Part shown: piece by piece, positions 1 to 64,000 of the stretch
Layout of the letters: each line of letters opens with the position of its first letter
Numbering within the stretch: position 1 is the first letter of the stretch
Origin: Cyanidioschyzon merolae
Lineage: Eukaryota
Direction: 5' to 3' (one strand)
Length of the DNA stretch: 64,000 bases
Assembly (NCBI GenBank): GCA_000091205.1
Contig: AP006485.2
Program-made: the position numbers and the translations under genes
The notes under the pieces: model-generated
Told to the model about the DNA's origin: nothing
Database searches by the model: none
The model's input: the letters and a program-made list of their open reading frames with translations, nothing else

Positions 1-1096
1 TCAGAATGGACTTGTGCTCGACCAGCATCACTTGGCCATCGAAGGTCGTTGTCGCTTCAACGGGATCGTTCTCTGCACAGAGCACCTGGCCCGAATGAAT
101 ATCGTCTTCCTCGACGCCTTTCACAAGCAGCTTGACGTTGTCTCCGGGCTCAGCGAGCGGCACCTCCTCGGCATCCATTGTGATGCTCGTGACATGCACG
201 ACAAGTCGCGGTGGCATGAGCAGTAGCCGATCACCGCTGCGAATCGTACCGGCTTCGACTCGGCCTAGGATACAAACGCCCATATCTCGAAATCTGTCCA
301 CGACAGTCATGCGCACCGGCATATCCAGCGGCCGCGGTGGTAGTTTCAGTGCATCGAGCACTTGGAGCAGCGATCCGCCTTTGTACCATGCACACGTGCT
401 TGGATGAACCGGTTCGCGCAAATTCTCACCTGTGAAGCCGCTGACAGGTACCCAGCTGACCTCCTGCGGCCGATATCCAATCTGCTTCAGGAAGGGTGCC
501 AGTTTGTCGCATATCTCCCGAAAGCGCTCCTCGCTCCACTGCACGGTGGGTTCATCCATCTTGTTGATGACGACGATGAGTTGTCGCACACCAGCCGTTT
601 TTGCGAGCATAGCGTGCTCGCGGGTCTGTCCGCCTCGTTCGAAGCCGGCCTCGAACTCTCCCTTGCGGGCCGAAATCACCAGTATAGCCACATCAGCTTG
701 TCCGGTGCCTGAGATCATCGCCGGCACATAGGCCTTGTGGCCAGGCGCATCAATAATCGTGATATGTTTCGTTGCGGTTCGGAATGAAGCTACGCCATAA
801 TCCGTGGTTTTTCCTTTGCTTCGTTCCTGTTCGGTGAGATCGAGCGCCCAAGCGAACTTCCATGACTCGCGACCTTTGCTCTTCGCCTCCTTTTCGTATT
901 TCTCCAACGTGCGCTCGTCGAGGTTGCCAGTCAGGTAGAGCAGGTGGCCGCACAGTGTCGACTTGCCGGCGTCTACGTGTCCGATGAACACAATGTTCAA
1001 GTTTCGGACCCGTTCTGGTGACTCGGATCCTGGTCCTCTGCCGTTGTCGTCGAGGTGCAGCTCCTGCACACGCTCCGCAACTTGAGACGCTGCCAT
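1..1096 (-). CDS. eRF3: eRF3/GSPT-type translation termination GTPase (EF1A-like family); 3' end runs off the left edge
   Basis: Absent from the ORF track because the frame is open to the window edge. My minus-strand translation from ATG 1096-1094 reads MAASQVAERVQELHLDDNGRGPGSESPERVRNLNIVFIGHVDAGKSTLCGHLLYLTGNLDERTLEKYEKEAKSKGRESWKFAWALDLTEQERSKGKT...IIDAPGHKAYVPAMISG...ISARKGEFEAGFERGGQTREHAMLAKTAGVRQLIVVINKMDEPTVQWS. G1/G3/G4 motifs are present and the wording is closer to eRF3 than to HBS1. An upstream in-frame stop precedes the ATG with no earlier ATG. Confidence 0.75.
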   Translation of the reverse strand, partial: MAASQVAERVQELHLDDNGRGPGSESPERVRNLNIVFIGHVDAGKSTLCGHLLYLTGNLDERTLEKYEKEAKSKGRESWKFAWALDLTEQERSKGKTTDYGVASFRTATKHITIIDAPGHKAYVPAMISGTGQADVAILVISARKGEFEAGFERGGQTREHAMLAKTAGVRQLIVVINKMDEPTVQWSEERFREICDKLAPFLKQIGYRPQEVSWVPVSGFTGENLREPVHPSTCAWYKGGSLLQVLDALKLPPRPLDMPVRMTVVDRFRDMGVCILGRVEAGTIRSGDRLLLMPPRLVVHVTSITMDAEEVPLAEPGDNVKLLVKGVEEDDIHSGQVLCAENDPVEATTTFDGQVMLVEHKSIL

Positions 1097-1708
1097 AGAT
1101 AGTGCCTTTGAACAAAGCTGCTCTAGTCGAACGGTCAAAATGAGAATCCCGAGCGCTATCCGTACGAGCGCTGCTCTGTGGTCCGACCACGTTCTCTTCC
1201 TTCGCTGCACGGAAGAGTGTCCGGGCACGACGCGAAGCGAGGAATGCTTAAACTTCTAAGCACGGAATTTTCGTCTATTGTAAATAGAAGAGTATTTTAT
1301 AGAGCTACAATTGCGATGTGTAGTCTGGGTTTGAACGCAAAAGCACCGCTCACAGGTGATGCCCTGAGCGAGCCAGCAAGCTCTGATGCGAGCGTCTTCT
1401 TGTTGCTCGGGTCCTCAAAGCCTTGTACTACACTAAGCGTACGTACCAAGCAGTTAGTTCTATACCTGGAGTTCCACAGCAGCGCGAAGCGCTAACAAGA
1501 CCCTGCCGGACAAGAAAGTCGCCTTAATAGGTCGCTGGACAAAGATTGTCGCCGTGGCGAGGCCGCGCGGGTACGCACTCCAACTCCCAACAAAAGCTTT
1601 TATGCCAGTCTCTGTTCAACGGCTGTGTTGCTGCGCTTAAGCCCTAACAGGGATCACTGACTCGTGATCCTGGGTAGACTCCGTTCAAGACGTACCTTGC
1701 CGTGGGGT

Positions 1709-3115
1709 ATGTTTGTGGGACTTCTCACAAGACGCAATCTACGACCCTTGCAGTCACTCGCCCGGAAACAAAGCCAGTTGGACACGTTTCGGAGCCGCAT
1801 GTCTTATTCGACTTTCTCTGGAGTGCCTGAGGCACCAAAGGACCCCATCTTAGGTCTGAATGAGCTTTTCCGTGAGGACCCTTCACCCCTTAAAGTAAAT
1901 CTGGGCGTCGGTGCGTACCGCACGGAAGAGAACAGGCCATACGTGCTCGGTGTTGTGAAACGAGTCGAACAAGAACTAGCAAATAATCCGAATACCCTGC
2001 ACGAGTATTTGCCGATCGAAGGCTTACCTGAATTTCGCTCCCTGTCAGCTCGCCTCGTATTTGGGGAGCGCTCACCGGCGCTCAAAGAGCAGCGAGTTGT
2101 CTCGCTACAAAGCCTGTCGGGAACAGGCTCGCTTCGCCTGGTCGCAGAGTTCCTCAGCAAGTTTTACCAGCGCGGCGCAGTCTGTTATCTGCCGCGCCCG
2201 ACCTGGGGGAACCACTGGAACATATTCCCAGCGGCGGGCATAAAGTGCCGCGAGTACCGGTATTACTCAGACGAGACCCATGAGGTCGACATCATCGGTC
2301 TCCTGGACGACCTAACTGCTGCACCGTCGGGCTCAATCGTGCTCCTTCACGCGTGTGCACATAATCCGACGGGAGCAGACCCTTCCATGACACAGTGGCA
2401 AGAGATCTTGGACGTCATCCGAAAGAAACAACATTTTCCGTTATTTGACTGCGCTTACCAAGGCTTCGCCTCGGGCTCTTTTGAGCGCGATGCGGCAGCT
2501 GTTCGCTTGTTTGAACGCGCTACAGTACCGGCTTCCGAAGCGGATGGTGCCAGAGAGCGACCCATGGAGATGGCGGTGACGCAGTCGTTTGCGAAAAATA
2601 TGGGACTTTACGGAGAGCGCGTCGGCGCAGCTCATATTGTCTGTGCTGCTCCGGCAGTAACGCAAGCCGTGCTCAGCCAAATGAAGCAGATAGCGCGCGG
2701 GCTCTATTCGAGTCCACCGGCACATGGTGCGACGATAGCAGCGAGAATTCTGAAAGATCGTGCGCTTTTTGCGGAATGGGAAACCGAAGTGCATGTGATG
2801 AGTAGTCGTATTCTACGCATGCGTCGTGAGCTCTTTGAGGCGCTGCATGAAAACAAAACGCCCGGAAATTGGGAGCATATTCTCTCCCAAATCGGCATGT
2901 TCAGTTTCCTGGGGCTGAGTGCGGAACAATGCCTTTATCTCCGGGAAAAGTACCATATATATATGACGACGAATGGGAGAATATCAATGGCCGGTCTCAC
3001 TTCAGACAAGGTACAGTACCTAGCGGATGCTATCAGGGATGCAGTCGTGCGTGAGGCCGAAAAGTTTGAGCATCAATCCGGCATTCAAGCTGCGCTAAAC
3101 AGCGGTAAGATATAA
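1709..3115 (+). CDS. Aspartate aminotransferase (class I, PLP-dependent) with a basic N-terminal extension
   Basis: The ORF 1664..3115 starts at GTG in the track; the first ATG is at 1709. Family motifs: NLGVGAYRTEE, LLHACAHNPTG, and SQSFAKNMGLYGERVGA (PLP-lysine motif SxxKNxGLYxxRxG). The core starts near MSYSTFSGVPEAP, and the preceding Arg-rich stretch looks like an organelle presequence. Confidence 0.85.
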   Translation: MFVGLLTRRNLRPLQSLARKQSQLDTFRSRMSYSTFSGVPEAPKDPILGLNELFREDPSPLKVNLGVGAYRTEENRPYVLGVVKRVEQELANNPNTLHEYLPIEGLPEFRSLSARLVFGERSPALKEQRVVSLQSLSGTGSLRLVAEFLSKFYQRGAVCYLPRPTWGNHWNIFPAAGIKCREYRYYSDETHEVDIIGLLDDLTAAPSGSIVLLHACAHNPTGADPSMTQWQEILDVIRKKQHFPLFDCAYQGFASGSFERDAAAVRLFERATVPASEADGARERPMEMAVTQSFAKNMGLYGERVGAAHIVCAAPAVTQAVLSQMKQIARGLYSSPPAHGATIAARILKDRALFAEWETEVHVMSSRILRMRRELFEALHENKTPGNWEHILSQIGMFSFLGLSAEQCLYLREKYHIYMTTNGRISMAGLTSDKVQYLADAIRDAVVREAEKFEHQSGIQAALNSGKI

Positions 3116-4195
3116 GAGATAAATTTTGGCGGAGTACACACTGGTTTGGTGTTTTGCCACACGGCAACGGAACGAAGCACCGTTCCCGTCACGTCCAGCT
3201 AGACCGATCATCAGGTGCCGTGGAGCCATGATTCGTGAACGGATGCGTCGGTTTTGGTTGCCAGCGTCTACAGCAAAGGCGCGTAACGACGCGAGCGAGA
3301 GCGTCGACCCTGCATCCCGTGTGTGCACGGGACGTCGCGCGCATCTCAGGTGCCCTGTGGCAGCGAGTACCATGTAGTCAACCCCGAGGACTTGCTCCAT
3401 AGATCCTAGCCGGTAACGAATACTGCAGTTAGCGCCTTGCGTGGACCACAGCTCGCGTCTGGGAGAAAAAATCTTTCATGAAAGGTGGTCACAGAAACTA
3501 GACGCTGGTGAGCTTTCTGAATAGTCCACGCCTTTCTTTCATAGAATAGATGCTTCCAGAGAAGCGAATGACTTCTTTTGCTTGCATGCCACCAACAGAG
3601 TTCAATGGATTTTTCGTATGTTTGCAGTGAATCATTACCAACACCAGCGAAAGCACCGCGAGCATCACCATCATCACCCATATTGTAATTATCATCATCA
3701 TCATCATCACCATTAGCAGCAGCAGCAGCATGCACCTTCATTGCAACCAAGGGTGCCCATTGCCTCCAACAGAGCTGCCATTTCTTGCACAGCATGCGTG
3801 ACGCGCATGCGTGGCGGCGCAGCGCTGGCGGATCAGTTGCACGCATGCGATGCGCCATATCGTCGTCAGGGCCCTACATCTCCATCATGGACAAAAAGGT
3901 AAAGCGATACAGTCCAACACCTCCGTCAAGAACAAAAAAGAACGTAAGAATGTGCTGAGCGTTGATGGACGCTCGGTCCGATACCGATGACAATCACGAT
4001 ATCAGGGATCGATGGTCAATGGAAACCTTTTGACATCAGAAAAAAATTGCCTCATCGCCGATTGCGGTGTCGATCGACATCCACTTGTCTTTTTTTTCAA
4101 GATATATACATTTATGTCTAGATAGAAAGTGGCGTTCAGCGGCCGCGTAGCAGGGCGTGCACGCGCGCGCCGGCGCATCCACTCCCGTCGCAGCG

Positions 4196-6205
4196 ATGCA
4201 TCGACGCTGCGGCGCGATGGACGGCATCGCTCGAGAAGCGTCAGTTAAGCGCCGGCTAAGTCCACTGGGCGCTCTGGACCTGAACGCTTCTATGGTCTTT
4301 GTGCCGATCACATCGGTTCAAGAGGCAAAGCATATTTTTCGTCATAGAAATAGCAGATCAACGAGTCAACTTTGTGCTTGTCGGTTCGCCTTGGCTCGGG
4401 CTTTCGTGTCTACGCAAGATAAAACGTGCTTTGTACCTGGTAGACCGTGTGTGCTCAAGGAAAAGTCAGCGCACACCGGCACTCTGAGACGCTCTCGGTT
4501 ACAGCGGGGGTTCTGTTGCGCTCAGGTCGAAGCAACAACGGTACATTCTGATTCGATGAGGAAAACGAACTCAACTTCAGTCATGGGGAACGGCGCTGTC
4601 GGGGCGCTGACGGGGAGAGTTCTCGTTCCCGAGAAGCTCGACAGCGACGGCGTAGCGCTGCTCGAGAGAGCCGGTCTGGAAGTAGTGTGCAAGTACGACT
4701 TGACAGAAGATGAGTTAAGCGCTGTTCTTGGTGACTTTGACGCACTGATCGTTCGATCCGGTACCAAAGTGACGCGTTCCCTTCTCGAGAAAGCGAACGC
4801 TACGCGTCTGCGTGTCATCGGACGGGCCGGCGTTGGTGTCGATAATATCGACCTGGCGGCAGCCTCCGAACGGGGAATCGTTGTTGTGAACGCACCTACG
4901 GGCAACTGTATTGCTGCTGCTGAGCATACGGTTGCGTTGCTTCTGGCGCTGGCCCGCAACATTGCCGCCGCGGACGCTACAATCAAAGGTGATCAGTGGA
5001 ATCGGAATAAATTTGTAGGCGTTTCCCTTGTGGATAAGACCCTTGGTGTATGTGGTTTTGGAAGAATTGGTCGAGAGGTTGCACGTCGCTGTCGGGCGCT
5101 GGGAATGCGTATATTGGCCTACGATCCCTACTGTGCTGTCGAGGTGACACGCGCCGTCGGTGCCGAGCTCTGCAGCTCCCTCGATGAACTTCTTCGTGTT
5201 TCAGACTTTGTTACCGTGCACATGCCCCTGACAGAGTCCACGGAAAATATGATCGATCGGAATGCGCTCTCTAAGTGCAAGGATGGAGTGCGGATTCTGA
5301 ACGTCGCCCGCGGCGGCATCGTCGACGAGGTCGCTCTGTTGGAGGCGCTGGAATCCGGCAAAGTCGCAGGAGCCGCGTTAGACGTTTTTGTTCAGGAGCC
5401 TCCACACAAATATCCCGGAAGTCCATCAGAGAAGGTTGCGAAACATCCCCGGGTGGTCGCGACACCGCACCTGGGAGCCAGCACTGTCGAGGCACAACTC
5501 GATGTGGCCCTTGAAGTAGCCGAGGCGGTCATCACAGCGCTGCGGGGTGACTTTGCGCCAACAACAGTGAATGCTCCATCGCTTCCTTCGGAGATGCTTT
5601 CGACTTTGAAGCCAGTTGCCGAGCTCGCAAAGGACTTGGGAAAGTTGGCGGCTGCCTTTAGTGACCGCATTCACGAAGTGAGCATCACATACGCCTTTCG
5701 TGATGCTGAGAAGCGGAATGCCACTCGCTTTCTGCGCGCTTCTGTGCTTCAAGGCCTCCTTGGGCAGACCTCGGCAGTGCCGATCAATTACGTGAACGCA
5801 GATGTGGTTGCGGAGCGTCGAGGCATCACCTGGACGGAGGTTTTACTCTCCAGCATCGAAACCAGCGATGCAGAGTTTCTGCGTTTGGAAGTGAATCGCC
5901 ATGTCTACGAAGGCCGTGTAACTTCGGGGATGCCTCGGGTAACGCGCATCGACAATTTCGATATTGACATTTGCCTGAACGGCCGTGTACTCGCGTACGA
6001 ACAAATCGATCGACCGGGCATGATCGGTCTCGTAGGCTCTATTCTAGGTGATGCTGGAGTGAACATCAGCTTCATGACACTAGGTCGCGATGACAAAGTC
6101 GGACGGGCGCTGGTCCTCCTCGGGGTGGACTCAGAGCCGGAACCGTCAACGCTCGATGCCATCGCATCCAAAATTGGGTATCGTCCGCGAATGATGTTCT
6201 TCTGA
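4196..6205 (+). CDS. PHGDH: D-3-phosphoglycerate dehydrogenase (long form with C-terminal ASB/ACT regions); start codon uncertain
   Basis: The conserved region starts at RVLVPEKLDSDGVALLERAG. Also present: the NAD-binding motif GVCGFGRIGREVARR, VHMPLTESTENMI, RGGIVDE, and ATPHLGASTVEAQ. The track start at 4157 is GTG. In-frame ATGs lie at 4196, 4217, 4292, 4556 and 4583. A long S/T/R-rich leader before the core could be a transit peptide. Confidence 0.8.
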   Translation: MHRRCGAMDGIAREASVKRRLSPLGALDLNASMVFVPITSVQEAKHIFRHRNSRSTSQLCACRFALARAFVSTQDKTCFVPGRPCVLKEKSAHTGTLRRSRLQRGFCCAQVEATTVHSDSMRKTNSTSVMGNGAVGALTGRVLVPEKLDSDGVALLERAGLEVVCKYDLTEDELSAVLGDFDALIVRSGTKVTRSLLEKANATRLRVIGRAGVGVDNIDLAAASERGIVVVNAPTGNCIAAAEHTVALLLALARNIAAADATIKGDQWNRNKFVGVSLVDKTLGVCGFGRIGREVARRCRALGMRILAYDPYCAVEVTRAVGAELCSSLDELLRVSDFVTVHMPLTESTENMIDRNALSKCKDGVRILNVARGGIVDEVALLEALESGKVAGAALDVFVQEPPHKYPGSPSEKVAKHPRVVATPHLGASTVEAQLDVALEVAEAVITALRGDFAPTTVNAPSLPSEMLSTLKPVAELAKDLGKLAAAFSDRIHEVSITYAFRDAEKRNATRFLRASVLQGLLGQTSAVPINYVNADVVAERRGITWTEVLLSSIETSDAEFLRLEVNRHVYEGRVTSGMPRVTRIDNFDIDICLNGRVLAYEQIDRPGMIGLVGSILGDAGVNISFMTLGRDDKVGRALVLLGVDSEPEPSTLDAIASKIGYRPRMMFF

Positions 6206-7099
6206 GGTGTTGTATACGTTGCAAAAGATGTAAGTGATGTACCATAGAAGCCGAGATGATCGCCGATTACAAACAAGGGTGTTCCAAACCCAAGGCGATC
6301 ACAAATCGAGATACGATCCATGAATCCAAGGCGAGCTCCATCGTAAATGCACCCGTTTTACAAGTTCATGTACTGGTCGCTCTTGCATTCGCGTGGTGTC
6401 CGAATGCTCTATATTGAGCAACTGCTTTCCTTTCTCTATAATGTTGGAAATGCCTGGATGACCAGATGCTCTGGGTTGCACGGCTGCTGTCGGTAACCGG
6501 TGAGCAGACGCTTGGCCTGGAAGGTGAGCGCTGCGGCCTCGGTGGCAGCGGAGCGCGTTCGCAGGTACAGTGCGAGCCCAGTTGCAAAGAATTCCAGGTT
6601 TTCTTCATGGGAGTCCGATGATCCTAATCGCATTTCCCCCGGTAACGCTCACACTACTGGAACATACGCAGCGGAGCGCCCGCACCGACGGTTCGTCGAC
6701 ATCGTCTTCCAATCAACGACGAGTCTTCAATTTGTCTGCTTTATTTGGGCAAGCAGCCTACCTCTTTCTCGCTAAACATGCTATTAAGAAGTATGCACGT
6801 TGACTTGTCGATCAAAACGACCTGGTTAAAACAACACCCAACCTATTTATGAAAGATGCGAAGCGTTCCGGCACCCGCCGTAAACCGCCAGCCCGGTGAC
6901 CAGCTTCGCTTGCATGGCACCCCCGGTACCAAGACCTTGACTCGACGAGTTCCTACGCCGCATCCCGAGCACCCAGAACGTGCCCTGATCGGTAGCCAGT
7001 GCCTGAGCAGCGACGGAATACACTTGGCACAGCTCCAAACAATCCAAAAGACGAGTCCAGTGCCCGGGGTGCTGCTTCTACGCCTCAGCGCGAACCGCT

Positions 7100-8488
7100 C
7101 TACTTCTGCAAGTCGATACGGCTATAGCGCGCTCCTAATCGTGTGGCTTTCTGATAGAGATCCGCAAAAGCATTCCCGAACCCCTTATCTCCCAAGTTGC
7201 CCAGAGTGTCTACCGCTTTCGTTGCGTCTGCATCTGCAGCGATTGAGAATTCTGTTGCATTCTGTGCTTCGTGCCGATGCAGGCGGCTTGCAAGTTCTCG
7301 CAGAAAACGAGTGCTGAAGCGGTCCTTGCCGAGCGTCAACGAACGCACGGAGGTGTTCACGGCCACTGTCCTCGAGGCAGCAGGATCGCTGCGCGCTCGA
7401 CCGTACGTTACGGTGGCGATGTCCTCTGAGAGAATCGGCCCTGTTGACGAGGAACGCTCACCTCGGGCGGCAGTGCCTCGTGACGGGGCGGACGACCCCA
7501 GCGACTCTTCGAGACGCCTCAGTTCGCCAAGCGCTCCGATTATAAGGAGGCCTGCACGCGTTTGCTGCTCCCTATCATTCCTGGACACAAGGCCGGATCG
7601 CGTCAGAAGCACGCGCATGTCTTCTAGTCCCAGAGCGGCGTCGTTGTCGCTGGCATTGTCCTCGATGCCGTGCAGGAAGCGCCAGTAAGCCGGAACATCC
7701 TGAAGACGCTGCCAAACGAGTTGTTGTCTTTCTGCCGGTGCGTCCTCTCTGCCGTTCTGGACGCGTAATCGCGGACCTCCAGTAAGCTCCATTGCCACGA
7801 CGCCAGCGTAGGCTATGGTATCGGCCCAGGATACCTCTTTTATGAAAGGACGAATAGGCTCCAATGCCTTCAGCGCTTCTTGTAACCCCGATAGACCAGG
7901 TGCGCTGGCAGTCTTCCTAGGGCCGTTCTCTTGCAGCTTCGCCAAAACGTATCGAATAGAGGCGTTGCTACCCCCGACCTGGGTACTTTCGTCGAAGGTG
8001 AAGGCATCGGCAAGCGCCAAGCGTACGAAAGGTTCCAATAAGTGCGGCGACTGGGATAGAACGTTTCTTAAGTTCTGTTTCAGCCGGTTCAGGGTTGAAA
8101 CTCTGATTTCCTTATCTCCGTACCGGTTGACATCAAAGTCCACAAACGCGTGGGCAATCGGAAGCTGTCCGTCCCGAAGCGTCTCGGTTTGCGCGAGAAG
8201 GCAACCAGTGGAGAGCGCAAGCAGCGTGCGCAGGAACGCACGTCGAGAGGGCTCTACTGCAGACCGCCAACACAGACGCTGCGTTTGACGAGTGCCCGTG
8301 AAACGAAGCCGACTCGCACGCCATAGACGTATGCTATTCCGTCCAGTGCCTTGACCAAAGCTTGCTGATGAAGAACCGGTACGGGTCCAGTTACCACATG
8401 TGAACGCAAACGCCGGTTCCTGTGTCCGAAAAAGTGCCTCTTGGTGGCTCACGGCTGACGAGCACTCGAGCGGCGAGGCCTTCTCCAT
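7100..8488 (-). CDS. Class-I peroxidase-fold protein lacking both catalytic His residues (TL29/APX4-like), with a twin-arginine lumenal signal
   Basis: ATG at 8488. The sequence ...SRRAFLRTLLALSTGCLLAQT is a Tat-type motif that follows an S/T/R-rich leader. The APX-like core reads VSWADTIAYAGVVAMELTGGPRLRVQNGREDAP. The distal motif RLAWHDAGT is replaced by RLALADAFT. The proximal SGAHTLG position reads IGALGEL. Confidence 0.6.
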   Translation of the reverse strand: MEKASPLECSSAVSHQEALFRTQEPAFAFTCGNWTRTGSSSASFGQGTGRNSIRLWRASRLRFTGTRQTQRLCWRSAVEPSRRAFLRTLLALSTGCLLAQTETLRDGQLPIAHAFVDFDVNRYGDKEIRVSTLNRLKQNLRNVLSQSPHLLEPFVRLALADAFTFDESTQVGGSNASIRYVLAKLQENGPRKTASAPGLSGLQEALKALEPIRPFIKEVSWADTIAYAGVVAMELTGGPRLRVQNGREDAPAERQQLVWQRLQDVPAYWRFLHGIEDNASDNDAALGLEDMRVLLTRSGLVSRNDREQQTRAGLLIIGALGELRRLEESLGSSAPSRGTAARGERSSSTGPILSEDIATVTYGRARSDPAASRTVAVNTSVRSLTLGKDRFSTRFLRELASRLHRHEAQNATEFSIAADADATKAVDTLGNLGDKGFGNAFADLYQKATRLGARYSRIDLQK

Positions 8489-8959
8489 AGACTCGAACAG
8501 CTCACTCCTTCAGAAGCGACCTGTAGTACCGAACCCTGCCCTGGTTCACTGGTGAAAGAGCACCGCTGTTCCAGAATACCTGAAGGCGCCGCTGCGAAAA
8601 GCGTTCGATGTTGCGTGGTATGCAGTGAACGGCGCGCTCGAGTTCTACAGTGTGTCTGCCGCTTAGCCGCGGTGCAGCGTATGCTCCATAGCGCTCATAC
8701 TTCGCCCAGTATACTTGTAGGAGGTTCAACTGAACCGACCAAGACGCCCTTAACCGGCTGACGTATTCGAAAGCGTTTCCGAGCGTTGCTCCAGAGGTCA
8801 GAGTTGGCTACTGCAGGCTGCGTTGCGATCTGGAAGCAGGGCTGCTTCCAGGTGCCCGAGCTCTTGTGCTTCATTATCTAGCAAGAGCCTTCACTCCGAC
8901 GCATCTTCTACTGTCAAGTAGCTCTGGGGTTTTTGGCAACTGTAGTGCCTCTGTGTCGC

Positions 8960-10105
8960 ATGGCGCCTACTGGCTCTCCAAACGAAGTGTGCGCGGGCCT
9001 ACTCGCAGTGCCAAGAACGTTGCCAACGATACCGATAGCGCAAATAGAGCCATTCGAGCTGCCAGGGTTCCGCGTGGGTACCCTGGACTCCCTGCTCGCT
9101 TTATCGGAGACGCTTTGCCGCCACGACAGCGCAGCGTCTCAACTGGCCGTGAAGATCGCGCAGGAGTTCCCAGCCGAGTTCTCGTTATCCACTGATGGCT
9201 TGAGGGTACCACTGCGTGCATACTGTCCCTTCCGCTGGAATCAAGCCAAATACGGCTCAGTCGAACAGTGTCCACTAGCGCAACTATTTCAGTTCGTCTG
9301 GCGACAGGTAGAAGAGCTCGAACAGGGTTTTCGCACCCGCCACGAGCAGTACGCCGCAGCGAAACAGAACTGGCAAGCACTGGAACAAGCTTACTCGGGT
9401 GGACTGAGCTATCGACCGCTGTCAAGTATCGTTAGACCCGAGCAGATACTCGAAACAGAGCACCTCCTGACGGTGTTTCTCCTGCTCAAGGCCCGGGACG
9501 AGGATACGTTTCTGCGCACGTACGAAAGCTCAACACCGCATGTGGTGCCCCGCAGCGCAACCCTGCTTGCCCGCGACGATGAAGAAGTGCTGTATAGCGT
9601 AGTCGTATTCCGAAAAGGCCTCACGGAGTTTGTTCGAGCTGCGCGAGAACGTCGCTATCAAGTACGAGAGTACCAATCTGAGGCAGATTCCACACAGGGC
9701 AGCCTCGAGGAACGGCTTGCAAAGGCACGAATACACTGGCAGCAGCTTGGTCATGCATTCCGGGAATGGATAACAGAAGCGTATGCGGAGTGCATCGACG
9801 CGCTCGTTCACTTGAAGGTGCTGCGTCTGTTCGTAGAGGGTGTTCTTCGGTACGGAGTTCCGGTCTCCTTCGCCGCTGGATGGATTTTGTATGATCGTTC
9901 GAAGATACAAAAAATCCGAAAGACGCTCCAGCAAGCGCTACACACACCCGAGCATCGACAGATTCTGCGACATGTATACCGCGAAGCCGGCGAACAGATA
10001 GAGATGCCGTCGATTCCTGGGCTCTCAGCAGCAGATATGGAACTGCCATACGACGAGGATGCTTTCGTGTGGCTCCCAGTGGACGATGCGATTTTTCGGC
10101 AGTAG
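8960..10105 (+). CDS. VMA5: V-type H+-ATPase subunit C (V1 sector)
   Basis: The track start at 8933 is TTG; the first ATG is at 8960. LPGFRVGTLDSLLALSETL, HVVPRSATLLARDDE, VVVFRKGLTEFVRAARERRYQVREY and LRLFVEGVLRYGVPVSF match the V1-C family layout end to end. Confidence 0.85.
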   Translation: MAPTGSPNEVCAGLLAVPRTLPTIPIAQIEPFELPGFRVGTLDSLLALSETLCRHDSAASQLAVKIAQEFPAEFSLSTDGLRVPLRAYCPFRWNQAKYGSVEQCPLAQLFQFVWRQVEELEQGFRTRHEQYAAAKQNWQALEQAYSGGLSYRPLSSIVRPEQILETEHLLTVFLLLKARDEDTFLRTYESSTPHVVPRSATLLARDDEEVLYSVVVFRKGLTEFVRAARERRYQVREYQSEADSTQGSLEERLAKARIHWQQLGHAFREWITEAYAECIDALVHLKVLRLFVEGVLRYGVPVSFAAGWILYDRSKIQKIRKTLQQALHTPEHRQILRHVYREAGEQIEMPSIPGLSAADMELPYDEDAFVWLPVDDAIFRQ

Positions 10106-10302
10106 ACGATCCTATGCCTGAGATGCCTTACGCCAAGCGGGGAGCATCCTTTTAGTTGCAGTGTCGCGCTTTGTCGAAGGCGAGGAGCATTGGACGGCGT
10201 ACTTTTCAGGTTCGGTGGTACGCGAGCATTCCGCTGCATTGCATCTTCTACATTCGTGTTCGAATAAAATGGGACGGACCCTGAACCTGGGCGTAAACGC
10301 TG

Positions 10303-11613
10303 ACGTTTGGATCTCTTCGCACTGCCATCAATAATAGTCTTTGTGGGGTTTTTCTTGCGACTGCTTCTGCTCCCTCTTCCATACCCGACTTTGAACAAGA
10401 TGCTCAATGCTTTCCTGGGAGCTAACTTGTCAACAGGTGAAGGGTGTTTATGGCAGTGTGCAAATCCTGATTTTGCAGCTACAACCTGTTGTCGACGCAG
10501 TCAATACGTAAGTAAAAATTGCGATCGACGTAGCTGTTCCATTGTTGAGCTTGTTTGTACAAAGGCGCTGTGCGACCTTTCCATCAGTCATATCGTGTTA
10601 TGGTCAGGTGTGTCCCTCTATATCCACCTCATTTCCTCCGTGCGCCGCGCTGGGGCGTGGAAACGCTTGCTTCACGCCCCCGTACATGTCCATGACTGCT
10701 ACTGAAGGGTACGCTCCATGCACGCCTCCTTTTTTTTGCAGCGTCAACTGTACCCCACGATCACGGGGCTTGTGCGTGGCAATCCCCTCGGCAAGTACAC
10801 TATTCGATGCATACGAGAGTGCACGCAGTTCCGTTCGATAGCGGATTTGCGAAACGCAATGTTATTGACGATGGAACAATTACCAGAAACAAGATCCAAG
10901 CTGGAAAACGGGTCAAGAAATTTCGGTCTGTCTACGCTCCCTTCGTGCGAAACGGTGACGCACACCCTACTGGAATCGATCGCTCGGATGACTCCAGTTC
11001 TAGTACCGAATCCTTTCCCAAGCAAACAGAAGAGGCGGGAGCCCCGCAAGCAGCGCACCACATCATACGGTACCCTGCTGCTCTGGAATGCCGTCTCGCC
11101 GATGAGCGCGAAGAGACAAGAATTTGTCTTTCGAATGCAATGGACCATTCCAAGCGACAAGTGACGTGAGCAATGGTCATGAGTTTGTGAACGAGTCGTC
11201 CATGGACGACGTCAAGGTTCTGGTATCGCTGGATAATCTAGGGACACAAATCGCTTCGCCCCTAGGGTGCCGTGAGAGAGCAACACTGAAGCGTTGAAGA
11301 GTGCACGATTAACGCGTGCTTCACGTACGGAACTTTAAAGCGTGGGAGCTTGAACCAGTGACTCGGATCATTATATCGAATATTCTACGAATCTTTATTC
11401 GATTGCGTCGTGAATCCCCCCGATCCCTGTAACGTAACAATTTCCAGCGGTACAGCGTCAAAGGAGGCATTCCGCGAAAAAATGGCGACCGATCGACAGC
11501 AAACTACTCATGAATCTACACGCTCCTACCTGCTGCATTTCGCATGTCGAGACTGCGGAACTGCAAGTTCGGATAAATGGAAAAACAGGAACATAGAGAG
11601 CAGTAAAGCACTG
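10303..11613 (+). repeat. Dispersed repeat family A, copy A1 (longest copy, about 1.3 kb), unclassified
   Basis: Near-identical to 38001..39242 (inverted) and to 24964..25646 (direct). Paired spurious ORFs differ by only 2 of 120 residues (10807..11169 versus 38377..38739). Boundaries were set where flanks diverge (acgtttggatc... on the left, ...gcagtaaagcactg on the right). I recognised no protein family, TIR, or TG/CA termini. Confidence 0.8.
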
Positions 11614-12900
11614 CACCCTAAACCGGTACAAATGGAGCGCCGCGAGCCCTGCCCAGACTCGGAGGCCAACAGGTCGTTCCGATTTGCAGTCAAACCGAAA
11701 CAAGAACCCGCGCCCTGCCACTCACCCCGAACAAGTGCTCTCAACAGCGACGCACAACAGACGCATTCTCAAAGCGTTTTCATTGGTTTTGTGCGACAGC
11801 ACCATTGCCGTGGAACCCTCTATTCGACACCCGCATGCGCCTCTGTATCTACGCATGCAAGCATGCATGGATTAGGGTCAAAGCAGTGACACATGTATGC
11901 ATCTATGTCACTATACGTCTAGGTATATCTAGACATATCCTATTCCTACTGGGGTTCGCAGGTCCGGTGACGATTCCGTCGCTGTAACGCTGCATGCGTA
12001 CATTCCTATGTTTTCCATCTCCCGTTCCACGAGCTGGAATTTGGATTCGTATCGCTCGTCGAGGTCGAATTCGAGCTGCTTGTACCAGCGACTCGCGAAC
12101 AGCGAAGTTCCATTCCATGAAGCAAACGAAACAGGTTCGGCGATAGCCAAGAAGGAATGCTCTCTCGATAAAACGAGTATCTGGTCTTACCCGCGCATAC
12201 CAGACGAGGCCCCTGGGAATAAAAGTGCATCAAGTGTGAAAACTGAGCGTTGTCGATCACCCAACCATTCCTTGTTCTGTGCAGCCTTGGTGGCACTAGA
12301 CTGGAATCTCTTCGCGATGCATGTGCCGCACTTGTCGCCACAGGAGGAGAGCAGACGGCAGCGGCATCGCCAGGCACGTGCAATTCTCGAAACATACGGC
12401 AGCAGTGCGTACAACTGGTACCGATACGACACCAGGAGCGAAAGCCGTAGATGAAGCACCGGATCACCACGACATGTGTAGGCTGTGCTCAGTGTTCCTG
12501 ATTCCGGGATAACGTTCTCGTCCTCGAAGGTCCATCTTGGTGGATATACCATTGCTTCTCTGCTGATTGACAGATTCTGTTGCTTCGCTCATCCTTGCAC
12601 CGGGACATATTTCGCAGTGAACGATACAGCAATCCTTCGCACCGGAGCCATCTTACGGTACGTAAGAGTGTAGAATGCGCTCCTGGAGCGCTTCTCGCAC
12701 GTCCGCTGTTCCCTAGCTACGTGAACCGCTTGCAGACTAGGCAACGTTTCCGGATGCCCGGCTCCGTCTGAGATGTTATCGATGAATCCAAAAACAGAGG
12801 CCAGGGCGGATTGTTTGGAGCGAGCCTGGGCGATCGCTCATGAAGATCTTCCAAGATCCAAGACTGCTCAAGCTAACTGCTTCGACGATGTTCATTCGAG

Positions 12901-13452
12901 TCACTGCACTGCGCTCTGAGGCTGTTTCGCACTCAGTGCTTCTTCTAAAGCAAGCACAGTTGCATCCAGTGGTTCCGTCAGCACCACCACAGGTTGTTCC
13001 AGCAGACTTACAAGCTGTTCGACATATTCACGCGAAGGACGTAGCAGCTCCAGTACCGAGCGTGTCACGACGGGTACAGCACCGATGCGTGCCCCGACCA
13101 GCAGTGCACCTGGAATCGCTTGCTCTGTGTACTTGGTGACTCGGAGCCAGACGTCAGCGTTCTCACCAAAGACGACTAAAGCTGGACCACCTCGAAATAG
13201 CGGCAAAAGCGGTCGCTGGTTAGCACGTTCGAGCGCGATGCGTACCCACTTGGGAACAGCATACCGCACGTCGACTGAGGAGCCAAGCGCCCCGGTACCG
13301 TGCAAGATGCGCAGCCTTTGCTTCGTGCGTCCCCAGGCACTGTTCTGTGTGAGTGCAATCACACTAAAGTAGGTTGACTGGCGGCAAATACTTTCCCAGC
13401 GCTCGATCCAGAGTAGCTTACGTAGTACGCGAACGCTTAACGCACCAGTCAT
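12901..13452 (-). CDS. Bacterial-type ribosomal protein L10-like (organellar uL10), tentative
   Basis: ATG at 13452. The pattern ...VIALTQNSAWGRTKQRLRILHGTG...VRYAVPKWVRIALE...PLLPLFRGGPALVVFGENAD...LLVGARIGAVPVVTRSVLELLRPS follows the uL10 layout (LR..l+..g...V.KN...A....l...l.GP.a..f). The match is by eye only. Confidence 0.4.
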   Translation of the reverse strand: MTGALSVRVLRKLLWIERWESICRQSTYFSVIALTQNSAWGRTKQRLRILHGTGALGSSVDVRYAVPKWVRIALERANQRPLLPLFRGGPALVVFGENADVWLRVTKYTEQAIPGALLVGARIGAVPVVTRSVLELLRPSREYVEQLVSLLEQPVVVLTEPLDATVLALEEALSAKQPQSAVQ

Positions 13453-13829
13453 AGGCGTTCAAGCGTACCTGCGACATACCCGAGAAGCAACAGGCCTGAC
13501 AAGCGCTCCGCTGCAGTGCGTTTCTACGGGCGACGCAGGCGGCGCTGCACGTCGACGGTGGGGTGGCGGCGGTGCTGCAGCGACGGGGAGCACGACACAG
13601 GCCTTGTCTACGCTTGCTTGATGCTTTCAGAGGTTCACAGAACTGGATAGGTCCATAGTCGTGGTGTATATACGGGGCTTTGTTCTGTGGAGGTACCGAC
13701 GTTCCCTTTCTGTGAATCGGCGGGCGTGTATTCGATGTGATCGAATGTTAGACTACGAGTACGGTTGAATCCTCGGACAGAGCGATCGTCTGCGGTGGTT
13801 ATGGATGCGATTCTTTAGTCGTTCTGGAA

Positions 13830-15021
13830 TGCGGACTCCTACCATATCCATGACCTACTCTTAAGGGGAGTATCCAATCAATCGACGCTACCCCGGCGGA
13901 TGAATGTTTTCACGACAGGAGTTTTCACGGGTTTCAGCATGATTCGCAGACTAAGCACGAAATCATATTTTAGGAGTTTCGCTCTGTACAAAACTGCTGG
14001 TCGCTCCGCAAGCACGAAACATCTCCCGATATTCATAGAGACTCCGATATTTCGGTGCAGAACGTGCTCGCACCTGTGGCTGCCAGTGGCATCATTCCAA
14101 AGCGTGCCTGTCATTGTCGATTGCCCCGTTATCTGAGGTTCAGTCAGCATCCGCTGTACCATGATGTGCTTCGGTCTCTGCTTTTCGCGCGTCTGCTTCG
14201 CTGTCCGCTTCACCGGGCACCCTGACTCGTGGAGCGCGTACGTCGACCCAGACGCATCGCTGGGAATCGTGCCGCATCCATGTGCATCCACAGTTGTACG
14301 CTCTCGTGGATGGAGCAGGAGTGCAGCCTTGGCATGCTATAGCGCATCGATTGCTCTGTGGTATCACGAAACGACACGATACGAACGATCGAAGGTTTCC
14401 TTCCCCGTCGCATGAAAAGCGTTGGTGAATGCACGCTTGTCGCCTGGGTAGCACTGGAACCGGTGGCGACCCAGCGCTGTCTCATTGACTCTTGCCGGAG
14501 ATCGTCCGTACGCGCCATTTTGGACGTCTCGGGATGCTCTAGGTGAAGCATCCGAAGCACTGGTGTCGGCGCGAGACTGTACGCAGAGCGTCGAGCTGCA
14601 GGATGGGTGGCTAGGGGCTATGGCGCCTCTGCTGCATCTCCTGGTATGCCGCATGGCGTTTATGACGCTCGACTCTCGATGACGGTGCGCTCTGGGAAAC
14701 TCGAGCCGCTTCATCTGCTTTCACCCAGGATGCAAGGCTCTGTCCTTTTGATCAATACCTATGGCGACGGGCACGACACGCCCACACAAGTAGGCATCCA
14801 AAGTCTTTCTCCAGTACTACCTCGAAGGGTGGAACGTGATTCTCGAGTTTCGAGGTAGGCATAGGTTTCAAAAAGGGCATGCACAGGGATATGAGGTCGC
14901 TTTCGATTTTCGATGTAAGCATCTTTCCATTTCCTCCATGTACTCGATAAATCTTACACAAACTCCGCCGACGCTCTTCTGCCGAGCTGCTCGAATGCTT
15001 CGTAGTTGATCGCAGAGACCA
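13830..15021 (-). mobile_element. LTR-like repeat B, copy B1 (1192 bp), probable 3' LTR of a truncated Ty1/copia-like element
   Basis: Same length as, and near-identical to, 58421..59612 (3 differences in a 137-aa spurious ORF pair). In minus orientation it starts TGGTCTCTGCG and ends GGAGTCCGCA (TG...CA). A pol-like reading frame from the right flank runs about 24 codons into it (LVSAINYEAFEQLGRRASAEFV*). Confidence 0.6.
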
Positions 15022-16060
15022 GGTGCTTCTTCGGCACCGACTTGTCTCGGCAAGGTGGCATGGCAGTGGTCGCTATACTTCATGTCCGTGACCTTCGTGG
15101 GATTTCGCACGTCGTGGATGAAGGCTACGACAACAACTCTCCTTTTCTACCTATGTCTAGACGGTTACTCAAGTACCTCTTCGTCACCTTCTCCGTCGCG
15201 AGCATGTCCACGGACTGAAGCTCGCCTTGCCGACCCCGCTTCGCACACGAACACTGAAACAGCACAGCAGTACAGGGCTGGTGAACCTCGAAACGACATG
15301 TCGCTGAATAGTGCCGTAGAGCCGAACGTCCCGTCTATGGATCCGTTCGCTCAAACGGGGCTATTGACAGCAACGCAAGGCGCTTCCTACGGGAAAGAAG
15401 CGGAGAGCACCCGCTTCCACCGCCAGCAGCTCAACGCCAGTCTCAGCTGCGTGCTCCTTCACCGCTTTCGAGTGAAGCAAAGTGACGTTTTCGAAAAACA
15501 GGACAAGAGAATGTACGGAGGCGAATCGAAGACGCATGCTTTCACGAAGAATGACTTGTTGAACGAGCCCATCTGTTTGGCGACCTGTGTGCGACCAAGC
15601 GACTGCATAGCCGGCACCGCTGCTACTATCGGGTGTTCGCTGGTCTCCTCTTGAAGAACTGCGGTTTGCGACTCTTTTTGAGAACCGGTGTCATACAGGT
15701 TTACCAATTTCTTCGACTCAATCCTTATCGAGTGAGCAGAAACTTCGCCCTTGAAATCTATGCACTCTCGTATCCGTCCGGAATCGATCACTCAAGTCGC
15801 TCTATGTGCAGTGCCCTCTCCCGGGGGAGCGCACGTTGCTTGTTGTCAGAGCCTGTCCCTTTATGAAAACTCTTTTCGACGACACAAATGCTCGACACCT
15901 TAATGATACATTGATCATACTCGTTAGACCAGGTGCGGGATCGGAATCGATTGACGTGGACAGAGCCGTCTACGTCGACTTTGTTCAGTTCTGTTTTGCG
16001 ACCGACCAACTTCATGATACGGTCGAGGGAAAGCATGGTTCATCCACCTGCTGCCAATAG
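15022..16060 (-). mobile_element. Degenerate Ty1/copia-like pol C-terminal (RNase H region) remnant attached to B1
   Basis: ORF 15459..15791 contains ...GSQKESQTAVLQEETSEHPIVAAVPAM. That shares S.K..QTAV with the loci at 51.4 kb (DNSKRGQTAVHRKK) and 60.8 kb (GSSKKGQTAVRRQE) and resembles the copia RNase H motif SKKQ..VA.SS.EAEY.A. Further on, ...FIHDVRNPTKVTDMK resembles KHIDVRYHFVRE. Frames are broken. Confidence 0.4.
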
Positions 16061-16488
16061 AATGACGGACATGTGCGGGGTCGACCATTTATCGCAAGCG
16101 ATCCACACCAGCATCAAGGATTCCGCGCTTTTTTACCAATCCACAGCATTCATTTTTATCGATGAATACCTGCGAGAACAACAAATAGCAGTAAAAGAGC
16201 GTGCTCATCCAACTGTTCCAGAGTTCACTGCTCTAATGATCAAAGACTGACGTCGCGTCACTCGTACAAGCGAAACCGATGTCCTGAGTGGTTACGCAGC
16301 ACCCGTTCAAGCGAACTGGGCGCTCTCCACCATCCCGCCAACGCTTCCATCACGCCCGGGCATTCACACAGGTCTTCGAGAGGCGGAAACAAGGAACCCA
16401 GTGGCTTGCAAACCCTCTCCAGAGCAGCACACGAGTCCGCACAAGCAGTAAGGAGAATGGAGCTCTCCGTCCAGGAGCATACGCTCAT

Positions 16489-18675
16489 CTACGATGGCGT
16501 TCTGTCGCGAGTGGCGGTGTTCGCGCTGGTAGCAGCAGGCGGCACTAGCGGCACCCGATGCGCTTTCGACTTGTCTGCTGAACGCTCCTGCAGCTCATTC
16601 GTCGATAGGAGAGGTACTGGCGCCGGCAAACACGCACTGGATGTATCATTCGCTGCTCCGAGAACATCCACATAACGCTGACGTATGCTACGAGGTCTTG
16701 ACACCTGATTCCGAGTCGTCATCGACATTGTCGTCGTCCCTGGACACGATGCAGCAACTGGCGGCAATGCTCCAGGTAGCGTACGGGTACTTGACTCGGA
16801 GGCTACTGCACCCGACACTTGTTCCTTCGTTGCTGCTGCTGATGTTTCATTGCATCCAGCGGACTTGTGCGCCAGTTCCGCGTCGCTGGGCGGCGGCGCC
16901 AGCACAGCACCCCCTCCAGCGGCATCGACATCATCGGCAGCACATACCCAGCGACCTAGTTTGTCATCATAGTAGAATTTGTTCTCCAGACCCAGATTGG
17001 CCTGCTTACGGGCAAACAGGCCCCCGAGTATGCGCAGGGGTAGCAGACGCGACAAACCCTTCGCTTGTGGTGCCTCTGCTGATGCTGATGCGGCGGGTGG
17101 CTTCGTATCCGTAGCTGCTGGACAAGCAGCACGCTGTGGCACTTCATGGACTGCGACGCGTTCCTGGTGAGGATGCATTGCTGACGCAGGCAGCACCCTT
17201 GACTCGGTATCGGATCGTGACGATGCAGCAGCGGTATCCGTAATGTCTGGTGACGTAGAGGTAGCGCGCGCTGCAGGTGCATTTGCAAGCACTTGTGCGC
17301 GCTGCGAGGTACCAGAGTGTGTCGTGCTTGACCGATTTTCACTGAACGAGGCATTTTCGTTGCCGCCGTAACCAGCGTTCGACGAATGCTCCGCTGCTGG
17401 CGGTCTAGGAGCAGACAACGCTGGCGACGATGCCCATGACTGCGAGCAGGTCTCAGCGTCGGCTTCGACCGGTACCCGCTGCGTATCGCGTGCACTACTC
17501 GAGAACTGCATCTCTGCATCAGGCTCGCCGCAGTTGCTGTTGCTAGCACCGGCGGAATGATAAGACCCCGGATAGGGGCAGGGCTTCCAACGTTCTTGCT
17601 GTTGTTCTTGCTGCTGATCATCGTGCAACCCTGCCGATACGATGCTCAGCTGTTGGAAATCAGCACGTACAGCACGCTGCGGAGAAGCAACAACCTCGTC
17701 GACGCTGCTCGTGAGCCTCGCAGAGGCCGGTGTTGCATCCACGACAAGACGCTGCGTCGTTGCCTCTGCCGCCCTAGGCGAGCAGCGCAGATCCCCGTCA
17801 CCTGTGGCAATCGATCCGCGATGCCCCAGAGACAAGTCGCCATTCCATGTGTGGACTGCATCCAGCGCAGTTGGAGAGAGCTGCAGCGTGGATGCAGGTC
17901 CATGACTCGCAACGCCGCAGGCTGACGACGACGGCGACGACGACGACGACACTCTAACGCTTTGCTCCCTACAAGGTGAAAAGCTTGCAGCTGTCGCCTC
18001 TGCGGTGCTCTTCGCTCGACGCCACGATTGCATCCCAGGGGTTTGCGTCGCGGCTGCCTCGGGTGCAATGCAGTGCTTCCCTGGTATCGGGGTGCGCTCT
18101 TCAGCACTTTCGTTTCCAGCGATCACCGGTATCTGGTAGCGTTGCGCGAGCGCACAACGACCAACATCCTGCAACGCCTCCGCAAGCGACACATGCACCC
18201 AAGCAGTGAAGCGCGTCGAGCGTTCTCGATGCACTGCATCAGCACCAGAGGGGGCTTCTGGATCGAAGCGCTTCGACCAGAGCATCCGGTAAACCTCCCA
18301 GAAAATCAACCGGTACACCGGACAAGGCGCTGGCATCGATATGCGCGCAGCACCCGAGGCACAGGCCGCCAGTGAAGTTCCAGTTGCCTTTTGGTACAAG
18401 TCGCTGGTGCTGGCCTCGTTCAAGTGCTGGTGCAGTGTCGTTGACGTTGACGTTAAGGTTAATGATGAAAGTCTCGTTGCTGGTACCCCCGGTTCGATAC
18501 CCTTCAGAAGCAGGTCACAGAAAGCTGGTGACCAGGGCGACTCTGCGGCGATCATTCGACAGAGCATCTCACGATCTATATCCCAGTCGTGATCAGCAGC
18601 AGTCAGTGTTTCTGCGACGATAGAAAATGCCCTCGACAGTGCCGCTTGATGCCCAGACTCTACAACAGATCCCGA

Positions 18676-18717
<42 letters not shown>

Positions 18718-21700
18718 ACGCCAGGGCGAAAGGATCCAGAGGCAGTCCAAGAGCGCTTGCCAGGGCCATGCACCCCCGGATGGTGCAACCAGGCGCCTTG
18801 TTGCCGACCGAATGAGGTCTTCGTCGGCGATCATCACTGCCAGTAACAGGGCAAGCAAGGAATCGCGTGCGTAACCCGAAAGGAGCAGTTGTCGAATGGT
18901 CTGTACGCGCCAGTGCTGGGGCGCAGGTTCCTCTTCGTCGTCGTCGTCGTCGTCGTCGTCGTTGACGTCGTCGTCGGGAATGCTATGAAGGAGATGCCCG
19001 CTTGTCGCTGTCGAGCGTTCATCCGGTGGCCAGAGTCCGGCTTGCGCTTCGCTGACAAGTAGCGCCAGTGTCCAGTCATTGGCCTGTTGCGCAAGACGGA
19101 TCGCTGTGCGGTACTGACCGAACAGAAGCGCTCGTTCAATCTGTTTGACATGCGACTGGGACGCATCAACGCCCTCATCAGCACCAAGAACAACGACAGA
19201 TGCGGCAGCAGCGTCTACGCGATGCTCCTGCAACATATGGCATAGCGCTGGCGATAGCGGCAACATCGAATGCTTTCGCGATGCGCGATTCGCTCGACTT
19301 GATATCAGTGAGCGCTCACCCGATCCAGATGTAAAAGAAGCGACAGATTGACTATGCGACATTTCCGACACGTGCACGAGGTTGGGGAGCACCTGACAGA
19401 GGAGTCGGCAAAGCAACCGACTTGCCGAATCGTCGTTCTCGTGTCGTTCCCAGGTCGCTTCCAGGCGATCACCGAAACGCTCCAGCACTTGACTCAGCTC
19501 CAGAGGCTCATCCGTTTCCGGCAACCAGTGCACGAGTGCCGTCACGTCCACATCGATACCGTCGAGTTCGGACACCAGTGACCAAGTATGATAGACATGA
19601 ACATCCGTATTGAGCTGTTGCTCAGCTGGATCTGCGTGGTCGCTGCAGGAGCCCCGATCGCTATCGTTCGTCCATGGAGCTGTCCCTGGTATCGAGATCG
19701 GTATCGGTGTCGCTGAAAAGGCATCGTTGGCGCTGGGTAAGCTACAGAGTACGCGTGGCGCCGACAATGCGAAATAGCCCAAGGAGCTGAAGGCCGCGGT
19801 TGGGCACAGCGGTTTCCCAACTGGACTCCAGTTCGCCGCTTGAGAAGCCATCATGGCATTCGTTGCGAATGGCGATACCCCCGAGAACACGCTCGCACCA
19901 GCATCATTTGCAGCAGAAGCTGGTGGCGATGTTGACGTTCGCTGCAGAGACGATATCGCGGTCACCAACTTGTCGTCATTGTCGTCGTCGTGAGTGTGAA
20001 CGTGGTGCAGAGTCCGGGTTGCCTCCCGAGCGTCCCAGCGAGCACCATCGTTCACAGCAGAGTGTGCAGCAGCGTTCCCTGGAGATACTGAAGCTGGCGA
20101 CGCCTTCAACGATGCTACCGCGCTCGCCTGCGACCTGTGCTGCTCCCAGGAAGCTTGTGTCGACCGGCCAGCAAGTGCATCCTCCGTGTTCGCGTCGTCG
20201 ATGAGCCGCTCACGATCATCAGCACTATGAGCATCGGCACCTGGACGCATCACAGGCGCTGCTGCGAACTCGGAATGATGCTTGAGCGGGGGCCCTGCCC
20301 AGACACCCGTCTCGAATGCCGTATCTAGGCGCAGGCCTTGTGTGGAGGTGTCGGGTTGCTCAGCGAAGGCAACCATGGATGTTGTGAATGCTTCCTCACA
20401 AGTCTGCGCATCTGTGTTAGCAGCGGTGTCGCTTGGGGCAAGCGCTTGAAGCATTTGCTGTGGCTGCGCAGCGTCCGGCGCTGAAAAGAAAGCCGCGCCC
20501 TCCGTGATAGTGCCCCAGAGGGCCTGCCTGGTCCCCGGCGTTGCCGTTGCCGCAACATTCGTGGACGCCCAGGGAGCCTCGTGACCCCAGGGATGCTCGG
20601 CAGTCGACTCGCCGTCGTCGTCCGCAGTGCCGTCAACGTCGCTGTCGGCATTGGAGCGTTCACGGCGTTGTACCTGCTGCCTATGGTCCACGTGCACGGG
20701 GTCATCGGTCACCAACTCGGGTGAATACGTCTCCGCGAGGCGCAAACGATGCATTGCTTCAGCGCTGGCGTCATGTTCCGGAGTAGCGAGAGGCAGCTCG
20801 CGTCCATAGCCGGGACTATGTACGCTTGTCGAAGGAGAAGCTCGTGTCTTGTGCTGGGACGGCGTCCAGGAGCGACTCGAATCCTCACGCTGCGATGTCG
20901 GTTGCGGTGGCGTTTCTGCTTGCGGGCAAGTCGCGTGCATTTTCATTGCTGCAGCGCCTCCATCTGAACTCCATGAAAGCGGCAGCTGTGTTGCAGCATT
21001 AGAAGACGTATACAACGGATCATCGGTACTGCGTGGTGCATCAGTGCACGTTTCGGGTGATCTTGGAGAGCGACTCGCTCCGGAATGCTCGTCTGGTGAT
21101 GTGCTGGCGAATGACTGCTTTGCGACTGCTTCATCTGCTCCGGATCGACGATCCGGGGCCTTCGCCTGTGGCAAATATGAGACTTCGAACTGTAATTGGT
21201 GATGCTGAGACACAACGTCAGGGGTCGGGTCTGCAGGCTCGTTATCCGGGAGCGCACCTGAAAAGTCGATCGCACTCTGGTACAGTCGAGGTTGCGACAA
21301 GTTTGCGGGCGCTGTAGTTGCACGCGTTTCAGTATCACCACCAGCCGCAGACGTCCGCAGTGCGATAAACGTGTCCGCCACAGAAACGTTCGCATCCGTC
21401 AGCGACATTCGCGGTGCAACTTCCGTTTCCTGGACTGTCGGCAGCGGTGTCGCTATCGTCCAGGCGCGCAATTCTCCGTCTTTGGAATCGAAAGGATACC
21501 GTTGTTCTGGATCATCAGCATGTCTTTGGTGCGGAGAAGCGCCTCTCGAGCGCACGGGTTCCAGCGACGACAAAACCGGCAGGTGATCGCCTTGCTCACG
21601 CGAGTGGCCTACATGTGGAAGCTCGGAGCGTCGAGCCACAGTCGGATACCCGTGAAGTATCGTCTCAGCTGCCTCCGTTGACTGGTGCTCCCAGGGCGCC

Positions 21701-23448
21701 ATCTCTTCGTGATCAAACTCGTTTGCTCTGTATGCATCCGACGCCATTGTTTGCCGAGCCTCAGTCGCATCTTCCGCTAGCCAAGTGTCGTCGGCATTCT
21801 CCGAGTGCTGCGCAAGCTCTATCGCATCCCAACTGTCTATCGTTTGCATGGTAGCTTGCGCAACAGCAGCAGGATGCGCTCGATGGTGCGATGCTTGGAC
21901 CTGATCCCAGCCCCGATCCGCGTCATGAGGATGCAGCGTCACAGTAAGGGTGCTCTGCTGCTCTCGCGGATGCGGCAAGGAGTCTGAAGCGTCCAGCGGT
22001 GCTCGGTTACTCGCAACGGATTCGGCATCCAGTTCGTTGCGTGACAAAGTCCCGGAATATTCGTGCCCCCCTTGCCGAGGACTCGCTCGCGACTCACGAT
22101 CACGCATCGAATCCATACAGGGGCTCGTTTGTGCCGCTGACTGCACCTGTATAGTACTGCGATCACTTTGCACGCGAGGCAAATCCGGCGAATTCCAAGC
22201 ATCCTTATGTACAAGCGGCATGCTGTACGTACCCGTGCTTTTCTCTGCTGAGCTTCGAGATTCTTGTTCCGCTAGGGCTCGTTGCGGTGGAGACTTCATC
22301 GTCATCGAGGCTTGTGCGCATGCGGCATCGCATTCGTCTCCAATGGACAAGCCTGAATGATGCAAGGGTCCGCACGCGGTCTCGTGGGATGCCATGTGCC
22401 TCAACTGCGGTGATGAGGCACGCTTTTCGGGTCCCGTTAGGTAGCTTGATGAACGTGAGACATTCTGGATCTCGGATCGCGTGCGGCCTGGTTCAGCCTG
22501 GATCGACTCGCTTGCTTGTATTGTGTGAACCGGATTTTCAAGACTATCCGGAGCTCTCGGATACCTCGTCGGGTCTTGCAAGAGATCTCCGTCTCGAGGC
22601 GGATTCAAAACTCGTGTAGCAGGTGGATCCACCGGCCCGCCACTTGCTGCATCGTCCTCTCTGCGCTGCACGTTAGAGTCCTCGGGAGAACGCTCACCTC
22701 TTGTTCCCGATTCGCATTGCAGACGCTCCATGACCGTATGAATCCTTTCAACTACATGAGAGGATGGAGTTAGCGGTCTATCTGTATGCTGCTGCGCTCT
22801 CGCGAGTTGTCCAGCGGCCAGTGCGTTGCGCCCCATAGTTGTATTGTCTTCCGTCGCCGAAGTGGAAAGCGCTTCTACGTGAAAACCCTGCTCTATCCTT
22901 GTTGAAAGATTCTGCGACTCTTCACCAGACCATGATGGACTCATATACGGAGTAGAAGCTGATGCGGTACGGCTGTTAGCTTTGGAACGGAGCCTCCGTT
23001 CGTGCTCCTCTATGAGCCGCTGAGCCTCTGCACGCCTTTGGCGTATTCGCTCGAGAATGGCGGCTCCTCGAGCTGCCAGCGTCTCGCTCGACTCCACAGG
23101 CAAGCGCCCAACTTGGCTCTCTGTCAGCGTACTACTACTACTACTGGAAGCGAAACGCTCCAATGAGGCAGCTCGTCGAGCCGCTGCAATCTGCTCAGCA
23201 CGCCGCATAATAGCGACCGCGTGCGACTCGCGCTCTGTCCGCGCTTCTGGAGCTTCCCTGCCTGAGCTTCGGTGCCCCAGCTCCGAGTCAACGCCCATAG
23301 TTGCCGATGTCGCTACCGTCAGTACCGCTGATGCTCTTTCCTCAACAACAGGGCCACGATCAGTGGTTCTGTCCTGCGCAGGAGCAGGAGCACGCAGCCG
23401 CTGGGCCCCCAGACGAGAGCCTCGAGATTGCCGCGACGTCGTCGTCAT
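16489..23448 (-). CDS. SEC16: Sec16-like ER-exit-site scaffold protein (2319 aa, largely low-complexity)
   Basis: A single ORF with ATG at 23448. The central motif IERALLFGQYRTAIRLAQQANDWTLALLVS matches the Sec16 central conserved domain pattern (LL.G....A...A.....W..ALLl.S). The C-terminal ...ARKQANLGLENKFYYDDKLGRWV...APPPSD matches the Sec16 C-terminal motif (plant ...LGEKNKFYYDEKLKRWVEEG). It also has polyQ, polyD/E and S/A/P-rich tracts. Confidence 0.6.
18678..18716. repeat. (GCT)13 microsatellite, read as (CAG)13 on the coding strand, encoding part of a Q14 run in the Sec16-like protein
   Basis: An uninterrupted gct x13 run is visible at 18678-18716. The protein reads WRQQQQQQQQQQQQQQSG. 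Confidence 0.95.
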
Positions 23449-23647
23449 TCGTTTCTACAGTTGTGTTTCGAGCCCTCTCTGTTCACAACACCAAAATCAG
23501 TGGCCCTGGCACCGGAACACCGCGCAGTACCGAAGCGTTTCAGAATGTTATCGCCAAAGTCGTCGGTTCGCCTTGGCACGCGAATTCCCATGAACGCGCC
23601 GTCCAGCTTTTCAGCATAAACACACGTGACATGTTTGCGTCTCGATG

Positions 23648-24253
23648 GGGATACACGCTGAGTTTCGCACTCCGGTATACCTAAAATAAGATTGCCTTTT
23701 TGTAGTGGTTTGCTTTTCTTACAGGGTTACACGCTGAGTTTCGCACTCCGGTATACCTGCAATAAGATTGCCTTTTTGTAGTGGTTTGCTTTCCTTACAG
23801 GGATACACGCTGAGTTTCGCACTCCGGTATACCTGCAATAAGATTGCCTTTTTGTAGTGGTTTGCTTTCCTTACAGGGATACACGCTGAGTTTCGCACTC
23901 CGGTATACCTGCAATAAGATTGCCTTTTTGTAGTGGTTTGCTTTCCTTACAGGGATACACGCTGAGTTTCGCACTCCGGTATACCTACAATAAGATTGCC
24001 TTTTTGTAGTGGTTTGCTTTCCTTACAGGGATACACGCTGAGTTTCGCACTCCGGTATACCTGGAATAAGATTGCCTTTTTGTAGTGGTTTGCTTTCCTT
24101 ACAGGGATACACGCTGAGTTTCGCACTCCGGTATACCTGCCATAAGATTGCCTTTTTGTAATGGTTTGCTTTCCTTACAGGGATACACGCTGAGTTTCGC
24201 ACTCCGGTATACCTGGAATAAGATTGCCTTTTTGTACTGGTTTGCTTTCCTTA
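23648..24253. repeat. Tandem array, 8 copies of a 76-bp unit
   Basis: The unit gggatacacgctgagtttcgcactccggtatacctgcaataagattgcctttttgtagtggtttgctttccttaca starts at 23648, 23724, 23800, 23876, 23952, 24028, 24104 and 24180. The array begins 200 bp upstream of the Sec16-like ATG (23448, minus strand). Confidence 0.95.
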
Positions 24254-24963
24254 AAGTTGTTCAATGAAAATAGCGTATGATATGCATTCGGGAAAGGTCG
24301 GGAAAAGCGTTTTGTGACGGCAATGGTCGTGTGCGGAAAACGGTCGTACATAGGCAAGTCAGTTCCTACTTCTCCAGAAGGTGCATGAACCGCACTTGTC
24401 GATGTGCATCCATGATAGAACTTGTCGAAATCTATCAACACGAATACTCTTTTGATCACTCCAATTTAGTCCAAACGTTCCCCCAGAAATACGAGGAAAG
24501 AAGCTCCAGGATGTCAAGTGTTCATGCGGTTTAAAAGGTCGGTGCTGAAGCGACTCGGATGGACGGAACAAGAGATCGCTTTCCTTCCACCGTTGAATAT
24601 ACACAATCGATTTCGTAGTGAAACGCGAATACTTTTGACAGAAAGCACAGGTAATCGTCTGATTTGATGATTCTTAATTCGACATGAATTTAGAGACCTG
24701 TACATGGCTGCTCAAAGCGGCGTTAACCATATTTCAAAGGCAAGCAACGAGTGATCATGGTGACAACATGACCCTAAATGGTAATGCAGCCGCGCGGTCC
24801 ATGAAGTATCACGAAAAAAAGCACAGGATGATTTACCATCTTATCATTCGTCGAAGCGCACTTTGAGTCTTGTCCTTGTCATGTGTTATGCTCCTGCTCT
24901 TACAGAGCGCCACTTTTTATCTTACAGAAATGGTCGAGGAGTCCTCCTCTAGGATTGGCGTTT

Positions 24964-25646
24964 TCTACGCTCCCTTCGTGCGAAACGGTGACGCACACCC
25001 TACTGGAATCGATCGCTCGGATGACTCCAGTTCTAGTACCGAATCCTTTCCCAAGCAAACAGAAGAGGCGGGAGCCCCGCAAGCAGCGCACCACATCATA
25101 CGGTACCCTGCTGCTCTGGAATGCCGTCTCGCCGATGAGCGCGAAGAGACAAGCATTTGTCTTTCGAATGCAATGGACCATTCGAAGCGACAAGTGACGT
25201 GAGCAATGGTCATGAGTTTGTGAACGAGTCGTCCATGGACGACGTCAAGGTTCTGGTATTGCTGGATAATCTAGGGACACAAATCGCTTCGCCCCTAGGG
25301 TGCCGTGAGAGAGCAACACTGAAGCGTTGAAGAGTGCACGATTAACGCGTGCTTCACGTACGGAGCTTTAAAGCGTGGGAGCTTGAACCAGTGACTCGGA
25401 TCATTATATCGAATATTCTACGAATCTTTATTCGATTGCGTCGTGAATCCCCCCGATCCCTGTAACGTAACAAATTCCAGCGGTACAGCGTCAAAGGAGG
25501 CATTCCGCGAAAAAATGGCGACCGATCGACAGCAAACTACTCATGAATCTACACGCTCCTGCCTGCTGCATTTCGCATGTCGAGACTGCGGAACTGCAAG
25601 TTCGGATAAATGGAAAAACAGGAACATAGAAAGCAGTAAAGCACTG
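24964..25646 (+). repeat. Dispersed repeat family A, copy A2 (5'-truncated, 683 bp)
   Basis: Colinear with A1 positions 10931..11613. Both boundaries are sharp. It lies about 150 bp from the stop codon of the trefoil-repeat gene. Confidence 0.8.
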
Positions 25647-25792
25647 TATGTGAATCTCACCCGTCTCTTTATCACAAGCTCTCAGAATCGGACTCGGTGA
25701 CGTGTCGTGCGGTCCTGTCAGTGACAATCCTGTACCGTCGCTGTCGTCCTCGTCGAGCGACTCCGGTTACGCACCAGGCTTCCTCTGTTCAT

Positions 25793-26998
25793 CTACGCAC
25801 ATATTCCATCGGTAAAGGTCGTTCCTTCAGGGCAGATGCACGTGTCTGTGCCACAAGTCGCCTCAGGCGGGCAGCACAGCAGGCGCTCGAAGCCGTACCA
25901 GAGCGGGGTCGAGAGCTTGCCGCAGTTCTGGTAGCCAGCACGGCAGGCGCAGTTCGTGTTGCTCGGAAGCGTCGTTGGTAGCGGCGTCGCTTCCCAGCTC
26001 TGCCACTGCTTGTTCTTGTTCTGTTGTACCTGCAGCTGAGCCTGGCGGATTGACAACACGCACGTCTGGGTCGGATCACAGCACTCCTGGCCACAGACAG
26101 TCTGGTTGGCGCTCGGGCAGGAGAGCATCGGCTGCTTGTAGTAGCACCATGGGATCTGGCTCAGGGCCTGTGAATCGGCACCCTGGTACGGGTAGATTGG
26201 CTCGAAGCAGCAGCCGCGTTGGAAGCACTCGTGCGACGAGATGCCCGGGAAGCCACAGTTCTGCCGCTCATTCGCATCCACGTAGCACGTTCCGAGCGGC
26301 TCGTAGCATATACCGTTCTGGTTATTCTGATGCTGCTGTTGCAGTTGCGAGGACCAATAGTAATTGGAGTCGAAGCAGCAACCATGGGCAACGCATTCCG
26401 ATTCAGTGACTTGCTGCCTGTTGCCCAGAGCTGCGCAGGGCAGTTGAATGGTGACGTTACAGTTCGGTTGCGGGTACTGCGGCTGATAGACGGGCTCCTG
26501 TCCGGGTTTGTAATAGCAGAAGGGCGCGTACTCGCCGGCTTGCGGCGGCAACCAGCAGCAGCCGTACGATGTACACTCTTGTGGGGTTATTCCAGGCCAA
26601 CCGCAAGCACTGCGGTTCTGAGGCGCCACATCGCAGCTCGGAGCTGGCGTCGGCAACAAGCAGGTGTAGCCGTTCCAGCAGCAACCATACTGAAGACACT
26701 GATCCTGGTTGAGGTTCACACCGCAGATTTCCACCGTATCACACTGCTGTTGCTGGTTGTTCTGGTTCTGGTACTGCTGCTGTTGTGTGAAGATTTGCTG
26801 CTGCTGCTGCTGTTGCTGCGGCTGCTGCTGAATGATGACTTGCTGCTGTTGCTGCGGCTGCAGTTGTTCACCATAGGTGCGCGCCAGCGTCGGCAAGGCC
26901 ACTACCGTCGTGACGGTTCCGCTACCAGCAAACAGGGCTGCCACCGCTGCTGCGAGTAACGTTACCAACAGAATAAATGAGAGGCGGCTGCGTTGCAT
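25793..26998 (-). CDS. Secreted Gln-rich protein with four P-type (trefoil)-like Cys repeats
   Basis: The track start at 27007 is TTG; the first ATG at 26998 gives MQRSRLSFILLVTLLAAAVAALFA (signal peptide). Repeats: CGVNLNQDQCLQYGCCW, CGWPGITPQECTSYGCCW...FCYYK, CAALGNRQQVTESECVAHGCCFD, and CGFPGISSHECFQRGCCFE...WCYYK. All fit the trefoil pattern C..pgIt...C...gCC(f/w)...(w/f)C(y/f). Confidence 0.6.
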   Translation of the reverse strand: MQRSRLSFILLVTLLAAAVAALFAGSGTVTTVVALPTLARTYGEQLQPQQQQQVIIQQQPQQQQQQQQIFTQQQQYQNQNNQQQQCDTVEICGVNLNQDQCLQYGCCWNGYTCLLPTPAPSCDVAPQNRSACGWPGITPQECTSYGCCWLPPQAGEYAPFCYYKPGQEPVYQPQYPQPNCNVTIQLPCAALGNRQQVTESECVAHGCCFDSNYYWSSQLQQQHQNNQNGICYEPLGTCYVDANERQNCGFPGISSHECFQRGCCFEPIYPYQGADSQALSQIPWCYYKQPMLSCPSANQTVCGQECCDPTQTCVLSIRQAQLQVQQNKNKQWQSWEATPLPTTLPSNTNCACRAGYQNCGKLSTPLWYGFERLLCCPPEATCGTDTCICPEGTTFTDGICA

Positions 26999-28326
26999 CT
27001 TTCGCAATTGAAAATAAATACCAACGCTCGTGAAAACTCAGAAAATTATAAATTGTATCACTTTTGTGAATAATGGTTCGATGAACGCTCCCGTTTTGCT
27101 TCCTGAGCGCCAATGACACACACACACCGATGCGAACGCTTGACACGCTTATGTTCAGCAAAGGACACGGGAGTGAGATGCCTATGTCCAACGTTCGTGC
27201 TCGAAGGAAGATGCCACAACGACAAACAACAGAGTAGTGCTGTGTGCATCGGTAGCGACGCGGCGGGCCGTACACGGAGGCTGGACCCAATGGGTCTACA
27301 ACCGCCACGCCCAGGACCGAGGAGAGAGGCCCTCGCTTTAGGCCCGCGACGTAACGGAATCGCAGCAGTGTACAGGGCGCTGCAGGCATCATACGCGGCG
27401 AATCGGCGGGCCAAATTCCGTTCGCGCCGTCGCTGGCGGTGCGCAAGGCTAGGATCGCCAGCGCGCTAGCCTCGCCACGTGGCGCGCTCTACTGCGGCAT
27501 CAGGTGCGCACGCATGCGCCTTGATCGGTCAGTGCGTCGTGGCGCACCGACGCCGCCGGCTGATGATGACGCTTTGATCGATCCTGCAGCGTTCCGCGTG
27601 GATGCGATCTACACACGAAAACGGGTACACGAGACAGGCACGCTGACGTGCCTCGCCCTGCGTACGGTGTGGTGACGGCTCGGCGCAGTGGCCGGCGGCA
27701 GTGCAATCGCTGCACTGCGCTATGCGAGCTTTCCGTGAAAGTCCAGTGGTTGTTGCGAACCTGGGGCGGTCCGATTGGGGCTCTGCATCCAGGTTGGCAC
27801 GACAACGTGATGGTACAATCATCTATTTTTCGAACAAAAAGCAACTTTTATATCCAGAACGGATCATCGTGTTCAGCGCATCCTCTGAAATCCGAACGCT
27901 CGCCGCCACACCATCCCGCGGACTTGGCATACGCGCACAGCACCCGGATTCCATTCACAACGCGAGGTTGTAATTGTCCATTTATATATATAAAGATGCA
28001 ATTATATCCCATATCCTCTTGAGCCTGTGACGGATTCTCGCGTGATCCGTCGCACGAGACGCCGCAACGGCCACGGGAATTCAAAACGTGAAATGTGACG
28101 CGGCAGCCGTCCAGCGGCGGCGCCAGCCGCGCGCCACCAATGGAGCCGTACAGCGCGTCCGTTCAGGCCATGTTCGCGGCTACCGGGTCGCCAGACGACG
28201 TGACGAGCGTTCAAGCTGCATCAAGACCCGAATAATTGCCCATTCGAACGCTTTCTCTTCAGTCAGGCAGGCAATCGGCGTACGCATCGTCCCGGAGGGA
28301 GTCTAAGAGGCTCCCACTACAGCAAA

Positions 28327-31077
28327 ATGCCCGAGCAGAGTCAACGTATCCGCACAGGGCCGCGCAGCGCAGCTGTACCCACTACAGGTCACGCTCGCCT
28401 AGCTGCTGTGCAGCGAGTATCAGCAGCTACGGGCGAACGACGAGAACGCTTAAAGATAGAGAAAAACGTAACTGAGCGCGAGCCGGCGCAACGTATTGCG
28501 CCTTGTGTGGAGCAGCGACGTGCACGGCACCAGCCGTGGAGCGGGATCTCGCAAACACGGCAAGAGCCTAGCCGCCCCGAGCCTGTGCGCTCCAGTGCAA
28601 GTGCTGCGGGAACGCATGCGACTGCGTCTAGCAGCGGCGTAAACACACCCACAAACTCGGCAGCAGAACGGGTACAAGTTGCGGTGCGCTGTCGCCCTTT
28701 GTCTGTCGAACTGCTGCAGACTGGCGGTGATGCGCCCGTCCAAGCTGTTCGCGTCAATGAGTTATTGCGTGAAGTTCGCGTTCTGCAGCCTACCTATCTG
28801 GCGAGTGCCCATTTGGCTCGGTCAACAAACGCATCAGCGTTGACGGCAGCGGCGCCTGGTGTGCCGCTGCCCGTCTCTGAGGCCGACTTTGATCAGGTGC
28901 CTCCGTATGCGATGCGTTCCTTTACTTTTGACAAGGTTTTCCCCATGAATGCAGGGCAAGAACATGTGTACCAGAGTCTCGTGCAGCCAATCGTGAGCGA
29001 CTCGATCCTCGGCTACAACTGTACGATTTTTGCGTACGGACAAACCGGCACTGGCAAAACGTACACCATGGAGGGCGTGCTGCCAGGACACACCGCTGAG
29101 CCCGGTGCAAGCGGCTGCTCACTCCCGCCAACAGCAGGAATCATTCTTCGAGCCGCAAACCAAATATTTGCCACACTGAAGGATCGCAGCAACGATATCG
29201 AATACACCGTTCGTTGCTCACATCTGGAGCTCTACAATGAGCAGCTTAGCGACTTGCTCGCCGTCGAGGGTGCTGCTCATCCCATGCGCATCCTGCAGGA
29301 TCCCTCAAAAGGCGGTGTTTTCGTTTCCGGACTGGAGGAAATCGTCGTTCGCAACGAGCAGGAGATCATGGCGCTCTTGGAGAAGAGTTCGCAGCGCCGT
29401 CGCACTGCGGAGACAAGCCTCAACCGATACTCTTCCCGGTCACACGCCATTTTCACGATCACGATTCACGTGCGAGAAATGACGCCTGACGGTGAGGATC
29501 TTCTCCGAGTTGGCAAGTTGAATCTCGTGGACCTGGCTGGCTCCGAGAACATTGGGCGCTCGGGTGCAACGCATGAACGAGCACGGGAAGCAGGCTCTAT
29601 TAACCAGTCGCTGCTTACACTGGGTCGCGTCATTAATGCGCTTATCGAAGGTCAGGTCCACATCCCGTATCGCGACAGCAAGTTAACACGGCTACTGCAG
29701 GAGTCTCTGGGCGGCCGCAACAAGACTGCTATCGTTGCCACCATAAGCCCTGCGGCTGCAGATCTCGAGGAGACACTCAATACACTCGATTATGCTTTCA
29801 GGGCGAAGAACATTCGCAATCGACCCACTCTGAATCAAATGCTGATGAAGAAGACGCTGATTCGGGAGTATGCGGAAGAGATCGCACGTCTGCGTCTCGA
29901 GCTCGAGGCAACACGGGCCAAAAACGGCATCTTCGTGCCGCCCGAGCTCTACGCCGAAATGGACGAGGCCCGCCGAACGCACCGTGATCGAATTGCAGCG
30001 CTGGAGCAACGAATCCAGGATCAGGCCCAAGAGCGTGACGTACTCGAGCGAATGCTGGACGAGTCCCGTGACCAGCTGGCACAATCACAGGAGCGGCAGC
30101 AGGTGCTCGAGGGTGAGCTCCGAGCACGAGACGCGGCCATGCACCAGCTACAAGCGCATCTGCACAGACTGGACGCTCAACAGAAAGAAAGCCGCTTCCT
30201 CTTGCGCGAACAAAAGCGAGTGGAAGAACAGCTCGCTTCCGAAGCCCTGTGCCTCATGAACAATCTCACTCAGAGCCTGGTGGATCTCGACACGCTCTAC
30301 GCGAAACTAGAGGAGCGCGATCGCTCGCATAGGGCGTTTTACGGCCACGTGCGTGAACTGGAAACGGTATGCGCAGATACAATGCACCAAATTCGCAGCG
30401 AGATTCACCAGCTGGAGGAACGCATCGAAACCCACGATCATCTCATCCGGGATCGATTCAGTCAGTGCCTGTCATCTTCAATGACGTCGGTGCCGGTGTG
30501 CAAAGCGGACGACGCATACGAACCTGGCGCTGACAAGGAAAATATGAGCGTGTTTGCTAGCGAGCCTCATCTGCAACCATCGACGGATGCGTTACGAGAT
30601 ACGCCAAAGCGGCGCCACTGGAGCTATCCCCGAAAACTGACCCGATCAGCTCCTGAGCACGAACTGCTTGCAGCGTATCGCGGATTGGATGTACATCCCG
30701 CGCGCAGTGATGGGGCAGTAGCAACCATAGAGGCCGCGACGACGACGCTGCCCACCCCGGATGCTGGTTCAGATCAGGGCGAAGCGCCGACATTGCCCTC
30801 GGATGCCACATTCACTCACGATAGGACGCCTTGCGATCCCAGTATCGATGCAATCAAGACGTCGACAAATACAACGGCGACGACTGCATGCGAGCAGGCG
30901 CCACAGCGCGCGGAAACGCTGGACACGATACAGACGCACGATCCTAGCTCGCGGCGTCAGCATCGTCAAACTTGGCCTGGAACTGTCCCGGATGCGAGTC
31001 GTGTGCACCGTCAACCGCCAACGAGCGCCAGCGTCGTTCACCGAGATCGATGTTCAACGCCGGCCCATGTGACGTAA
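28327..31077 (+). CDS. Kinesin-5 (BimC/Eg5 family) motor protein
   Basis: ATG at 28327. Motor motifs: VAVRCRPLS, FAYGQTGTGKTYTMEG, SSRSHAIFTI, and VDLAGSENIGRSGA. The neck region HIPYRDSKLTRLLQESLGGRNKTAIVATISPA is typical of kinesin-5. A long coiled-coil stalk follows. Confidence 0.85.
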   Translation: MPEQSQRIRTGPRSAAVPTTGHARLAAVQRVSAATGERRERLKIEKNVTEREPAQRIAPCVEQRRARHQPWSGISQTRQEPSRPEPVRSSASAAGTHATASSSGVNTPTNSAAERVQVAVRCRPLSVELLQTGGDAPVQAVRVNELLREVRVLQPTYLASAHLARSTNASALTAAAPGVPLPVSEADFDQVPPYAMRSFTFDKVFPMNAGQEHVYQSLVQPIVSDSILGYNCTIFAYGQTGTGKTYTMEGVLPGHTAEPGASGCSLPPTAGIILRAANQIFATLKDRSNDIEYTVRCSHLELYNEQLSDLLAVEGAAHPMRILQDPSKGGVFVSGLEEIVVRNEQEIMALLEKSSQRRRTAETSLNRYSSRSHAIFTITIHVREMTPDGEDLLRVGKLNLVDLAGSENIGRSGATHERAREAGSINQSLLTLGRVINALIEGQVHIPYRDSKLTRLLQESLGGRNKTAIVATISPAAADLEETLNTLDYAFRAKNIRNRPTLNQMLMKKTLIREYAEEIARLRLELEATRAKNGIFVPPELYAEMDEARRTHRDRIAALEQRIQDQAQERDVLERMLDESRDQLAQSQERQQVLEGELRARDAAMHQLQAHLHRLDAQQKESRFLLREQKRVEEQLASEALCLMNNLTQSLVDLDTLYAKLEERDRSHRAFYGHVRELETVCADTMHQIRSEIHQLEERIETHDHLIRDRFSQCLSSSMTSVPVCKADDAYEPGADKENMSVFASEPHLQPSTDALRDTPKRRHWSYPRKLTRSAPEHELLAAYRGLDVHPARSDGAVATIEAATTTLPTPDAGSDQGEAPTLPSDATFTHDRTPCDPSIDAIKTSTNTTATTACEQAPQRAETLDTIQTHDPSSRRQHRQTWPGTVPDASRVHRQPPTSASVVHRDRCSTPAHVT

Positions 31078-31431
31078 TCCCGGGCACGTCTCGGCAACGA
31101 AGGCGACGGCAACGCATCGGTAATCAGCAGCACGGCGACGAGCGGTCGCTCGCTGCGACGCAGTGCCAATGCCGCTCAGCATCGCGACGCCACAGCTCCC
31201 ACAGCGATGTATCGTTGGCGACAGACGCCATGAGGCTGCGGTCGCTTGCTCGACCAAGGCAGTCGCAATGCCGGGTCCCGGCACGCAAGGCCAGGGCACC
31301 GTCCTGGCAATCCTGCGGACACCAGCTCGCTTTCTCTGACGTGCGCGTGCGTCGTGTGCGCTCGCGCAGGCATCGCTGGACCCGCCCGGGAAGCCTTGAC
31401 ACTCCCTGGAAACCCCCAGATGCCGACTTCA

Positions 31432-32538
31432 CTACGCAGCGTTGGTATCCAGACGTCCATCCGCAGATGCTGCTGACCAGATCTTGACGGAGCGATCGCG
31501 TTCGAGGGCGCCACTCGCGATGACGTGATCTGTCGGATGTGCGTCCACTGCCAGCACAACATCGGTGTGCGCCTCAAGGCGCTGGACCATCTTCCGTGTG
31601 TGCAGATTCCACAGGTACACAAACCCGTCTTCGCTACCACTCAGCACATACTTGTGCTCGGGGTGTGTCACCACAAACGTGCTGAATACACAGTAGCGAG
31701 CATTGCAATGTCCCCGCAAAGTCTTGAGCACCCGCCCTTGGCCATCGCGGTAGCTCCATAAACGTATCGTGCTATCTAGGGTATTCGCCAGGATGTAGCC
31801 CCCGTTGGGGGTGAATTTCACAAAGCTCACAGGCAAGCTTTCCTCTCCAACGATCGTATATAAACAACGGCCATCAGGCACGTCCCATATCCTACAAAGC
31901 CCATCATACGACGAAGATACCAACAGGGTTCCGTCGCGATTGAAATGCACCGCACTCACCGGTTCCGAGTGCGCCGGCAGCGTCCGTAGACATCGACGCA
32001 TTCGCACGTCCCAAAAACAAATGGTTTCATCGAACGATCCCGAGGCCAAAACATTACCCTGGGGATTAAAGTTGCAGCAGAAGACATAATTGGAGTGTCC
32101 TTCGAAACGGTGCACGGCGACGCCCCGCTCCACATCCCAGAGCCGCAGCGTGCGATCATCGGACGCGGAGGCGAGCCAGCGCGACAGGCTCGCCGAACGA
32201 CTCGCCCCGCTGCCAGCTGCTGCTGCTGCGGACGCTGCACCAGCCCAGGCTACGTCGCTGATGCCTTGCGCGTGTCCCTCGAGAACGCCCACTAGTCTGC
32301 CATCTGCGACTGACCATAGCCGAACCGTCTTGTCTGCAGAAGAAGACGCCAACAGACGACCGTCAGGAGAGAACTTCACAGAGGAGATGGCCTTTCGGTG
32401 ACCCTCGAGCGTGTACTGCAACACGAACTGCAAGTCAGGCGAGGTCTCCTGCTCTTTGCGAGCGCTTCCAGCAAACTCGTGCACAGGCGCACAGGTGCCC
32501 TCACAGCACTCTGGTCCTCGCTCTACGCCGCTGGACAT
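31432..32538 (-). CDS. WDR5: WDR5/Swd3-type WD40 repeat protein
   Basis: The track start at 32559 is GTG; the first ATG is at 32538. The sequence is colinear with WDR5 almost throughout: YTLEGHRKAISSVKFSPDGRLLASSSADKTVRLW, GHSNYVFCCNFNPQGNVLASGSFDETICFWDV, LPAHSEPVSAVHFNRDGTLLVSSSYDGLCRIWD, VSFVKFTPNGGYILANTLDSTIRLW. Confidence 0.9.
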   Translation of the reverse strand: MSSGVERGPECCEGTCAPVHEFAGSARKEQETSPDLQFVLQYTLEGHRKAISSVKFSPDGRLLASSSADKTVRLWSVADGRLVGVLEGHAQGISDVAWAGAASAAAAAGSGASRSASLSRWLASASDDRTLRLWDVERGVAVHRFEGHSNYVFCCNFNPQGNVLASGSFDETICFWDVRMRRCLRTLPAHSEPVSAVHFNRDGTLLVSSSYDGLCRIWDVPDGRCLYTIVGEESLPVSFVKFTPNGGYILANTLDSTIRLWSYRDGQGRVLKTLRGHCNARYCVFSTFVVTHPEHKYVLSGSEDGFVYLWNLHTRKMVQRLEAHTDVVLAVDAHPTDHVIASGALERDRSVKIWSAASADGRLDTNAA

Positions 32539-33266
32539 GATGCGGATTCTTGCAGTCACCGCCCCAGCTCACGGTTGCTTTCGAGAGCACCCAACCGTCT
32601 CAATCAGAACGCTACCGCGCTACAGGCTGCTGCTCGGCCGGTGAACCGAAGCACCGCACCAGAAGACGTACAGCAGCAGCAGCAGCAGCAACTACTATTA
32701 TCGACTACCAACCAATCAACCAACCACCAGCTGCTGGGCGTCCACAGTTCTTCGACACAGCGCGGACCTGTGGCGCTTGTTAAATAAAGTCCCTGTCAAC
32801 GTTAGAAGCGTTCCCCTCGAAAGCCGCCTCTGGAATGATATGCAACGACGTCGTGTTGCCGTCGTATGGCGCCCTGTGAGGCGCGCACGGATATGTGTGC
32901 AACGCATTGATCCGTGACGCGCACGCACGCACGCATGCGTGCGTGTATGCGTGCGTGCGCGATGTTGCCGCGTTGCCGCGTTGCCGCCGCCGCCGTCGTT
33001 GTCGGTGCCACGCGATGTGTGACACCGATCCGGGTAGCCCGTTCGGCATGCAGCCGATGGCGAATACGCCGTCGTTGTCTACCCCGCGAGCACCCAATGC
33101 TCTATGTGATCAGTGACACGATAAATGCGCTACGACCCTGACAGGTGTATATATCTATCGATGGACAGGCGCCTCTTGGTCTTGTTTGACCGACTTTGTG
33201 CTATCGGCTGCAGCTTCTCGTTGTGCACTTCGAGCATCAGAGGGTGCCTCACAACGTAGGTTCGCC

Positions 33267-33864
33267 TCAGCTTCGCGGGTCTCTGCTCTTCAGCACCACC
33301 CATCGTCCGATACTCATGGCGGTGTTTAAGTCTCTGTTCAAGAATTTCATAGGTTTATTGCCGCTGGGTGGTTTCAGCAATGCAAGGATTCCTAGTGGTC
33401 GCACGCTATGCGCTATTAGAGTCTCGTCGACGTCCTGTCGGGGAAACATCTTTTCTCGACTATCCCCCTTCTTCTTCTTCTCTTCAATGGTCATGAATCA
33501 TGGATAGTATGGAGGAAAGGAAAGCAGCTCTATCCCGATAGATTCGGCAAAAGCCTGGACGCATGGGGAATGGTGAGATGCAACGTTGTCCGGTAGAAGG
33601 ACGCCGCCATTCGTCAGATGATTCTTCAGTGATTCGATAACGTGGTTGGTGCTCTTGTATGAGCCTTCTCTACGACCCCAAGCTGAAGCCGCCAAATGAA
33701 TCCACTGCAGCTGGAACAGATGATGGTGTCCTCGTTCTCTTCGAATTCGATCCTGAATTCCACGGACGCCCTCTATGCCAGTACGCGTGAAAGCTCCGAC
33801 AATTTCGTCTGAAAAAAAAAAGTCCCTTGCACTCAGAAAAGGATTCAAAATCCTTGTGCATCAT
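33267..33864 (-). pseudogene. Tc1/mariner-superfamily (DD34E-spaced) transposase relic
   Basis: ORFs 33498..33848 and 33267..33494 share a frame and are separated by TGA 33498-33500: ...FFFSDEIVGAF...GGVLLPDNVASHHSPCVQAFAESIGIELLSFPPYYP*FMTIEEKKKK. This gives the DE / DN..H / P(D)xxxIE pattern, with 34 residues between the second Asp and the Glu. The stop occupies the position of the Asp in Tc1 SPDLNPIE. The upstream part is frame-shifted around an A10 run (33813-33822) and may extend to about 34090. Confidence 0.6.
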
Positions 33865-34658
33865 ACCAATCGCTGAGTTCCAGGAACGAATTCGTTACTT
33901 TTTCGGTAGAAAATTGCTATGCATGAACTGGAACTATTTTTGCGAATGTATACCGCTGTTTTCAGGACAACCCGAACAAGCCATTAAGCAACAGAGACGC
34001 CTCTGGTGGCTAGGATCATTGCGTTTGCTTTCCATAGGGTCATCAACGCGCTTTTTTCTACCACAGTCCATAAGCAATCTCTAAATATATCGGGTTTTGG
34101 CACGGAATGCATATGCTTCCTTCTTTCAATATGTATGAACCATCTGAGTTCTAACGTATGACTGACCTGAAGGACGCATGCAATGCTCCCCGCACTTTTC
34201 AGTAAAGAATCTCTACCCTACATTCAATTCGTCTACGATATATGCAAAAAATGCCTAGTGATTCCGACCTCCCGCTACATACCGCGAAAACGCATTCCAA
34301 GAAATTCAGCAAGGGTGCAACACAATTGAGTTGAAAGACTATAAGGTGCAACGGGTGCACGCCCGGATACCCAGCGCCGCGGCACGGCCGATGCCTTACG
34401 TTGAGGCATTGCCTGCTGCGCAGTGCAACCTTATAGTTCGAGACTTCTGGTACTAGCTTTTTGCAGAAACTTGTCTGGGATACCATACACAAACAGATAA
34501 ACTTGGGACACGATTGCACCCGGCTGCGCGTCGTGCAGGAGCTCGAAAACGTGGTTGCAACGCCACCGCACGCTGAACCTGCGGAGCGTTCTTGGCGAAC
34601 AGGACGCGACTGGGAGTCCCATTTACTGTTGGCTGGATCAACGTGACTCACGCTTATC

Positions 34659-35612
34659 ATGAGCGCTCAAGAAGCGGTGCAACGACCGCTTCCTAACTAT
34701 CTGCAGTTCGTTTTCGGCGGACTGGCAGGCATGGGTGCGACGCTTCTGGTGCAGCCGTTCGACGTCGTGAAAACACGCATGCAGTTGACGCAATCAGTCC
34801 AAGGCGCTCAGGCTCCAGGTCCGCTGTACGTGCTCCGCGCGATTGTTGTCCAGGAGGGCGCCTCAAAACTCTATGCGGGCTTATCAGCGGGGCTGTTCCG
34901 CCAGATCACTTACACGACGACGCGTCTCGGGGTATACGGTGTTCTTCTCGAAGAACTCACCCGTATTCGAAAAGCCCAGCAGGCGAGCTCGGCTCACGAC
35001 GGCGAGTCCCAGCGGCAGGGCGTTGCACTGCCCTTCAGCTGGAAAGCTGGCGCTGGACTCACCGCTGGTACTATTGGAGCATTGGTCGGCACGCCTGCGG
35101 AGGTGGCGCTCATTCGGATGATGGCAGACGGACGACTGCCCCCAGAGCGACGACGAAACTATCGGTCTGTCTTCGATGCCCTGATTCGCATCGTACGCGA
35201 AGAAGGCATTATGACACTGTGGCGGGGAGCTTTGCCGACGGTAGGGCGCGCAGCGCTGCTCAATATGGCGCAACTCGGTACGTATTCCCAGGCGAAGGAG
35301 ATGATTTTGAGCACTGGGCTCGTTGGGGATCATCTCGGAACCCATGTCTTGGCATCGACGTGTAGCGGCTTTGCAGCTACGTGTATTTCCTTGCCTCTCG
35401 ATAACGCTAAGACGAAGCTGCAGCATATGCGGGATCGTGAGTACGCCGGAATGCTGGATGCGCTGTTGAAGACTTCACGTTCTGAGGGCATTCCTGCGCT
35501 TTGGAGGGGGTTCATGCCCTACTTTTTGCGTTTAACACCGCACACCATTGGAGCATTCGTCTTACTCGAGCAGTTGAAGAAGCTCTATTTTACGTGGCGC
35601 CAAGTGTTGTAG
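34659..35612 (+). CDS. Mitochondrial carrier family protein, 2-oxoglutarate/malate (dicarboxylate) carrier-like
   Basis: ATG at 34659. It has three carrier repeats with PFDVVKTRMQ, PAEVALIRMM and PLDNAKTKLQ signatures. YRSVFDALIRIVREEGIMTLWRGALPTVGRAALLNMAQLGTYSQAKE closely follows the OGC wording. Confidence 0.8.
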   Translation: MSAQEAVQRPLPNYLQFVFGGLAGMGATLLVQPFDVVKTRMQLTQSVQGAQAPGPLYVLRAIVVQEGASKLYAGLSAGLFRQITYTTTRLGVYGVLLEELTRIRKAQQASSAHDGESQRQGVALPFSWKAGAGLTAGTIGALVGTPAEVALIRMMADGRLPPERRRNYRSVFDALIRIVREEGIMTLWRGALPTVGRAALLNMAQLGTYSQAKEMILSTGLVGDHLGTHVLASTCSGFAATCISLPLDNAKTKLQHMRDREYAGMLDALLKTSRSEGIPALWRGFMPYFLRLTPHTIGAFVLLEQLKKLYFTWRQVL

Positions 35613-36448
35613 CAAAAAATAGAATCTACACGGGGCGTATGATGAACCGAATCTCGGTCCAAGTTTTCCGGGGCAGGACAAAGACCAGACGCTTTGGACG
35701 GATTCTGCTCGCCAGAGTCGCGCATGTGAGGCTTGCGTACATTGCGCTTTGTTTTTTGCTCGCGTTAATGCCACCTGGGTGCACCGGCTCATGCGCAAAC
35801 TACATGTCGCTGGCATTCGCGTCGGCACGCTCCGCAGCGATGCTAGTCGTACGAAGGCGCTAACGCAACGCGAGTATGATATGAACGTCATACGAGGTTT
35901 TTTGATCACGTGTTGCAACGATACGTTCGCAACAGAAGCGAGCATGTCCAGGGACAGCTCGAATGAACAAAATGCGCATTCTACTGGCAACTAGAATGCA
36001 GAGGTTCCAGGTTTTATAGGTGCCGGTGCTGGTCGCTTGCAGCTGCGTCAAGTCATCGCTGCAATCAATGCAGTGCCGGGCACTTATTCCCCAAAATGCC
36101 GTGACGATATGCTCGTTTCATTAGATGGCTGATAATTGAGACCGTCGCGATGGAAGCGGCCCCCAAAATCAAACACAACGCTCTGTAATGGGCCGCATTC
36201 CAGGCTTGGTTCGCCTCATGAGGTAGTGTTGCCGCTTGCCATACAGCGCGACGCTGCAGTAGCGTCACAGCCGTCCTGTTTCGGGGCTCGAGGCTTTCCT
36301 TGGTATCAGCTGCGCATGCGATGATGTGGACACCCGCAAAAACGTGCGCGGTGCCGCCTCCACAATGAAGAAGCAACGCACCGAAACGCCGCGCATGTGC
36401 ACAGGCTCTCGAAGCACCGGGAGTCTTGCGAGTGAGAGTCTCACTCAG

Positions 36449-37684
36449 TCAGCGCTTGGTCGCATGCGCGGGTGCACCATTCCCCGCGGAGTCGGTCTGG
36501 TCGAGCGCCAGAGCGGCTCGTAGCATCTCGTGCAATGCATCTCCACCGTCAAGGACACTCTCTGCGTCACTGCAGGTGAGGCCCGTGCGCAAGTCTTTCA
36601 CCAAGGTAAACGGACTCAGAATATAGGAACGAACGAGGCGATCTGCACTGCCAAAGCCGGCGCTACCGCCGTGATGTGTCATTGACGCCTGTCGTTGCCT
36701 TCTTTCCTGCAGATAGCGCTCACGGAGTTTCGATCGGAGCACATATAGCGCTCGAGCCTTGTTCTGGTGCTGCGAACGCTCGCTCCGACAGGTTACCACG
36801 ATGCCACTCGGTCGATGGGTGATTCGCACTGCAGAGTCCGTCTTATTCACGTGTTGGCCACCGGCGCCCGAGGAGCGCATCGTCTCGATGAGCAAATCGT
36901 CGGGATGAATGTTGAGCGCTTGTAACGCTTCTGATGCGACTTCTTCTTCATCCAGTAGCGGTATGATCGACACACTTGCAAAGCTCGTGTGACGCCTCTG
37001 GGACGCGTCAAAAGGCGAATGACGAACCAGGCGGTGAATACCGGCCTCGCCACGGAGCCAAGCGGTAGCCCAGGCGAGTCCATCGGTGCCGCTGCGTACA
37101 AAGAGGGCAGCATAGCGAAGTCCGGCGACTTCACCCGGGCTCGAGTCCGTGAGCTTCACTTCTTGGAAACGCAGGGATCGACTCGCCGCCGCAGACTCTG
37201 CCCATCTCTGGTACATGCGAACGAGCATACTACACCAGTCCATGGCCTCAGTACCACCTGCACCTGCCCGGACCTCAACCAGGCAAGAGCGGTGGAGGTC
37301 GGAGGGTTCATCGGCGCTTTCGCTCCGCGTACTCGCCCCATGAAGAAGCGCCATTGCTTCAATTCGCTGCGATCTAAGACGCAGTGCCTCTATCTCATCA
37401 CGAAAGAGAGCACCAGAGTCCGTTGTCGCACTCCCTTCCTCTGAGCAGAGCGTCAAACAGGCCTGAACTTCTGCAGAAAGCGTATCGACTTCGGAAACGA
37501 GGCGCTGTAGCTCAGCTCTTTCGCGAAGCAGCAAAGCACCCTGCTTCGCAGCGCGGGCTGTACTCCAGGTGCCTGGTTGGAGGCATGCGTTTTCGAGCTC
37601 GCGTAGGCGACGAACCAACTGCGGATAGCGCAGGCGCTGACGAACGAGCGCTAAGGAGCGCTGTATGGCTTCTAGGTCCCGCAC
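36449..37684 (-). CDS. prfB: Organellar bacterial-type peptide chain release factor 2 (SPF/GGQ); 5' end unresolved
   Basis: Motifs: GAGGTEAMDWCSMLVRMYQRWAE, the RF2 SPF tripeptide in GIHRLVRHSPFDASQRRHTSFASV, and the GGQ motif in RSSGAGGQHVNKTDSAVRITHRPSGIVV. The track start is GTG at 37684, and the first in-frame ATG is codon 107. Confidence 0.75.
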   Translation of the reverse strand: MRDLEAIQRSLALVRQRLRYPQLVRRLRELENACLQPGTWSTARAAKQGALLLRERAELQRLVSEVDTLSAEVQACLTLCSEEGSATTDSGALFRDEIEALRLRSQRIEAMALLHGASTRSESADEPSDLHRSCLVEVRAGAGGTEAMDWCSMLVRMYQRWAESAAASRSLRFQEVKLTDSSPGEVAGLRYAALFVRSGTDGLAWATAWLRGEAGIHRLVRHSPFDASQRRHTSFASVSIIPLLDEEEVASEALQALNIHPDDLLIETMRSSGAGGQHVNKTDSAVRITHRPSGIVVTCRSERSQHQNKARALYVLRSKLRERYLQERRQRQASMTHHGGSAGFGSADRLVRSYILSPFTLVKDLRTGLTCSDAESVLDGGDALHEMLRAALALDQTDSAGNGAPAHATKR

Positions 37685-38000
37685 CTCGACTGCTGAAGCG
37701 CAACGTGCGCGTCAAGCGCTGTATCACGAAAAAGAATCACAGCTTGATGCTTCAAAAAGAGGCGCCAACCGTCACCACGAAACGTAACCTGTTGTTTTTC
37801 CAACGCGGCATCCAGCGCGTGCGGTACAGTTCGACGCTGCCGAACGCTGTACGCGGAGCGTCAACGTGGACGTTCATGGAACTTGCGGAGAAAGCATTGG
37901 GAAACTCCAACTTTATCAGATTAGAATTGAGGCCTGAGCTCGTCTTTCTGTTCTTGTGTTGTAATTTTTTTCTTTACTTGTTCAGATGTACAGCGATGAG

Positions 38001-39242
38001 ATGCGAAATGCAGCAGGTAGGAGCGTGTAGATTCATGAGTAGTTTTCTGTCGATCGGTCGCCATTTTTTCGCGGAATGCCTCCTTTGACGCTGTACCGCT
38101 GGAATTTGTTACGTTACAGGGATCGAGGGGATTCACGACGCAATCGAATAAAGATTCGTAGAATATTCGATATAATGATCCGAGTCACTGGTTCAAGCTC
38201 CCACGCTTTAAAGTTCCGTACGTGAAGCACGCGTTAATCGTGCACTCTTCAACGCTTCAGTGTTGCTCTCTCACGGCACCCTAGGGGCGAAGCGATTCGT
38301 GTCGCTAGATTATCGAGCAATACCAGAACCCTGACGTCGTCCATGGACGACTCGTTCACAAACTCATGACCATTGCTCACGTCACTTGTCGCTTCGAATG
38401 GTCCATTGCATTCGAAAGACAAATGCTTGTCTCTTCGCGCTCATCGGCGAGACGGCATTCCAGAGCAGCAGGGTACCGTATGATGTGGTGCGCTGCTTGC
38501 GGGGCTCCCGCCTCTTCTGTTTGCTTGGGAAAGGATTCGGTACTAGAACTGGAGTCATCCGAGCGATCGATTCCAGTAGGGTGTGCGTCACCGTTTCGCA
38601 CGAAGGGAGCGTAGACAGACCGAAATTTCTTGACCCGTTTTCCAGCTTGGATCTTGTTTCTGGTAATTGTTCCATCGTCAATAACATTGCGTTTCGCAAA
38701 TCCGCTATCGAACGGAACTGCGTTCACTCTCGTATGCATCGAATAGTGTACTTGCCGAGGGGATTGCCACGCACAAGCCCCGTGATCGTGGGGTACAGTT
38801 GACGCTGCAAAAAAAAGGAGGCGTGCATGGAGCGTACCCTTCAGTAGCAGTCATGGACATGTACGGGGGCGTGAAGCAAGCGTTTCCACGCCCCAGCGCG
38901 GCGCACGGAGGAAATGAGGTGGATATAGAGGGACACACCTGACCATAACACGATATGACTGATGGAAAGGTCGCACAGCGCCTTTGTACAAACAAGCTCA
39001 ACAATGGAACAGCTACGTCGATCGCAATTTTTACTTACGTATTGACTGCGTCGACAACAGGTTGAAGCTGCAAAATCAGGATTTGCACACTGCCATAAAC
39101 ACCCTTCACCTGTTGACAAGTTAGCTCCCAGGAAAGCATTGAGCATCTTGTTCAAAGTCGGTATGGAAGAGGAAGCAGAAGCAGTCGCAAGAGAAACCCC
39201 ACCAAGACTATTATTGATGACAGTGCGAAGAGATCCAAACGT
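38001..39242 (-). repeat. Dispersed repeat family A, copy A3 (inverted relative to A1/A2)
   Basis: Its reverse complement is colinear with A1 10303..11545. Divergence points are sharp at both ends. It lies about 320 bp upstream of the RF2 ORF. Confidence 0.8.
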
Positions 39243-40587
39243 TATTCTTTGTGCCGTATTAGATGACTCGTTCCATTATATTCTGACGTGGGGGAACGCA
39301 GAGAGATTCGCATGAAGCTGCATCATGGTGAGCGCTGGCGAAAACACGGGACCAAGCATGACGCTATCCGCAGAGCGCCCCCGCTGCGCTGAAATACTAA
39401 CGCTTTGCTGTGTTCGTGCCGCGCTTGGATCTCCGGGGCGCCTTTGCAGTATAACGGCAGCAGAAACGCGTACGTCATGCACTGGGGACGCGCTCAGGTT
39501 GCTGGCGTCTGTTCAAAAGCTGGTTCTTAATCAACGTTCTTTGGTGTCAGCGTCTAACTGAAGCTAAACGCTGCGCTGGTGCAACTTGAGCGCTGCCAGT
39601 ATTTTTCTGGAAATCGTAAAAGCCATCACTCTCATTCAAATAAGCTAAAGAACGCTGTCCAACCAGAGCGAACGTCTCGTGGCGCTAGCGTACATCTGGG
39701 TTCGAGGTCAGAGCTCCGAACTACTGCTTGAACGAACTGGAAGTTTCTGTCGTAGGCGCCTGATGACGGCTCTCATTCGATTGCAACCGGGTGCCTAGGC
39801 GGTGACCTGGATTCAGTGTTTTGGTCCCTGAAAACGCCAGGGTCGCTCCAAAGGTAAGCAAAGATAGAGATCATTCACGTGCAATACATCGCCTCAATAG
39901 CGGATCCGATCCAGTGTTCCGCTCTCCAAGTCGCAAACGATAGAGGTGCAGTGACCCATCAGACTCCCTGCTGCAGAATGAACACACATACGCACATACA
40001 CAGACAAACAGCGCTGGACACGAGACTCATTCCATGTCGGAATCGATCGGAATGTGCTGTTTCCATTATTGGCGTCGGCGTTCTATGGTCAACCTCATTC
40101 AAAGACTCGTCTCTCTATGACGTGTCGTCATACAGCTCTACCACGGGCCGTTGCGGGTATCGAAGTTTTGACTTTGCATCGGCGACGAGGTGGTTTCAGG
40201 AAACAGGTCTCATTCGGACCGTCTCCAGCGAACGGCAGGTTTGACGCTTCCGCTTTACATCAAAAGAAATCAGACAGAGGCTAGCAGGTACGCCAAAGCA
40301 CGCACCTCAAGGCATACGCTGAGCGTGCTTATGAGGAACCACACTCGATGAACGGGTCAAAGACTAGTGCGCTCGGATGTACGCGTGTCCAGCCATGACG
40401 AATTTTCCGCCAGCAGATGCGTCCATCGACATGCTTCCGCCCAGCCGAGCAGGTCTCGTCGAGAAGCCGCCGTTCTGAGCACTACGCCTTGGATATGGCG
40501 AGCATCTGCCAGAGACCACGCTCATCAGCTGCCGAGAAACCATGGACATCATAAACAGAGGCTCGGTGCTGCGGTGAAACGAGAACG

Positions 40588-41811
40588 CTAACTCCGTCGG
40601 AGTATTGACGTAACGGCGGCTACGCAAGCGTCTTGGTTCTCGTTACGATAGGGCTGACCCCCGTGCACCATTGCAGTGAAAGGGCTCGTCTTGGAGACCA
40701 GTTCAGGGCACCACGCTCGACTTCCATAGTTCTGTATCCAGTCCGTGTACACGAACAGATGCGCATAGACGCGCCACCAGCTATCGTGTGCCGTCGCCAT
40801 ACGCCAGCGCTGCATGGCACTATCGAAGGGCTCATCAGGAAAGCGAGTCGCCATCCCTCGCAGCACAGTATGGGTGAAGCACGGATCACCCAGTCGATAC
40901 ACAGCATTGCCGTTCAGATGGTGATCATGAGGCCAGGTCACGCACCAACGATGTCGCTGGTAGAGGGGCGCACTCCCCATGACCCAGAAAGGGTGCCGCT
41001 TCGCCACAGATCGATGAAGCATAGGTAGAAAGCACGGACGAAGCGCGTATACGTCGGGTTCAAGCCAAACAAAGTAGTCGTACTGAAGCGCGAGCCCCAT
41101 CGGGTGGATCCTGTGCTCCTCGTGGCGACTCGTGCTCCCGGGTACGTGGTATAGGTCAAAAAGCGCATAGAATAGATTCGCTGTCCCACGAGAAATATGC
41201 CGCCTACGCCAGCGACTGAAATAGTAGGCGTCGGCGTAGTCGCTGAGGTTCGCGAACCGAAGCAGCACCCGCGAGAAAACTTGCTCTGAACGAAACGTCT
41301 CGTTTCGGACAGAGTCCAAGACTAGTTGCACTTGTTCCCGCTGGAGGCAATTAGTCTCTGCTCGACTACAGAACAGCAGCAGGTCGGACGCATAAGCGGT
41401 TTCCGCGCAAGCGCTCGCTTGGCGAAGCCACTGCCGCAGCGTCTCCAGTACCTGTGGTGCCTGCTTGGGCGGGTACGGCACGACGAGCAGCACGTTCGGC
41501 CGCGACGACCTGTTCGTCGTCAAGAGTGTTGTGCGCGGAACACAGCGTGCATAGAGCGCACCGCTCTGGTTATCTAGCCAGGGAGCATCGCTGCCGGAGG
41601 CCGTCGTGCGCGCGCCCCAGTCTCCCATACGAAGACGTGGAAACGTGCCGTCATACCAGCACAGCACTTGTACAACGAGCAGAAACCAGACAATCACTCC
41701 CCATAGACTACCTATGAACTGGGTCAAATGTCGTCGCTCAGTAGTCCGTCGGAAGCGTGACTCTTTGGCGCTGCGAAGGGACGCTCGCGACAACGCCGGT
41801 GCTCGACGCAT
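40588..41811 (-). CDS. Type II membrane protein, possible glycosyltransferase-like lumenal domain (family not recognised)
   Basis: The track start at 41883 is TTG; the first ATG is at 41811. A basic N-terminus is followed by one hydrophobic span (FIGSLWGVIVWFLLVVQVLCW). A long Trp/His/Tyr-rich domain follows (YDYFVWLEPDVYALRPCFLP...HLNGNAVYRLGDP). The function call is weak. Confidence 0.4.
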   Translation of the reverse strand: MRRAPALSRASLRSAKESRFRRTTERRHLTQFIGSLWGVIVWFLLVVQVLCWYDGTFPRLRMGDWGARTTASGSDAPWLDNQSGALYARCVPRTTLLTTNRSSRPNVLLVVPYPPKQAPQVLETLRQWLRQASACAETAYASDLLLFCSRAETNCLQREQVQLVLDSVRNETFRSEQVFSRVLLRFANLSDYADAYYFSRWRRRHISRGTANLFYALFDLYHVPGSTSRHEEHRIHPMGLALQYDYFVWLEPDVYALRPCFLPMLHRSVAKRHPFWVMGSAPLYQRHRWCVTWPHDHHLNGNAVYRLGDPCFTHTVLRGMATRFPDEPFDSAMQRWRMATAHDSWWRVYAHLFVYTDWIQNYGSRAWCPELVSKTSPFTAMVHGGQPYRNENQDACVAAVTSILRRS

Positions 41812-42073
41812 GCACAGGACGCAGCGCGCGTTCCCCAGAGACAAGACACACAAACTGTCCACGGGACGAAAGAAGTTAGACAATATTTTTATAGAGTCTC
41901 AAGAAGCGCAAGGATCGTGTCATGGTGTCCGCCTGCTCCCTTGGGTAACCGTAGACACGCGCGAGCGCTGAGCGATAACGGTGCGCAGGGAGCGCCGGCC
42001 GGCAGGCAGCATATTCGCCCATCAGCGTTCGACAACGCCCGAGCACGTTGATTGCTTCTTCTGTGCGGTGTCT

Positions 42074-43507
42074 ATGTTCGTGGAGCCGGAGTTTCTTTGC
42101 TCTGGTCGTATCTGGAGCTGGGATTCGGCGACAGCGTCAGTGGGAAGACCACGAAGCTGTTGCCGGTGGCTCACTTCACGGAAACAGAGCCAGTTCGAGG
42201 GTGTCGGTTGCCAGCCGTGTCGAACGCGGTCTCGTAGGGTGTTCCACGACTCGCGGTGCTGCTGCTGCTGCTGCTGGGCCGTGGGGTTGCGACCAGGCTA
42301 CCGAAAGTGGTCTGATCCGGATCGTCAGCACAGTGCTCGCCTCGAACGTCGTTTCGAGTTGGTTGCTGTTGTGGATAAGGACGCGGGTAGTTCGGAGCGT
42401 CCAGTACGCTGGAACCTCAGCGGTATTCCGCCACCACCGCCAGCCGCTCGCCAATGGATTGCGCAACCAAAACCATCAAGTGCTGAAAGCGACTACATCA
42501 ATCGGGCACCGCTCTTTTCTAAAGTACTTCGCACGCACTGTTTCGCGCTACCGTGGTCTGCTCTCGTGGAGCTGCGTGCGCGTGCCGCCGACGACATCGA
42601 CATCGACAACGCGGCACGCCTGGCAGCAACGGCTTCGACCAGTGTGCATGCTACCCTGTACCAGGGCAGTGTACCAACTGAGCCATATCCGCGGACTTTT
42701 ACAAGAAGCGGGCTCGTGTTGGAGGCCGGTAACGCCGGCACCCTCAAAAGGCGCCGAAACGCCCCGCAAGTGCCGGCACTGGTGACCGCGGAGCGCCAAC
42801 TGCCGCTTGGCGTGCTCATTGATCCTAACGCTGATGATCCTGCTATTGCAGTTTTCATAGCAGCTCGGCAACCGCGCTTTGGTAAGGAGCAAAATCGTCA
42901 AAAGCCGGCAGTGATCGCTGTAGCTGCGGTTGCCGCATCACCTCTTGGTATCGCGAATGGCGTCCTTGATGCTACCGTCGATGCACTCGTGGACATCGTT
43001 CGACGTCTGGATCCCTCGTTGCCGTCGACATCGGTTCATGAGCGAGCGATTCGAAGGTCTATGGTTGCAGCGATAGGGCCGAACCCTGCGACTGCAGATT
43101 ACGGGTTCGTCACGGTTCGTTCGGATGTGCTGAATGCGATCTTCTTGCCGTGGGAGGATCGCCCGCATGTCGGCCTGTCACGCCGCTGCTATTTCGTTCA
43201 CGATATTCAAAACGATGTGCATTCAGTGATCTGTCGGAGCCGACGTACGCGTCTATCCTTTACGTTTCTGGCGCAGCGTCTGACGGGGCGTCACCGGAGC
43301 CTGGCGAACCCGTTACCAGCGACAAGCGAGTCGCATGGTATCCAGTTCCCGTTGCAAGAGTGGTATCTTCGACTCGCGCCGCTTGTTTACGAACGATTGC
43401 GCTGCATTGGCGTTGGACAAGTTGAGCTGACGCGCGTGCTTTTGCCGCGCGTGCCGATCACATCTCGCGAGGATACGCGTCATTTTTCCTACATCGTTTT
43501 GGAGTGA
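42074..43507 (+). CDS. Hypothetical protein (long ORF, no recognised domain)
   Basis: The 508-codon ORF 41981..43507 starts at GTG in the track; the first ATG is at 42074. Support is ORF length only, in a GC-rich region where long spurious ORFs also occur. Confidence 0.3.
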   Translation: MFVEPEFLCSGRIWSWDSATASVGRPRSCCRWLTSRKQSQFEGVGCQPCRTRSRRVFHDSRCCCCCCWAVGLRPGYRKWSDPDRQHSARLERRFELVAVVDKDAGSSERPVRWNLSGIPPPPPAARQWIAQPKPSSAESDYINRAPLFSKVLRTHCFALPWSALVELRARAADDIDIDNAARLAATASTSVHATLYQGSVPTEPYPRTFTRSGLVLEAGNAGTLKRRRNAPQVPALVTAERQLPLGVLIDPNADDPAIAVFIAARQPRFGKEQNRQKPAVIAVAAVAASPLGIANGVLDATVDALVDIVRRLDPSLPSTSVHERAIRRSMVAAIGPNPATADYGFVTVRSDVLNAIFLPWEDRPHVGLSRRCYFVHDIQNDVHSVICRSRRTRLSFTFLAQRLTGRHRSLANPLPATSESHGIQFPLQEWYLRLAPLVYERLRCIGVGQVELTRVLLPRVPITSREDTRHFSYIVLE

Positions 43508-44674
43508 TTGAGAGTGTGGGCGTTGTCTGATGCAATGCAGACCGGGGGTTTCCCCAGCCCTAGTGTGCAACGCGTTCCAAAAGACGTGTTCTGCTTGATG
43601 GATACTGAGCGTTTTGATCAGCGGCCGACTTGTTGCATCGTACGCGAGTCCCGATGCCAGAGCGGAGGCAGCCTTTTCCGCCAGCCTGTGTCAATGGAGA
43701 TGTACATTCGCGGGCTCGCGTCTGCTGACCTTGATTCCAGTTTAGTGCGCTTTCGGCATGAGTCTGTGAGCAATTCATCACCGGACGAGATCAAGTGTTT
43801 CCCCTGCCTATCCAGCGCTGCGAGTGATTGCGTGCGCATGTTGCCTCGCGATAGAACAATTGGCAACTTGAAGAACGTCTGCTTCGAGCTTGCGACATGG
43901 AAGGGAAACGCAAGAATCGGGGCCTGTACATATGAATGGGTTTTCATTTTGATTACTGTACGAAGCCTTGCACGAGGGCATCGCTCATCTTCATCATGAT
44001 AGCAATCACGTAACGTTTCCCAGTGACACAGCGTCTAAGGAGCCACTCGGAAAAATCGGTCTAGCATCGTAGAACTAGGCGTGAATCCGTAAATCCTAAC
44101 TGCCGCACTTGGATTGTCAAGGCTGTCTGTGTATAAAAATAAGGTCCGAACATCAACGAAAAGCAGGTGTAGAACGAGCAGTCCCGTTTTCTCGTTTTAC
44201 CGGACCCGCGCGCATGGCGGATGTGCTTCTGCAGCGTGTTTGCGTTCGGTGCCGTTGGCGCGCGTTGCGAGGCTTGCGTTCTTATTTTATGAAAGCTGGT
44301 GGTTCTCAGGTTATTGTGGATACGTTTGTGGTGGCTTGTCTCGGTCTTGCGGGAGCCATTATTGGTCTGGAGTACGCTTTGGACGGTGACGAAGCCGCCT
44401 ACAGCGAACTCACCAACGGCAAGGACGAGGTTGCCGGCGATGCCGTTCGGGCACACGTACGTGCAACGTGGCGCAGCGCTGCACTTTCGCGGGTAGCGCA
44501 AGTGCCTGGCGGGACCTGAAACTGGTTTTTGACGAGCACGTCGCACCGGAGCTACCCAAGATGTTCCGTTTGATCGGACAGCAGTGGCTGACCCCGAAAA
44601 CTGCCTGGTTGTGGTCCGTGGTAAGCAGCTGGTGGGCAATCGCCTGAAAGGATGCGTGGTTCGTGCAGCGAGGC

Positions 44675-44678
44675 AAAA
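44675..44678 (-). terminator. Pol III T4 terminator run just downstream of the tRNA-Met
   Basis: The minus strand reads ...CTGCCGCA gc TTTT gcc immediately after the discriminator base. Confidence 0.5.
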
Positions 44679-44680
44679 GC

Positions 44681-44803
44681 TGCGGCAGGTGAGACTCGAA
44701 CTCACGACCTTAGGATAGCTTTCTTGGGCTCGTGTTATGAGACCTACGCGCTGTGGCACTGAAACTGAACTGGACAAAGTTTAACCAACTGCGCTACTGC
44801 CGC
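44681..44803 (-). tRNA. trnM-CAU: Elongator tRNA-Met (anticodon CAT) gene interrupted by two short introns: about 30 nt in the D-loop and 19 nt in the anticodon loop
   Basis: Minus strand reads GCGGCAG TA GCGC AGTTGGTTA [AACTTTGTCCAGTTCAGTTTCAGTGCCACA] GCGC G TAGGT CTCATAA [CACGAGCCCAAGAAAGCTA] TCCTA AGGTC GTGAG TTCGAGT CTCAC CTGCCGC A. The acceptor stem is 7/7 paired and the T-arm is perfect. The spliced product is 73 nt and near-identical in its arms to plant-type elongator tRNA-Met. The introns map to about 44752-44781 and 44716-44734. Confidence 0.8.
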
Positions 44804-46750
44804 TGATGGGAAATGCTTGCGATAATCTAGATATAAAGCCCATTGCGCCCAGGTTCGTTGCACCGACGGCGCGTGCGTTTGTTCGTGCTCGATTCTGTGC
44901 GCTAGGTTTCACCAACCGTTTCAGCATGATGTCCCTTGTATGGTGCAACTTGATTGAATTCGCACCACTTTGGACAGGTTCGGCCTCGGTGCGCACCTTG
45001 TTGCGCAGATGGGATGCTTGCTTCATGACGTCAGTGCTATGATCCCCTGTCGTGAGGTACAGATGCGCATGAAGCGATAGCGCCCTTTTGCGGGTGCACG
45101 GCTGGTGTGCCGGAATGTGCACTCATCTGGTCAGCGTAAATTTATCATGCGGCATGCTTGCACCCAAGTCGACGTATACACGGACGAGCACGACCTTGCG
45201 TCAGTTATTTTTGGGGTACGGAGTAGGGCGCTGCATGATCGTGTAGACGAACCGGGGGATTCCCGATTGCGCCATGGTTATCGGTATCCGCGAAAGCGTT
45301 CATCATTCTGCACGGGACCGCTGCGTTTCAGGAGCCAATGCCGATAACTTCTTTTCGGAATTAGGGTTTGTTCGTCCAATTTTCCTGGTGCCGAGCGCCT
45401 GCCGTGTGCGCCCACTAGGTTGCCACTAGCGTCGATATGGTTATCGCATGGCAACGGAGCGGCTTTTCCATACCATGATTGAAGAAAGCTCGAGGCATCA
45501 GCCTGCGTGTACACGCCCGCGGGCTCGCGGAACGCGTCTCTCACGGACGACTCGGATATGCACTGGCACCGGAGCTGCTGTATTTGCAGCTGCATACCAA
45601 ATCGATGCTCCTTCGCCTACGAGCTGGTGCGTCACATAAAAAGCAAACGAAATTCCTAGGTACCGTCATATCTTCGGGACGGCACAGCGTTGCAGGTTGG
45701 TCGAGCAGTCGCCCAAACTTTGGTTTGAGGCGACGCGGGTCGACGGACAACATAATGGTAACGCCCGACATGCGGCGGTTCCTGGAGGGTTTCGCCGTTT
45801 TCCTGGACGGCGTAACAGGGAGCACTCGTGATTCAAGCTGACACCGAGACAGCGGCCCCAGGCGGTCACTTTTAGACGTCCATGGTAAGTGCCATAAAAC
45901 AGTGCGAGGCTCTCACGCAGATCCGTGTCGATGATGCTACCAGATACGTTTGCTCATCAGCTTGGCCGCTCTTTCCGACGTTTCCGTGGCCGTATCCACC
46001 TATTCGATGTCCATTGGCAAGCACATTTGGTCATAGAGCACTCGCTAGCAAACAGCATAGCACAGCACTGCAGATCCTCGGCAGTTCCTGGTGCACCGCT
46101 CACACCGGTGACGCATCGCGAGTGCGCACCGCATCCTGTGCCTCGTGCTGAACTAGGTCCGTTTGATCGCATGGCATTCGCGAAAGACGCATGCAGATGG
46201 TGTGTATCGCGTTTGGCAGAGGGCTATGTTATTCAAACCAGTGAACCTGAAACAGTCTGTCATTGAGATGTTTATCGACAAACGCGTGGATGCGGCATCC
46301 TATCGTTCGCGGAGCGTCCTGTCATAGTGCCAGCGAAGAGTCGGAACTCTTACGCGAGCAGAGCTGCATTCGTTTTATTTTGCAAGCAGCCCCGGACCGT
46401 GCAGCTGCTTGCATTCTTCTGCAGATTTACATCCATCGAGGAGCGTCAAATCGTTCCGGCTGAAGCGCACAGAAACGTCGCGCGAAAGCATGTATCCGAG
46501 GATGTCGGGTGACTCCAACGGCGAACAACATCCCAGCCATTGCCGCCTACGATACGATTTGGGTAAGGCGCTTATGGAAACAGGTCGGGCCGATGCAGCC
46601 CATTTATGCACAGGCACTTGCTCTTCGTTGTATTGACCTATAGTGCAGTCCACTGCTATTGCAATGTTCATGTACACATGCTCTAGATTATCTACCGAGA
46701 TCATGCGGGTAGGCCGCAGCGTAGTCTCCAGAAAGCTCATGGAAACAGTT

Positions 46751-47875
46751 TCATGGATGAATAGTATCTTTGAATTCAAAGAACGAGTCATGCATGCGAA
46801 TGAAAGAGTACTCCTCGCATGACCCACAACACCAGTATAAATTAGGTTCTTTGTGAAAGATAGCGAACCCGGCGTGCATAAAACCTCGGAAAAACTCATC
46901 CAATTCTGGGATAGAGGCGAAACCCGCGTGCACTTCGATAAGGACTTGATTCACGTGCCGCAGCGCGTGCCAGGTTCTCAAGGCATATTGCTCTTCAGAG
47001 CTGAGTTCACGTTGGCTCCGTCCTTGGCGAAGGAGCTTGTCGGCTGCCCGGAACGCTCCCAAGAAAGAGGTGAACTCACCACCCTCGATATCGATCTTGA
47101 GCACCTCGACGACGTTTGGCAGCTCCAGGTGACCCAATCCAGACATGATCTCCGCCAGCGAATTGTTGCTCTCAGCCGGGCCAAGCGGCCGGCGAAAAAA
47201 ACGAACGCGTTCCAGAAAGCTCTCGGAGTGCATCGCAGATGGTGGCGATGATGTTGGGTCAAAGACGAAAAAATCGCAGTCCGGCAAGCGTTCATGAAGC
47301 TTCGTTTCGAAACTGAAATCGTCGTTGCTACCAAAACTGTAAACAATGCAGCGATACGGGAGCCTGAGCTGCTCACGAAACAGCCGTCCCCGGTTCAGGA
47401 TAGCAGGTGGGTCGCACACCCATTTGCCACCGTCTCCGTTGTTACCGATCCGTTCCTCTAAGGTACAGCCGATATCCGGTTCCCAGTTATTGTAGAAAAA
47501 AACCGACGGGTTTGGTTCGAGGGTAACGGTCTGGCGCTTTCGCTGACGTTGTGACCGAATCCTCCGTTGGGCCCAGAGCGCGTCCGACTCGCACCAGAAG
47601 CCGAGCGACTCTTTCAGTGCTCGCGTGTCCTTCGAAGTCACTGGTAGGGTCCGGTCCCAAATCTCCGTCAGGGTTTTCGCGTTGCGCAAAGAGCTCCCAC
47701 GACGAAGAGCCCTCGACACGGAGCGAACGCAGCTGTCATCCACGGCGGGAAGATCCGCGCGCTGGACACCACTAGAGCGTCCGTTGAGAACACTAGTAGC
47801 GCGGTATATTACGATAAGAGCATAAATAAGAAAAGTCAAAGCCCCTGAAGCGATGCACGGTTTTCGCCACGTCAT
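46751..47875 (-). CDS. Type II membrane protein with an FkbM/METTL24-like methyltransferase domain
   Basis: ORF 46751..48115. The likely start is ATG 47875 (MTWRKPCIASGALTFLIYALIVIY, a signal anchor), with alternative ATGs at 47989, 48028 and 48115. Domain motifs: CIVYSFGSNDDFSFETKLHERLPDCDFFVFDPT and VEVLKIDIEGGEFTSF. Confidence 0.55.
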   Translation of the reverse strand: MTWRKPCIASGALTFLIYALIVIYRATSVLNGRSSGVQRADLPAVDDSCVRSVSRALRRGSSLRNAKTLTEIWDRTLPVTSKDTRALKESLGFWCESDALWAQRRIRSQRQRKRQTVTLEPNPSVFFYNNWEPDIGCTLEERIGNNGDGGKWVCDPPAILNRGRLFREQLRLPYRCIVYSFGSNDDFSFETKLHERLPDCDFFVFDPTSSPPSAMHSESFLERVRFFRRPLGPAESNNSLAEIMSGLGHLELPNVVEVLKIDIEGGEFTSFLGAFRAADKLLRQGRSQRELSSEEQYALRTWHALRHVNQVLIEVHAGFASIPELDEFFRGFMHAGFAIFHKEPNLYWCCGSCEEYSFIRMHDSFFEFKDTIHP

Positions 47876-48024
47876 GCCGGCCACTGAAAACAAACGTCTT
47901 TCAAAAGAAAAACGTTGCCGCCAACGGTGTACAGTAGTGACGGGAAACGCGCCGTAAGCAAATCGTCTCCAGCTGAGGTGCAGACGCATCCCAGTCTTTT
48001 TCGACCGTCCACCTACTACGTCTT

Positions 48025-50149
48025 TCATTTTCTTCTCATATAATTCCACTTTGAGAGGTCGCCCCACAGGTTCTCTCGTGTCGAATCTGGAGGTCTTTTC
48101 TCCAGCACCGCACATCTCCTGATATTGATAGCGACATTAAAGTCTCGGTTCACAAACTCCATGCGTTTCTTGCCATCTTTGGTTGTACTTACTAATACAA
48201 GTAGCCCACGAACGTTCGCCCTCCTTTCCATTTGCTCCTCCGTCAGCGGTCCGTACTTTGCTATTTCGTCGGGGCTCCTCTGGCACTTTTCCATCTCGAT
48301 CCTTTGAAGTGTACAACACAGTTCATGGTGTGTATACGATGTTCGGAACTCATCTACAGGTATTGTAACTAACCGGTCTGCACACCCCTTGTACGTTCTT
48401 GTCGTTGGAGCTGGTGTACACTCTTTTTCAGACGCCTAGCGCCCTGCTCCGTATGCTACTACCAGCCTTTGACTTTCATCCTCTTTGAAGGCACTCAGCT
48501 GATTGAAAAAGTTCGCGAACGCACACTGCTTGCCAACGTATAGATTCATACGCAATCGAGACCACCGGGGCTTTGTATACTCTTTCCACAGTGCCTCCCA
48601 ATGACCAACGCGAACTTTCATGAACTCCCGAAAAGCTTGAAAGTCGGCTCCGCGGCTCGTCACCTCGCCCAAAGCTTCCAGGTGCTCTTTCATTCCTGCA
48701 TTCCATGTCTCGATTTCCTTCCACGCATTCTTTATACCGGATTCTCGATAGTATCTCGCTCTCGAGAACCTCAAAAGACGCATGTCTTTCTGAATGAAGT
48801 TGCCGTCTGGACCATCTTCCGCACGCCTGGGTACAGCGATGGCTGTGACATTCGTATTCCCAGGGTCCGCGCCCACGACAAAGTCGTTATACTTCCTTTT
48901 CTGTGTGGCACAATCCGCCTCCTTCTCATCTTCATACCTCGTCACGTCAACGACAACGTCGTCATCCTGCACTTCCTGTGTCGCAGGATCCGTCTCTTTG
49001 TTTTCTTCATGCTTCGTCATGGGCGAAGCCGAAGGCTCGATAGGACGATACGCCCTCAAGCGCTTGCAGTCTACACAAATGGATACTCCATCGGTTTCGA
49101 TCATCCCCGTGAATACCCTCTGCTTGCTAATTTTGAGACGTTTGAAACTGAAGATATTCTTCCAGTACGTCTCCCGGTTTTCACCGGAGAATTCCTCCCT
49201 GCTGGCATTGAACTCGGGACTGATCTACTTCATGATGCCGTAGACGACTCTGGAGCCGATATAAACAAAATGGGGCTGTATGTTCCATAACGGGATGACG
49301 TAGAAGCGCTTCACCATTAGGAAAGCCCTCGGTCTCTCGCGCTCTTCATTTTTTCCTCACTCAGCTTCATCTCCGTCTTGCGTTCGAGTTTTCGGTCCAG
49401 AAACACGAAATACCGCAGAATGAGGCGATAGTGTCTTTCCATATCTTTTTTCAACTCTGGTACCTTTTCTGCTGGATTCGCCAGCCCAAAAACTGCATGG
49501 TGCTCTTGTATTGCCGCACGGATTACAGAAGCTTCATTCGTGCTCCTGCGTGGCGCCTTCTTGTCACCAAATTCGACCTCATCTTCATGCTTACGATCAT
49601 TCGTGATGCCTTGAAAATCGCACATTTTCCATCGCGAGATAGACCCGGGTAGAGTGCAAACACGGCGCGTATCATGAAACGTTCGAGGTTCACTGTCAAA
49701 TGGTGTTTCAGGTCCGTGATTTACTTCATCGCCCCGTATATGTAGATATTTCCGTCACCGCTGTATCGATTACCCTCGAAGGGGAATTCCACGAAGATTT
49801 CGTGGAGAGCATGCACTAGCTCATTTTCCCTCCGCATACCCCCTGTACCAAGCATCAGTTGACGAATAAACGTCTTGTCGAAAAACTCGTCCGAAACCTC
49901 GACTCTTTCCATGTGCGTCACATCGCGATGCATCGCCCTCACCAAATGCATTAGCCCTGACGATGCGTTTATAATACTTTTGGAGTACGAATCGACACAT
50001 GGTCTCTGATAGCGTCTCGCAAATTTTGCTTGTACTGATCCTTGGTATGTCAAAGAAGACCAGCTTTCACCACCATCTCGTCGCACAGGTGTCTTTTTCG
50101 CCGCCTTCGACGTTGGACCTCCCCTTTCGGTCCTTTTTCTTCTCTTCAT
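48025..50149 (-). pseudogene. Fanzor/TnpB-like (OMEGA-family) RuvC nuclease gene, disrupted by 2 in-frame TAGs and 2 frame changes
   Basis: The fragments are 49721..50149, 49317..49625, 48436..49104 and 48025..48294. The last two share a frame across TAG 48436-48438. RuvC-I: [15 protein letters not shown] (Asp codon 48865-48867). RuvC-II: IPVDEFRTSYTHHELCC (Glu codon 48349-48351). Zn-ribbon remnant: ...EKCQRS.... RuvC-III: VNRDFNVAINIRRC (Asp codon 48142-48144). N-terminus: MKRRKRTERGGPTSKAAKKTPVRR, NLS-like. Confidence 0.7.
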
Positions 50150-51243
50150 TTTCTTCTGGACTCGGTACTGTTTTTTATTTTTTTCTGGCAGCCTGCGACA
50201 CTGGGCCTCCAGGATTATGTACTTGCTTTTTCATAACTTTGCTTTTTTAGTTTTTTTAAGAAGAAAGCCCTTTGAACGCTTCTGGTACACACTGCGAAAA
50301 AATTTGAGTAGACTTGTTTGAAGTTTGAAACACAAATGCAACCGAAAAACTGTACTTGGCTATGAACTCAACGAAAATACAACTTTTACATCAGAGCGAC
50401 ACGCTAGAGATCAAGATCACGTTTCCAGTCATCGTCGGCGATATGCGTCATGTCTCAAGCCTGTCTGATCTCCCAGCTGCGCTCGCTGTGCGCGATGCGT
50501 GCACCGCGCGAGACGCCTCACCGATCGATGAAGGACACGTGTCCGACACCCCGCCGTGGCACATGCGTGTTCGCATCGCACTGCAGCTGAAATAAAGTCT
50601 CGTAGATCGGAAACTCACGTGGAACGATCTCTTGCTATAGGCTATGTCGCTGATGCACATCGCAGTACGGACCTGACATACAAGGAGATGCAGGGGCCTG
50701 GCACGATTGCCCGCGATGCTTCTATCAAAGGCGTAGTCACTGTAGCACCTTACGCTTGTGCGAGTGAGGTATGCATCACCCTACTGAATAGGAGTTTCGT
50801 TCGTTTTATTGATCGTGAAAAAACTGTGTGCCGTAGTCTTCCCGACTACGGATATACGTTTATTCCCGTTTCTTGCAGTCCATTCCGCTCAGACGCTGGA
50901 ATGAGAAACTGGTTTGAATTGTGTTTCTATCCGGCGCCAGGCCAGCAAGTGTCGAGCAACCCACCGCAAATTCGTTCTGATCGATGGAATGTGCTTACGG
51001 CTCAATGATCCGAGAATTCACGACGAGTACCGACACCCGGGAAATCTGCCGCCATTGCGCACCAGCTCTGCGATTTCCACCAGTCACATCGCGTGCCTCA
51101 TCTCCGACATTCTGCTTTTCCGACGTTCCATTGTGCCCTGCGACTGCCGTGAGCGTTCGAAACAGCGCCCAAACCGCTGGATCGGGCGTAGCACAGAGAC
51201 CGACAGACATACCCCCTACTGGATTGGAGCCGGGAGCCATCGC

Positions 51244-52461
51244 TCACACGTAGCACTGCTCATTGCCGATCTCATCTGAATACTCCGTGACCACATTATA
51301 GTGATGGAAAGCGGCAACGTCTAAGGCCAGTGAAGAAGAACGTGCAACGAATAGGTCGCAAAACGTGATTCCCCGCAGCATGCGATGTTGGACGATTAGA
51401 CAATTCTCGGCGATGTATAAGTGACTACATAACCGAGTCGTAGCCAGGGCTAATAGTACCGACAGCCCCGCTGCTTTTTTTCTATGAACAGCAGTTTGCC
51501 CCCGTTTTGAATTATCCATATACAAATCTACCAAGTCTACCGAATAAAGTCTCATAAATTGAGACGGCAAAATGCCCCTGGTGGAAGAAACTTTCTCGTT
51601 GCAGTGCGAAATCGATCGTGCGCTGTTCAAGGTGCTGCAGCTACAAGTAGTAGCCTGCCATCTTCTTCGTTCACTCGTGTCGCTTCACCGCAATTTGTAT
51701 CAACCGTTCGAAAACCTCTCATCCAGCGGCTTCTTTGGAGGTACGTCATGGATATCATCCGGGCTGAAATACATGAAAGACGGGACGCTCATGTAGAGAG
51801 CTTTTGAAACTTGCTGTGGTCGGTGCAAGTCGTTCAAGGAACGGACTACGAGAGGGGTACCTCATACGTCTGCTGTCCGCACTATGTCTGGTCTGGACAA
51901 GTAAAGGCGTTTTGCTCCGAAGCCAGCCAGCCAGCCAGCCAGCATAAAGTCATCTCGCGACCTTTCACCGATCTACAATGTACAATCCACGTTTTGAATA
52001 CCTGTGCGAAAAACAAACAATTACACGTTTAGCGTGTTGATACATGTTCTTGCAAGTGCGCTGCTCTGAGTAAAAAGTCTCGTGATCGGTAGGAAGCATT
52101 CAAGATTTTTAACTTCTGAACCGCAACCTCGTGAGAAATTGCCGAGGCGCGGGTACGGCACCCTCCACTAGCGGGAATACGGTCTGTCTGGGAACCTCGT
52201 TCCTCTCTGGTACCGCAGGTGTGCAGTAGTGCATCCCGGATGCGTCCTGATCCTTCGCCCAAAAGACCTGCCGAGTGTGGCACTGCCGATCGCGAGTCTA
52301 AAACTGCTGTCGCTAAGAGCGATACGCAGGGTTCGCTCAGCAAGCACTGGTTGCCCCAGCAAGCGCTTGGGCTGGTATGCACGCCGCTGCAGTGACCCCA
52401 CGTTTGTCTCTTGGTGCTTTTCGTCATGGCTTTTATTCCGAATGATTGAGCATTCACTCAA
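51244..52461 (-). mobile_element. Degenerate Ty1/copia-like pol remnant (RT C-terminal part and RNase H region); may extend to about 53180
   Basis: ORF 51244..51630 reads ...DLYMDNSKRGQTAVHRKK...ALDVAAFHHYNVVTEYSDEIG, resembling copia D..DRKSTSGY / SKKQ..VA and KHIDV.YHF.RE.V..G.I. ORF 52168..52461 ends ...HLRYQRGTRFPDRPY, resembling vLRYLkGT.d.GL.Y. Frames are broken in several places. Confidence 0.35.
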
Positions 52462-53307
52462 TACCCCAGAGAAAGACCGGGCGGATGGAGGATGATCGTG
52501 ATTGGCTCACGTCCTCCTCGCACGCATTGCTTCTTCGACAGACTCCCCTGACGCGAAATCTAGTCCATGGTCAGGAATCCCGTCTTGCTTGGCTGGTTGT
52601 ATTGATGACGCATCATGCGCATTGCGTGAACGCTTTCAGCTTGCGCTCACAAAGCCGACGGTCTGTAGCCAAATGATGAGGAGGCAGAATCGAGAACGGA
52701 ATACGCTGTCATTTTGGAGCGTCGCACGGAACGCATGCTCTCTATGAAGACCGCGATACTACGCAGGTATCTCGCTAATGATAGGTCGCGTACGAGGCGC
52801 TTGTGCATAGCTGCAACCTGTTACGTGTGCGGAAAGCTGAATGAATGCATCCAAGTGCCGTCTCTGGTTGCGTTTTTGAAAAGAGGGTCCAAACAAAGCC
52901 CCTGTTGTGTGGTCCCGCCCCGATGACTTTGCAAGCCATGCTGTCGGTAGATTCCCTTCGAAAAGAGCTCAACAGCTCGAGCACGATGCTTACGTATGTC
53001 CAGTGATTCAGAGGCGCCTTGCCAGCTGCTAGGAGCAATGCCGGTTGGATCCATGACACACGTCTCGCAGATGCGTCGAGAATGTTGAATGCCCGCAGGG
53101 CCCCGAGTCGAGCGATCAGGGAAGCGCATGCTCGAGGAGCCACACACGCGCCTGACGACCCGCTGATACTCTAGCATATAGACACACAGATCTCAAGACA
53201 CACAAATAAAGAGCCGCAGATATGCGATACACTCACAAGCCAGCGACCTGCACCGCACAGATCTGGCTTCGTGTGTGAAGAGCGCCTCGCCTGTTCATCT
53301 CCGGGGT

Positions 53308-54953
53308 TCACGATGACGTGGAAAATTCAAAGTCTTCGAGATCCGCATCAGCTGCGACGTTCTCAACCGCAGCACCAGGAGAGAGCGGCAAAGCAAATGC
53401 TTGCCTTTCTCTCCGAGTTTTATGCTTCCAGACATGGAACACGACTTCATCGTCAACATCAGCGACCGATAGCGGGGCAGCGTCGGTAGCAGGATTCTCA
53501 TCCATCACAACTTCTTCTGCGCTCGGTGAAGGCTCGCAGACATCAAGATCAAAAGCGTTATCCCAGTTTGAAACGATCTGGGCTCCAAGCTGCTGCGACG
53601 AAGGCAGTCCAACGTGCTTCGGCCACGTATAGTATGGGATTCTGCCAGTTGCCCAATCTTGCACCAGGACTCGAGCTGCTGCTTCGAGATCAAGAACTCC
53701 CGCTTTGCGTAACAACCCACGCCTTTTTGCAAGCAGTGCCAAGAACTGCGTGGCAAAAGATTCCTCTCGAGTAGCTTCGTTTGCAGCAACCATATCGCAC
53801 ATCGAAAATGCAGGCATTTCGTAGAGTAGAGAGAGCGCTCCATCCGCGTTATACTGACATCGTTCGAGTACCAGGCGAGCCGCAGCCACCGGATCGCTGA
53901 GCTCCTCAACAGCGAGAAATCCAGCGAGCGCCATTCGACTTTCGTCTCGAGAGCCAGATGTCGCATTGGCAACTGGCTCGGGTGAGCCCGCGGCTTTCGT
54001 CTGCTCCACCTCCACCACGGGTGCTGGATCGATTTCCTGCACATCGTCCAGCACAACACCAGGCGAGTCCAGCAACCGGATGTTGCTATCAAGCCGAACC
54101 TCCTGCAGTGTTTTGGTGATACCCGGACGGGCGCCAGTCGCCACAGCACCTTGTTCACGGCAGAGGGCGTTCAGTAGACTTGACTTGCCCACATTCGGTT
54201 TGCCGACGATGCCTACAGTGATGGTGCTGCTGGATGATTGCTTGTCCGCACGCCGTTTCGCATAGAGCTTGAGCAGCTGCACCAGCTGCGAGAGCTGTTT
54301 TGGTTGTACTGCGCTACCTGGCTGCCGCGGGCCCCGGTGCTGACCAGTCTGATCGAGGCCTTCATGCATCGCCAATGTCGGGTACTCGGCCCGAAGTCGA
54401 CACAGCCAGGCCTGGAGAGCTTCACGTGGAACCAGGTCCGCTTTGCTGAGCACCAATATCAGCCGTTTCCCGCCAGCAGCTCGCGCACCCTCGTGACGTA
54501 CCAGCAGCTCGAGCGCTGAAGATCGGCTCTCCAGCGGGTTCCGGGCGTCGAGCACCTCGACAACGACATCCGAAAACTCCACGACACGACGAAGCGCTGC
54601 AGCAAAAGACCGCCTCGAGCGCGCAACTTCGCGGAACACCGGAGTCTTCTCGAGTGCATTCGCACCGGATAACGCAGGAGCGGACACGGGCGACTCGCCC
54701 AAGGAGCCCGCTTCTGCCGTCACCGTCGATCGCAGGGCCAGTCGTCGCGCTGCCTGCTCCAGCAACTGCTCCTTTTAGGGTTGAGGTTCGGTACACCGAG
54801 CTCGCGCTGGGCCTTGCGCTGCCCTTTAATCATACCTTCTTGTCGTTGCTTGCGAACCAGGCGCCGCATTCGTCGATTGTGCTCCGCCACTTTCCGCTGC
54901 ACTTTGTACTTGTGCTTTAGCGTTTCTCGTTTGCTATGGCGATGTGGTGCCAT
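53308..54953 (-). CDS. GNL3/nucleostemin/Nug1-type circularly permuted nucleolar GTPase; the reading frame changes once near 54773-54776
   Basis: The N-terminal ORF 54720..54953 (ATG 54953) reads MAPHRHSKRETLKHKYKVQRKVAEHNRRMRRLVRKQRQ...ELGVPNLNPK, a GN3L/Grn1-type basic N-domain. The main ORF 53308..54765 is in another frame and carries motifs in permuted order: LVLSKADL (G4), GIVGKPNVGKSSLLNAL (G1), LLDSPGVV (G3). Confidence 0.75.
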
Positions 54954-55685
54954 ATCGCCGTCTTCTCAGAGCACGATTCGAGATTCCAGACGCACCTCTT
55001 TGGAAAAAGACCAATGCTGTACCGAGTCGGTGAAAATGCAAGCAACCGAGAAGCGCTGATAAAGGGATCGCAGCTGAGCAGTCCGCGACGCGAGGCCTAT
55101 CGTACATATGTGTCCATAAAAATACGTAAATGTACCTGTTATAACGAGTCCACACACCACCAATCGTGCGAGGGCGGATGCGCATTGCGTCATCCGCAAT
55201 GGCAACAGCGTTTGGCAAGCTGTCCCTTATATTCATTAAAATACATAAAGATACAGATAGGAACCACAGCGTCCAGGTTCATTTGTGGGAGCGCCCAGGG
55301 CGAAGCTCGCTTGACTCGAACTACGTTCTTCATACACTCCAGCATCGTACCAACTTGGCGGTGAAGGTGTATCCAGTACGCCCCGGTCCCTGCATCGGGC
55401 GAGCACTTTGATCCAGGATTTTTCAGCTCAAAGCCCTCGTTGTTGGACAGCTGTCACGCGCTTCAAGGAGGAGACACTGCTCCCGCAACGCTACTTGCAC
55501 TGATCACCTGGGTAAACGCCGCCTGTTGTGCTGCGCAGCCTCGACGCACCTGTGGCGGTGTTTGTCTAGTCCTTTTCCATTCGACATTGACTGAAACGGA
55601 CTTTCGCTCTGCCCAAATCGCCTACCGTGTTCGTGGAAACAAGTCTCTTCGTCGACACGAGGCTCTGACTGCGTCGCACGCTTCC

Positions 55686-58295
55686 ATGCCGTGCGACGCA
55701 CAAGCGGGCCAGCGGCTTGTTCGGGCCCTGTCGCGAGCAGAGACTTGGGATACTCGGCGGGCTCTGCTGCAGACGCTGGTCTCTGAGCTTCGAGATACCG
55801 AGAGTGTCACTTTTTTCCTACAGGAAACGAAACTTCGCTCGGTGCTCGGCCAGCTAATCGAAAGGGCCTTGCGGGCAGCGCAGCCACACATCGTCGACCT
55901 ACTGGACCTGACGATGCAGGTGATTAAGTGCCTTGTCAAGTCGATGCAGAGAGAGGATGTGGTCGATTTTCTGGAGGAAAGCAAGTCTCTCGTTCACGGC
56001 CTTAAAGCGCTTCGAAAATTAGGACGCAGCAAAGGCGTTTCTGCGGAGAATTTCGTCGCTGACGCATCCGAAAAAGCCTGGGGCGAGCGACTTGCGACCT
56101 TGCGTGAGCAGGCTGCGAATATAATCGCTGAAATGGAACAGGTAGCTGGCCGAGAAAAACCCTCGACGCCATCAGCGCCCGAAGAAACACCAGAGGCAGG
56201 TGAGAGTCGTTCGCTACCGGTAGCCGTGCATGCACCAGTCCAAACAACCGATTCCAGTCACCCTGGTACCACTGAAGCATCTATTCACGCGAATGCAGAT
56301 GCGAGTAACGCTTCTGCAAAGGCCGCTGCATCCCAGGATGATACATCAGAGCCAGCACAGTCGACTGTTGGGGAACACGAAACGCCTCTGGCGGTCGGGG
56401 CGCTTTCGAGTTTCGCCTCGGCAGACGCGTCGATGAAAACGGGACGTAAGCGACCGCGTCCACGACCAGAACGTGACACAGCTTTGCCGGCTTTTACAAG
56501 CTCCTCTGATGAAGCTTCCCAAAGTGTTTCTGCTCGAGCTACGGAATCTGTAGGTACGCAGCCGACCGTCGACGTTAGTGACGCAGATGCGTCGCTCTTG
56601 CCACAACAAGCTTCAGCACACGTAACAGCAGCTCGAGCGGAGCGAATGCATCACTCCGATGCCCTCGAGACAACGTCACCACCTGGAGCAACAATACCCG
56701 AGCGATGTGCGAACGAAGCAACGCATCATGTACCTACACCTACCGTGCGCGATGCAGGTCACACCGGCGATATCGCCGAAAAGGAAGCATCATCAGCCGA
56801 ATCAACATCATTCGTAGCACCAGAAGAGGCAGCAGCAACTTGTGCGATAACCAATCGATCTGCGAAGCGAGCGAAAATGGAGGCTCCGCGTCCAGCCCTT
56901 CGGATCCGAACATCCGCTGACGCATCATCGACGAAACTTGCTCGAAAACCTGCATCAAAGCGTGTTCATTTCGCCCCAGAGCCTGTGCTTGTGCAAGTCT
57001 ATGCCTTTGAATATATTCCCGACGAGCGCACGCATGCCCCTGTGAACCTCGCTGGCATCGTGTCTGATACCGATGAACCGGCATTGGACGGGGAATCAGG
57101 TGCGACGAGTGCGACCAAAGAGCGATCGACGCACGCTCCAGGCAATGGATTCTCAGAGGTCGTAGAGGAGGGTCGTCTCATGCAAAAGAAACGCCAACAT
57201 CGCCAGAAAGTTCTTGCTGAAATGCGGGAGGATGCGACATTCTACCCGCCGCCACATGTCGAGAGTTCCTGTCCGCTGGGAGCAGCTGGCGAATGCGAGC
57301 AGCTGTCCGACGTTCTCGCCAACGGCTCTACTGTTGGATGCGTTCCACGCAACGCGGACAGTCATCAAAGCGGTACCATTGGAGTCGTTTCGCCTGGGTC
57401 GCTATCGTCCGGTGTGCCCGACGAACCGATGCCGCCGTCGCCACCTCGTGAGCGCTCGCTCGACAGGCAGACACCACCACCGAGCCTGCGGGTGATTCCA
57501 GAGTATCGCGTGGAGCATCCAGCTCCAACCTCGTTTTCCTACACACCGGCAGGGGCGCTTGCACCGGCGGGAACACCAGAAGCGACCGTATCTGCACCAG
57601 CGGCTGCCACGACTGCAAACCTATTGACATCGTTCCACGGGACACGAGGCCCAAGTACGCTGGATCCAACGCGATTGCAAACGAAGCCCTCGGATCGGAT
57701 ACAGCCGCCTCACCTGGAGACCAGCCTCTGGTCAGCGATTCCACCGAATACGAGCGGCACGCCTGTTTCGGCTACATCGCAAGGCCAGCATACCGACCTA
57801 TTGCAGCGCAATCAGATAGATGAGGCTATCTTGCAGCATTTCCTGCTCGTGAAAGACGAAGAGACCCGTTTACAATTACTTTGTGATGAAAATGTCCTGC
57901 GAGTAGTCCAAAAGTACGCGGAAGAGAAACAGCGAGAGGCGGCTTTGCAGCACGCACATGGCTACCGCCATGCGAACGCAGCACCCGGTAACCAGTGGAG
58001 CGGTTATCCAGCACCGGCACCGGCACCAGCACCAGCACCACTAGCGGCAGCGTTTCCTGCACTGACTCCTCAACAGGCTCCGTTCCCGGTGTTGAATGGC
58101 ATGCCATCGGACCCGATCGGCTATCACGGATTCGTTTCGCCAGCGCTGCGAAGAGAGACCGCCAGCTCCGCTGCGTACGCTCAAGCGACTGGGGTGAACA
58201 ACGACTCCGCACCTATTTGCAAGTACCACTTGCGCGGTTATTGCAGACGCGGTAAGTGGTGTCGCTTCCGGCATATATCGCCGGACAAGCCATAG
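55686..58295 (+). CDS. PNUTS/PPP1R10-like protein: TFIIS-N-like N-terminus, RVxF PP1-docking motif, C-terminal CCCH zinc finger
   Basis: The track start at 55440 is TTG; the first ATG is at 55686. KRVHFAPEPVLVQVYAFEYIPDER (RVHF at 56961-56972) parallels PNUTS [21 protein letters not shown]. The C-terminal CKYHLRGYCRRGKWCRFRH (58218-58274) has C-x7-C-x5-C-x3-H spacing. Confidence 0.55.
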   Translation: MPCDAQAGQRLVRALSRAETWDTRRALLQTLVSELRDTESVTFFLQETKLRSVLGQLIERALRAAQPHIVDLLDLTMQVIKCLVKSMQREDVVDFLEESKSLVHGLKALRKLGRSKGVSAENFVADASEKAWGERLATLREQAANIIAEMEQVAGREKPSTPSAPEETPEAGESRSLPVAVHAPVQTTDSSHPGTTEASIHANADASNASAKAAASQDDTSEPAQSTVGEHETPLAVGALSSFASADASMKTGRKRPRPRPERDTALPAFTSSSDEASQSVSARATESVGTQPTVDVSDADASLLPQQASAHVTAARAERMHHSDALETTSPPGATIPERCANEATHHVPTPTVRDAGHTGDIAEKEASSAESTSFVAPEEAAATCAITNRSAKRAKMEAPRPALRIRTSADASSTKLARKPASKRVHFAPEPVLVQVYAFEYIPDERTHAPVNLAGIVSDTDEPALDGESGATSATKERSTHAPGNGFSEVVEEGRLMQKKRQHRQKVLAEMREDATFYPPPHVESSCPLGAAGECEQLSDVLANGSTVGCVPRNADSHQSGTIGVVSPGSLSSGVPDEPMPPSPPRERSLDRQTPPPSLRVIPEYRVEHPAPTSFSYTPAGALAPAGTPEATVSAPAAATTANLLTSFHGTRGPSTLDPTRLQTKPSDRIQPPHLETSLWSAIPPNTSGTPVSATSQGQHTDLLQRNQIDEAILQHFLLVKDEETRLQLLCDENVLRVVQKYAEEKQREAALQHAHGYRHANAAPGNQWSGYPAPAPAPAPAPLAAAFPALTPQQAPFPVLNGMPSDPIGYHGFVSPALRRETASSAAYAQATGVNNDSAPICKYHLRGYCRRGKWCRFRHISPDKP

Positions 58296-58420
58296 GCGAG
58301 CAAGGCATGAGCTTCCCCACAGACGCGGCGATTTCGAACCATGGAATATCTTTATCGTTCAACGCCTGCCCGCGAGCACCGTTCCCAGTATGTATATTTG
58401 GCGGTCCAGTGTTTCTGAAA

Positions 58421-59612
58421 TGCGGACTCCTACCATATCCATGACCTACTCTTAAGGGGAGTATCCAATCAATCGACGCTACCCCGGCGGATGAATGTTT
58501 TCACGACAGGAGTTTTCACGGGTTTCAGCATGATTCGCAGACTAAGCACGAAATCATATGTTAGGAGTTTCGCTCTGTACAAAACTGCTGGTCGCTCCGC
58601 ACGCACGAAACATCTCCAGATATTCATAGAGACTCCGATATTTCGGTGCAGAACGTGCTCGCACCTGTGGCTGCCAGTGGCATCATTCCAAAGCGTGCCT
58701 GTCATTGTCGATTGCCCCGTTATCTGAGGTTCAGTCAGCATCCGCTGTACCATGATGTGCTTCGGTCTCTGCTTCTCGCGCGTCTGCTTCGCTGTCCGCT
58801 TCACCGGGCACCCTGACTCGTGAAGCGCGTACGTCGACCCAGACGCATCGCTGGGAATCGTGCCGCATCCATGTGCATCCACAGTTGTACGCTCTCGTGG
58901 ATGGAGCAGGAGTGCAGCCTTGGCATGCTATAGCGCATCGATTGCTCTGTGGTATCACGAAACGACACGATACGAACGATCGAAGGTTTCCTTTCCCGTC
59001 GCATGAAAAGTGTTGGTGAATGCACGCTTGTCGCCTGGGTAGAACTGGAACCGGTGGCGACCCAGCGCTGTCTCATTGACTCTTGCCGGAGATCGTCCGT
59101 ATGCGCCATTTTGGACGTCTCGGGATGCTCTAGGTGAAGCATCCGAAGCACTGGTGTCGGCGCGAGACTGTACGCAGAGCGTCGAGCTGCAGGATGGGTG
59201 GCTAGGGGCTATGGCGCCTCTGCTGCATCTCCTGGTATGCCGCATGGCGTTTATGACGCTCGACTCTCGATGACGGTGCGCTCTGGGAAACTCGAGCCGC
59301 TTCATCTGCTTTCACCCAGGATGCAAGGCTCTGTCCTTTTGATCAATACCTATGGCGACGGGCACGACACGCCCACACAAGTAGGCATCCAAAGTCCTTC
59401 TCCAGTACTACCTCGAAGGGTGGAACGTGATTCTCGAGTTTCGATGTAGGCATAGGTTTCAAAAAGGGCATGCACAGGGATATGAGGTCGCTTTCGATTT
59501 TCGATGTAAGCATCTTTCCATTTCCTCCATGTACTCGATAAATCTTACACAAACTCCGCCGACGCTCTTCTGCCGAGTTGCTCGAATGCTTCGTAGTTGA
59601 TCGCAGAGACCA
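58421..59612 (-). mobile_element. LTR-like repeat B, copy B2 (1192 bp), probable 3' LTR of a 5'-truncated Ty1/copia-like element
   Basis: Near-identical to 13830..15021 and the same length, with TG...CA termini in minus orientation. The pol-like frame from 59613 upward (..LFDVIPMRNSKAHFIMKEKYVVHGFHRERR) continues into it as LVSAINYEAFEQLGRRASAEFV*. Confidence 0.6.
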
Positions 59613-62150
59613 ACCGGCGCTCTCTGTGGAAGCCATGCACGACATACTTCTCTTTCATGATGAAATGGGCTTTGCTGTTACGCATGGGGATCACGTCGAA
59701 TAGAAGCTTGCAGAGGCGAGCACGATTGGATTCGGAGGAAGGGTCTTTTGCAGACTGCCCTGTTCAGTACATTCTTGTGGCGCAAGATTTAAGTCTTGGT
59801 TGCATCACGTCTCAACCATCATACAGGCATGACGTCGATCGGTCCGAGTCAGAGAGCAGCACGATGAGCCTGGACGATCTAAGGTTGCATTCGCGCTCTT
59901 GCTGCTGCATCTCTTCCGAACTGGCTGGCAACTCGAGCTCGGTCGCTGCCAGCTCGTCGGTTGTCTTCATGGATATCAATTAGGAACCCGTTGGATCTGT
60001 TCCCAGTTTTCTGGACCAGTGAGGTTAGGGCACCAGGTTCCAGTTCGCGATTCATGAAGCAGTCGAGACTGATCTGCACGAGATGTTTAAGACTTATTTG
60101 GTACTTATCGGGTGCCGCGCTCCCGCGTACATTCGAATCAACGAAACGGAGCACCGATGCACCAAGATACCACCGGGAACCTGCACCCATATGTCTGATC
60201 CGAGAACCAGGCCGTGCTGCATCTTCTGTCCCGAATATCCGTTTTCTCTGGGTGCGAATATTTGATCGAAACATTCCCGAGGGATATGAATAGCTGGCAG
60301 CCCTGCGTCCCGAATGCTTACGACCATTTTTGCCCGACGAGAAGCGTGCAGCCGGCAGCAGCTCAACGAGACATCCACAAGTACGATTCCATGCGATCGT
60401 TCATGGCGCTCGACATCCTCGGTTATCATCGAAGCGAGCGGCTCGTCAATTGATCAGTACGCATCAAAATAGCGTTTGACACCAAAGGAGACGCCGCCGG
60501 CAATTATGACCTAGGAAGCACATGGTGGTACGGGTCGCAGCTCAACACCAATATCCGTTGTGTCATCTTGGAACGTTTTAGAGGAGTCCGAAAAGACGTT
60601 GTGCAAGAGCCGGAGAAGAGAATCTGGTGATTTCACGTATCGAAGTGTCCTTCGACATAGGATACGACGTTGAATGATCCTGTCGATCCAGCAGTTGCAG
60701 GTGAATGCTTCATGGTGTCGCCGCCAGCGCAAATGTTGTCGACATGCCCGCTGCCCTCTTGTCTACGAACTGCAGTCTGGCCCTTCTTTGATGATCCATG
60801 TACAAGTCTAGCATTTGTCCCAAATGAAATCACATCGAATGAGACGGTGATTCATCCGTCCCGTTCAAAGCGCTCGCGTATCAGTCCTCGGTCGATGGTG
60901 CACTGTTCATGATGCAGCGGTTTCGAGTAGTGGCGTGCCCTCTTCTTCTTTGCCTCGTATCTCTTCATCACCTTTCGTATCAACAGTACGTGAACTTGAT
61001 ATTCTGTGCCTTTATTGGCAGTGTTTCGTCGCGATCATGTAGAAACCGGATACTCCGTGATTGTGACAATCGTCTAGCTATATTCTCAAGAGTTCTCTCG
61101 GGGATACACGACATTCGGAATACGGACAACGGTATATACGGTTCGTCCAGGTGCTCGGCGTCGAGCAATGGACTTGTACATCCAAGACGATTTCTAGCAA
61201 GCTAATTGTGATAGTAGAAGACTGCTCGCGACTTTTCACCAATTTACAGGGTATATTCCCCTTTATTGGATACCTACGAGAGGAACAAATAGTTACACGT
61301 TTCGCGTACTGGTACAGAAATTCCAGAACTCAATGCTCCGCGTACCATACGATCCCGAGCAGAGCCCGACAGGTATCAAGAAGCTCAGACTCGACGTACT
61401 TCAAAGCGTGCGCCTTTCAAGAGGCTGCTGAGCATGACATCGAGGCGTCTGAGCACCACAATGCGCGCTGGTCGCCAAGCAAAAGCGCTGCGCTTCAGCG
61501 ACGCAGCACCTATGTTGCGTCGTTGCAAGCCAGCTACCCGCTGAGGCATTGCTTCGACATGCAAAGATTTCGATCGATCTGTACAACTGAGAAAACACGC
61601 AATCCATCGACGCGTGTCTTTTGGATGTGCTCGAAAACGTGCTCGTTCTTTTGCGAGTCGCAAATGAGTGCATCGATGCTCCAGCGCAGATTAGCACCCA
61701 TAACCGATAGTCATCCACTTGATCTAGTCGGATCGCGTGCACCTAACGGATACGCCATTTGAAGCATGCGCTGTGCGCGCTCTTCCATGCCGGCAGTTGC
61801 TGCGCGCTTTTATAGTAGGGCGGCTCGCGTGCACGGACACGGGGGCACTTGCGCGACACTCGGTACGCCTGGAAGCAACCCCTCTAGTGTCAACGTATAT
61901 CCCTGTGCGGAGTGTGCTTTCGTCGTGGCGCTTCTGGCGGGGCAAGCGCAGCGAATTCACGAGCTCGGGTCGTGTACAGGCGCCGCCTCGCGCACTTCAA
62001 ACGAAGCTTCGTGTTTGAACTTGTATGCATGTGCTGTCTCGGCGACGGAGACGATACTGCAACGCAGCAATCTGGCTTCACGAGGAGTTTCTTCGTGGCA
62101 TCCAGCGGAGTACTGAGTGGGCTTTGCGCTTCACTCGATGCACAGGGCAT
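59613..62150 (-). mobile_element. Degenerate Ty1/copia-like pol remnant (RT and RNase H regions) attached to B2
   Basis: Minus-strand fragments, in order: LRLKCARRRLYTTRAREF (like v.KL.KsLYGLKQa.R.W), STLRTGIYVDTRG (like L.EEIYM.QP.G), IRLDQVDDYRL (like LLYVDDmli), FRAHPKDTRRWIACFLSCTDRSKSLHV (like F.M.DLG....FLG.EI.R....I.L), GSSKKGQTAVRRQ (RNase H region), and KAHFIMKEKY (like YHFIREKV). The order is RT then RNase H then LTR. There are many frameshifts. Confidence 0.4.
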
Positions 62151-62332
62151 CAGTTCGCGTGCACACGCCCCTCAGCCTTCACATTCGAGCGTGCGTTTCA
62201 TCAACGACACGCGTTCAAGAAGTACCAATGCCCGTGTGCTGTGTAGATTTTCGCAAGGTTCAAACACGGAAATTCCGTGACGATTTCGACACTATTGTCC
62301 ACATGGCAAGCATACTGGCACTCTGCATGCTT

Positions 62333-63892
62333 CTAAAGAATTGAATCTTGATCATTTTGCAGCTGTAGCTGCCGTTGCTGCTTCAGGCGACGAGCTTCCT
62401 GTCGAGCCTGGCGACGTAGTTGTTCAGATCGCATTCCCGGGCGCCGGCTCTTTCTCGAAACGCTGGTTCCCGAGGAAAGCGCCAGCTCATTACTGTTTGC
62501 CACCAGCGGGCTAGCATCCCTGCTAGTCGACTGCGCGCTCCCCATAAACGCTAACCCAAACAAATCCCGGAGGAACGGGTTGCCCTCAAGCTGGACAGTC
62601 AGTGCTCGCCCACATGCTCGACGCAGAGCATCTAACTGCCGTCGTTGCGCCCAAGTCCTGGCTTGCAGACGTTCCTGCGCTCGTCCGCGGCGAAGCGAAA
62701 GCGTCTCTATTCCAGAACGTTGCGTTGCAGCGCGTTCAACCAGACGCAGCAGTGAGCGGTTGCGCTTCCCAAGCCGATAGCGCTGGGCACCAACCGTGAA
62801 TGCGACGCGTTCCAGAGCCCTGTCAAGCTTGTCGATACCCGCGGAAGTTATCGTCGACGACGACGACGAAGAAGAAGAAGAAGAAGAAGAAGATGATGAT
62901 GATGACGAAGAACAAGGTGGTGAATCCCGGCATTCCGAAGATGCTGACGATTCGCCCGCCTGGAAAGAGCCCTCGGCTGCATCGACATGGAGACGCGCTT
63001 CTCGATCTGCCTCAGCGAATGCAGCCACAGCATCAACATCATCGTCTGTGTGATCGTTGTCCATATGATGAGCAGGTATATTGGATCCAAATACCCCGGA
63101 ATCGGTTCCTTGAGAGTGCTCCAACAACAACGCTATGGCTTCTGTTGCCGCTAAACAGGTCTCCTTCGGTGTGGATGTGCTTTTCCAGTCACCTTGGACG
63201 GCGTGCAACTCGAGCCACTGGCGTAACGGACGCGCTTTTAACTGGGTCCGTATCACCTCCGATGGACAGGCACTCGCTAACAGTGACCATCCCCGAATAG
63301 CGGCCGCTACAACCTGGTCGAACGCGCTCGACTCGCCAAGACGCTGTTTCGTTTCACCAGTTGACAGGTCGCTCGGCGACGTATCCTGCCCGAACCAGCT
63401 TTCTAAACGCTGCATCAGCGCTACCAATGCAACTGAATCAGATGAAGCCAAAAAACGCAACAGACTCACCGTCTCTATGACACAGACTTGCCACTGAACC
63501 CACTCGGGGTCCGGTCGAGGCGCACTGCGTTCACTCGCTTCGAGCAAGACCTGCTCGAAACGTGTTCGCTGCAGGAGCGCCTCAACTGTTTCAGTGTCAG
63601 TGGTGCTTGCCACAAGCGTCAATACGCTTGTACCAATGAGTCGACAGACTTCGCGTTTCTCCCAGAGCGACCCTCGTCGCAGCGGGCCTCGCAAGGCCTG
63701 CTCCACGAGCTGCTCACAGCGTGTCTCCGACCAGAGGTCGGTACGGAGTCCCAGGTCCGTCAGCTGCCGTGCCCTATGGAGCGCTGCTTCTCGTAGCCAG
63801 CGCCGTTTGTCCGTTAGACTGTCAATGCACTCGTCTAGGGCTTCAGACTCGCTCGTCAGCACGCAGCCTCGGTCGAGGATGCTTACCAGCAT
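62333..63892 (-). CDS. IFRD: Interferon-related developmental regulator (IFRD/Tis7) family protein; the frame stays open to the right window edge
   Basis: ATG at 63892, but the same frame has no stop up to 64000, so the true start may lie outside the window. ALDECIDSLTDKRRWLREAALHRARQL matches the IFRD N-terminal pattern. The C-terminal W..RRQLDALRRACGRALTVQLEGNPFLRDLFGL matches the IFRD_C pattern. The internal Ser18 run is encoded by the (GAA/GAT/GAC)n tract at about 62850-62910. Confidence 0.65.
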   Translation of the reverse strand: MLVSILDRGCVLTSESEALDECIDSLTDKRRWLREAALHRARQLTDLGLRTDLWSETRCEQLVEQALRGPLRRGSLWEKREVCRLIGTSVLTLVASTTDTETVEALLQRTRFEQVLLEASERSAPRPDPEWVQWQVCVIETVSLLRFLASSDSVALVALMQRLESWFGQDTSPSDLSTGETKQRLGESSAFDQVVAAAIRGWSLLASACPSEVIRTQLKARPLRQWLELHAVQGDWKSTSTPKETCLAATEAIALLLEHSQGTDSGVFGSNIPAHHMDNDHTDDDVDAVAAFAEADREARLHVDAAEGSFQAGESSASSECRDSPPCSSSSSSSSSSSSSSSSSSSTITSAGIDKLDRALERVAFTVGAQRYRLGKRNRSLLRLVERAATQRSGIETLSLRRGRAQERLQARTWAQRRQLDALRRACGRALTVQLEGNPFLRDLFGLAFMGSAQSTSRDASPLVANSNELALSSGTSVSRKSRRPGMRSEQLRRQARQEARRLKQQRQLQLQNDQDSIL

Positions 63893-64000
63893 GTTTTCAG
63901 AGGTGCCAGTGCCCCTGAGAGACGACGCCGAGGCGTTGCTCGAATAGGAGGCGTTCCAGGAGTCACTTGAGCAGTCCAGTGGTGTTTCCTCGCCATTCGT

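Follow-up and report, generated by a model that had tools for sequence, protein, structure and literature searches.

An AUG-less reading frame for mitochondrial-type RF2 in Cyanidioschyzon merolae and its relatives, with probable initiation at a GUG or UUG codon

The window analyzed here is a stretch of 64,000 nucleotides from chromosome 3 of Cyanidioschyzon merolae 10D. On its minus strand, ORF listing and Pfam delimit a coding region of 411 codons (36449..37684) that runs from GTG to TGA and encodes a mitochondrial-type RF2 (mtRF2a). Pfam places a PCRF domain at residues 25-238 (E = 9e-31) and an RF-1 domain at residues 257-366 (E = 3.4e-35). The stop-codon recognition motif SPF occupies residues 223-225 (37010..37018, minus strand) and the peptidyl-tRNA hydrolysis motif GGQ occupies residues 275-277 (36854..36862, minus strand); with both domains and both motifs, the ORF is a complete RF2. 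Solved bacterial RF2 chains match it with E ~3e-63 over residues 13-392, and in the alignment to these structures its residue 3 corresponds to residue 2 of T. thermophilus RF2 and its residue 13 to residue 20 of E. coli RF2. The best non-algal matches are alphaproteobacterial (Stellaceae and others), at 44% identity. The ORF shares a 90% cluster with BAM79082.1, which GenBank names 'mitochondrial peptide chain release factor RF-2', in agreement with an earlier note on this DNA that had called the gene an organellar RF2 from its letters. More generally, mtRF2a has been retained in red algae, among other lineages (PMC3472500). Elsewhere in the window, the ORF 55686-58295 is identical to CMC168C (BAM79086.1).

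The GTG that opens the RF2 frame (37682..37684, minus strand) had been named as the point at which RF2 homology begins, and conservation does start there. This codon forms the 5' boundary of conservation, is aligned with TTG in the relatives L005, L008, and L009 described below, and is proposed here as a non-AUG start codon. The RF2 frame is closed by an in-frame TGA (37712..37714, minus strand) that precedes the GTG by 9 codons, and a second in-frame TGA lies at 37724-37726 (minus strand), both at the positions reported earlier. Downstream of the GTG, codons 2-110 (37355..37681, minus strand) correspond to RF2 domain 1, are under purifying selection, and contain no ATG. The earlier note was therefore right that the frame lacks an early ATG, but its count was slightly low: 110 codons rather than 106 are without one, and the first in-frame ATG (37352..37354, minus strand; the Met of IEAMALLHG) is codon 111 and not codon 107.

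Upstream of the GTG, an ATG-free stretch of 124 nt (37685..37808, minus strand) is presumed to be the 5' leader of RF2. As previously described, the ATG at 37877-37875 opens a 41-codon ORF (37752..37877, minus strand) that ends with TGA at 37754-37752, and the RF2 frame lies +1 relative to it. The characterization of this ORF as presequence-like did not hold, however, as it has no RF2 homology, is not conserved in any relative, and has its equivalent region broken by an indel between two Cyanidiococcus strains; we judge it to be non-coding, or at most an incidental uORF. The upstream region is bounded, 314 nt from the GTG, by a copy of a dispersed repeat (37998..39255) that is 99% identical to 10385-11548 and 24964-25581, and whose near end is at 37998 rather than at 38001 as first given. 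Many public contigs (metagenome and Logan) break 120-480 nt upstream of the RF2 GTG, at the edge of this repeat.

Database models of this gene start further downstream. The GenBank model for C. merolae (BAM79082.1/XP_005535368.1) has 301 aa and starts at the internal ATG, and two C. yangmingshanensis assemblies carry 306-aa models (KAK4532551.1/KAF6001877.1) that are labelled 'hypothetical protein' and also start from the internal ATG, annotated at 5001-5921 in L009. On comparison with the complete frame, these 301- and 306-aa models are probably truncated by about 110 residues and lack the whole of RF2 domain 1, and a gene-model correction would apply to each of these accessions.

Syntenic RF2 orthologs were obtained from assembly GCA_041825655.1 (L005-L007, 77% identity), from a Cyanidiococcus Logan assembly (L008), and from Cyanidiococcus yangmingshanensis (L009). 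Three lineages were thereby compared, namely C. merolae, L005 (GCA_041825655.1), and Cyanidiococcus yangmingshanensis (L008, L009). The comparison with related algae that had been recommended earlier revealed the same AUG-less RF2 layout in L005 and in the Cyanidiococcus sequences L008 and L009. In all three lineages, an in-frame stop occurs 27-78 nt upstream of the GTG/TTG and the first in-frame ATG encodes the Met of a common EAMALLH motif. Because it is found in three diverged lineages, the AUG-less layout is more than chance. The RF2 loci of the relatives lack the dispersed repeat and have a large, divergently oriented gene as their upstream neighbor. The repeat is therefore not the cause of the ATG loss, and damage linked to the adjacent repeat, one of the explanations raised in the earlier note, is excluded since relatives without that repeat beside the gene are also without the ATG. 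Likewise, the presence of TTG at the same codon position in sister lineages indicates that the AUG-less start has been inherited and maintained and does not reflect damage. The codon-level argument for an NTG start draws on three independent lineages only; an exhaustive representative search with the N-terminal 150 aa gave weak matches only and identified no RF2 ortholog from Cyanidium or Galdieria.

To assess sequence reliability, 19 C. merolae-type loci were taken from ENA, JGI, and Logan assemblies, where they represent about 16 distinct contigs, and were aligned over an interval that opens 330 nt before the GTG and closes 260 nt beyond the stop. This alignment contains 0 indels and ten SNP columns in all. 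Between -330 and the RF2 stop there are 4 SNPs, of which three are upstream (-279, -244, and -69) and one is coding. Assembly indels, which had been suspected as a cause of the missing ATG, are thus excluded by 19 loci without an indel. A metagenome scan for the RF2 locus returned C. merolae-type contigs only, and the short Logan and JGI contigs L010-L012 do not include the RF2 5' end. Two of these, L010 and L012 (Logan SRR29604930 and SRR29605748), both stop exactly 239 nt after the RF2 stop codon, and this shared end could reflect the 3' end of a transcript or a break in the assembly.

The ATG-less part of the gene evolves as a protein would. Codons 2-110, which encode RF2 domain 1, are open and without frame-breaking indels in all lineages, with pN of 0.13-0.20 vs pS of 0.62-0.89 (pN/pS ~0.2). 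The dN/dS of this segment is 0.11 in the L005 vs L008 comparison and again in that of L008 vs L009, with synonymous sites saturated between the compared lineages, and is close to the value for the rest of the gene (0.07-0.08). These substitution patterns show the 110 ATG-less codons to be selected as protein, and purifying selection on them in turn implies that they are translated.

The point at which translation can begin is narrowed by the alignments. In both MAFFT and blastn comparisons, inter-lineage similarity starts at a single codon, GTG in C. merolae and TTG in L005, L008, and L009, and the blastn alignment of L005 vs L008 begins exactly at the TTG (1701 vs 1601). Codons before the NTG are unrelated between lineages. 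Codons 2-4 keep the amino acids R, D/E, and L while their third positions vary (CGG/CGA, GAC/GAG/GAA, and CTA/CTG), a pattern that indicates translation. In C. merolae, the 9 in-frame codons between the TGA and the GTG include no near-cognate codon. Ten codons upstream of the TTG, L008 has TGG whereas L009 has TGA, which shows the segment upstream of the TTG to be dispensable as protein. Taken together, the lack of a near-cognate codon before the C. merolae GTG and the TGG/TGA difference place the N-terminus at or just after the NTG.

The context of the NTG was also considered. The -3 position is G in all four sequences and the +4 position is C; a G at +4 favors near-cognate starts. First ATGs of the long ORFs in the window show a weak -3 preference only, and the Kozak consensus is too weak to use. 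The ATG-free stretch upstream of the NTG measures 124 nt in both C. merolae and L005 and 148-161 nt in Cyanidiococcus (P ~0.05-0.11 each at the local ATG frequency), which is compatible with a short leader without an upstream AUG. Between the NTG and the internal ATG, out-of-frame ATGs number 2 in C. merolae (+98 and +286) and 2-5 in the relatives, and these would catch ribosomes scanning beyond the NTG. In the RNA downstream of the NTG, no conserved hairpin and no covariation were found (fold z-scores +0.85, -1.19, and -0.51).

From these observations, we consider it most likely, with reasonable though not high confidence, that RF2 begins at the GTG/TTG and depends on obligate non-AUG initiation. 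Non-AUG initiation had stood on the list of explanations in the earlier note, and it is the option that the evidence favors. Initiation at GUG/UUG or at a neighboring near-cognate codon, the two taken together, is quite probable, and we infer that GUG/UUG is the codon actually used.

Several other readings were weighed against initiation at the NTG. The notion that the feature is an assembly error, or the gene a pseudogene, draws some support from a possible strain-specific frameshift in another gene of the window (described below), but at the RF2 locus independent assemblies are identical, the AUG-less layout is common to several lineages, and purifying selection is accompanied by intact SPF and GGQ motifs; this reading is hardly credible and is already refuted as far as sequence data allow. 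It could also be argued that the database models are correct and that translation starts at the codon-111 ATG, with the preceding 110 codons an untranslated relic. This ATG has A at -3 and G at +4 and has been adopted in GenBank for C. merolae and two C. yangmingshanensis assemblies. Nevertheless, such a start is very unlikely, since the 110 codons are open, indel-free, and under purifying selection despite saturated synonymous sites, since they constitute RF2 domain 1 and align to solved structures from residue 2-3, and since two to five out-of-frame ATGs precede codon 111 in every lineage. A start only a few codons downstream of the NTG, either at the Ile codon of IQRSL (ATA 37666-37664 in C. 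merolae, ATT in its relatives) or at more than one codon of this kind, would use a position that is near-cognate in all four sequences. Even so, it is unlikely, as the preceding codons 2-4 (R, D/E, L) differ by third-position changes only and look translated.

Readings that place the start further upstream encounter other difficulties. An undetected 5' exon might supply an AUG and a mitochondrial presequence and join the gene body at a splice acceptor lying shortly before the conserved part, an arrangement that would suit the N-terminal extensions of other eukaryotic mtRF2a proteins and the AG that directly precedes the C. merolae GTG and the L005 TTG. An RNA-seq intron survey (bioRxiv 10.64898/2026.05.17.725761) moreover reports twelve formerly unannotated C. 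merolae introns. However, the same survey describes a near-invariant GUAAGU 5' site and ACUAACC branch site for cyanidialean introns, yet suitably placed motifs are absent upstream of RF2 in four genomes. The 1.5 kb upstream of RF2 contain no ACTAAC on the gene strand in C. merolae, L005, or L009, and the sole upstream GTAAGT in C. merolae is 1.37 kb away and is not followed by a branch site. In Cyanidiococcus, the TTG is preceded by TA instead of AG, and blastn and tblastn found no conserved block between the neighboring gene and the NTG. RNA-seq surveys give only 39-40 introns per cyanidialean genome, and the text of the intron survey cited above names no release factor. We regard such an exon as rather unlikely, and the short intron suggested in the earlier note is likewise unlikely, given the lack of suitable GTAAGT/ACTAAC signals and of a conserved upstream exon.

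Alternatively, ribosomes might start at an out-of-frame upstream AUG, for example that of the 41-codon ORF, and then enter the RF2 frame through a programmed frameshift or bypass, in the manner of prfB. ATG-initiated ORFs are present upstream in C. merolae and Cyanidiococcus, L008 and L009 each have one that overlaps the RF2 start, and C. merolae shares the +1 direction with prfB. These upstream ORFs nonetheless vary in frame, length, and sequence among lineages and between the two Cyanidiococcus strains, and L008 and L009 differ by a frame-breaking indel inside their upstream ORF. Two shifts would be needed in C. merolae, which bears out the earlier statement that a single prfB-like +1 shift cannot work, while in L008 one shift, of -1, would suffice. 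Where prfB has its canonical site (Leu-UGA-Asp, at about codon 25), the gene studied here reads on through CTG CGC (L18-R19) without interruption, and no significant or covarying RNA structure is present. Cytosolic termination uses eRF1, and RF2 autoregulation therefore cannot apply. Frameshifting from an upstream AUG is thus highly improbable. Two further candidates were rejected: readthrough from an in-frame ATG at 'MLSPQVP' would require four stop-codon readthroughs, and termination-reinitiation from the overlapping upstream ORF of Cyanidiococcus has no AUG in that frame in C. merolae or L005.

If the NTG is indeed the start, cytosolic ribosomes would initiate at GTG 37684 and decode it as Met, and the product would have 411 residues starting (M)RDLEAIQRSL. 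The N-terminus of this mtRF2a would then coincide with that of bacterial RF2, without an added presequence, and mitochondrial targeting would be supplied by a first helix whose basic character far exceeds that of its bacterial counterpart. In cyanidialean RF2, residues 1-32 have a net charge of +3 to +5, whereas 29 bacterial RF2s average -0.8 (range -3 to +1). The cyanidialean N-terminus is about 6 residues shorter than that of alphaproteobacterial RF2, and the open frame permits at most 9 extra codons before the C. merolae GTG, which leaves no presequence extension. In other eukaryotic mtRF2a proteins, extensions of 64 residues (P0145) and 161 residues (Riccia fluitans KAL2629893.1, homology from residue 162) precede the homology. 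The first helix of cyanidialean RF2 is a putative mitochondrial import signal. A matrix protein without an N-terminal extension would be unusual, and the gene raises the question of the route by which a mitochondrial translation factor of this kind enters the organelle. MAFFT pairs the cyanidialean 'NTG-Arg' with the bacterial 'Met-Arg' start, and the NTG may therefore, speculatively, descend from the ancestral start codon.

A broader proposal can be formulated from these elements, namely that RF2 is one of few cyanidialean nuclear genes without an AUG start, that it has used GUG/UUG obligately since before the C. merolae/Cyanidiococcus split, and that its product, having no presequence at all, is imported by means of the basic first helix. 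In its entirety, this proposal is tentative and somewhat doubtful. The wider cyanidialean split has been dated to ~320 My (preprint). No description of the start of cyanidialean RF2 was found in the literature searched. A ribosome profiling study of C. merolae from 2025 reports 161 revised start codons and six nuclear genes 'lacking a distinct start codon' (PMC11808204); AUG-less genes are consequently not unprecedented in this organism. Those six genes, which belong to the same species as the RF2 studied here, are reported to have footprints in methionine-free regions.

The cyanidialean RF2 gene can be compared with several characterized systems. It has in common with canonical eukaryotic mtRF2a (Duarte et al. 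2012, PMC3472500; for example Arabidopsis AT1G56350 and Riccia KAL2629893.1) the RF2 domains with SPF and GGQ; its own closest bacterial matches are alphaproteobacterial, and the mitochondria of its lineage are expected to read UGA as a stop. Canonical mtRF2a proteins, however, have an ATG start and extensions of 60-160 residues, while the cyanidialean RF2 has no extension. Bacterial prfB belongs to the same protein family and likewise combines an odd translational feature at its 5' end with nearby in-frame TGA codons. In contrast to prfB, cyanidialean RF2 lacks an AUG-initiated ORF0 for the first ~25 residues, as well as CUU-UGA-C and any conserved shift site, and the gene is read by cytosolic ribosomes, which do not use RF2.

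Non-AUG starts, obligate or specific to an isoform, are known from mammalian EIF4G2/DAP5 (GUG) and from the mitochondrial isoforms of yeast GRS1 (UUG) and ALA1 (ACG). Arabidopsis organellar proteins (Christensen et al., 2005) are a further example. Like these cases, RF2 has a near-cognate codon at the 5' edge of a conserved CDS, no upstream in-frame AUG, an organelle-bound product, and an expectation of low expression. Unlike them, its NTG appears to be the sole start, with no AUG-initiated full-length isoform; its codon varies by lineage (GUG vs UUG), adds no presequence, and is proposed from comparative sequence evidence. Known biology is not overturned by the RF2 gene, as non-AUG starts of organellar proteins have been documented in yeast, plants, and animals. 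Rather, RF2 offers a clean and conserved candidate for sole non-AUG initiation in C. merolae, for which ribosome profiling and genetic tools exist, and if the proposal is true, the gene would be a natural model of sole non-AUG initiation in a minimal eukaryote.

Other features of the window were recorded along with RF2. A gene for a GNL3/Nug1-like circularly permuted GTPase (53308-54952, minus strand) is split in 10D, with the junction near 54775-54795. The ATG at 54952 opens a typical basic N-terminal region (MAPHRHSKRETLKHKYKV...GVPNLNP), and beyond a TAA the GTPase body is read in the -1 frame. In a closely related metagenome strain (L027), the gene is a single intact ORF (…GVPNLYPYKKQLLEQ…), and 10D differs from this strain by a 1-nt deletion and three substitutions within ~15 nt. 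The split may reflect a frameshift or pseudogene particular to the strain, or else a local error of the reference, and unlike the RF2 case, it is not conserved.

The dispersed repeat that lies beside RF2 is ~1.2 kb long and is present in three copies with 99% identity, at 10290-11548 (+), 24964-25581 (+), and 37998-39255 (inverted). Two-copy direct repeats with 98-99% identity were noted at 13817-14116/58408-58707 and at 10931-11230/24964-25263, the latter pair belonging to the same 1.2-kb repeat family. A tandem array at 23496-24327, in which at least 8 copies of 300 nt recur in register every 76 nt (~11 units of 76 nt), is located directly upstream of a 2319-codon ORF (16489-23448, minus strand). 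Finally, positions 44681-44803 (minus strand) give a full-length Rfam tRNA match over 123 nt (48 bits), with no tRNA detected by ARAGORN, which fits an intron-containing or otherwise unconventional tRNA gene; such genes are known for C. merolae. The ATG-less 'ORF' at 44061-44780 is explained by this tRNA match.

Follow-up and report, generated by a model that had tools for sequence, protein, structure and literature searches.

A two-intron elongator tRNA-Met(CAU) gene from nuclear DNA of Cyanidioschyzon merolae and its counterparts in related red algae

The tRNA-Met(CAU) gene and its identity

The stretch of DNA analysed here (hereafter the window; 64 kb) is nuclear DNA of Cyanidioschyzon merolae, as three of its ORF products are fully identical to proteins of strain 10D of this alga, namely BAM79074 (ascorbate peroxidase), BAM79079 (kinesin) and BAM79081 (mitochondrial carrier). 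The minus strand of the window carries, at 44681..44803, a complete nuclear elongator tRNA-Met(CAU) gene (eMet) of 123 nt that is interrupted by two introns of 30 and 19 nt, an assignment based on the Rfam family RF00005, the cloverleaf of the spliced product and syntenic orthologues. The RF00005 match covers exactly these coordinates (48.4 bits against a gathering threshold of 29 bits, E value 2.7e-7 for the whole 64-kb window) and spans model positions 1–71 of 71, with two insertions, one in the D-loop and the other in the anticodon loop. No other tRNA match was returned by Rfam in the 64-kb window at E values up to 1. The mature tRNA body comprises 74 nt including the discriminator A (123 − 30 − 19), rather than the 73 nt given in a preliminary description of the locus, and CCA is not encoded in the gene.

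Read along the minus strand, the 5′ part of the gene is GCGGCAG TA GCGC AGTTGGTTA, followed by intron 1 (aactttgtccagttcagtttcagtgccaca) and by GCGC G TAGGT CTCATA; the 3′ part consists of intron 2 (acacgagcccaagaaagct) and A TCCTA AGGTC GTGAG TTCGAGT CTCAC CTGCCGC A, after which the strand continues with GC TTTT. Exon 1 (44782..44803) comprises tRNA positions 1–21, that is, the 5′ strand of the acceptor stem, U8 and A9, the 5′ strand of the D-stem and the D-loop AGTTGGTTA. Exon 2 (44736..44751; positions 22–37) supplies the 3′ strand of the D-stem, G26, the 5′ strand of the anticodon stem and the loop sequence CUCAUA, within which the anticodon CAT lies at 44739–44737. Exon 3 (44681..44716; positions 38–73) provides A38, the 3′ strand of the anticodon stem, the variable loop AGGTC, the T-arm, the 3′ strand of the acceptor stem and the discriminator A.

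The unconstrained MFE fold of the spliced 74-nt product is a cloverleaf (−27.1 kcal/mol), and the conserved tRNA bases U8, A14, G18, G19, A21, U33, T54, T55 and C56 are all present. After intron removal, the anticodon CAU occupies positions 34–36 of a 7-nt loop, CUCAUAA, that includes U33. Eukaryotic initiator tRNAs are marked by A1:U72, A54, A60 and three G:C pairs at 29–31:39–41. The gene has G1:C72, its T-loop reads TTCGAGT (T54, T60), and its anticodon stem (UAGGU/UCCUA) contains just two G:C pairs and mismatches U31 with U39; the initiator marks are missing, indicating that it encodes the elongator species. The full-length RF00005 match with two insertions, the cloverleaf obtained on their removal and the lack of initiator marks uphold the central claim of the preliminary description, namely that of a two-intron elongator tRNA-Met(CAU) gene. 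The arm-for-arm likeness to plant eMet that it noted is probably correct.

Other forms of tRNA gene disruption were considered. tRNA genes that are circularly permuted, with the 3′ half lying upstream of the 5′ half, were reportedly found in C. merolae by Soma and colleagues in 2007; the exons of the present gene are collinear, with model positions 1–71 in order. Self-splicing group I and group II introns of tRNA genes are hundreds of bases long and have a catalytic core, and introns of these types were rejected here, the two introns being 30 and 19 nt long. No Rfam intron model matched anywhere in the 64-kb window.

Synteny and conservation in related lineages

The adjacent protein-coding gene (46751–48115, minus strand) encodes a Methyltransf_22 protein, and the tRNA gene lies downstream of it. 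Homologues of this protein were found in a JGI metagenome (98 % identity), in an uncultured relative (54 % identity, P0038) and in the P0037 cluster (55 % identity), which represents Cyanidiococcus yangmingshanensis. The loci compared were L001, from a near-identical strain; L002–L004, from the uncultured relative; and L009 and L007, from Cyanidiococcus yangmingshanensis (GCA_026122185.1) and a Logan contig. Gene order is shared, with the methyltransferase gene followed by the tRNA gene, a small gene on the opposite strand and homologues of the ORFs at 41981–43507 and 40588–41883. In every syntenic contig, the tRNA gene is on the same strand as, and about 1.6–1.9 kb 3′ of, the methyltransferase gene.

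Several features of this neighbourhood were recorded alongside. The ORFs at 41981–43507 (plus strand) and 40588–41883 (minus strand) are 64–66 % and 53–54 % identical, respectively, to syntenic loci of the Cyanidiococcus clade and are real conserved genes; the former is conserved only from residue 129 onwards, so the GTG listed as its start probably lies well upstream of the true one. The small gene (44289–44647, plus strand) is convergent with the tRNA gene and ends approximately 35 nt from its 3′ end. Homologues of the small gene lie at L002:13235–13753 (minus strand) and L009:12818–13177 (minus strand), and the protein shares 75 % identity (45 aa) and 42 % identity (78 aa) with the L002 and L009 proteins. 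In the relatives, it is a single continuous ORF; the C. merolae 10D copy has its two conserved parts in different frames, the N-terminal one (MKAGGSQVIVDTFVV...) stopping at 44517 and the C-terminal one (SASAWRDLKLVFDEHVAPELPK...) running from 44495 to a stop at 44645–44647, which could reflect a frameshift, an assembly error or a pseudogene. On the other side of the tRNA gene, positions 48001–52000 of the window have a G+C content of 0.49 vs approximately 0.55 elsewhere, with a strongly negative GC skew (−0.18) at 48–50 kb, and the ORF at 48436–49104 (minus strand) lies within this low-G+C region.

Orthologues of the tRNA gene are located at 4674–4796 in L001, 13082–13204 in L002, 13087–13209 in both L003 and L004, 12673–12795 in L009 and 11616–11738 in L007. 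All copies are 123 nt long and align without gaps, with the 30-nt and 19-nt insertions at identical sites; the comparison with cyanidiophyte relatives that the preliminary description had proposed thus places both introns at the same sites, and with the same lengths, in Cyanidiococcus and in the uncultured relative. In the more distant lineages, 72–73 of the 74 exon positions are identical to those of C. merolae, compared with 13–16 of the 30 positions of intron 1 and 7–12 of the 19 positions of intron 2. Exon 1 is invariant in all lineages except for a T16→C change in Cyanidiococcus, exon 2 is invariant at all 16 nt and exon 3 shows a single substitution in the relatives (T→C, variable loop). 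Leaving the splice-motif bases apart, the introns are 37–63 % identical overall. The bases that are kept in intron 1 are the last 8 nt, GTGCCAC(A/G), together with positions +2 and +3, while those kept in intron 2 are C(+2), G(+13) and AAG at −5 to −3. On this comparison, conserved exons set against drifting introns that retain their splice bases are what a working gene whose spacers are spliced out shows, and not what a pseudogene shows.

The synteny stops short of Cyanidium, as far as the sequence of one locus indicates. In Cyanidium caldarium, the locus of the methyltransferase homologue (L008; JANCYW010000017.1:71252–92472) has a wholly different gene neighbourhood, and this stretch returned neither a tRNA match nor any eMet exon when three mismatches were allowed. 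A search with a 27-mer of exon 3 and a gapped pattern of the D-arm and anticodon arm gave no exact matches in a metagenome contig set that lacked the JGI contigs, a result that is uninformative on distribution. Our literature search returned no description of ectopic tRNA introns in Cyanidiococcus, nor of the intron conservation and resolved junctions given here.

The flanks of the tRNA gene are otherwise hard to align, yet GGGnTTTATA(T/A) is kept at −34 to −37 in all lineages (L001–L004, L007 and L009). In C. merolae, the element reads GGGCTTTATAT (44831..44841, minus strand), with TTTATA starting at −34. It is probably an upstream RNA polymerase III promoter, of which the conserved GGG prefix may form part, and probably corresponds to the TFIIIC-independent polymerase III promoter proposed for C. 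merolae. A T4 run at 44675..44678 (minus strand), 2 nt past the discriminator, is the probable polymerase III terminator; the preliminary description had reported this run, and it was found at 44678–44675. Both elements fit the signals described for the tRNA genes of this alga, most of which have a TATA-like element 5′ and a T-stretch 3′, while homologues of TFIIIC were not found (PMC3728597). The orthologues have T5 in place of the T4 of C. merolae.

Splice junctions and alternative readings

Both archaeal and eukaryotic tRNA-splicing endonucleases recognise a 4-bp helix (H) with flanking 3-nt bulges and cut after the second bulge base, and this substrate geometry was used in examining the junctions. 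Intron 1 (44752..44781, minus strand), an inserted block in the Rfam alignment, separates A21 from G22 at the D-loop's 3′ edge. Its length and approximate coordinates agree with those first proposed for a D-loop intron, and the orthologues settle the junction at 21/22. The exon strand of helix H is formed by U17, G18, G19 and U20 (44784..44787), which pair with GCCA at intron positions −6 to −3 (44754..44757); the 3′ splice site follows 2 nt later in the RNA, after 44752. At this register, all four pairs form in all lineages (U17:A, G18:C, G19:C and U20:G), whereas the 20a/21 register allows one of the four. The 5′ bulge is 3 nt long and consists of U20a, A21 and, beyond the cut, the first intron base (A, 44781). 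The inner part of the intron (44758..44780) is closed by a helix h′, ACU (44780–44778) with AGU (44760–44758), which measures 3–5 bp depending on the lineage. The 3′ site is not in a canonical 3-nt bulge but in a small internal loop that separates H from the D-stem, and the intron 1 motif, as modelled here, is a relaxed bulge-helix-bulge (BHB)-like motif of the HBh′ type.

This motif is seldom reached by chance, as only 66 of 20,000 shuffles of intron 1 gave all four H pairs plus an h′ of 3 bp or more, and RNAalifold recovered both H and h′ de novo. In Cyanidiococcus (L009), unconstrained MFE folding of the D-arm precursor yields this BHB fold (−13.2 kcal/mol). Near the 3′ site, alternative pairings exist between G15 and C(−2), which is invariant, and between U16 and A(−1), which covaries. 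Two compensatory changes were seen (precursor numbering), one at 16:52, where U16:A(−1) becomes C16:G(−1) in Cyanidiococcus, and the other at 26:44, the third pair of h′, where U:A becomes A:U. With about two independent events in five distinct sequences, this covariation is supportive but thin. Folded without constraint, the precursor from C. merolae favours G15:C and U16:A in its MFE structure, with U17 bulged; this fold was set aside in favour of the U17–U20 helix, as the C16 variant of Cyanidiococcus disrupts that pairing.

Intron 2 (44717..44735, minus strand; also an Rfam inserted block) occupies the canonical 37/38 position. The preliminary description had its length and site right but had placed it one base away, at 44734–44716, and it is the 44735–44717 placement that keeps A38 and the C32:G(−3) pair. 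This pair (44741:44719) and U33:A(−4) (44740:44720) are invariant in the five distinct sequences, and the C(+2):G(+13) pair is likewise conserved across lineages. Position 37/38 together with a pair between base 32 and intron base −3 defines a canonical eukaryotic tRNA intron, and intron 2 has both. The motif comprises two of the four H pairs and one to three h′ pairs, is unfavourable on its own (+0.6 to +5.1 kcal/mol) and is matched by approximately 2.6 % of intron 2 shuffles, so the case for this motif is made by its invariance across lineages and not by its strength. It resembles, by analogy, the relaxed or 'no H' types described at 37/38 in C. merolae, where the motif of intron 2 of tRNA-Phe is given as +1.15 kcal/mol (PMC3728597). 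RNAalifold also proposed a pairing in the anticodon region (60–64 with 94–98), which conflicts with the cloverleaf and was discarded as a folding artefact. The search for BHB motifs that the preliminary description had called for ended differently for the two introns, with a complete helix H at the splice register of intron 1 and only two H pairs at intron 2.

In C. merolae alone, each junction could be moved by one base, to 20a/21 in the D-loop or to 38/39 in the anticodon loop, with an identical 74-nt product. Position 20/21 has moreover been given for D-loop introns in Chondrus and for the permuted type I junction in C. merolae. We nevertheless consider such a shift in an otherwise real gene unlikely. 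A junction at 20a/21 would forfeit three of the four H pairs formed at 21/22, and one at 38/39 loses C32:G(−3). The relatives also speak against it: the last base of intron 1 is G in Cyanidiococcus, so that A21 is kept only by the 21/22 junction, and the first base of intron 2 is T in the relatives, so that only 37/38 retains A38. With shifted junctions, the conserved A21 and A38 would be replaced in Cyanidiococcus by G21 and U38.

The remaining readings question the gene itself, and each can draw on some feature of the locus. A decaying tRNA pseudogene or tRNA-derived repeat with two insertions, not expressed as a functional tRNA, could account for the weak intron 2 motif and for the failure of ARAGORN at default settings to report any tRNA gene in the window. 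It is very improbable, however, given that the exons are nearly unchanged in lineages with only 54 % identity in the neighbouring protein and 37–63 % in the insertions, that the insertion lengths and splice-motif bases are exactly kept, and that the TATA-like element, the T-run and the synteny are conserved. The gene is also the sole tRNA gene in 64 kb, and the published census requires an eMet gene and reports duplicates only for Gly(CCC) (PMC3728597). When ARAGORN was relaxed (-i0,60 -ps90), it placed a tRNA-Leu(cag), i(38,36), on exactly this interval, with one intron of 36 nt, bearing out the earlier expectation that standard finders would miss or mis-call the gene. A single-intron tRNA of another identity, such as this tRNA-Leu(CAG), can nonetheless be dismissed with near certainty: the call appears only at the lowered score threshold, alongside four chance calls in the window, the covariance model needs two insertions and places CAU at 34–36, and a single intron cannot explain two diverged blocks that flank an invariant 16-nt middle exon. 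A protein-coding reading is equally implausible. The 238-aa ORF that had been reported over the tRNA (44061..44777, minus strand) does exist and, in tblastn, its frame is weakly similar to the DNA of the relatives, but this similarity stems from the tRNA exons and from the conserved small gene on the plus strand, to which the ORF is antisense. The ORF is not a gene, and a tRNA match with an E value of 2.7e-7 in the window argues against a coincidental tRNA-like fold.

The two-intron eMet gene with junctions at 21/22 and 37/38 is therefore the reading that we retain. Its detection still calls for caution. Rfam cmscan, with permissive filters and E values up to 1, did not report the eMet copies of L009 and L007, although the Cyanidiococcus gene differs from the L002 copy, which scores 48.4 bits, only at one exon base and in the intron sequences. 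Whether a standard pipeline finds a two-intron tRNA gene is consequently a matter of filter luck.

Processing and relation to known disrupted tRNA genes

The nuclear tRNA genes that C. merolae has were surveyed with SPLITS/SPLITSX by Soma et al. 2013 (Sci Rep 3:2321; PMC3728597), and the following figures come from that paper. There are 43 nuclear tRNA genes, of which 27 contain introns, nine having two introns and three having three. The 42 introns (11–69 bp) lie at 37/38 (n=17), in the D-loop (n=14), in the D-stem (n=5) and, for the rest, in the variable arm and T-arm, and their junctions show BHB, relaxed BHB-like and 'no H' motifs. The anticodon table includes both an initiator and an elongator tRNA-Met, and encoding by two genes is stated only for tRNA-Gly(CCC) (PMC3728597). 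Intron annotation for C. merolae tRNAs is also provided by PlantRNA 2.0 (doi 10.1101/2021.12.21.473619). The stated completeness of the 43-gene set (PMC3728597) and the functional appearance of the eMet gene described here link this gene to the elongator tRNA-Met of that table, and the locus is, with high confidence, one of the published 'highly disrupted' tRNA genes of C. merolae 10D, namely its nuclear eMet(CAU) gene.

The gene thus belongs to a class that is already known, multiple and ectopic tRNA introns having been published for C. merolae in 2013 (PMC3728597); the preliminary description had itself named C. merolae as a known case of such introns. It is like the other members in intron length, in the D-loop and 37/38 sites, in having two introns, in its BHB-type motifs and in its TATA-like element and T-run, and none of the features tested sets it apart; the RT-PCR work in that paper concerned tRNA-Asn, Phe, Ile and Gly and not Met (PMC3728597). 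There, splicing was ordered, with stable ectopic motifs cut before the 37/38 intron. The endonuclease of C. merolae is described in the same source as Sen2/Sen34/Sen54 without a recognisable Sen15, encoded by CMN231C (cmSen2), CMH233C (cmSen34) and CMK254C (cmSen54) (PMC3728597); all three genes lie outside the window.

We infer the following course of processing. Starting from the TATA-like element upstream, RNA polymerase III would make a 123-nt precursor that ends at the T-run. The tRNA-splicing endonuclease (cmSen2, cmSen34 and cmSen54) would excise the 30-nt intron between A21 and G22, and the same enzyme the 19-nt intron between A37 and A38, after which the exons would be ligated and CCA added to give the tRNA body of 74 nt. 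Recognition of the D-loop intron would be by the BHB-like motif, that is, the helix of U17–U20 with intron positions −6 to −3 and the UA|A bulge at the 5′ site, closed by the inner helix of 3–5 bp, with the 3′ site in the small internal loop adjoining the D-stem. The anticodon intron would be recognised through its relaxed motif (C32:G(−3) and U33:A(−4)), as is usual for eukaryotic 37/38 introns. If the energy rule proposed for the other C. merolae tRNAs applies (PMC3728597), cleavage would begin at the stable D-loop motif and finish with the 37/38 intron.

Comparison with other lineages puts the two introns in different company. According to a 2026 review, which also restates the findings on C. 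merolae and Chondrus, a 37/38 intron in eMet is typical of primary-plastid lineages, i.e. land plants, green algae and red algae (PMC13578239). Intron 2 has this site in common with plant eMet, together with the C32:G(−3) pair; land-plant eMet has the 37/38 intron alone, whereas that of C. merolae has a second intron in the D-arm (PMC13578239). The eMet of another red alga, Chondrus crispus, also has two introns, one canonical and one in the D-loop or T-loop, and that report describes Chondrus D-loop introns at 20/21, in contrast to the 21/22 favoured in C. merolae, with splicing validated for other Chondrus tRNAs (doi 10.1101/2021.12.21.473619). Intron 1 is reminiscent of the BHB introns of archaea in its non-canonical site, its 4-bp helix, its 3-nt bulge and the cut after the second bulge base; it differs in belonging to a eukaryotic nuclear gene, in having only one of two canonical bulges and in its presumed processing by a eukaryotic Sen complex, albeit of unusual composition. 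Multiple-intron tRNAs with BHB motifs are said to occur in Thermoproteales and other archaea (Marck and Grosjean in 2003, Sugahara and colleagues in 2007–2009).

The 'ruler' model of the eukaryotic tRNA-splicing endonuclease is challenged when nuclear tRNA genes have introns that are ectopic and multiple, and such introns connect eukaryotic with archaeal tRNA processing. That point was made for C. merolae in 2013, and the eMet gene brings no new principle. What the present results add to the known class is modest: the introns are conserved in Cyanidiococcus, and the junctions are resolved. They provide comparative proof that, in another genus, both eMet introns keep their site and length despite drift in sequence; they resolve two junctions that were ambiguous by one base in C. 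merolae alone; and they come with a practical warning, as ARAGORN misses or miscalls the gene and cmscan misses the Cyanidiococcus orthologue. Within the family, the sequence comparison dates the two-intron layout at least to the split between Cyanidioschyzon and Cyanidiococcus, with intron lengths and splice-motif bases kept since. A wider claim, that the 21/22 plus 37/38 layout of eMet is old and orthologous rather than a peculiarity of C. merolae, is one that we advance only tentatively and with some doubt; since the eMet of Chondrus crispus also has two introns, the layout may have originated in a red-algal ancestor.

Follow-up and report, generated by a model that had tools for sequence, protein, structure and literature searches.

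A long-dead Fanzor1-bearing repeat, very probably a CMe-1A copy, in the nuclear genome of Cyanidioschyzon merolae

Identity and extent of the element

We analysed a 64,000-nucleotide stretch of Cyanidioschyzon merolae DNA (the window) and are highly confident that one long-dead copy of CMe-1A lies on its minus strand. CMe-1A is a non-LTR, TIR-less C. merolae repeat with a Fanzor1 gene. It was described by Bao & Jurka (2013, Mobile DNA 4:12, PMC3627910) as a Fanzor1-bearing repeat with about 150 copies in the C. merolae genome. The initial annotation had proposed that an OMEGA-type element is or was active in this lineage; that the lineage has such a family had already been published in that paper. 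We infer the name CMe-1A for this copy from the species, the length, the properties of the copies and the protein family. The length of ~3.06 kb agrees with the CMe-1A consensus of ~3 kb (PMC3627910).

Open reading frames in the window match the C. merolae 10D proteins BAM79074, BAM79079 and BAM79081 exactly, and the element is flanked by C. merolae nuclear genes. Its 5' motif, GGATAGAAACAC, begins at 50932 and its 3' arm finishes at 47881, 5 nt upstream of the annotated start (ATG, 47875) of the host gene BAM79085.1, which has the same orientation. Most other copies have a different 5' module of ~690 bp. In all copies that we examined the Fanzor ORF is the only gene that the element carries, and the ORF list of the window has no transposase-like ORF in or beside it. 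Tblastn of the stitched protein and further searches found no second copy or solo end in the 64-kb window. The region had been noted as more A/T-rich than its surroundings, and its G+C is indeed 0.48–0.50 over 48001–51000 versus ~0.55 elsewhere.

Table 1. Features of the element copy, listed from its 5' end to its 3' end.
Feature	Position in window	Strand	Remarks
Whole CMe-1A-type Fanzor1 element copy	47881..50943	-	~3.06 kb; DNA homology to 81 unrelated loci begins and ends here
Subfamily-specific 5' module, non-coding	50501..50943	-	common only to L005, L043, L047, L048 and L054
5' leader present in all copies	50235..50500	-	column conservation climbs from ~0.55 to 0.8 at ~50480–50500
Ancestral Fanzor1 coding remnant	47954..50234	-	759 codons in consensus
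Ancestral start ATG (MKKQVHNPGG...)	50232..50234	-	aligned to consensus start MKKQVDDPGG
Lesion: in-frame TAA	50175..50177	-	
Lesion: +2 frameshift versus consensus	50131..50132	-	position approximate
Lesion: in-frame TGA	50050..50052	-	
Lesion: +2 frameshift	50001..50002	-	position approximate
Lesion: in-frame TAA	49721..49723	-	relatives have Tyr (TAC)
Lesion: 1-bp deletion, frameshift	49611	-	position approximate
Lesion: 1-bp deletion, frameshift	49354	-	position approximate
Lesion: in-frame TAG	49225..49227	-	relatives have Glu (GAG/GAA)
RuvC-I Asp codon GAC (GADPGNTN)	48865..48867	-	aligned to DPG/DPN motif of PpFz1 and SpuFz1
Lesion: in-frame TAG	48436..48438	-	relatives have Trp (TGG)
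Catalytic Glu codon GAG (PVDEFRTS)	48349..48351	-	aligned to IDEFRTS of PpFz1 and LDEYKTS of SpuFz1
TNB/NUC region without CCCC zinc finger	48145..48348	-	no CxxC...CxxC here
RuvC-III Asp codon GAC (VNRDFNVA)	48142..48144	-	aligned to NRD motif of PpFz1 and SpuFz1
Conserved 3' region overlapping ORF end; candidate omega-RNA scaffold	47881..48100	-	conserved in all copies up to element end
Lesion: 1-bp deletion, C-terminal tail out of frame	48070	-	position approximate
Ancestral stop codon, now TAC	47954..47956	-	frame continues into next host gene
Terminal hairpin at exact 3' element end	47881..47929	-	last 49 nt

Lesions in the coding remnant

Four minus-strand ORF fragments (49721..50149, 49317..49625, 48436..49104 and 48025..48294) had been joined into one unit in the initial annotation. 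This was right: tblastn of the stitched protein spans 50149..48028 in three frames, and the read-through peptide and the two TAGs quoted there are present. We measured the damage against a consensus ORF taken as the majority of 43 copies, with one 2-base consensus gap repaired by hand. The consensus frame, open for 759 codons, shares 84.6% identity with the window copy. Four lesions had been counted and those regions are damaged, but the number of disabling lesions is ten (five in-frame stops and five frameshifts), and the stop codon is also lost. There is a disruption at the frame change placed near 49700–49725, although it consists of an in-frame TAA and the loss of one base near 49611; the frame change at 49320–49357 is real and comes down to one deleted base. 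Past the deletion near 48070, the ancestral tail (...FVGQPLKVELYEKK...) can be read in the other frame. Because the ancestral stop was lost, a 454-aa ORF now runs over 46751..48115. Judged by its sequence, the window copy is dead and cannot make protein.

The NLS-like N-terminus (MKRRKRTERGG...) that had been read from 50147..50149 is out of the ancestral frame, and the start of the gene is the ATG listed in Table 1. The ancestral N-terminus, MKKQVDDPGGPVSPAARKKQKTVPSPEEKEEKKKQKGEALRRRRQERR, is basic. An N-terminal NLS is common in Fanzors (~60% of them) and does not define the group.

Assignment to Fanzor1

The stitched window protein alone had no meaningful match in a Pfam scan, which had been suggested as a check, or in a phmmer search of PDB, so membership rests on a profile of its relatives. 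The stitched protein has 48 database relatives (best E = 1e-291) and is 64–76% identical to members of its family; at E <= 1e-3 there are 3729 clusters at 50% identity. PF26935 (DUF8286) is a precomputed annotation on relatives.

Against PDB sequences, the profile of the 48 relatives matched the published Fanzor1 proteins PpFz1 (7.7e-27), SpuFz1 (7e-20) and GtFz1 (6.2e-15). Fanzor1 was the only PDB family at E < 1e-14, with no other below 0.1, and the DPG, DEfRT and NRDxNAAxN motifs of the profile align to those of the solved proteins. Pfam Cas12f1-like_TNB was matched by 12 of the 48 relatives. For the fold, we made an AF2 model of a relative that is 39% identical to the window protein (P0044) rather than of the broken window copy. 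The model has a pLDDT of 88.9 and a pTM of 0.86, with residues 1–23 disordered. Its top seven Foldseek matches were SpuFz1, PpFz1 and GtFz1, at E 2e-17 to 4e-15, and Cas12f came next. Its TM scores to solved Fanzor1 structures are 0.55–0.73, so this relative has the Fanzor1/TnpB fold (WED-REC-RuvC-TNB). The call of a pseudogene for a Fanzor/TnpB-like nuclease was correct, and the profile and the modelled fold support narrowing the family to Fanzor1.

The three catalytic codons lie exactly where the initial annotation had put them. Their order, with an Asp, then a rearranged Glu just before the TNB and then an Asp, is retained, and these columns are invariant in the relatives. The glutamate of DEfRTS is the one that Jiang et al. 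2023 call 'rearranged' in Fanzors (the concept is described in PMC10530073 and PMC11423790). The profile position 'YGs' aligns to 'VMGDW' of SpuFz1, which we take for the canonical RuvC-II site of TnpB; the CMe-1A family has the Gly of VVAYGAGR there.

In the Fanzor motif published by Bao & Jurka (PMC3627910), [TS][TS] is followed by a C4 zinc finger and then by RD, and a CCCC zinc finger is present in both SpuFz1 and ISDra2 TnpB (PMC10432273). We confirmed that the window copy lacks zinc-ribbon cysteines, but not the explanation that this is decay. The CxxC...CxxC is missing from the window copy, from the consensus and from 44 of 48 clade members, and is kept by four distant members only. Since the absence extends to so many relatives, the alignment indicates a clade-wide loss, which makes this a zinc-finger-less variant within Fanzor1. 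The clade motif is RGLLWC.ST, and in Cyanidioschyzon it is RGLLALVSTT.

Copies elsewhere and mobility

JGI metagenome contigs contain at least 554 related loci whose flanks are unrelated. Codon positions 1, 2 and 3 are conserved among the copies at 0.907, 0.928 and 0.846, which points to past purifying selection on the protein. The element is multicopy and mobile, and selection acted on its protein while it amplified. A clean start-to-stop ORF was found in none of the 81 loci examined. The longest open frame has a median of 297 codons, and most other copies have different, independent lesions.

The longest common substring of native flanks was 5.55 versus 5.53 for permuted ones, giving no sign of target-site duplications, and a comparison of the termini found no TIRs. 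The likeness of the 5' terminus of the commonest subfamily to the 3' terminus (a T-run plus TGAnAnnACGTTT) was not significant (p ~0.065). We had taken one locus, L010, for a 92% orthologue, which would have made the TAG at 48436..48438 the oldest lesion. We dropped this when binned identity showed the locus to be a mosaic, with other sequence in place of the element's 5' part in that strain.

The 3' end

The last 49 nt of the element fold into a hairpin. The folding z-score is -3.5 for the window copy, and the family median is -1.5 versus +0.5 for a control region. In an arm-swap test the energies were -18.3 versus -15.9 kcal/mol, with 0 of 5000 permutations as low, so the arms co-vary. The sense strand is more stable than the antisense strand (-18.4 versus -12.7, p = 3.5e-6), with 21% G.U pairs. 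The element therefore ends in a co-varying sense-strand hairpin, which would fit the scaffold of an ωRNA by analogy with known systems.

In the rest of the 3' region, the structure from the consensus fold gave no covariation above shuffles, and the MFE of the consensus did not beat that of shuffles (z = -0.55). A single 4-bp stem was all that RNAalifold predicted from 32 3' regions aligned with MAFFT. Conservation of the 3' region does not exceed that of third codon positions, and there was no Rfam match in 47500–51200.

Alternative explanations

If the gene were intact and expressed, small introns, stop read-through or programmed frameshifting would have to remove the apparent lesions. Fanzor genes elsewhere have gained introns (PMC10530073), and there is a GTAAGT-like string near 48195. 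However, the alignment to relatives continues straight through every stop, and the three stops checked at codon level are all single-base changes (TAC>TAA, GAG>TAG, TGG>TAG). The frame changes are 1–2-bp indels without added intervening sequence, the lesions are spread across the entire ORF, and the other copies are mostly broken in ways of their own, so we see virtually no chance that this gene is intact. Sequencing or assembly errors might be suspected for two of the indels, which fall within short runs of A (one near 49354, the other in a GAAAAA context near 50132). Two metagenome contigs, L069 and L070, argue strongly against this. They come from different samples, were assembled independently and are 99% identical; there are ~21 differences from the window inside the element and none of them is at a lesion. 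We therefore believe that the lesions are genuine, and that errors in an otherwise intact gene are an exceedingly improbable explanation. A prokaryotic TnpB (IS200/IS605 or IS607) that arrived by recent horizontal transfer or as contamination would also have the RuvC core, which is common to Fanzor and TnpB, and Cas12f structures do appear as distant fold matches. But the flanks are bona fide nuclear genes, and the top matches by sequence and by fold are without exception Fanzor1, with Cas12f trailing them by 12 orders of magnitude. The protein has ~760 aa with a long, REC-like N-terminal region and a basic, disordered N-terminus, and the ORF list shows no TnpA nearby. We give such an origin almost no weight.

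One further possibility is compatible with a long-dead CMe-1A copy, namely that the dead element was co-opted and its 3' part retained as the promoter or 5' UTR of BAM79085.1. The element is co-oriented with this gene and ends just before its ATG, and in the strain with the replaced 5' part identity is 98–100% across the junction and through the element's final ~600 bp. This high identity may simply mark the position of the recombination breakpoint, and we consider co-option unlikely. Our preferred reading is still that of a dead CMe-1A copy, whether or not the host has made use of its end.

Relation to known systems and proposed ancestor

The window element and CMe-1A as published (PMC3627910) are from the same species, are ~3 kb long, have copies ~80–85% identical to the consensus and carry a Fanzor1 ORF. 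Both have no TIRs and no determinable TSDs, and both have a 5' part that is shared with, or replaced by, another repeat. We see no essential difference, and the window element is very probably one copy of that family. SpuFz1 (8GKH), PpFz1 (9CF0) and GtFz1 (9CER) are similar in overall fold and have the RuvC-I DPG, the DE(F/Y)(R/K)TS glutamate and the NRD aspartate in the same order. They are also borne by transposable elements, with a conserved non-coding 3' end abutting the element terminus. However, sequence identity is just 12–15%, and the CMe-1A clade does not have the CCCC zinc finger described for the TNB/NUC domain of SpuFz1 (PMC10432273). TnpB of IS200/IS605 elements (e.g. ISDra2) has a homologous RuvC nuclease core and no TSD, and the 3' end of its gene overlaps a non-coding region that reaches the right element end, which ends in a hairpin. 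In contrast, the window element is in a eukaryotic nuclear host, encodes a protein about twice as long with a rearranged RuvC-II glutamate and no zinc finger, and has no TnpA (Y1) partner gene.

We propose that the ancestor was a ~3-kb unit with a variable 5' module and leader, a 759-codon ORF and a conserved 3' region. The ORF would have encoded a RuvC nuclease guided by an omega-RNA. The N-terminus of this protein would have been basic and disordered, its triad Asp / rearranged-Glu / Asp, and its TNB domain one from which the zinc finger had presumably been lost. The 3' region probably overlapped the end of the ORF and finished in the hairpin at the very end of the element. If it worked as characterised Fanzor1 and TnpB systems do, this region would have been transcribed as an omega-RNA whose guide was the flanking DNA just past the element end, and the ribonucleoprotein would have cut TAM-flanked DNA matching that flank. 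For the omega-RNA and its guide, as for nuclease activity and the mechanism of transposition, we reason from these systems.

Implications

The window copy alone has little weight, as it is one of ~150 decayed copies of a family that was catalogued in 2013, and the biochemistry and structures of the Fanzor family were published in 2023–2024. It does confirm that a Fanzor can be recognised through its RuvC motifs in a reading of the sequence alone. The practical value is modest: the consensus ORF of the family remains open over 759 codons and comes from a thermoacidophilic alga. C. merolae grows at ~42–45 °C and pH 2. The clade does not have a zinc finger that was formerly thought invariant, and the hairpin in the last 49 nt, with its compensatory variation, offers a starting point for defining the omega-RNA.

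Taken together, we tentatively suggest, while leaning towards doubt, that the CMe-1A clade is a large Fanzor1 branch that has dropped the CCCC zinc finger and kept the triad, with a co-varying sense-strand 3' hairpin in the Cyanidioschyzon copies examined. If so, its 759-aa consensus could perhaps be brought back as an omega-RNA-guided nuclease that tolerates heat and needs no zinc, and dispersed dead copies may still be altering Cyanidioschyzon chromosomes through ectopic recombination, which the mosaic L010 suggests.

Assignment of the protein to Fanzor1

The four minus-strand ORF fragments that the initial annotation had joined between 48025 and 50149 are present, and three-frame translation shows that each continues the next. 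The peptide quoted across the TAG at 48436-38 is in the window sequence, and the three acidic codons assigned to RuvC motifs are where they were placed (GAC 48865-67, GAG 48349-51 in PVDEFRTS, and GAC 48142-44 in VNRDFNVA). A tblastn search of the window with the stitched protein, which is the four fragments joined, covered 50149..48028 in three frames and found no second copy in the window.

By itself, the stitched protein had no Pfam match and no PDB sequence match. A search of a large collection of proteins gave 48 relatives with 29-76% identity (best E = 1e-291); every one derives from a metagenome or read-archive assembly, and NCBI annotation contributed none. An exhaustive profile search reached 3729 clusters at 50% identity (E <= 1e-3). 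Searched against the PDB, a profile built from 48 diverse family members matched only Fanzor1 proteins, namely Parasitella parasitica Fz1 (7.7e-27), Spizellomyces punctatus Fz1 (SpuFz1, 7e-20) and Guillardia theta Fz1 (6.2e-15). In these alignments the family motifs DPG, DEfRT and NRDxNAAxN line up with their counterparts in the solved Fanzor1 proteins. Twelve of the 48 members reached Pfam Cas12f1-like_TNB. An AlphaFold2 model of one relative, P0044 (pLDDT 88.9, pTM 0.86), was compared with the PDB using Foldseek; the best seven matches were all SpuFz1, PpFz1 or GtFz1 (E 2e-17 to 4e-15, TM 0.55-0.73), with Cas12f next at E about 1e-4. Because the profile matches and the best fold matches are all Fanzor1, we assign the protein family to Fanzor1 on sequence profiles and a predicted structure, and this supports the earlier reading of a Fanzor/TnpB-like nuclease pseudogene. 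Many of the relatives (P0001-P0047) carry a precomputed match to PF26935 (DUF8286), which suggests that Pfam lists the Fanzor1 relatives of this clade as a domain of unknown function.

Catalytic glutamate and zinc finger

The glutamate of DEFRTS directly precedes the TNB domain, and Xu et al. (PMC11423790) placed the catalytic Glu of Fanzor1 just before TNB. In our reading this residue is the "rearranged" glutamate described by Jiang et al. (PMC10530073). The profile position "YGs" aligned with "VMGDW" of SpuFz1; we interpret this as the canonical RuvC-II site of TnpB, occupied in the window family by the Gly of VVAYGAGR.

A CCCC finger is present in SpuFz1 and ISDra2 TnpB (PMC10432273) and is part of the Bao & Jurka motif (PMC3627910), whereas the window clade is without it. 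The second Cys pair is missing, as had been noticed, but decay is not the cause, since CxxC...CxxC between the DEfRT and NRD motifs is also absent in the consensus and in 44 of 48 diverse clade members. One Cys is left in most clade members (RGLLWC.ST), and the Cyanidioschyzon subclade reads RGLLALVSTT. The zinc finger is the one defining Fanzor1 feature that we tested for and did not find, and we read its absence as a clade-level variant inside Fanzor1.

Ancestral ORF and lesions

The majority consensus of 43 copies is an open ORF of 759 codons (MKKQVDDPGG...RRFV), in which one two-base gap was repaired by hand with the relative P0001 as guide. Identity of the window copy to this consensus is 84.6%. 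Both TAG codons first reported as lesions are real, but that list was too short, as there are five stops, five frameshifts and a lost stop.

Start codon and lesions of the window copy in the ancestral frame (minus strand, window positions)
Feature	Codon	Position
Ancestral start	ATG	50232-34
Stop in ancestral frame	TAA	50175-77
Frameshift +2		near 50132
Stop in ancestral frame	TGA	50050-52
Frameshift +2		near 50002
Stop in ancestral frame	TAA	49721-23
Frameshift -1		near 49611
Frameshift -1		near 49354
Stop in ancestral frame	TAG	49225-27
Stop in ancestral frame	TAG	48436-38
Frameshift -1		near 48070
Ancestral stop lost	now TAC	47954-56

We considered whether the stops lie in introns or the lesions are assembly errors, and rejected both. 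The three stops that we compared with relatives are each one base from a sense codon (TAC, GAG/GAA, TGG) and the alignment passes through them uninterrupted, therefore they are not introns. Assembly errors are contradicted by two independently assembled metagenome contigs, L069 and L070. Over the element and both flanks each shares 99% identity with the window, and the roughly 21 differences inside the element fall at none of the lesions. The lesions of the window copy are real.

The peptide MKRRKRTERGG..., initially taken as an NLS-like N-terminus, is an out-of-frame reading of a region that ancestrally coded ...EENEEKKKD / RRRRRKRHLCDEMVVK. The true N-terminus is basic too, and is disordered in the P0044 model. 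The initial observation is thus confirmed with more lesions than reported, and its interpretation is supported with three corrections (N-terminus, zinc ribbon and lesion list).

Decay is general in the sample. Over 81 loci the longest open frame has a median of 297 codons and is above 750 codons at just three; none of the 81 has a clean frame from consensus start to consensus stop; the sampled CMe-1A family looks largely extinct. The Fanzor protein was under selection while the family spread: conservation among copies is 0.907, 0.928 and 0.846 at codon positions 1, 2 and 3, and differences between window and consensus are 13.5, 9.1 and 18.6%.

A mobile, multicopy element

We scanned JGI metagenome contigs and detected at least 554 related loci, retrieving 80. 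DNA similarity to the window starts at ~50480-50500 in most copies and at ~50930-50943 in a subgroup, and stops at ~47881-47930 in all of them; the flanks are unrelated. The copies have the leader, ORF and 3' end in common and vary in their 5' modules, that of the window (~450 bp) being common to five loci and the commonest being ~690 bp. At least four such modules exist, with little or no relationship to one another and lengths of about 450 to 690 bp (window 50501-50943; L021:1700-2393, L031, L049, L058 and others). The commonest opens with a T-run and then (N)ATGACAAAACGTTTACATTGACCA, and has a small subterminal hairpin. We found no target-site duplication for the element copies and no terminal inverted repeat, and similarity between the 5' and 3' termini was not significant. 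Two copies lie head-to-tail (3' flank of L045, 5' end of L079), with a gap estimated at ~55 nt from aligned sequence.

Bao & Jurka (2013, PMC3627910) reported some 150 copies of CMe-1A in C. merolae, with identities of about 80% to a consensus of ~3 kb. These lack TIRs, their TSDs could not be determined, and their 5' part recurs in another repeat. Rhodophytes are among the Fanzor hosts of Jiang et al. (PMC10530073). The features of the window element all match the CMe-1A description, and it therefore belongs to a family that is already in the literature.

Locus L010 (L010:2347-7791, compared with window 50469-45031) is 98-100% identical from 45031 to about 48500, a span that takes in the flank and the final ~600 bp of the element. 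Identity then drops stepwise to 0.69-0.77 by 50469, and upstream of that point the sequences are unrelated. We dropped the idea of a uniformly diverged orthologue because identity along the locus is mosaic. L010 looks like the window locus of a nearly identical strain, altered by gene conversion or ectopic recombination involving another copy of the element.

Host neighbourhood

Three long window ORFs match C. merolae 10D proteins exactly (BAM79074, BAM79079, BAM79081). A gap of 5 nt separates the element end from the ATG of the host gene BAM79085.1 (start 47875, junction 47875-47881), which lies downstream in the same orientation, encodes 374 aa and has the UniRef name methyltransferase-domain-containing. 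Because the Fanzor stop codon was lost, the tail frame runs into this gene; the resulting 454-aa fusion ORF, 46751..48115 (-), is in some JGI metagenome gene calls and not in NCBI. BAM82952.1, on a different chromosome, is a paralogue of BAM79085.1 at >=90% identity.

The region is more A/T-rich, as first described, with G+C of 0.48-0.50 over 48-51 kb vs ~0.55 elsewhere in the window. The window minimum is at 24001-25000 (0.448), below that of the element. A further short dispersed repeat, also present in related genomes, is a 69-bp sequence at 14654-14722 and 59245-59313; both copies are 78% identical to L001:4655-4722. Two ~200-bp stretches in opposite orientation, 10779-10979 (-) and 38567-38767 (+), are both about 67% identical to L001:17110-17310 and could be a repeat or a conserved gene fragment.

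The 3' end and a presumed omega-RNA

In every copy the final ~220 nt of the element are conserved, and this stretch includes the 3' end of the ancestral ORF. For this region as a whole RNAalifold predicts almost no conserved fold, covariation of the consensus-derived structure is not above shuffles, conservation is not above third codon positions, and Rfam has no match.

The last ~49 nt (47881-47929) form a long hairpin in most copies despite differing arm sequences. Its fold has a median z of -1.5, and z is below -2 in 12 of 32 copies (control region +0.5, 1 of 32). When arms were swapped, the 3' arm of a copy paired better with its own 5' arm than with those of others (-18.3 vs -15.9 kcal/mol), and 0 of 5000 permutations were as low. 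The sense strand folds much better than the antisense (-18.4 vs -12.7 kcal/mol, p = 3.5e-6), an asymmetry that comes from the G.U pairs, which make up 21% of the total. This is the pattern expected of a structure selected in sense-strand RNA; the hairpin may also be a single-stranded DNA transposon end. As an RNA structure it would occupy the place of the final scaffold stem in a Fanzor1/TnpB omega-RNA, right before the flank-derived guide. We infer an omega-RNA, a TAM and cleavage activity for the window family by analogy with PMC10432273 and PMC11423790. The guide of the window copy would then be the bases just past 47881, running into the start of BAM79085.1.

The locus itself is of low interest, and the modest leads are the consensus ORF, the clade without a zinc finger and the co-varying terminal hairpin.
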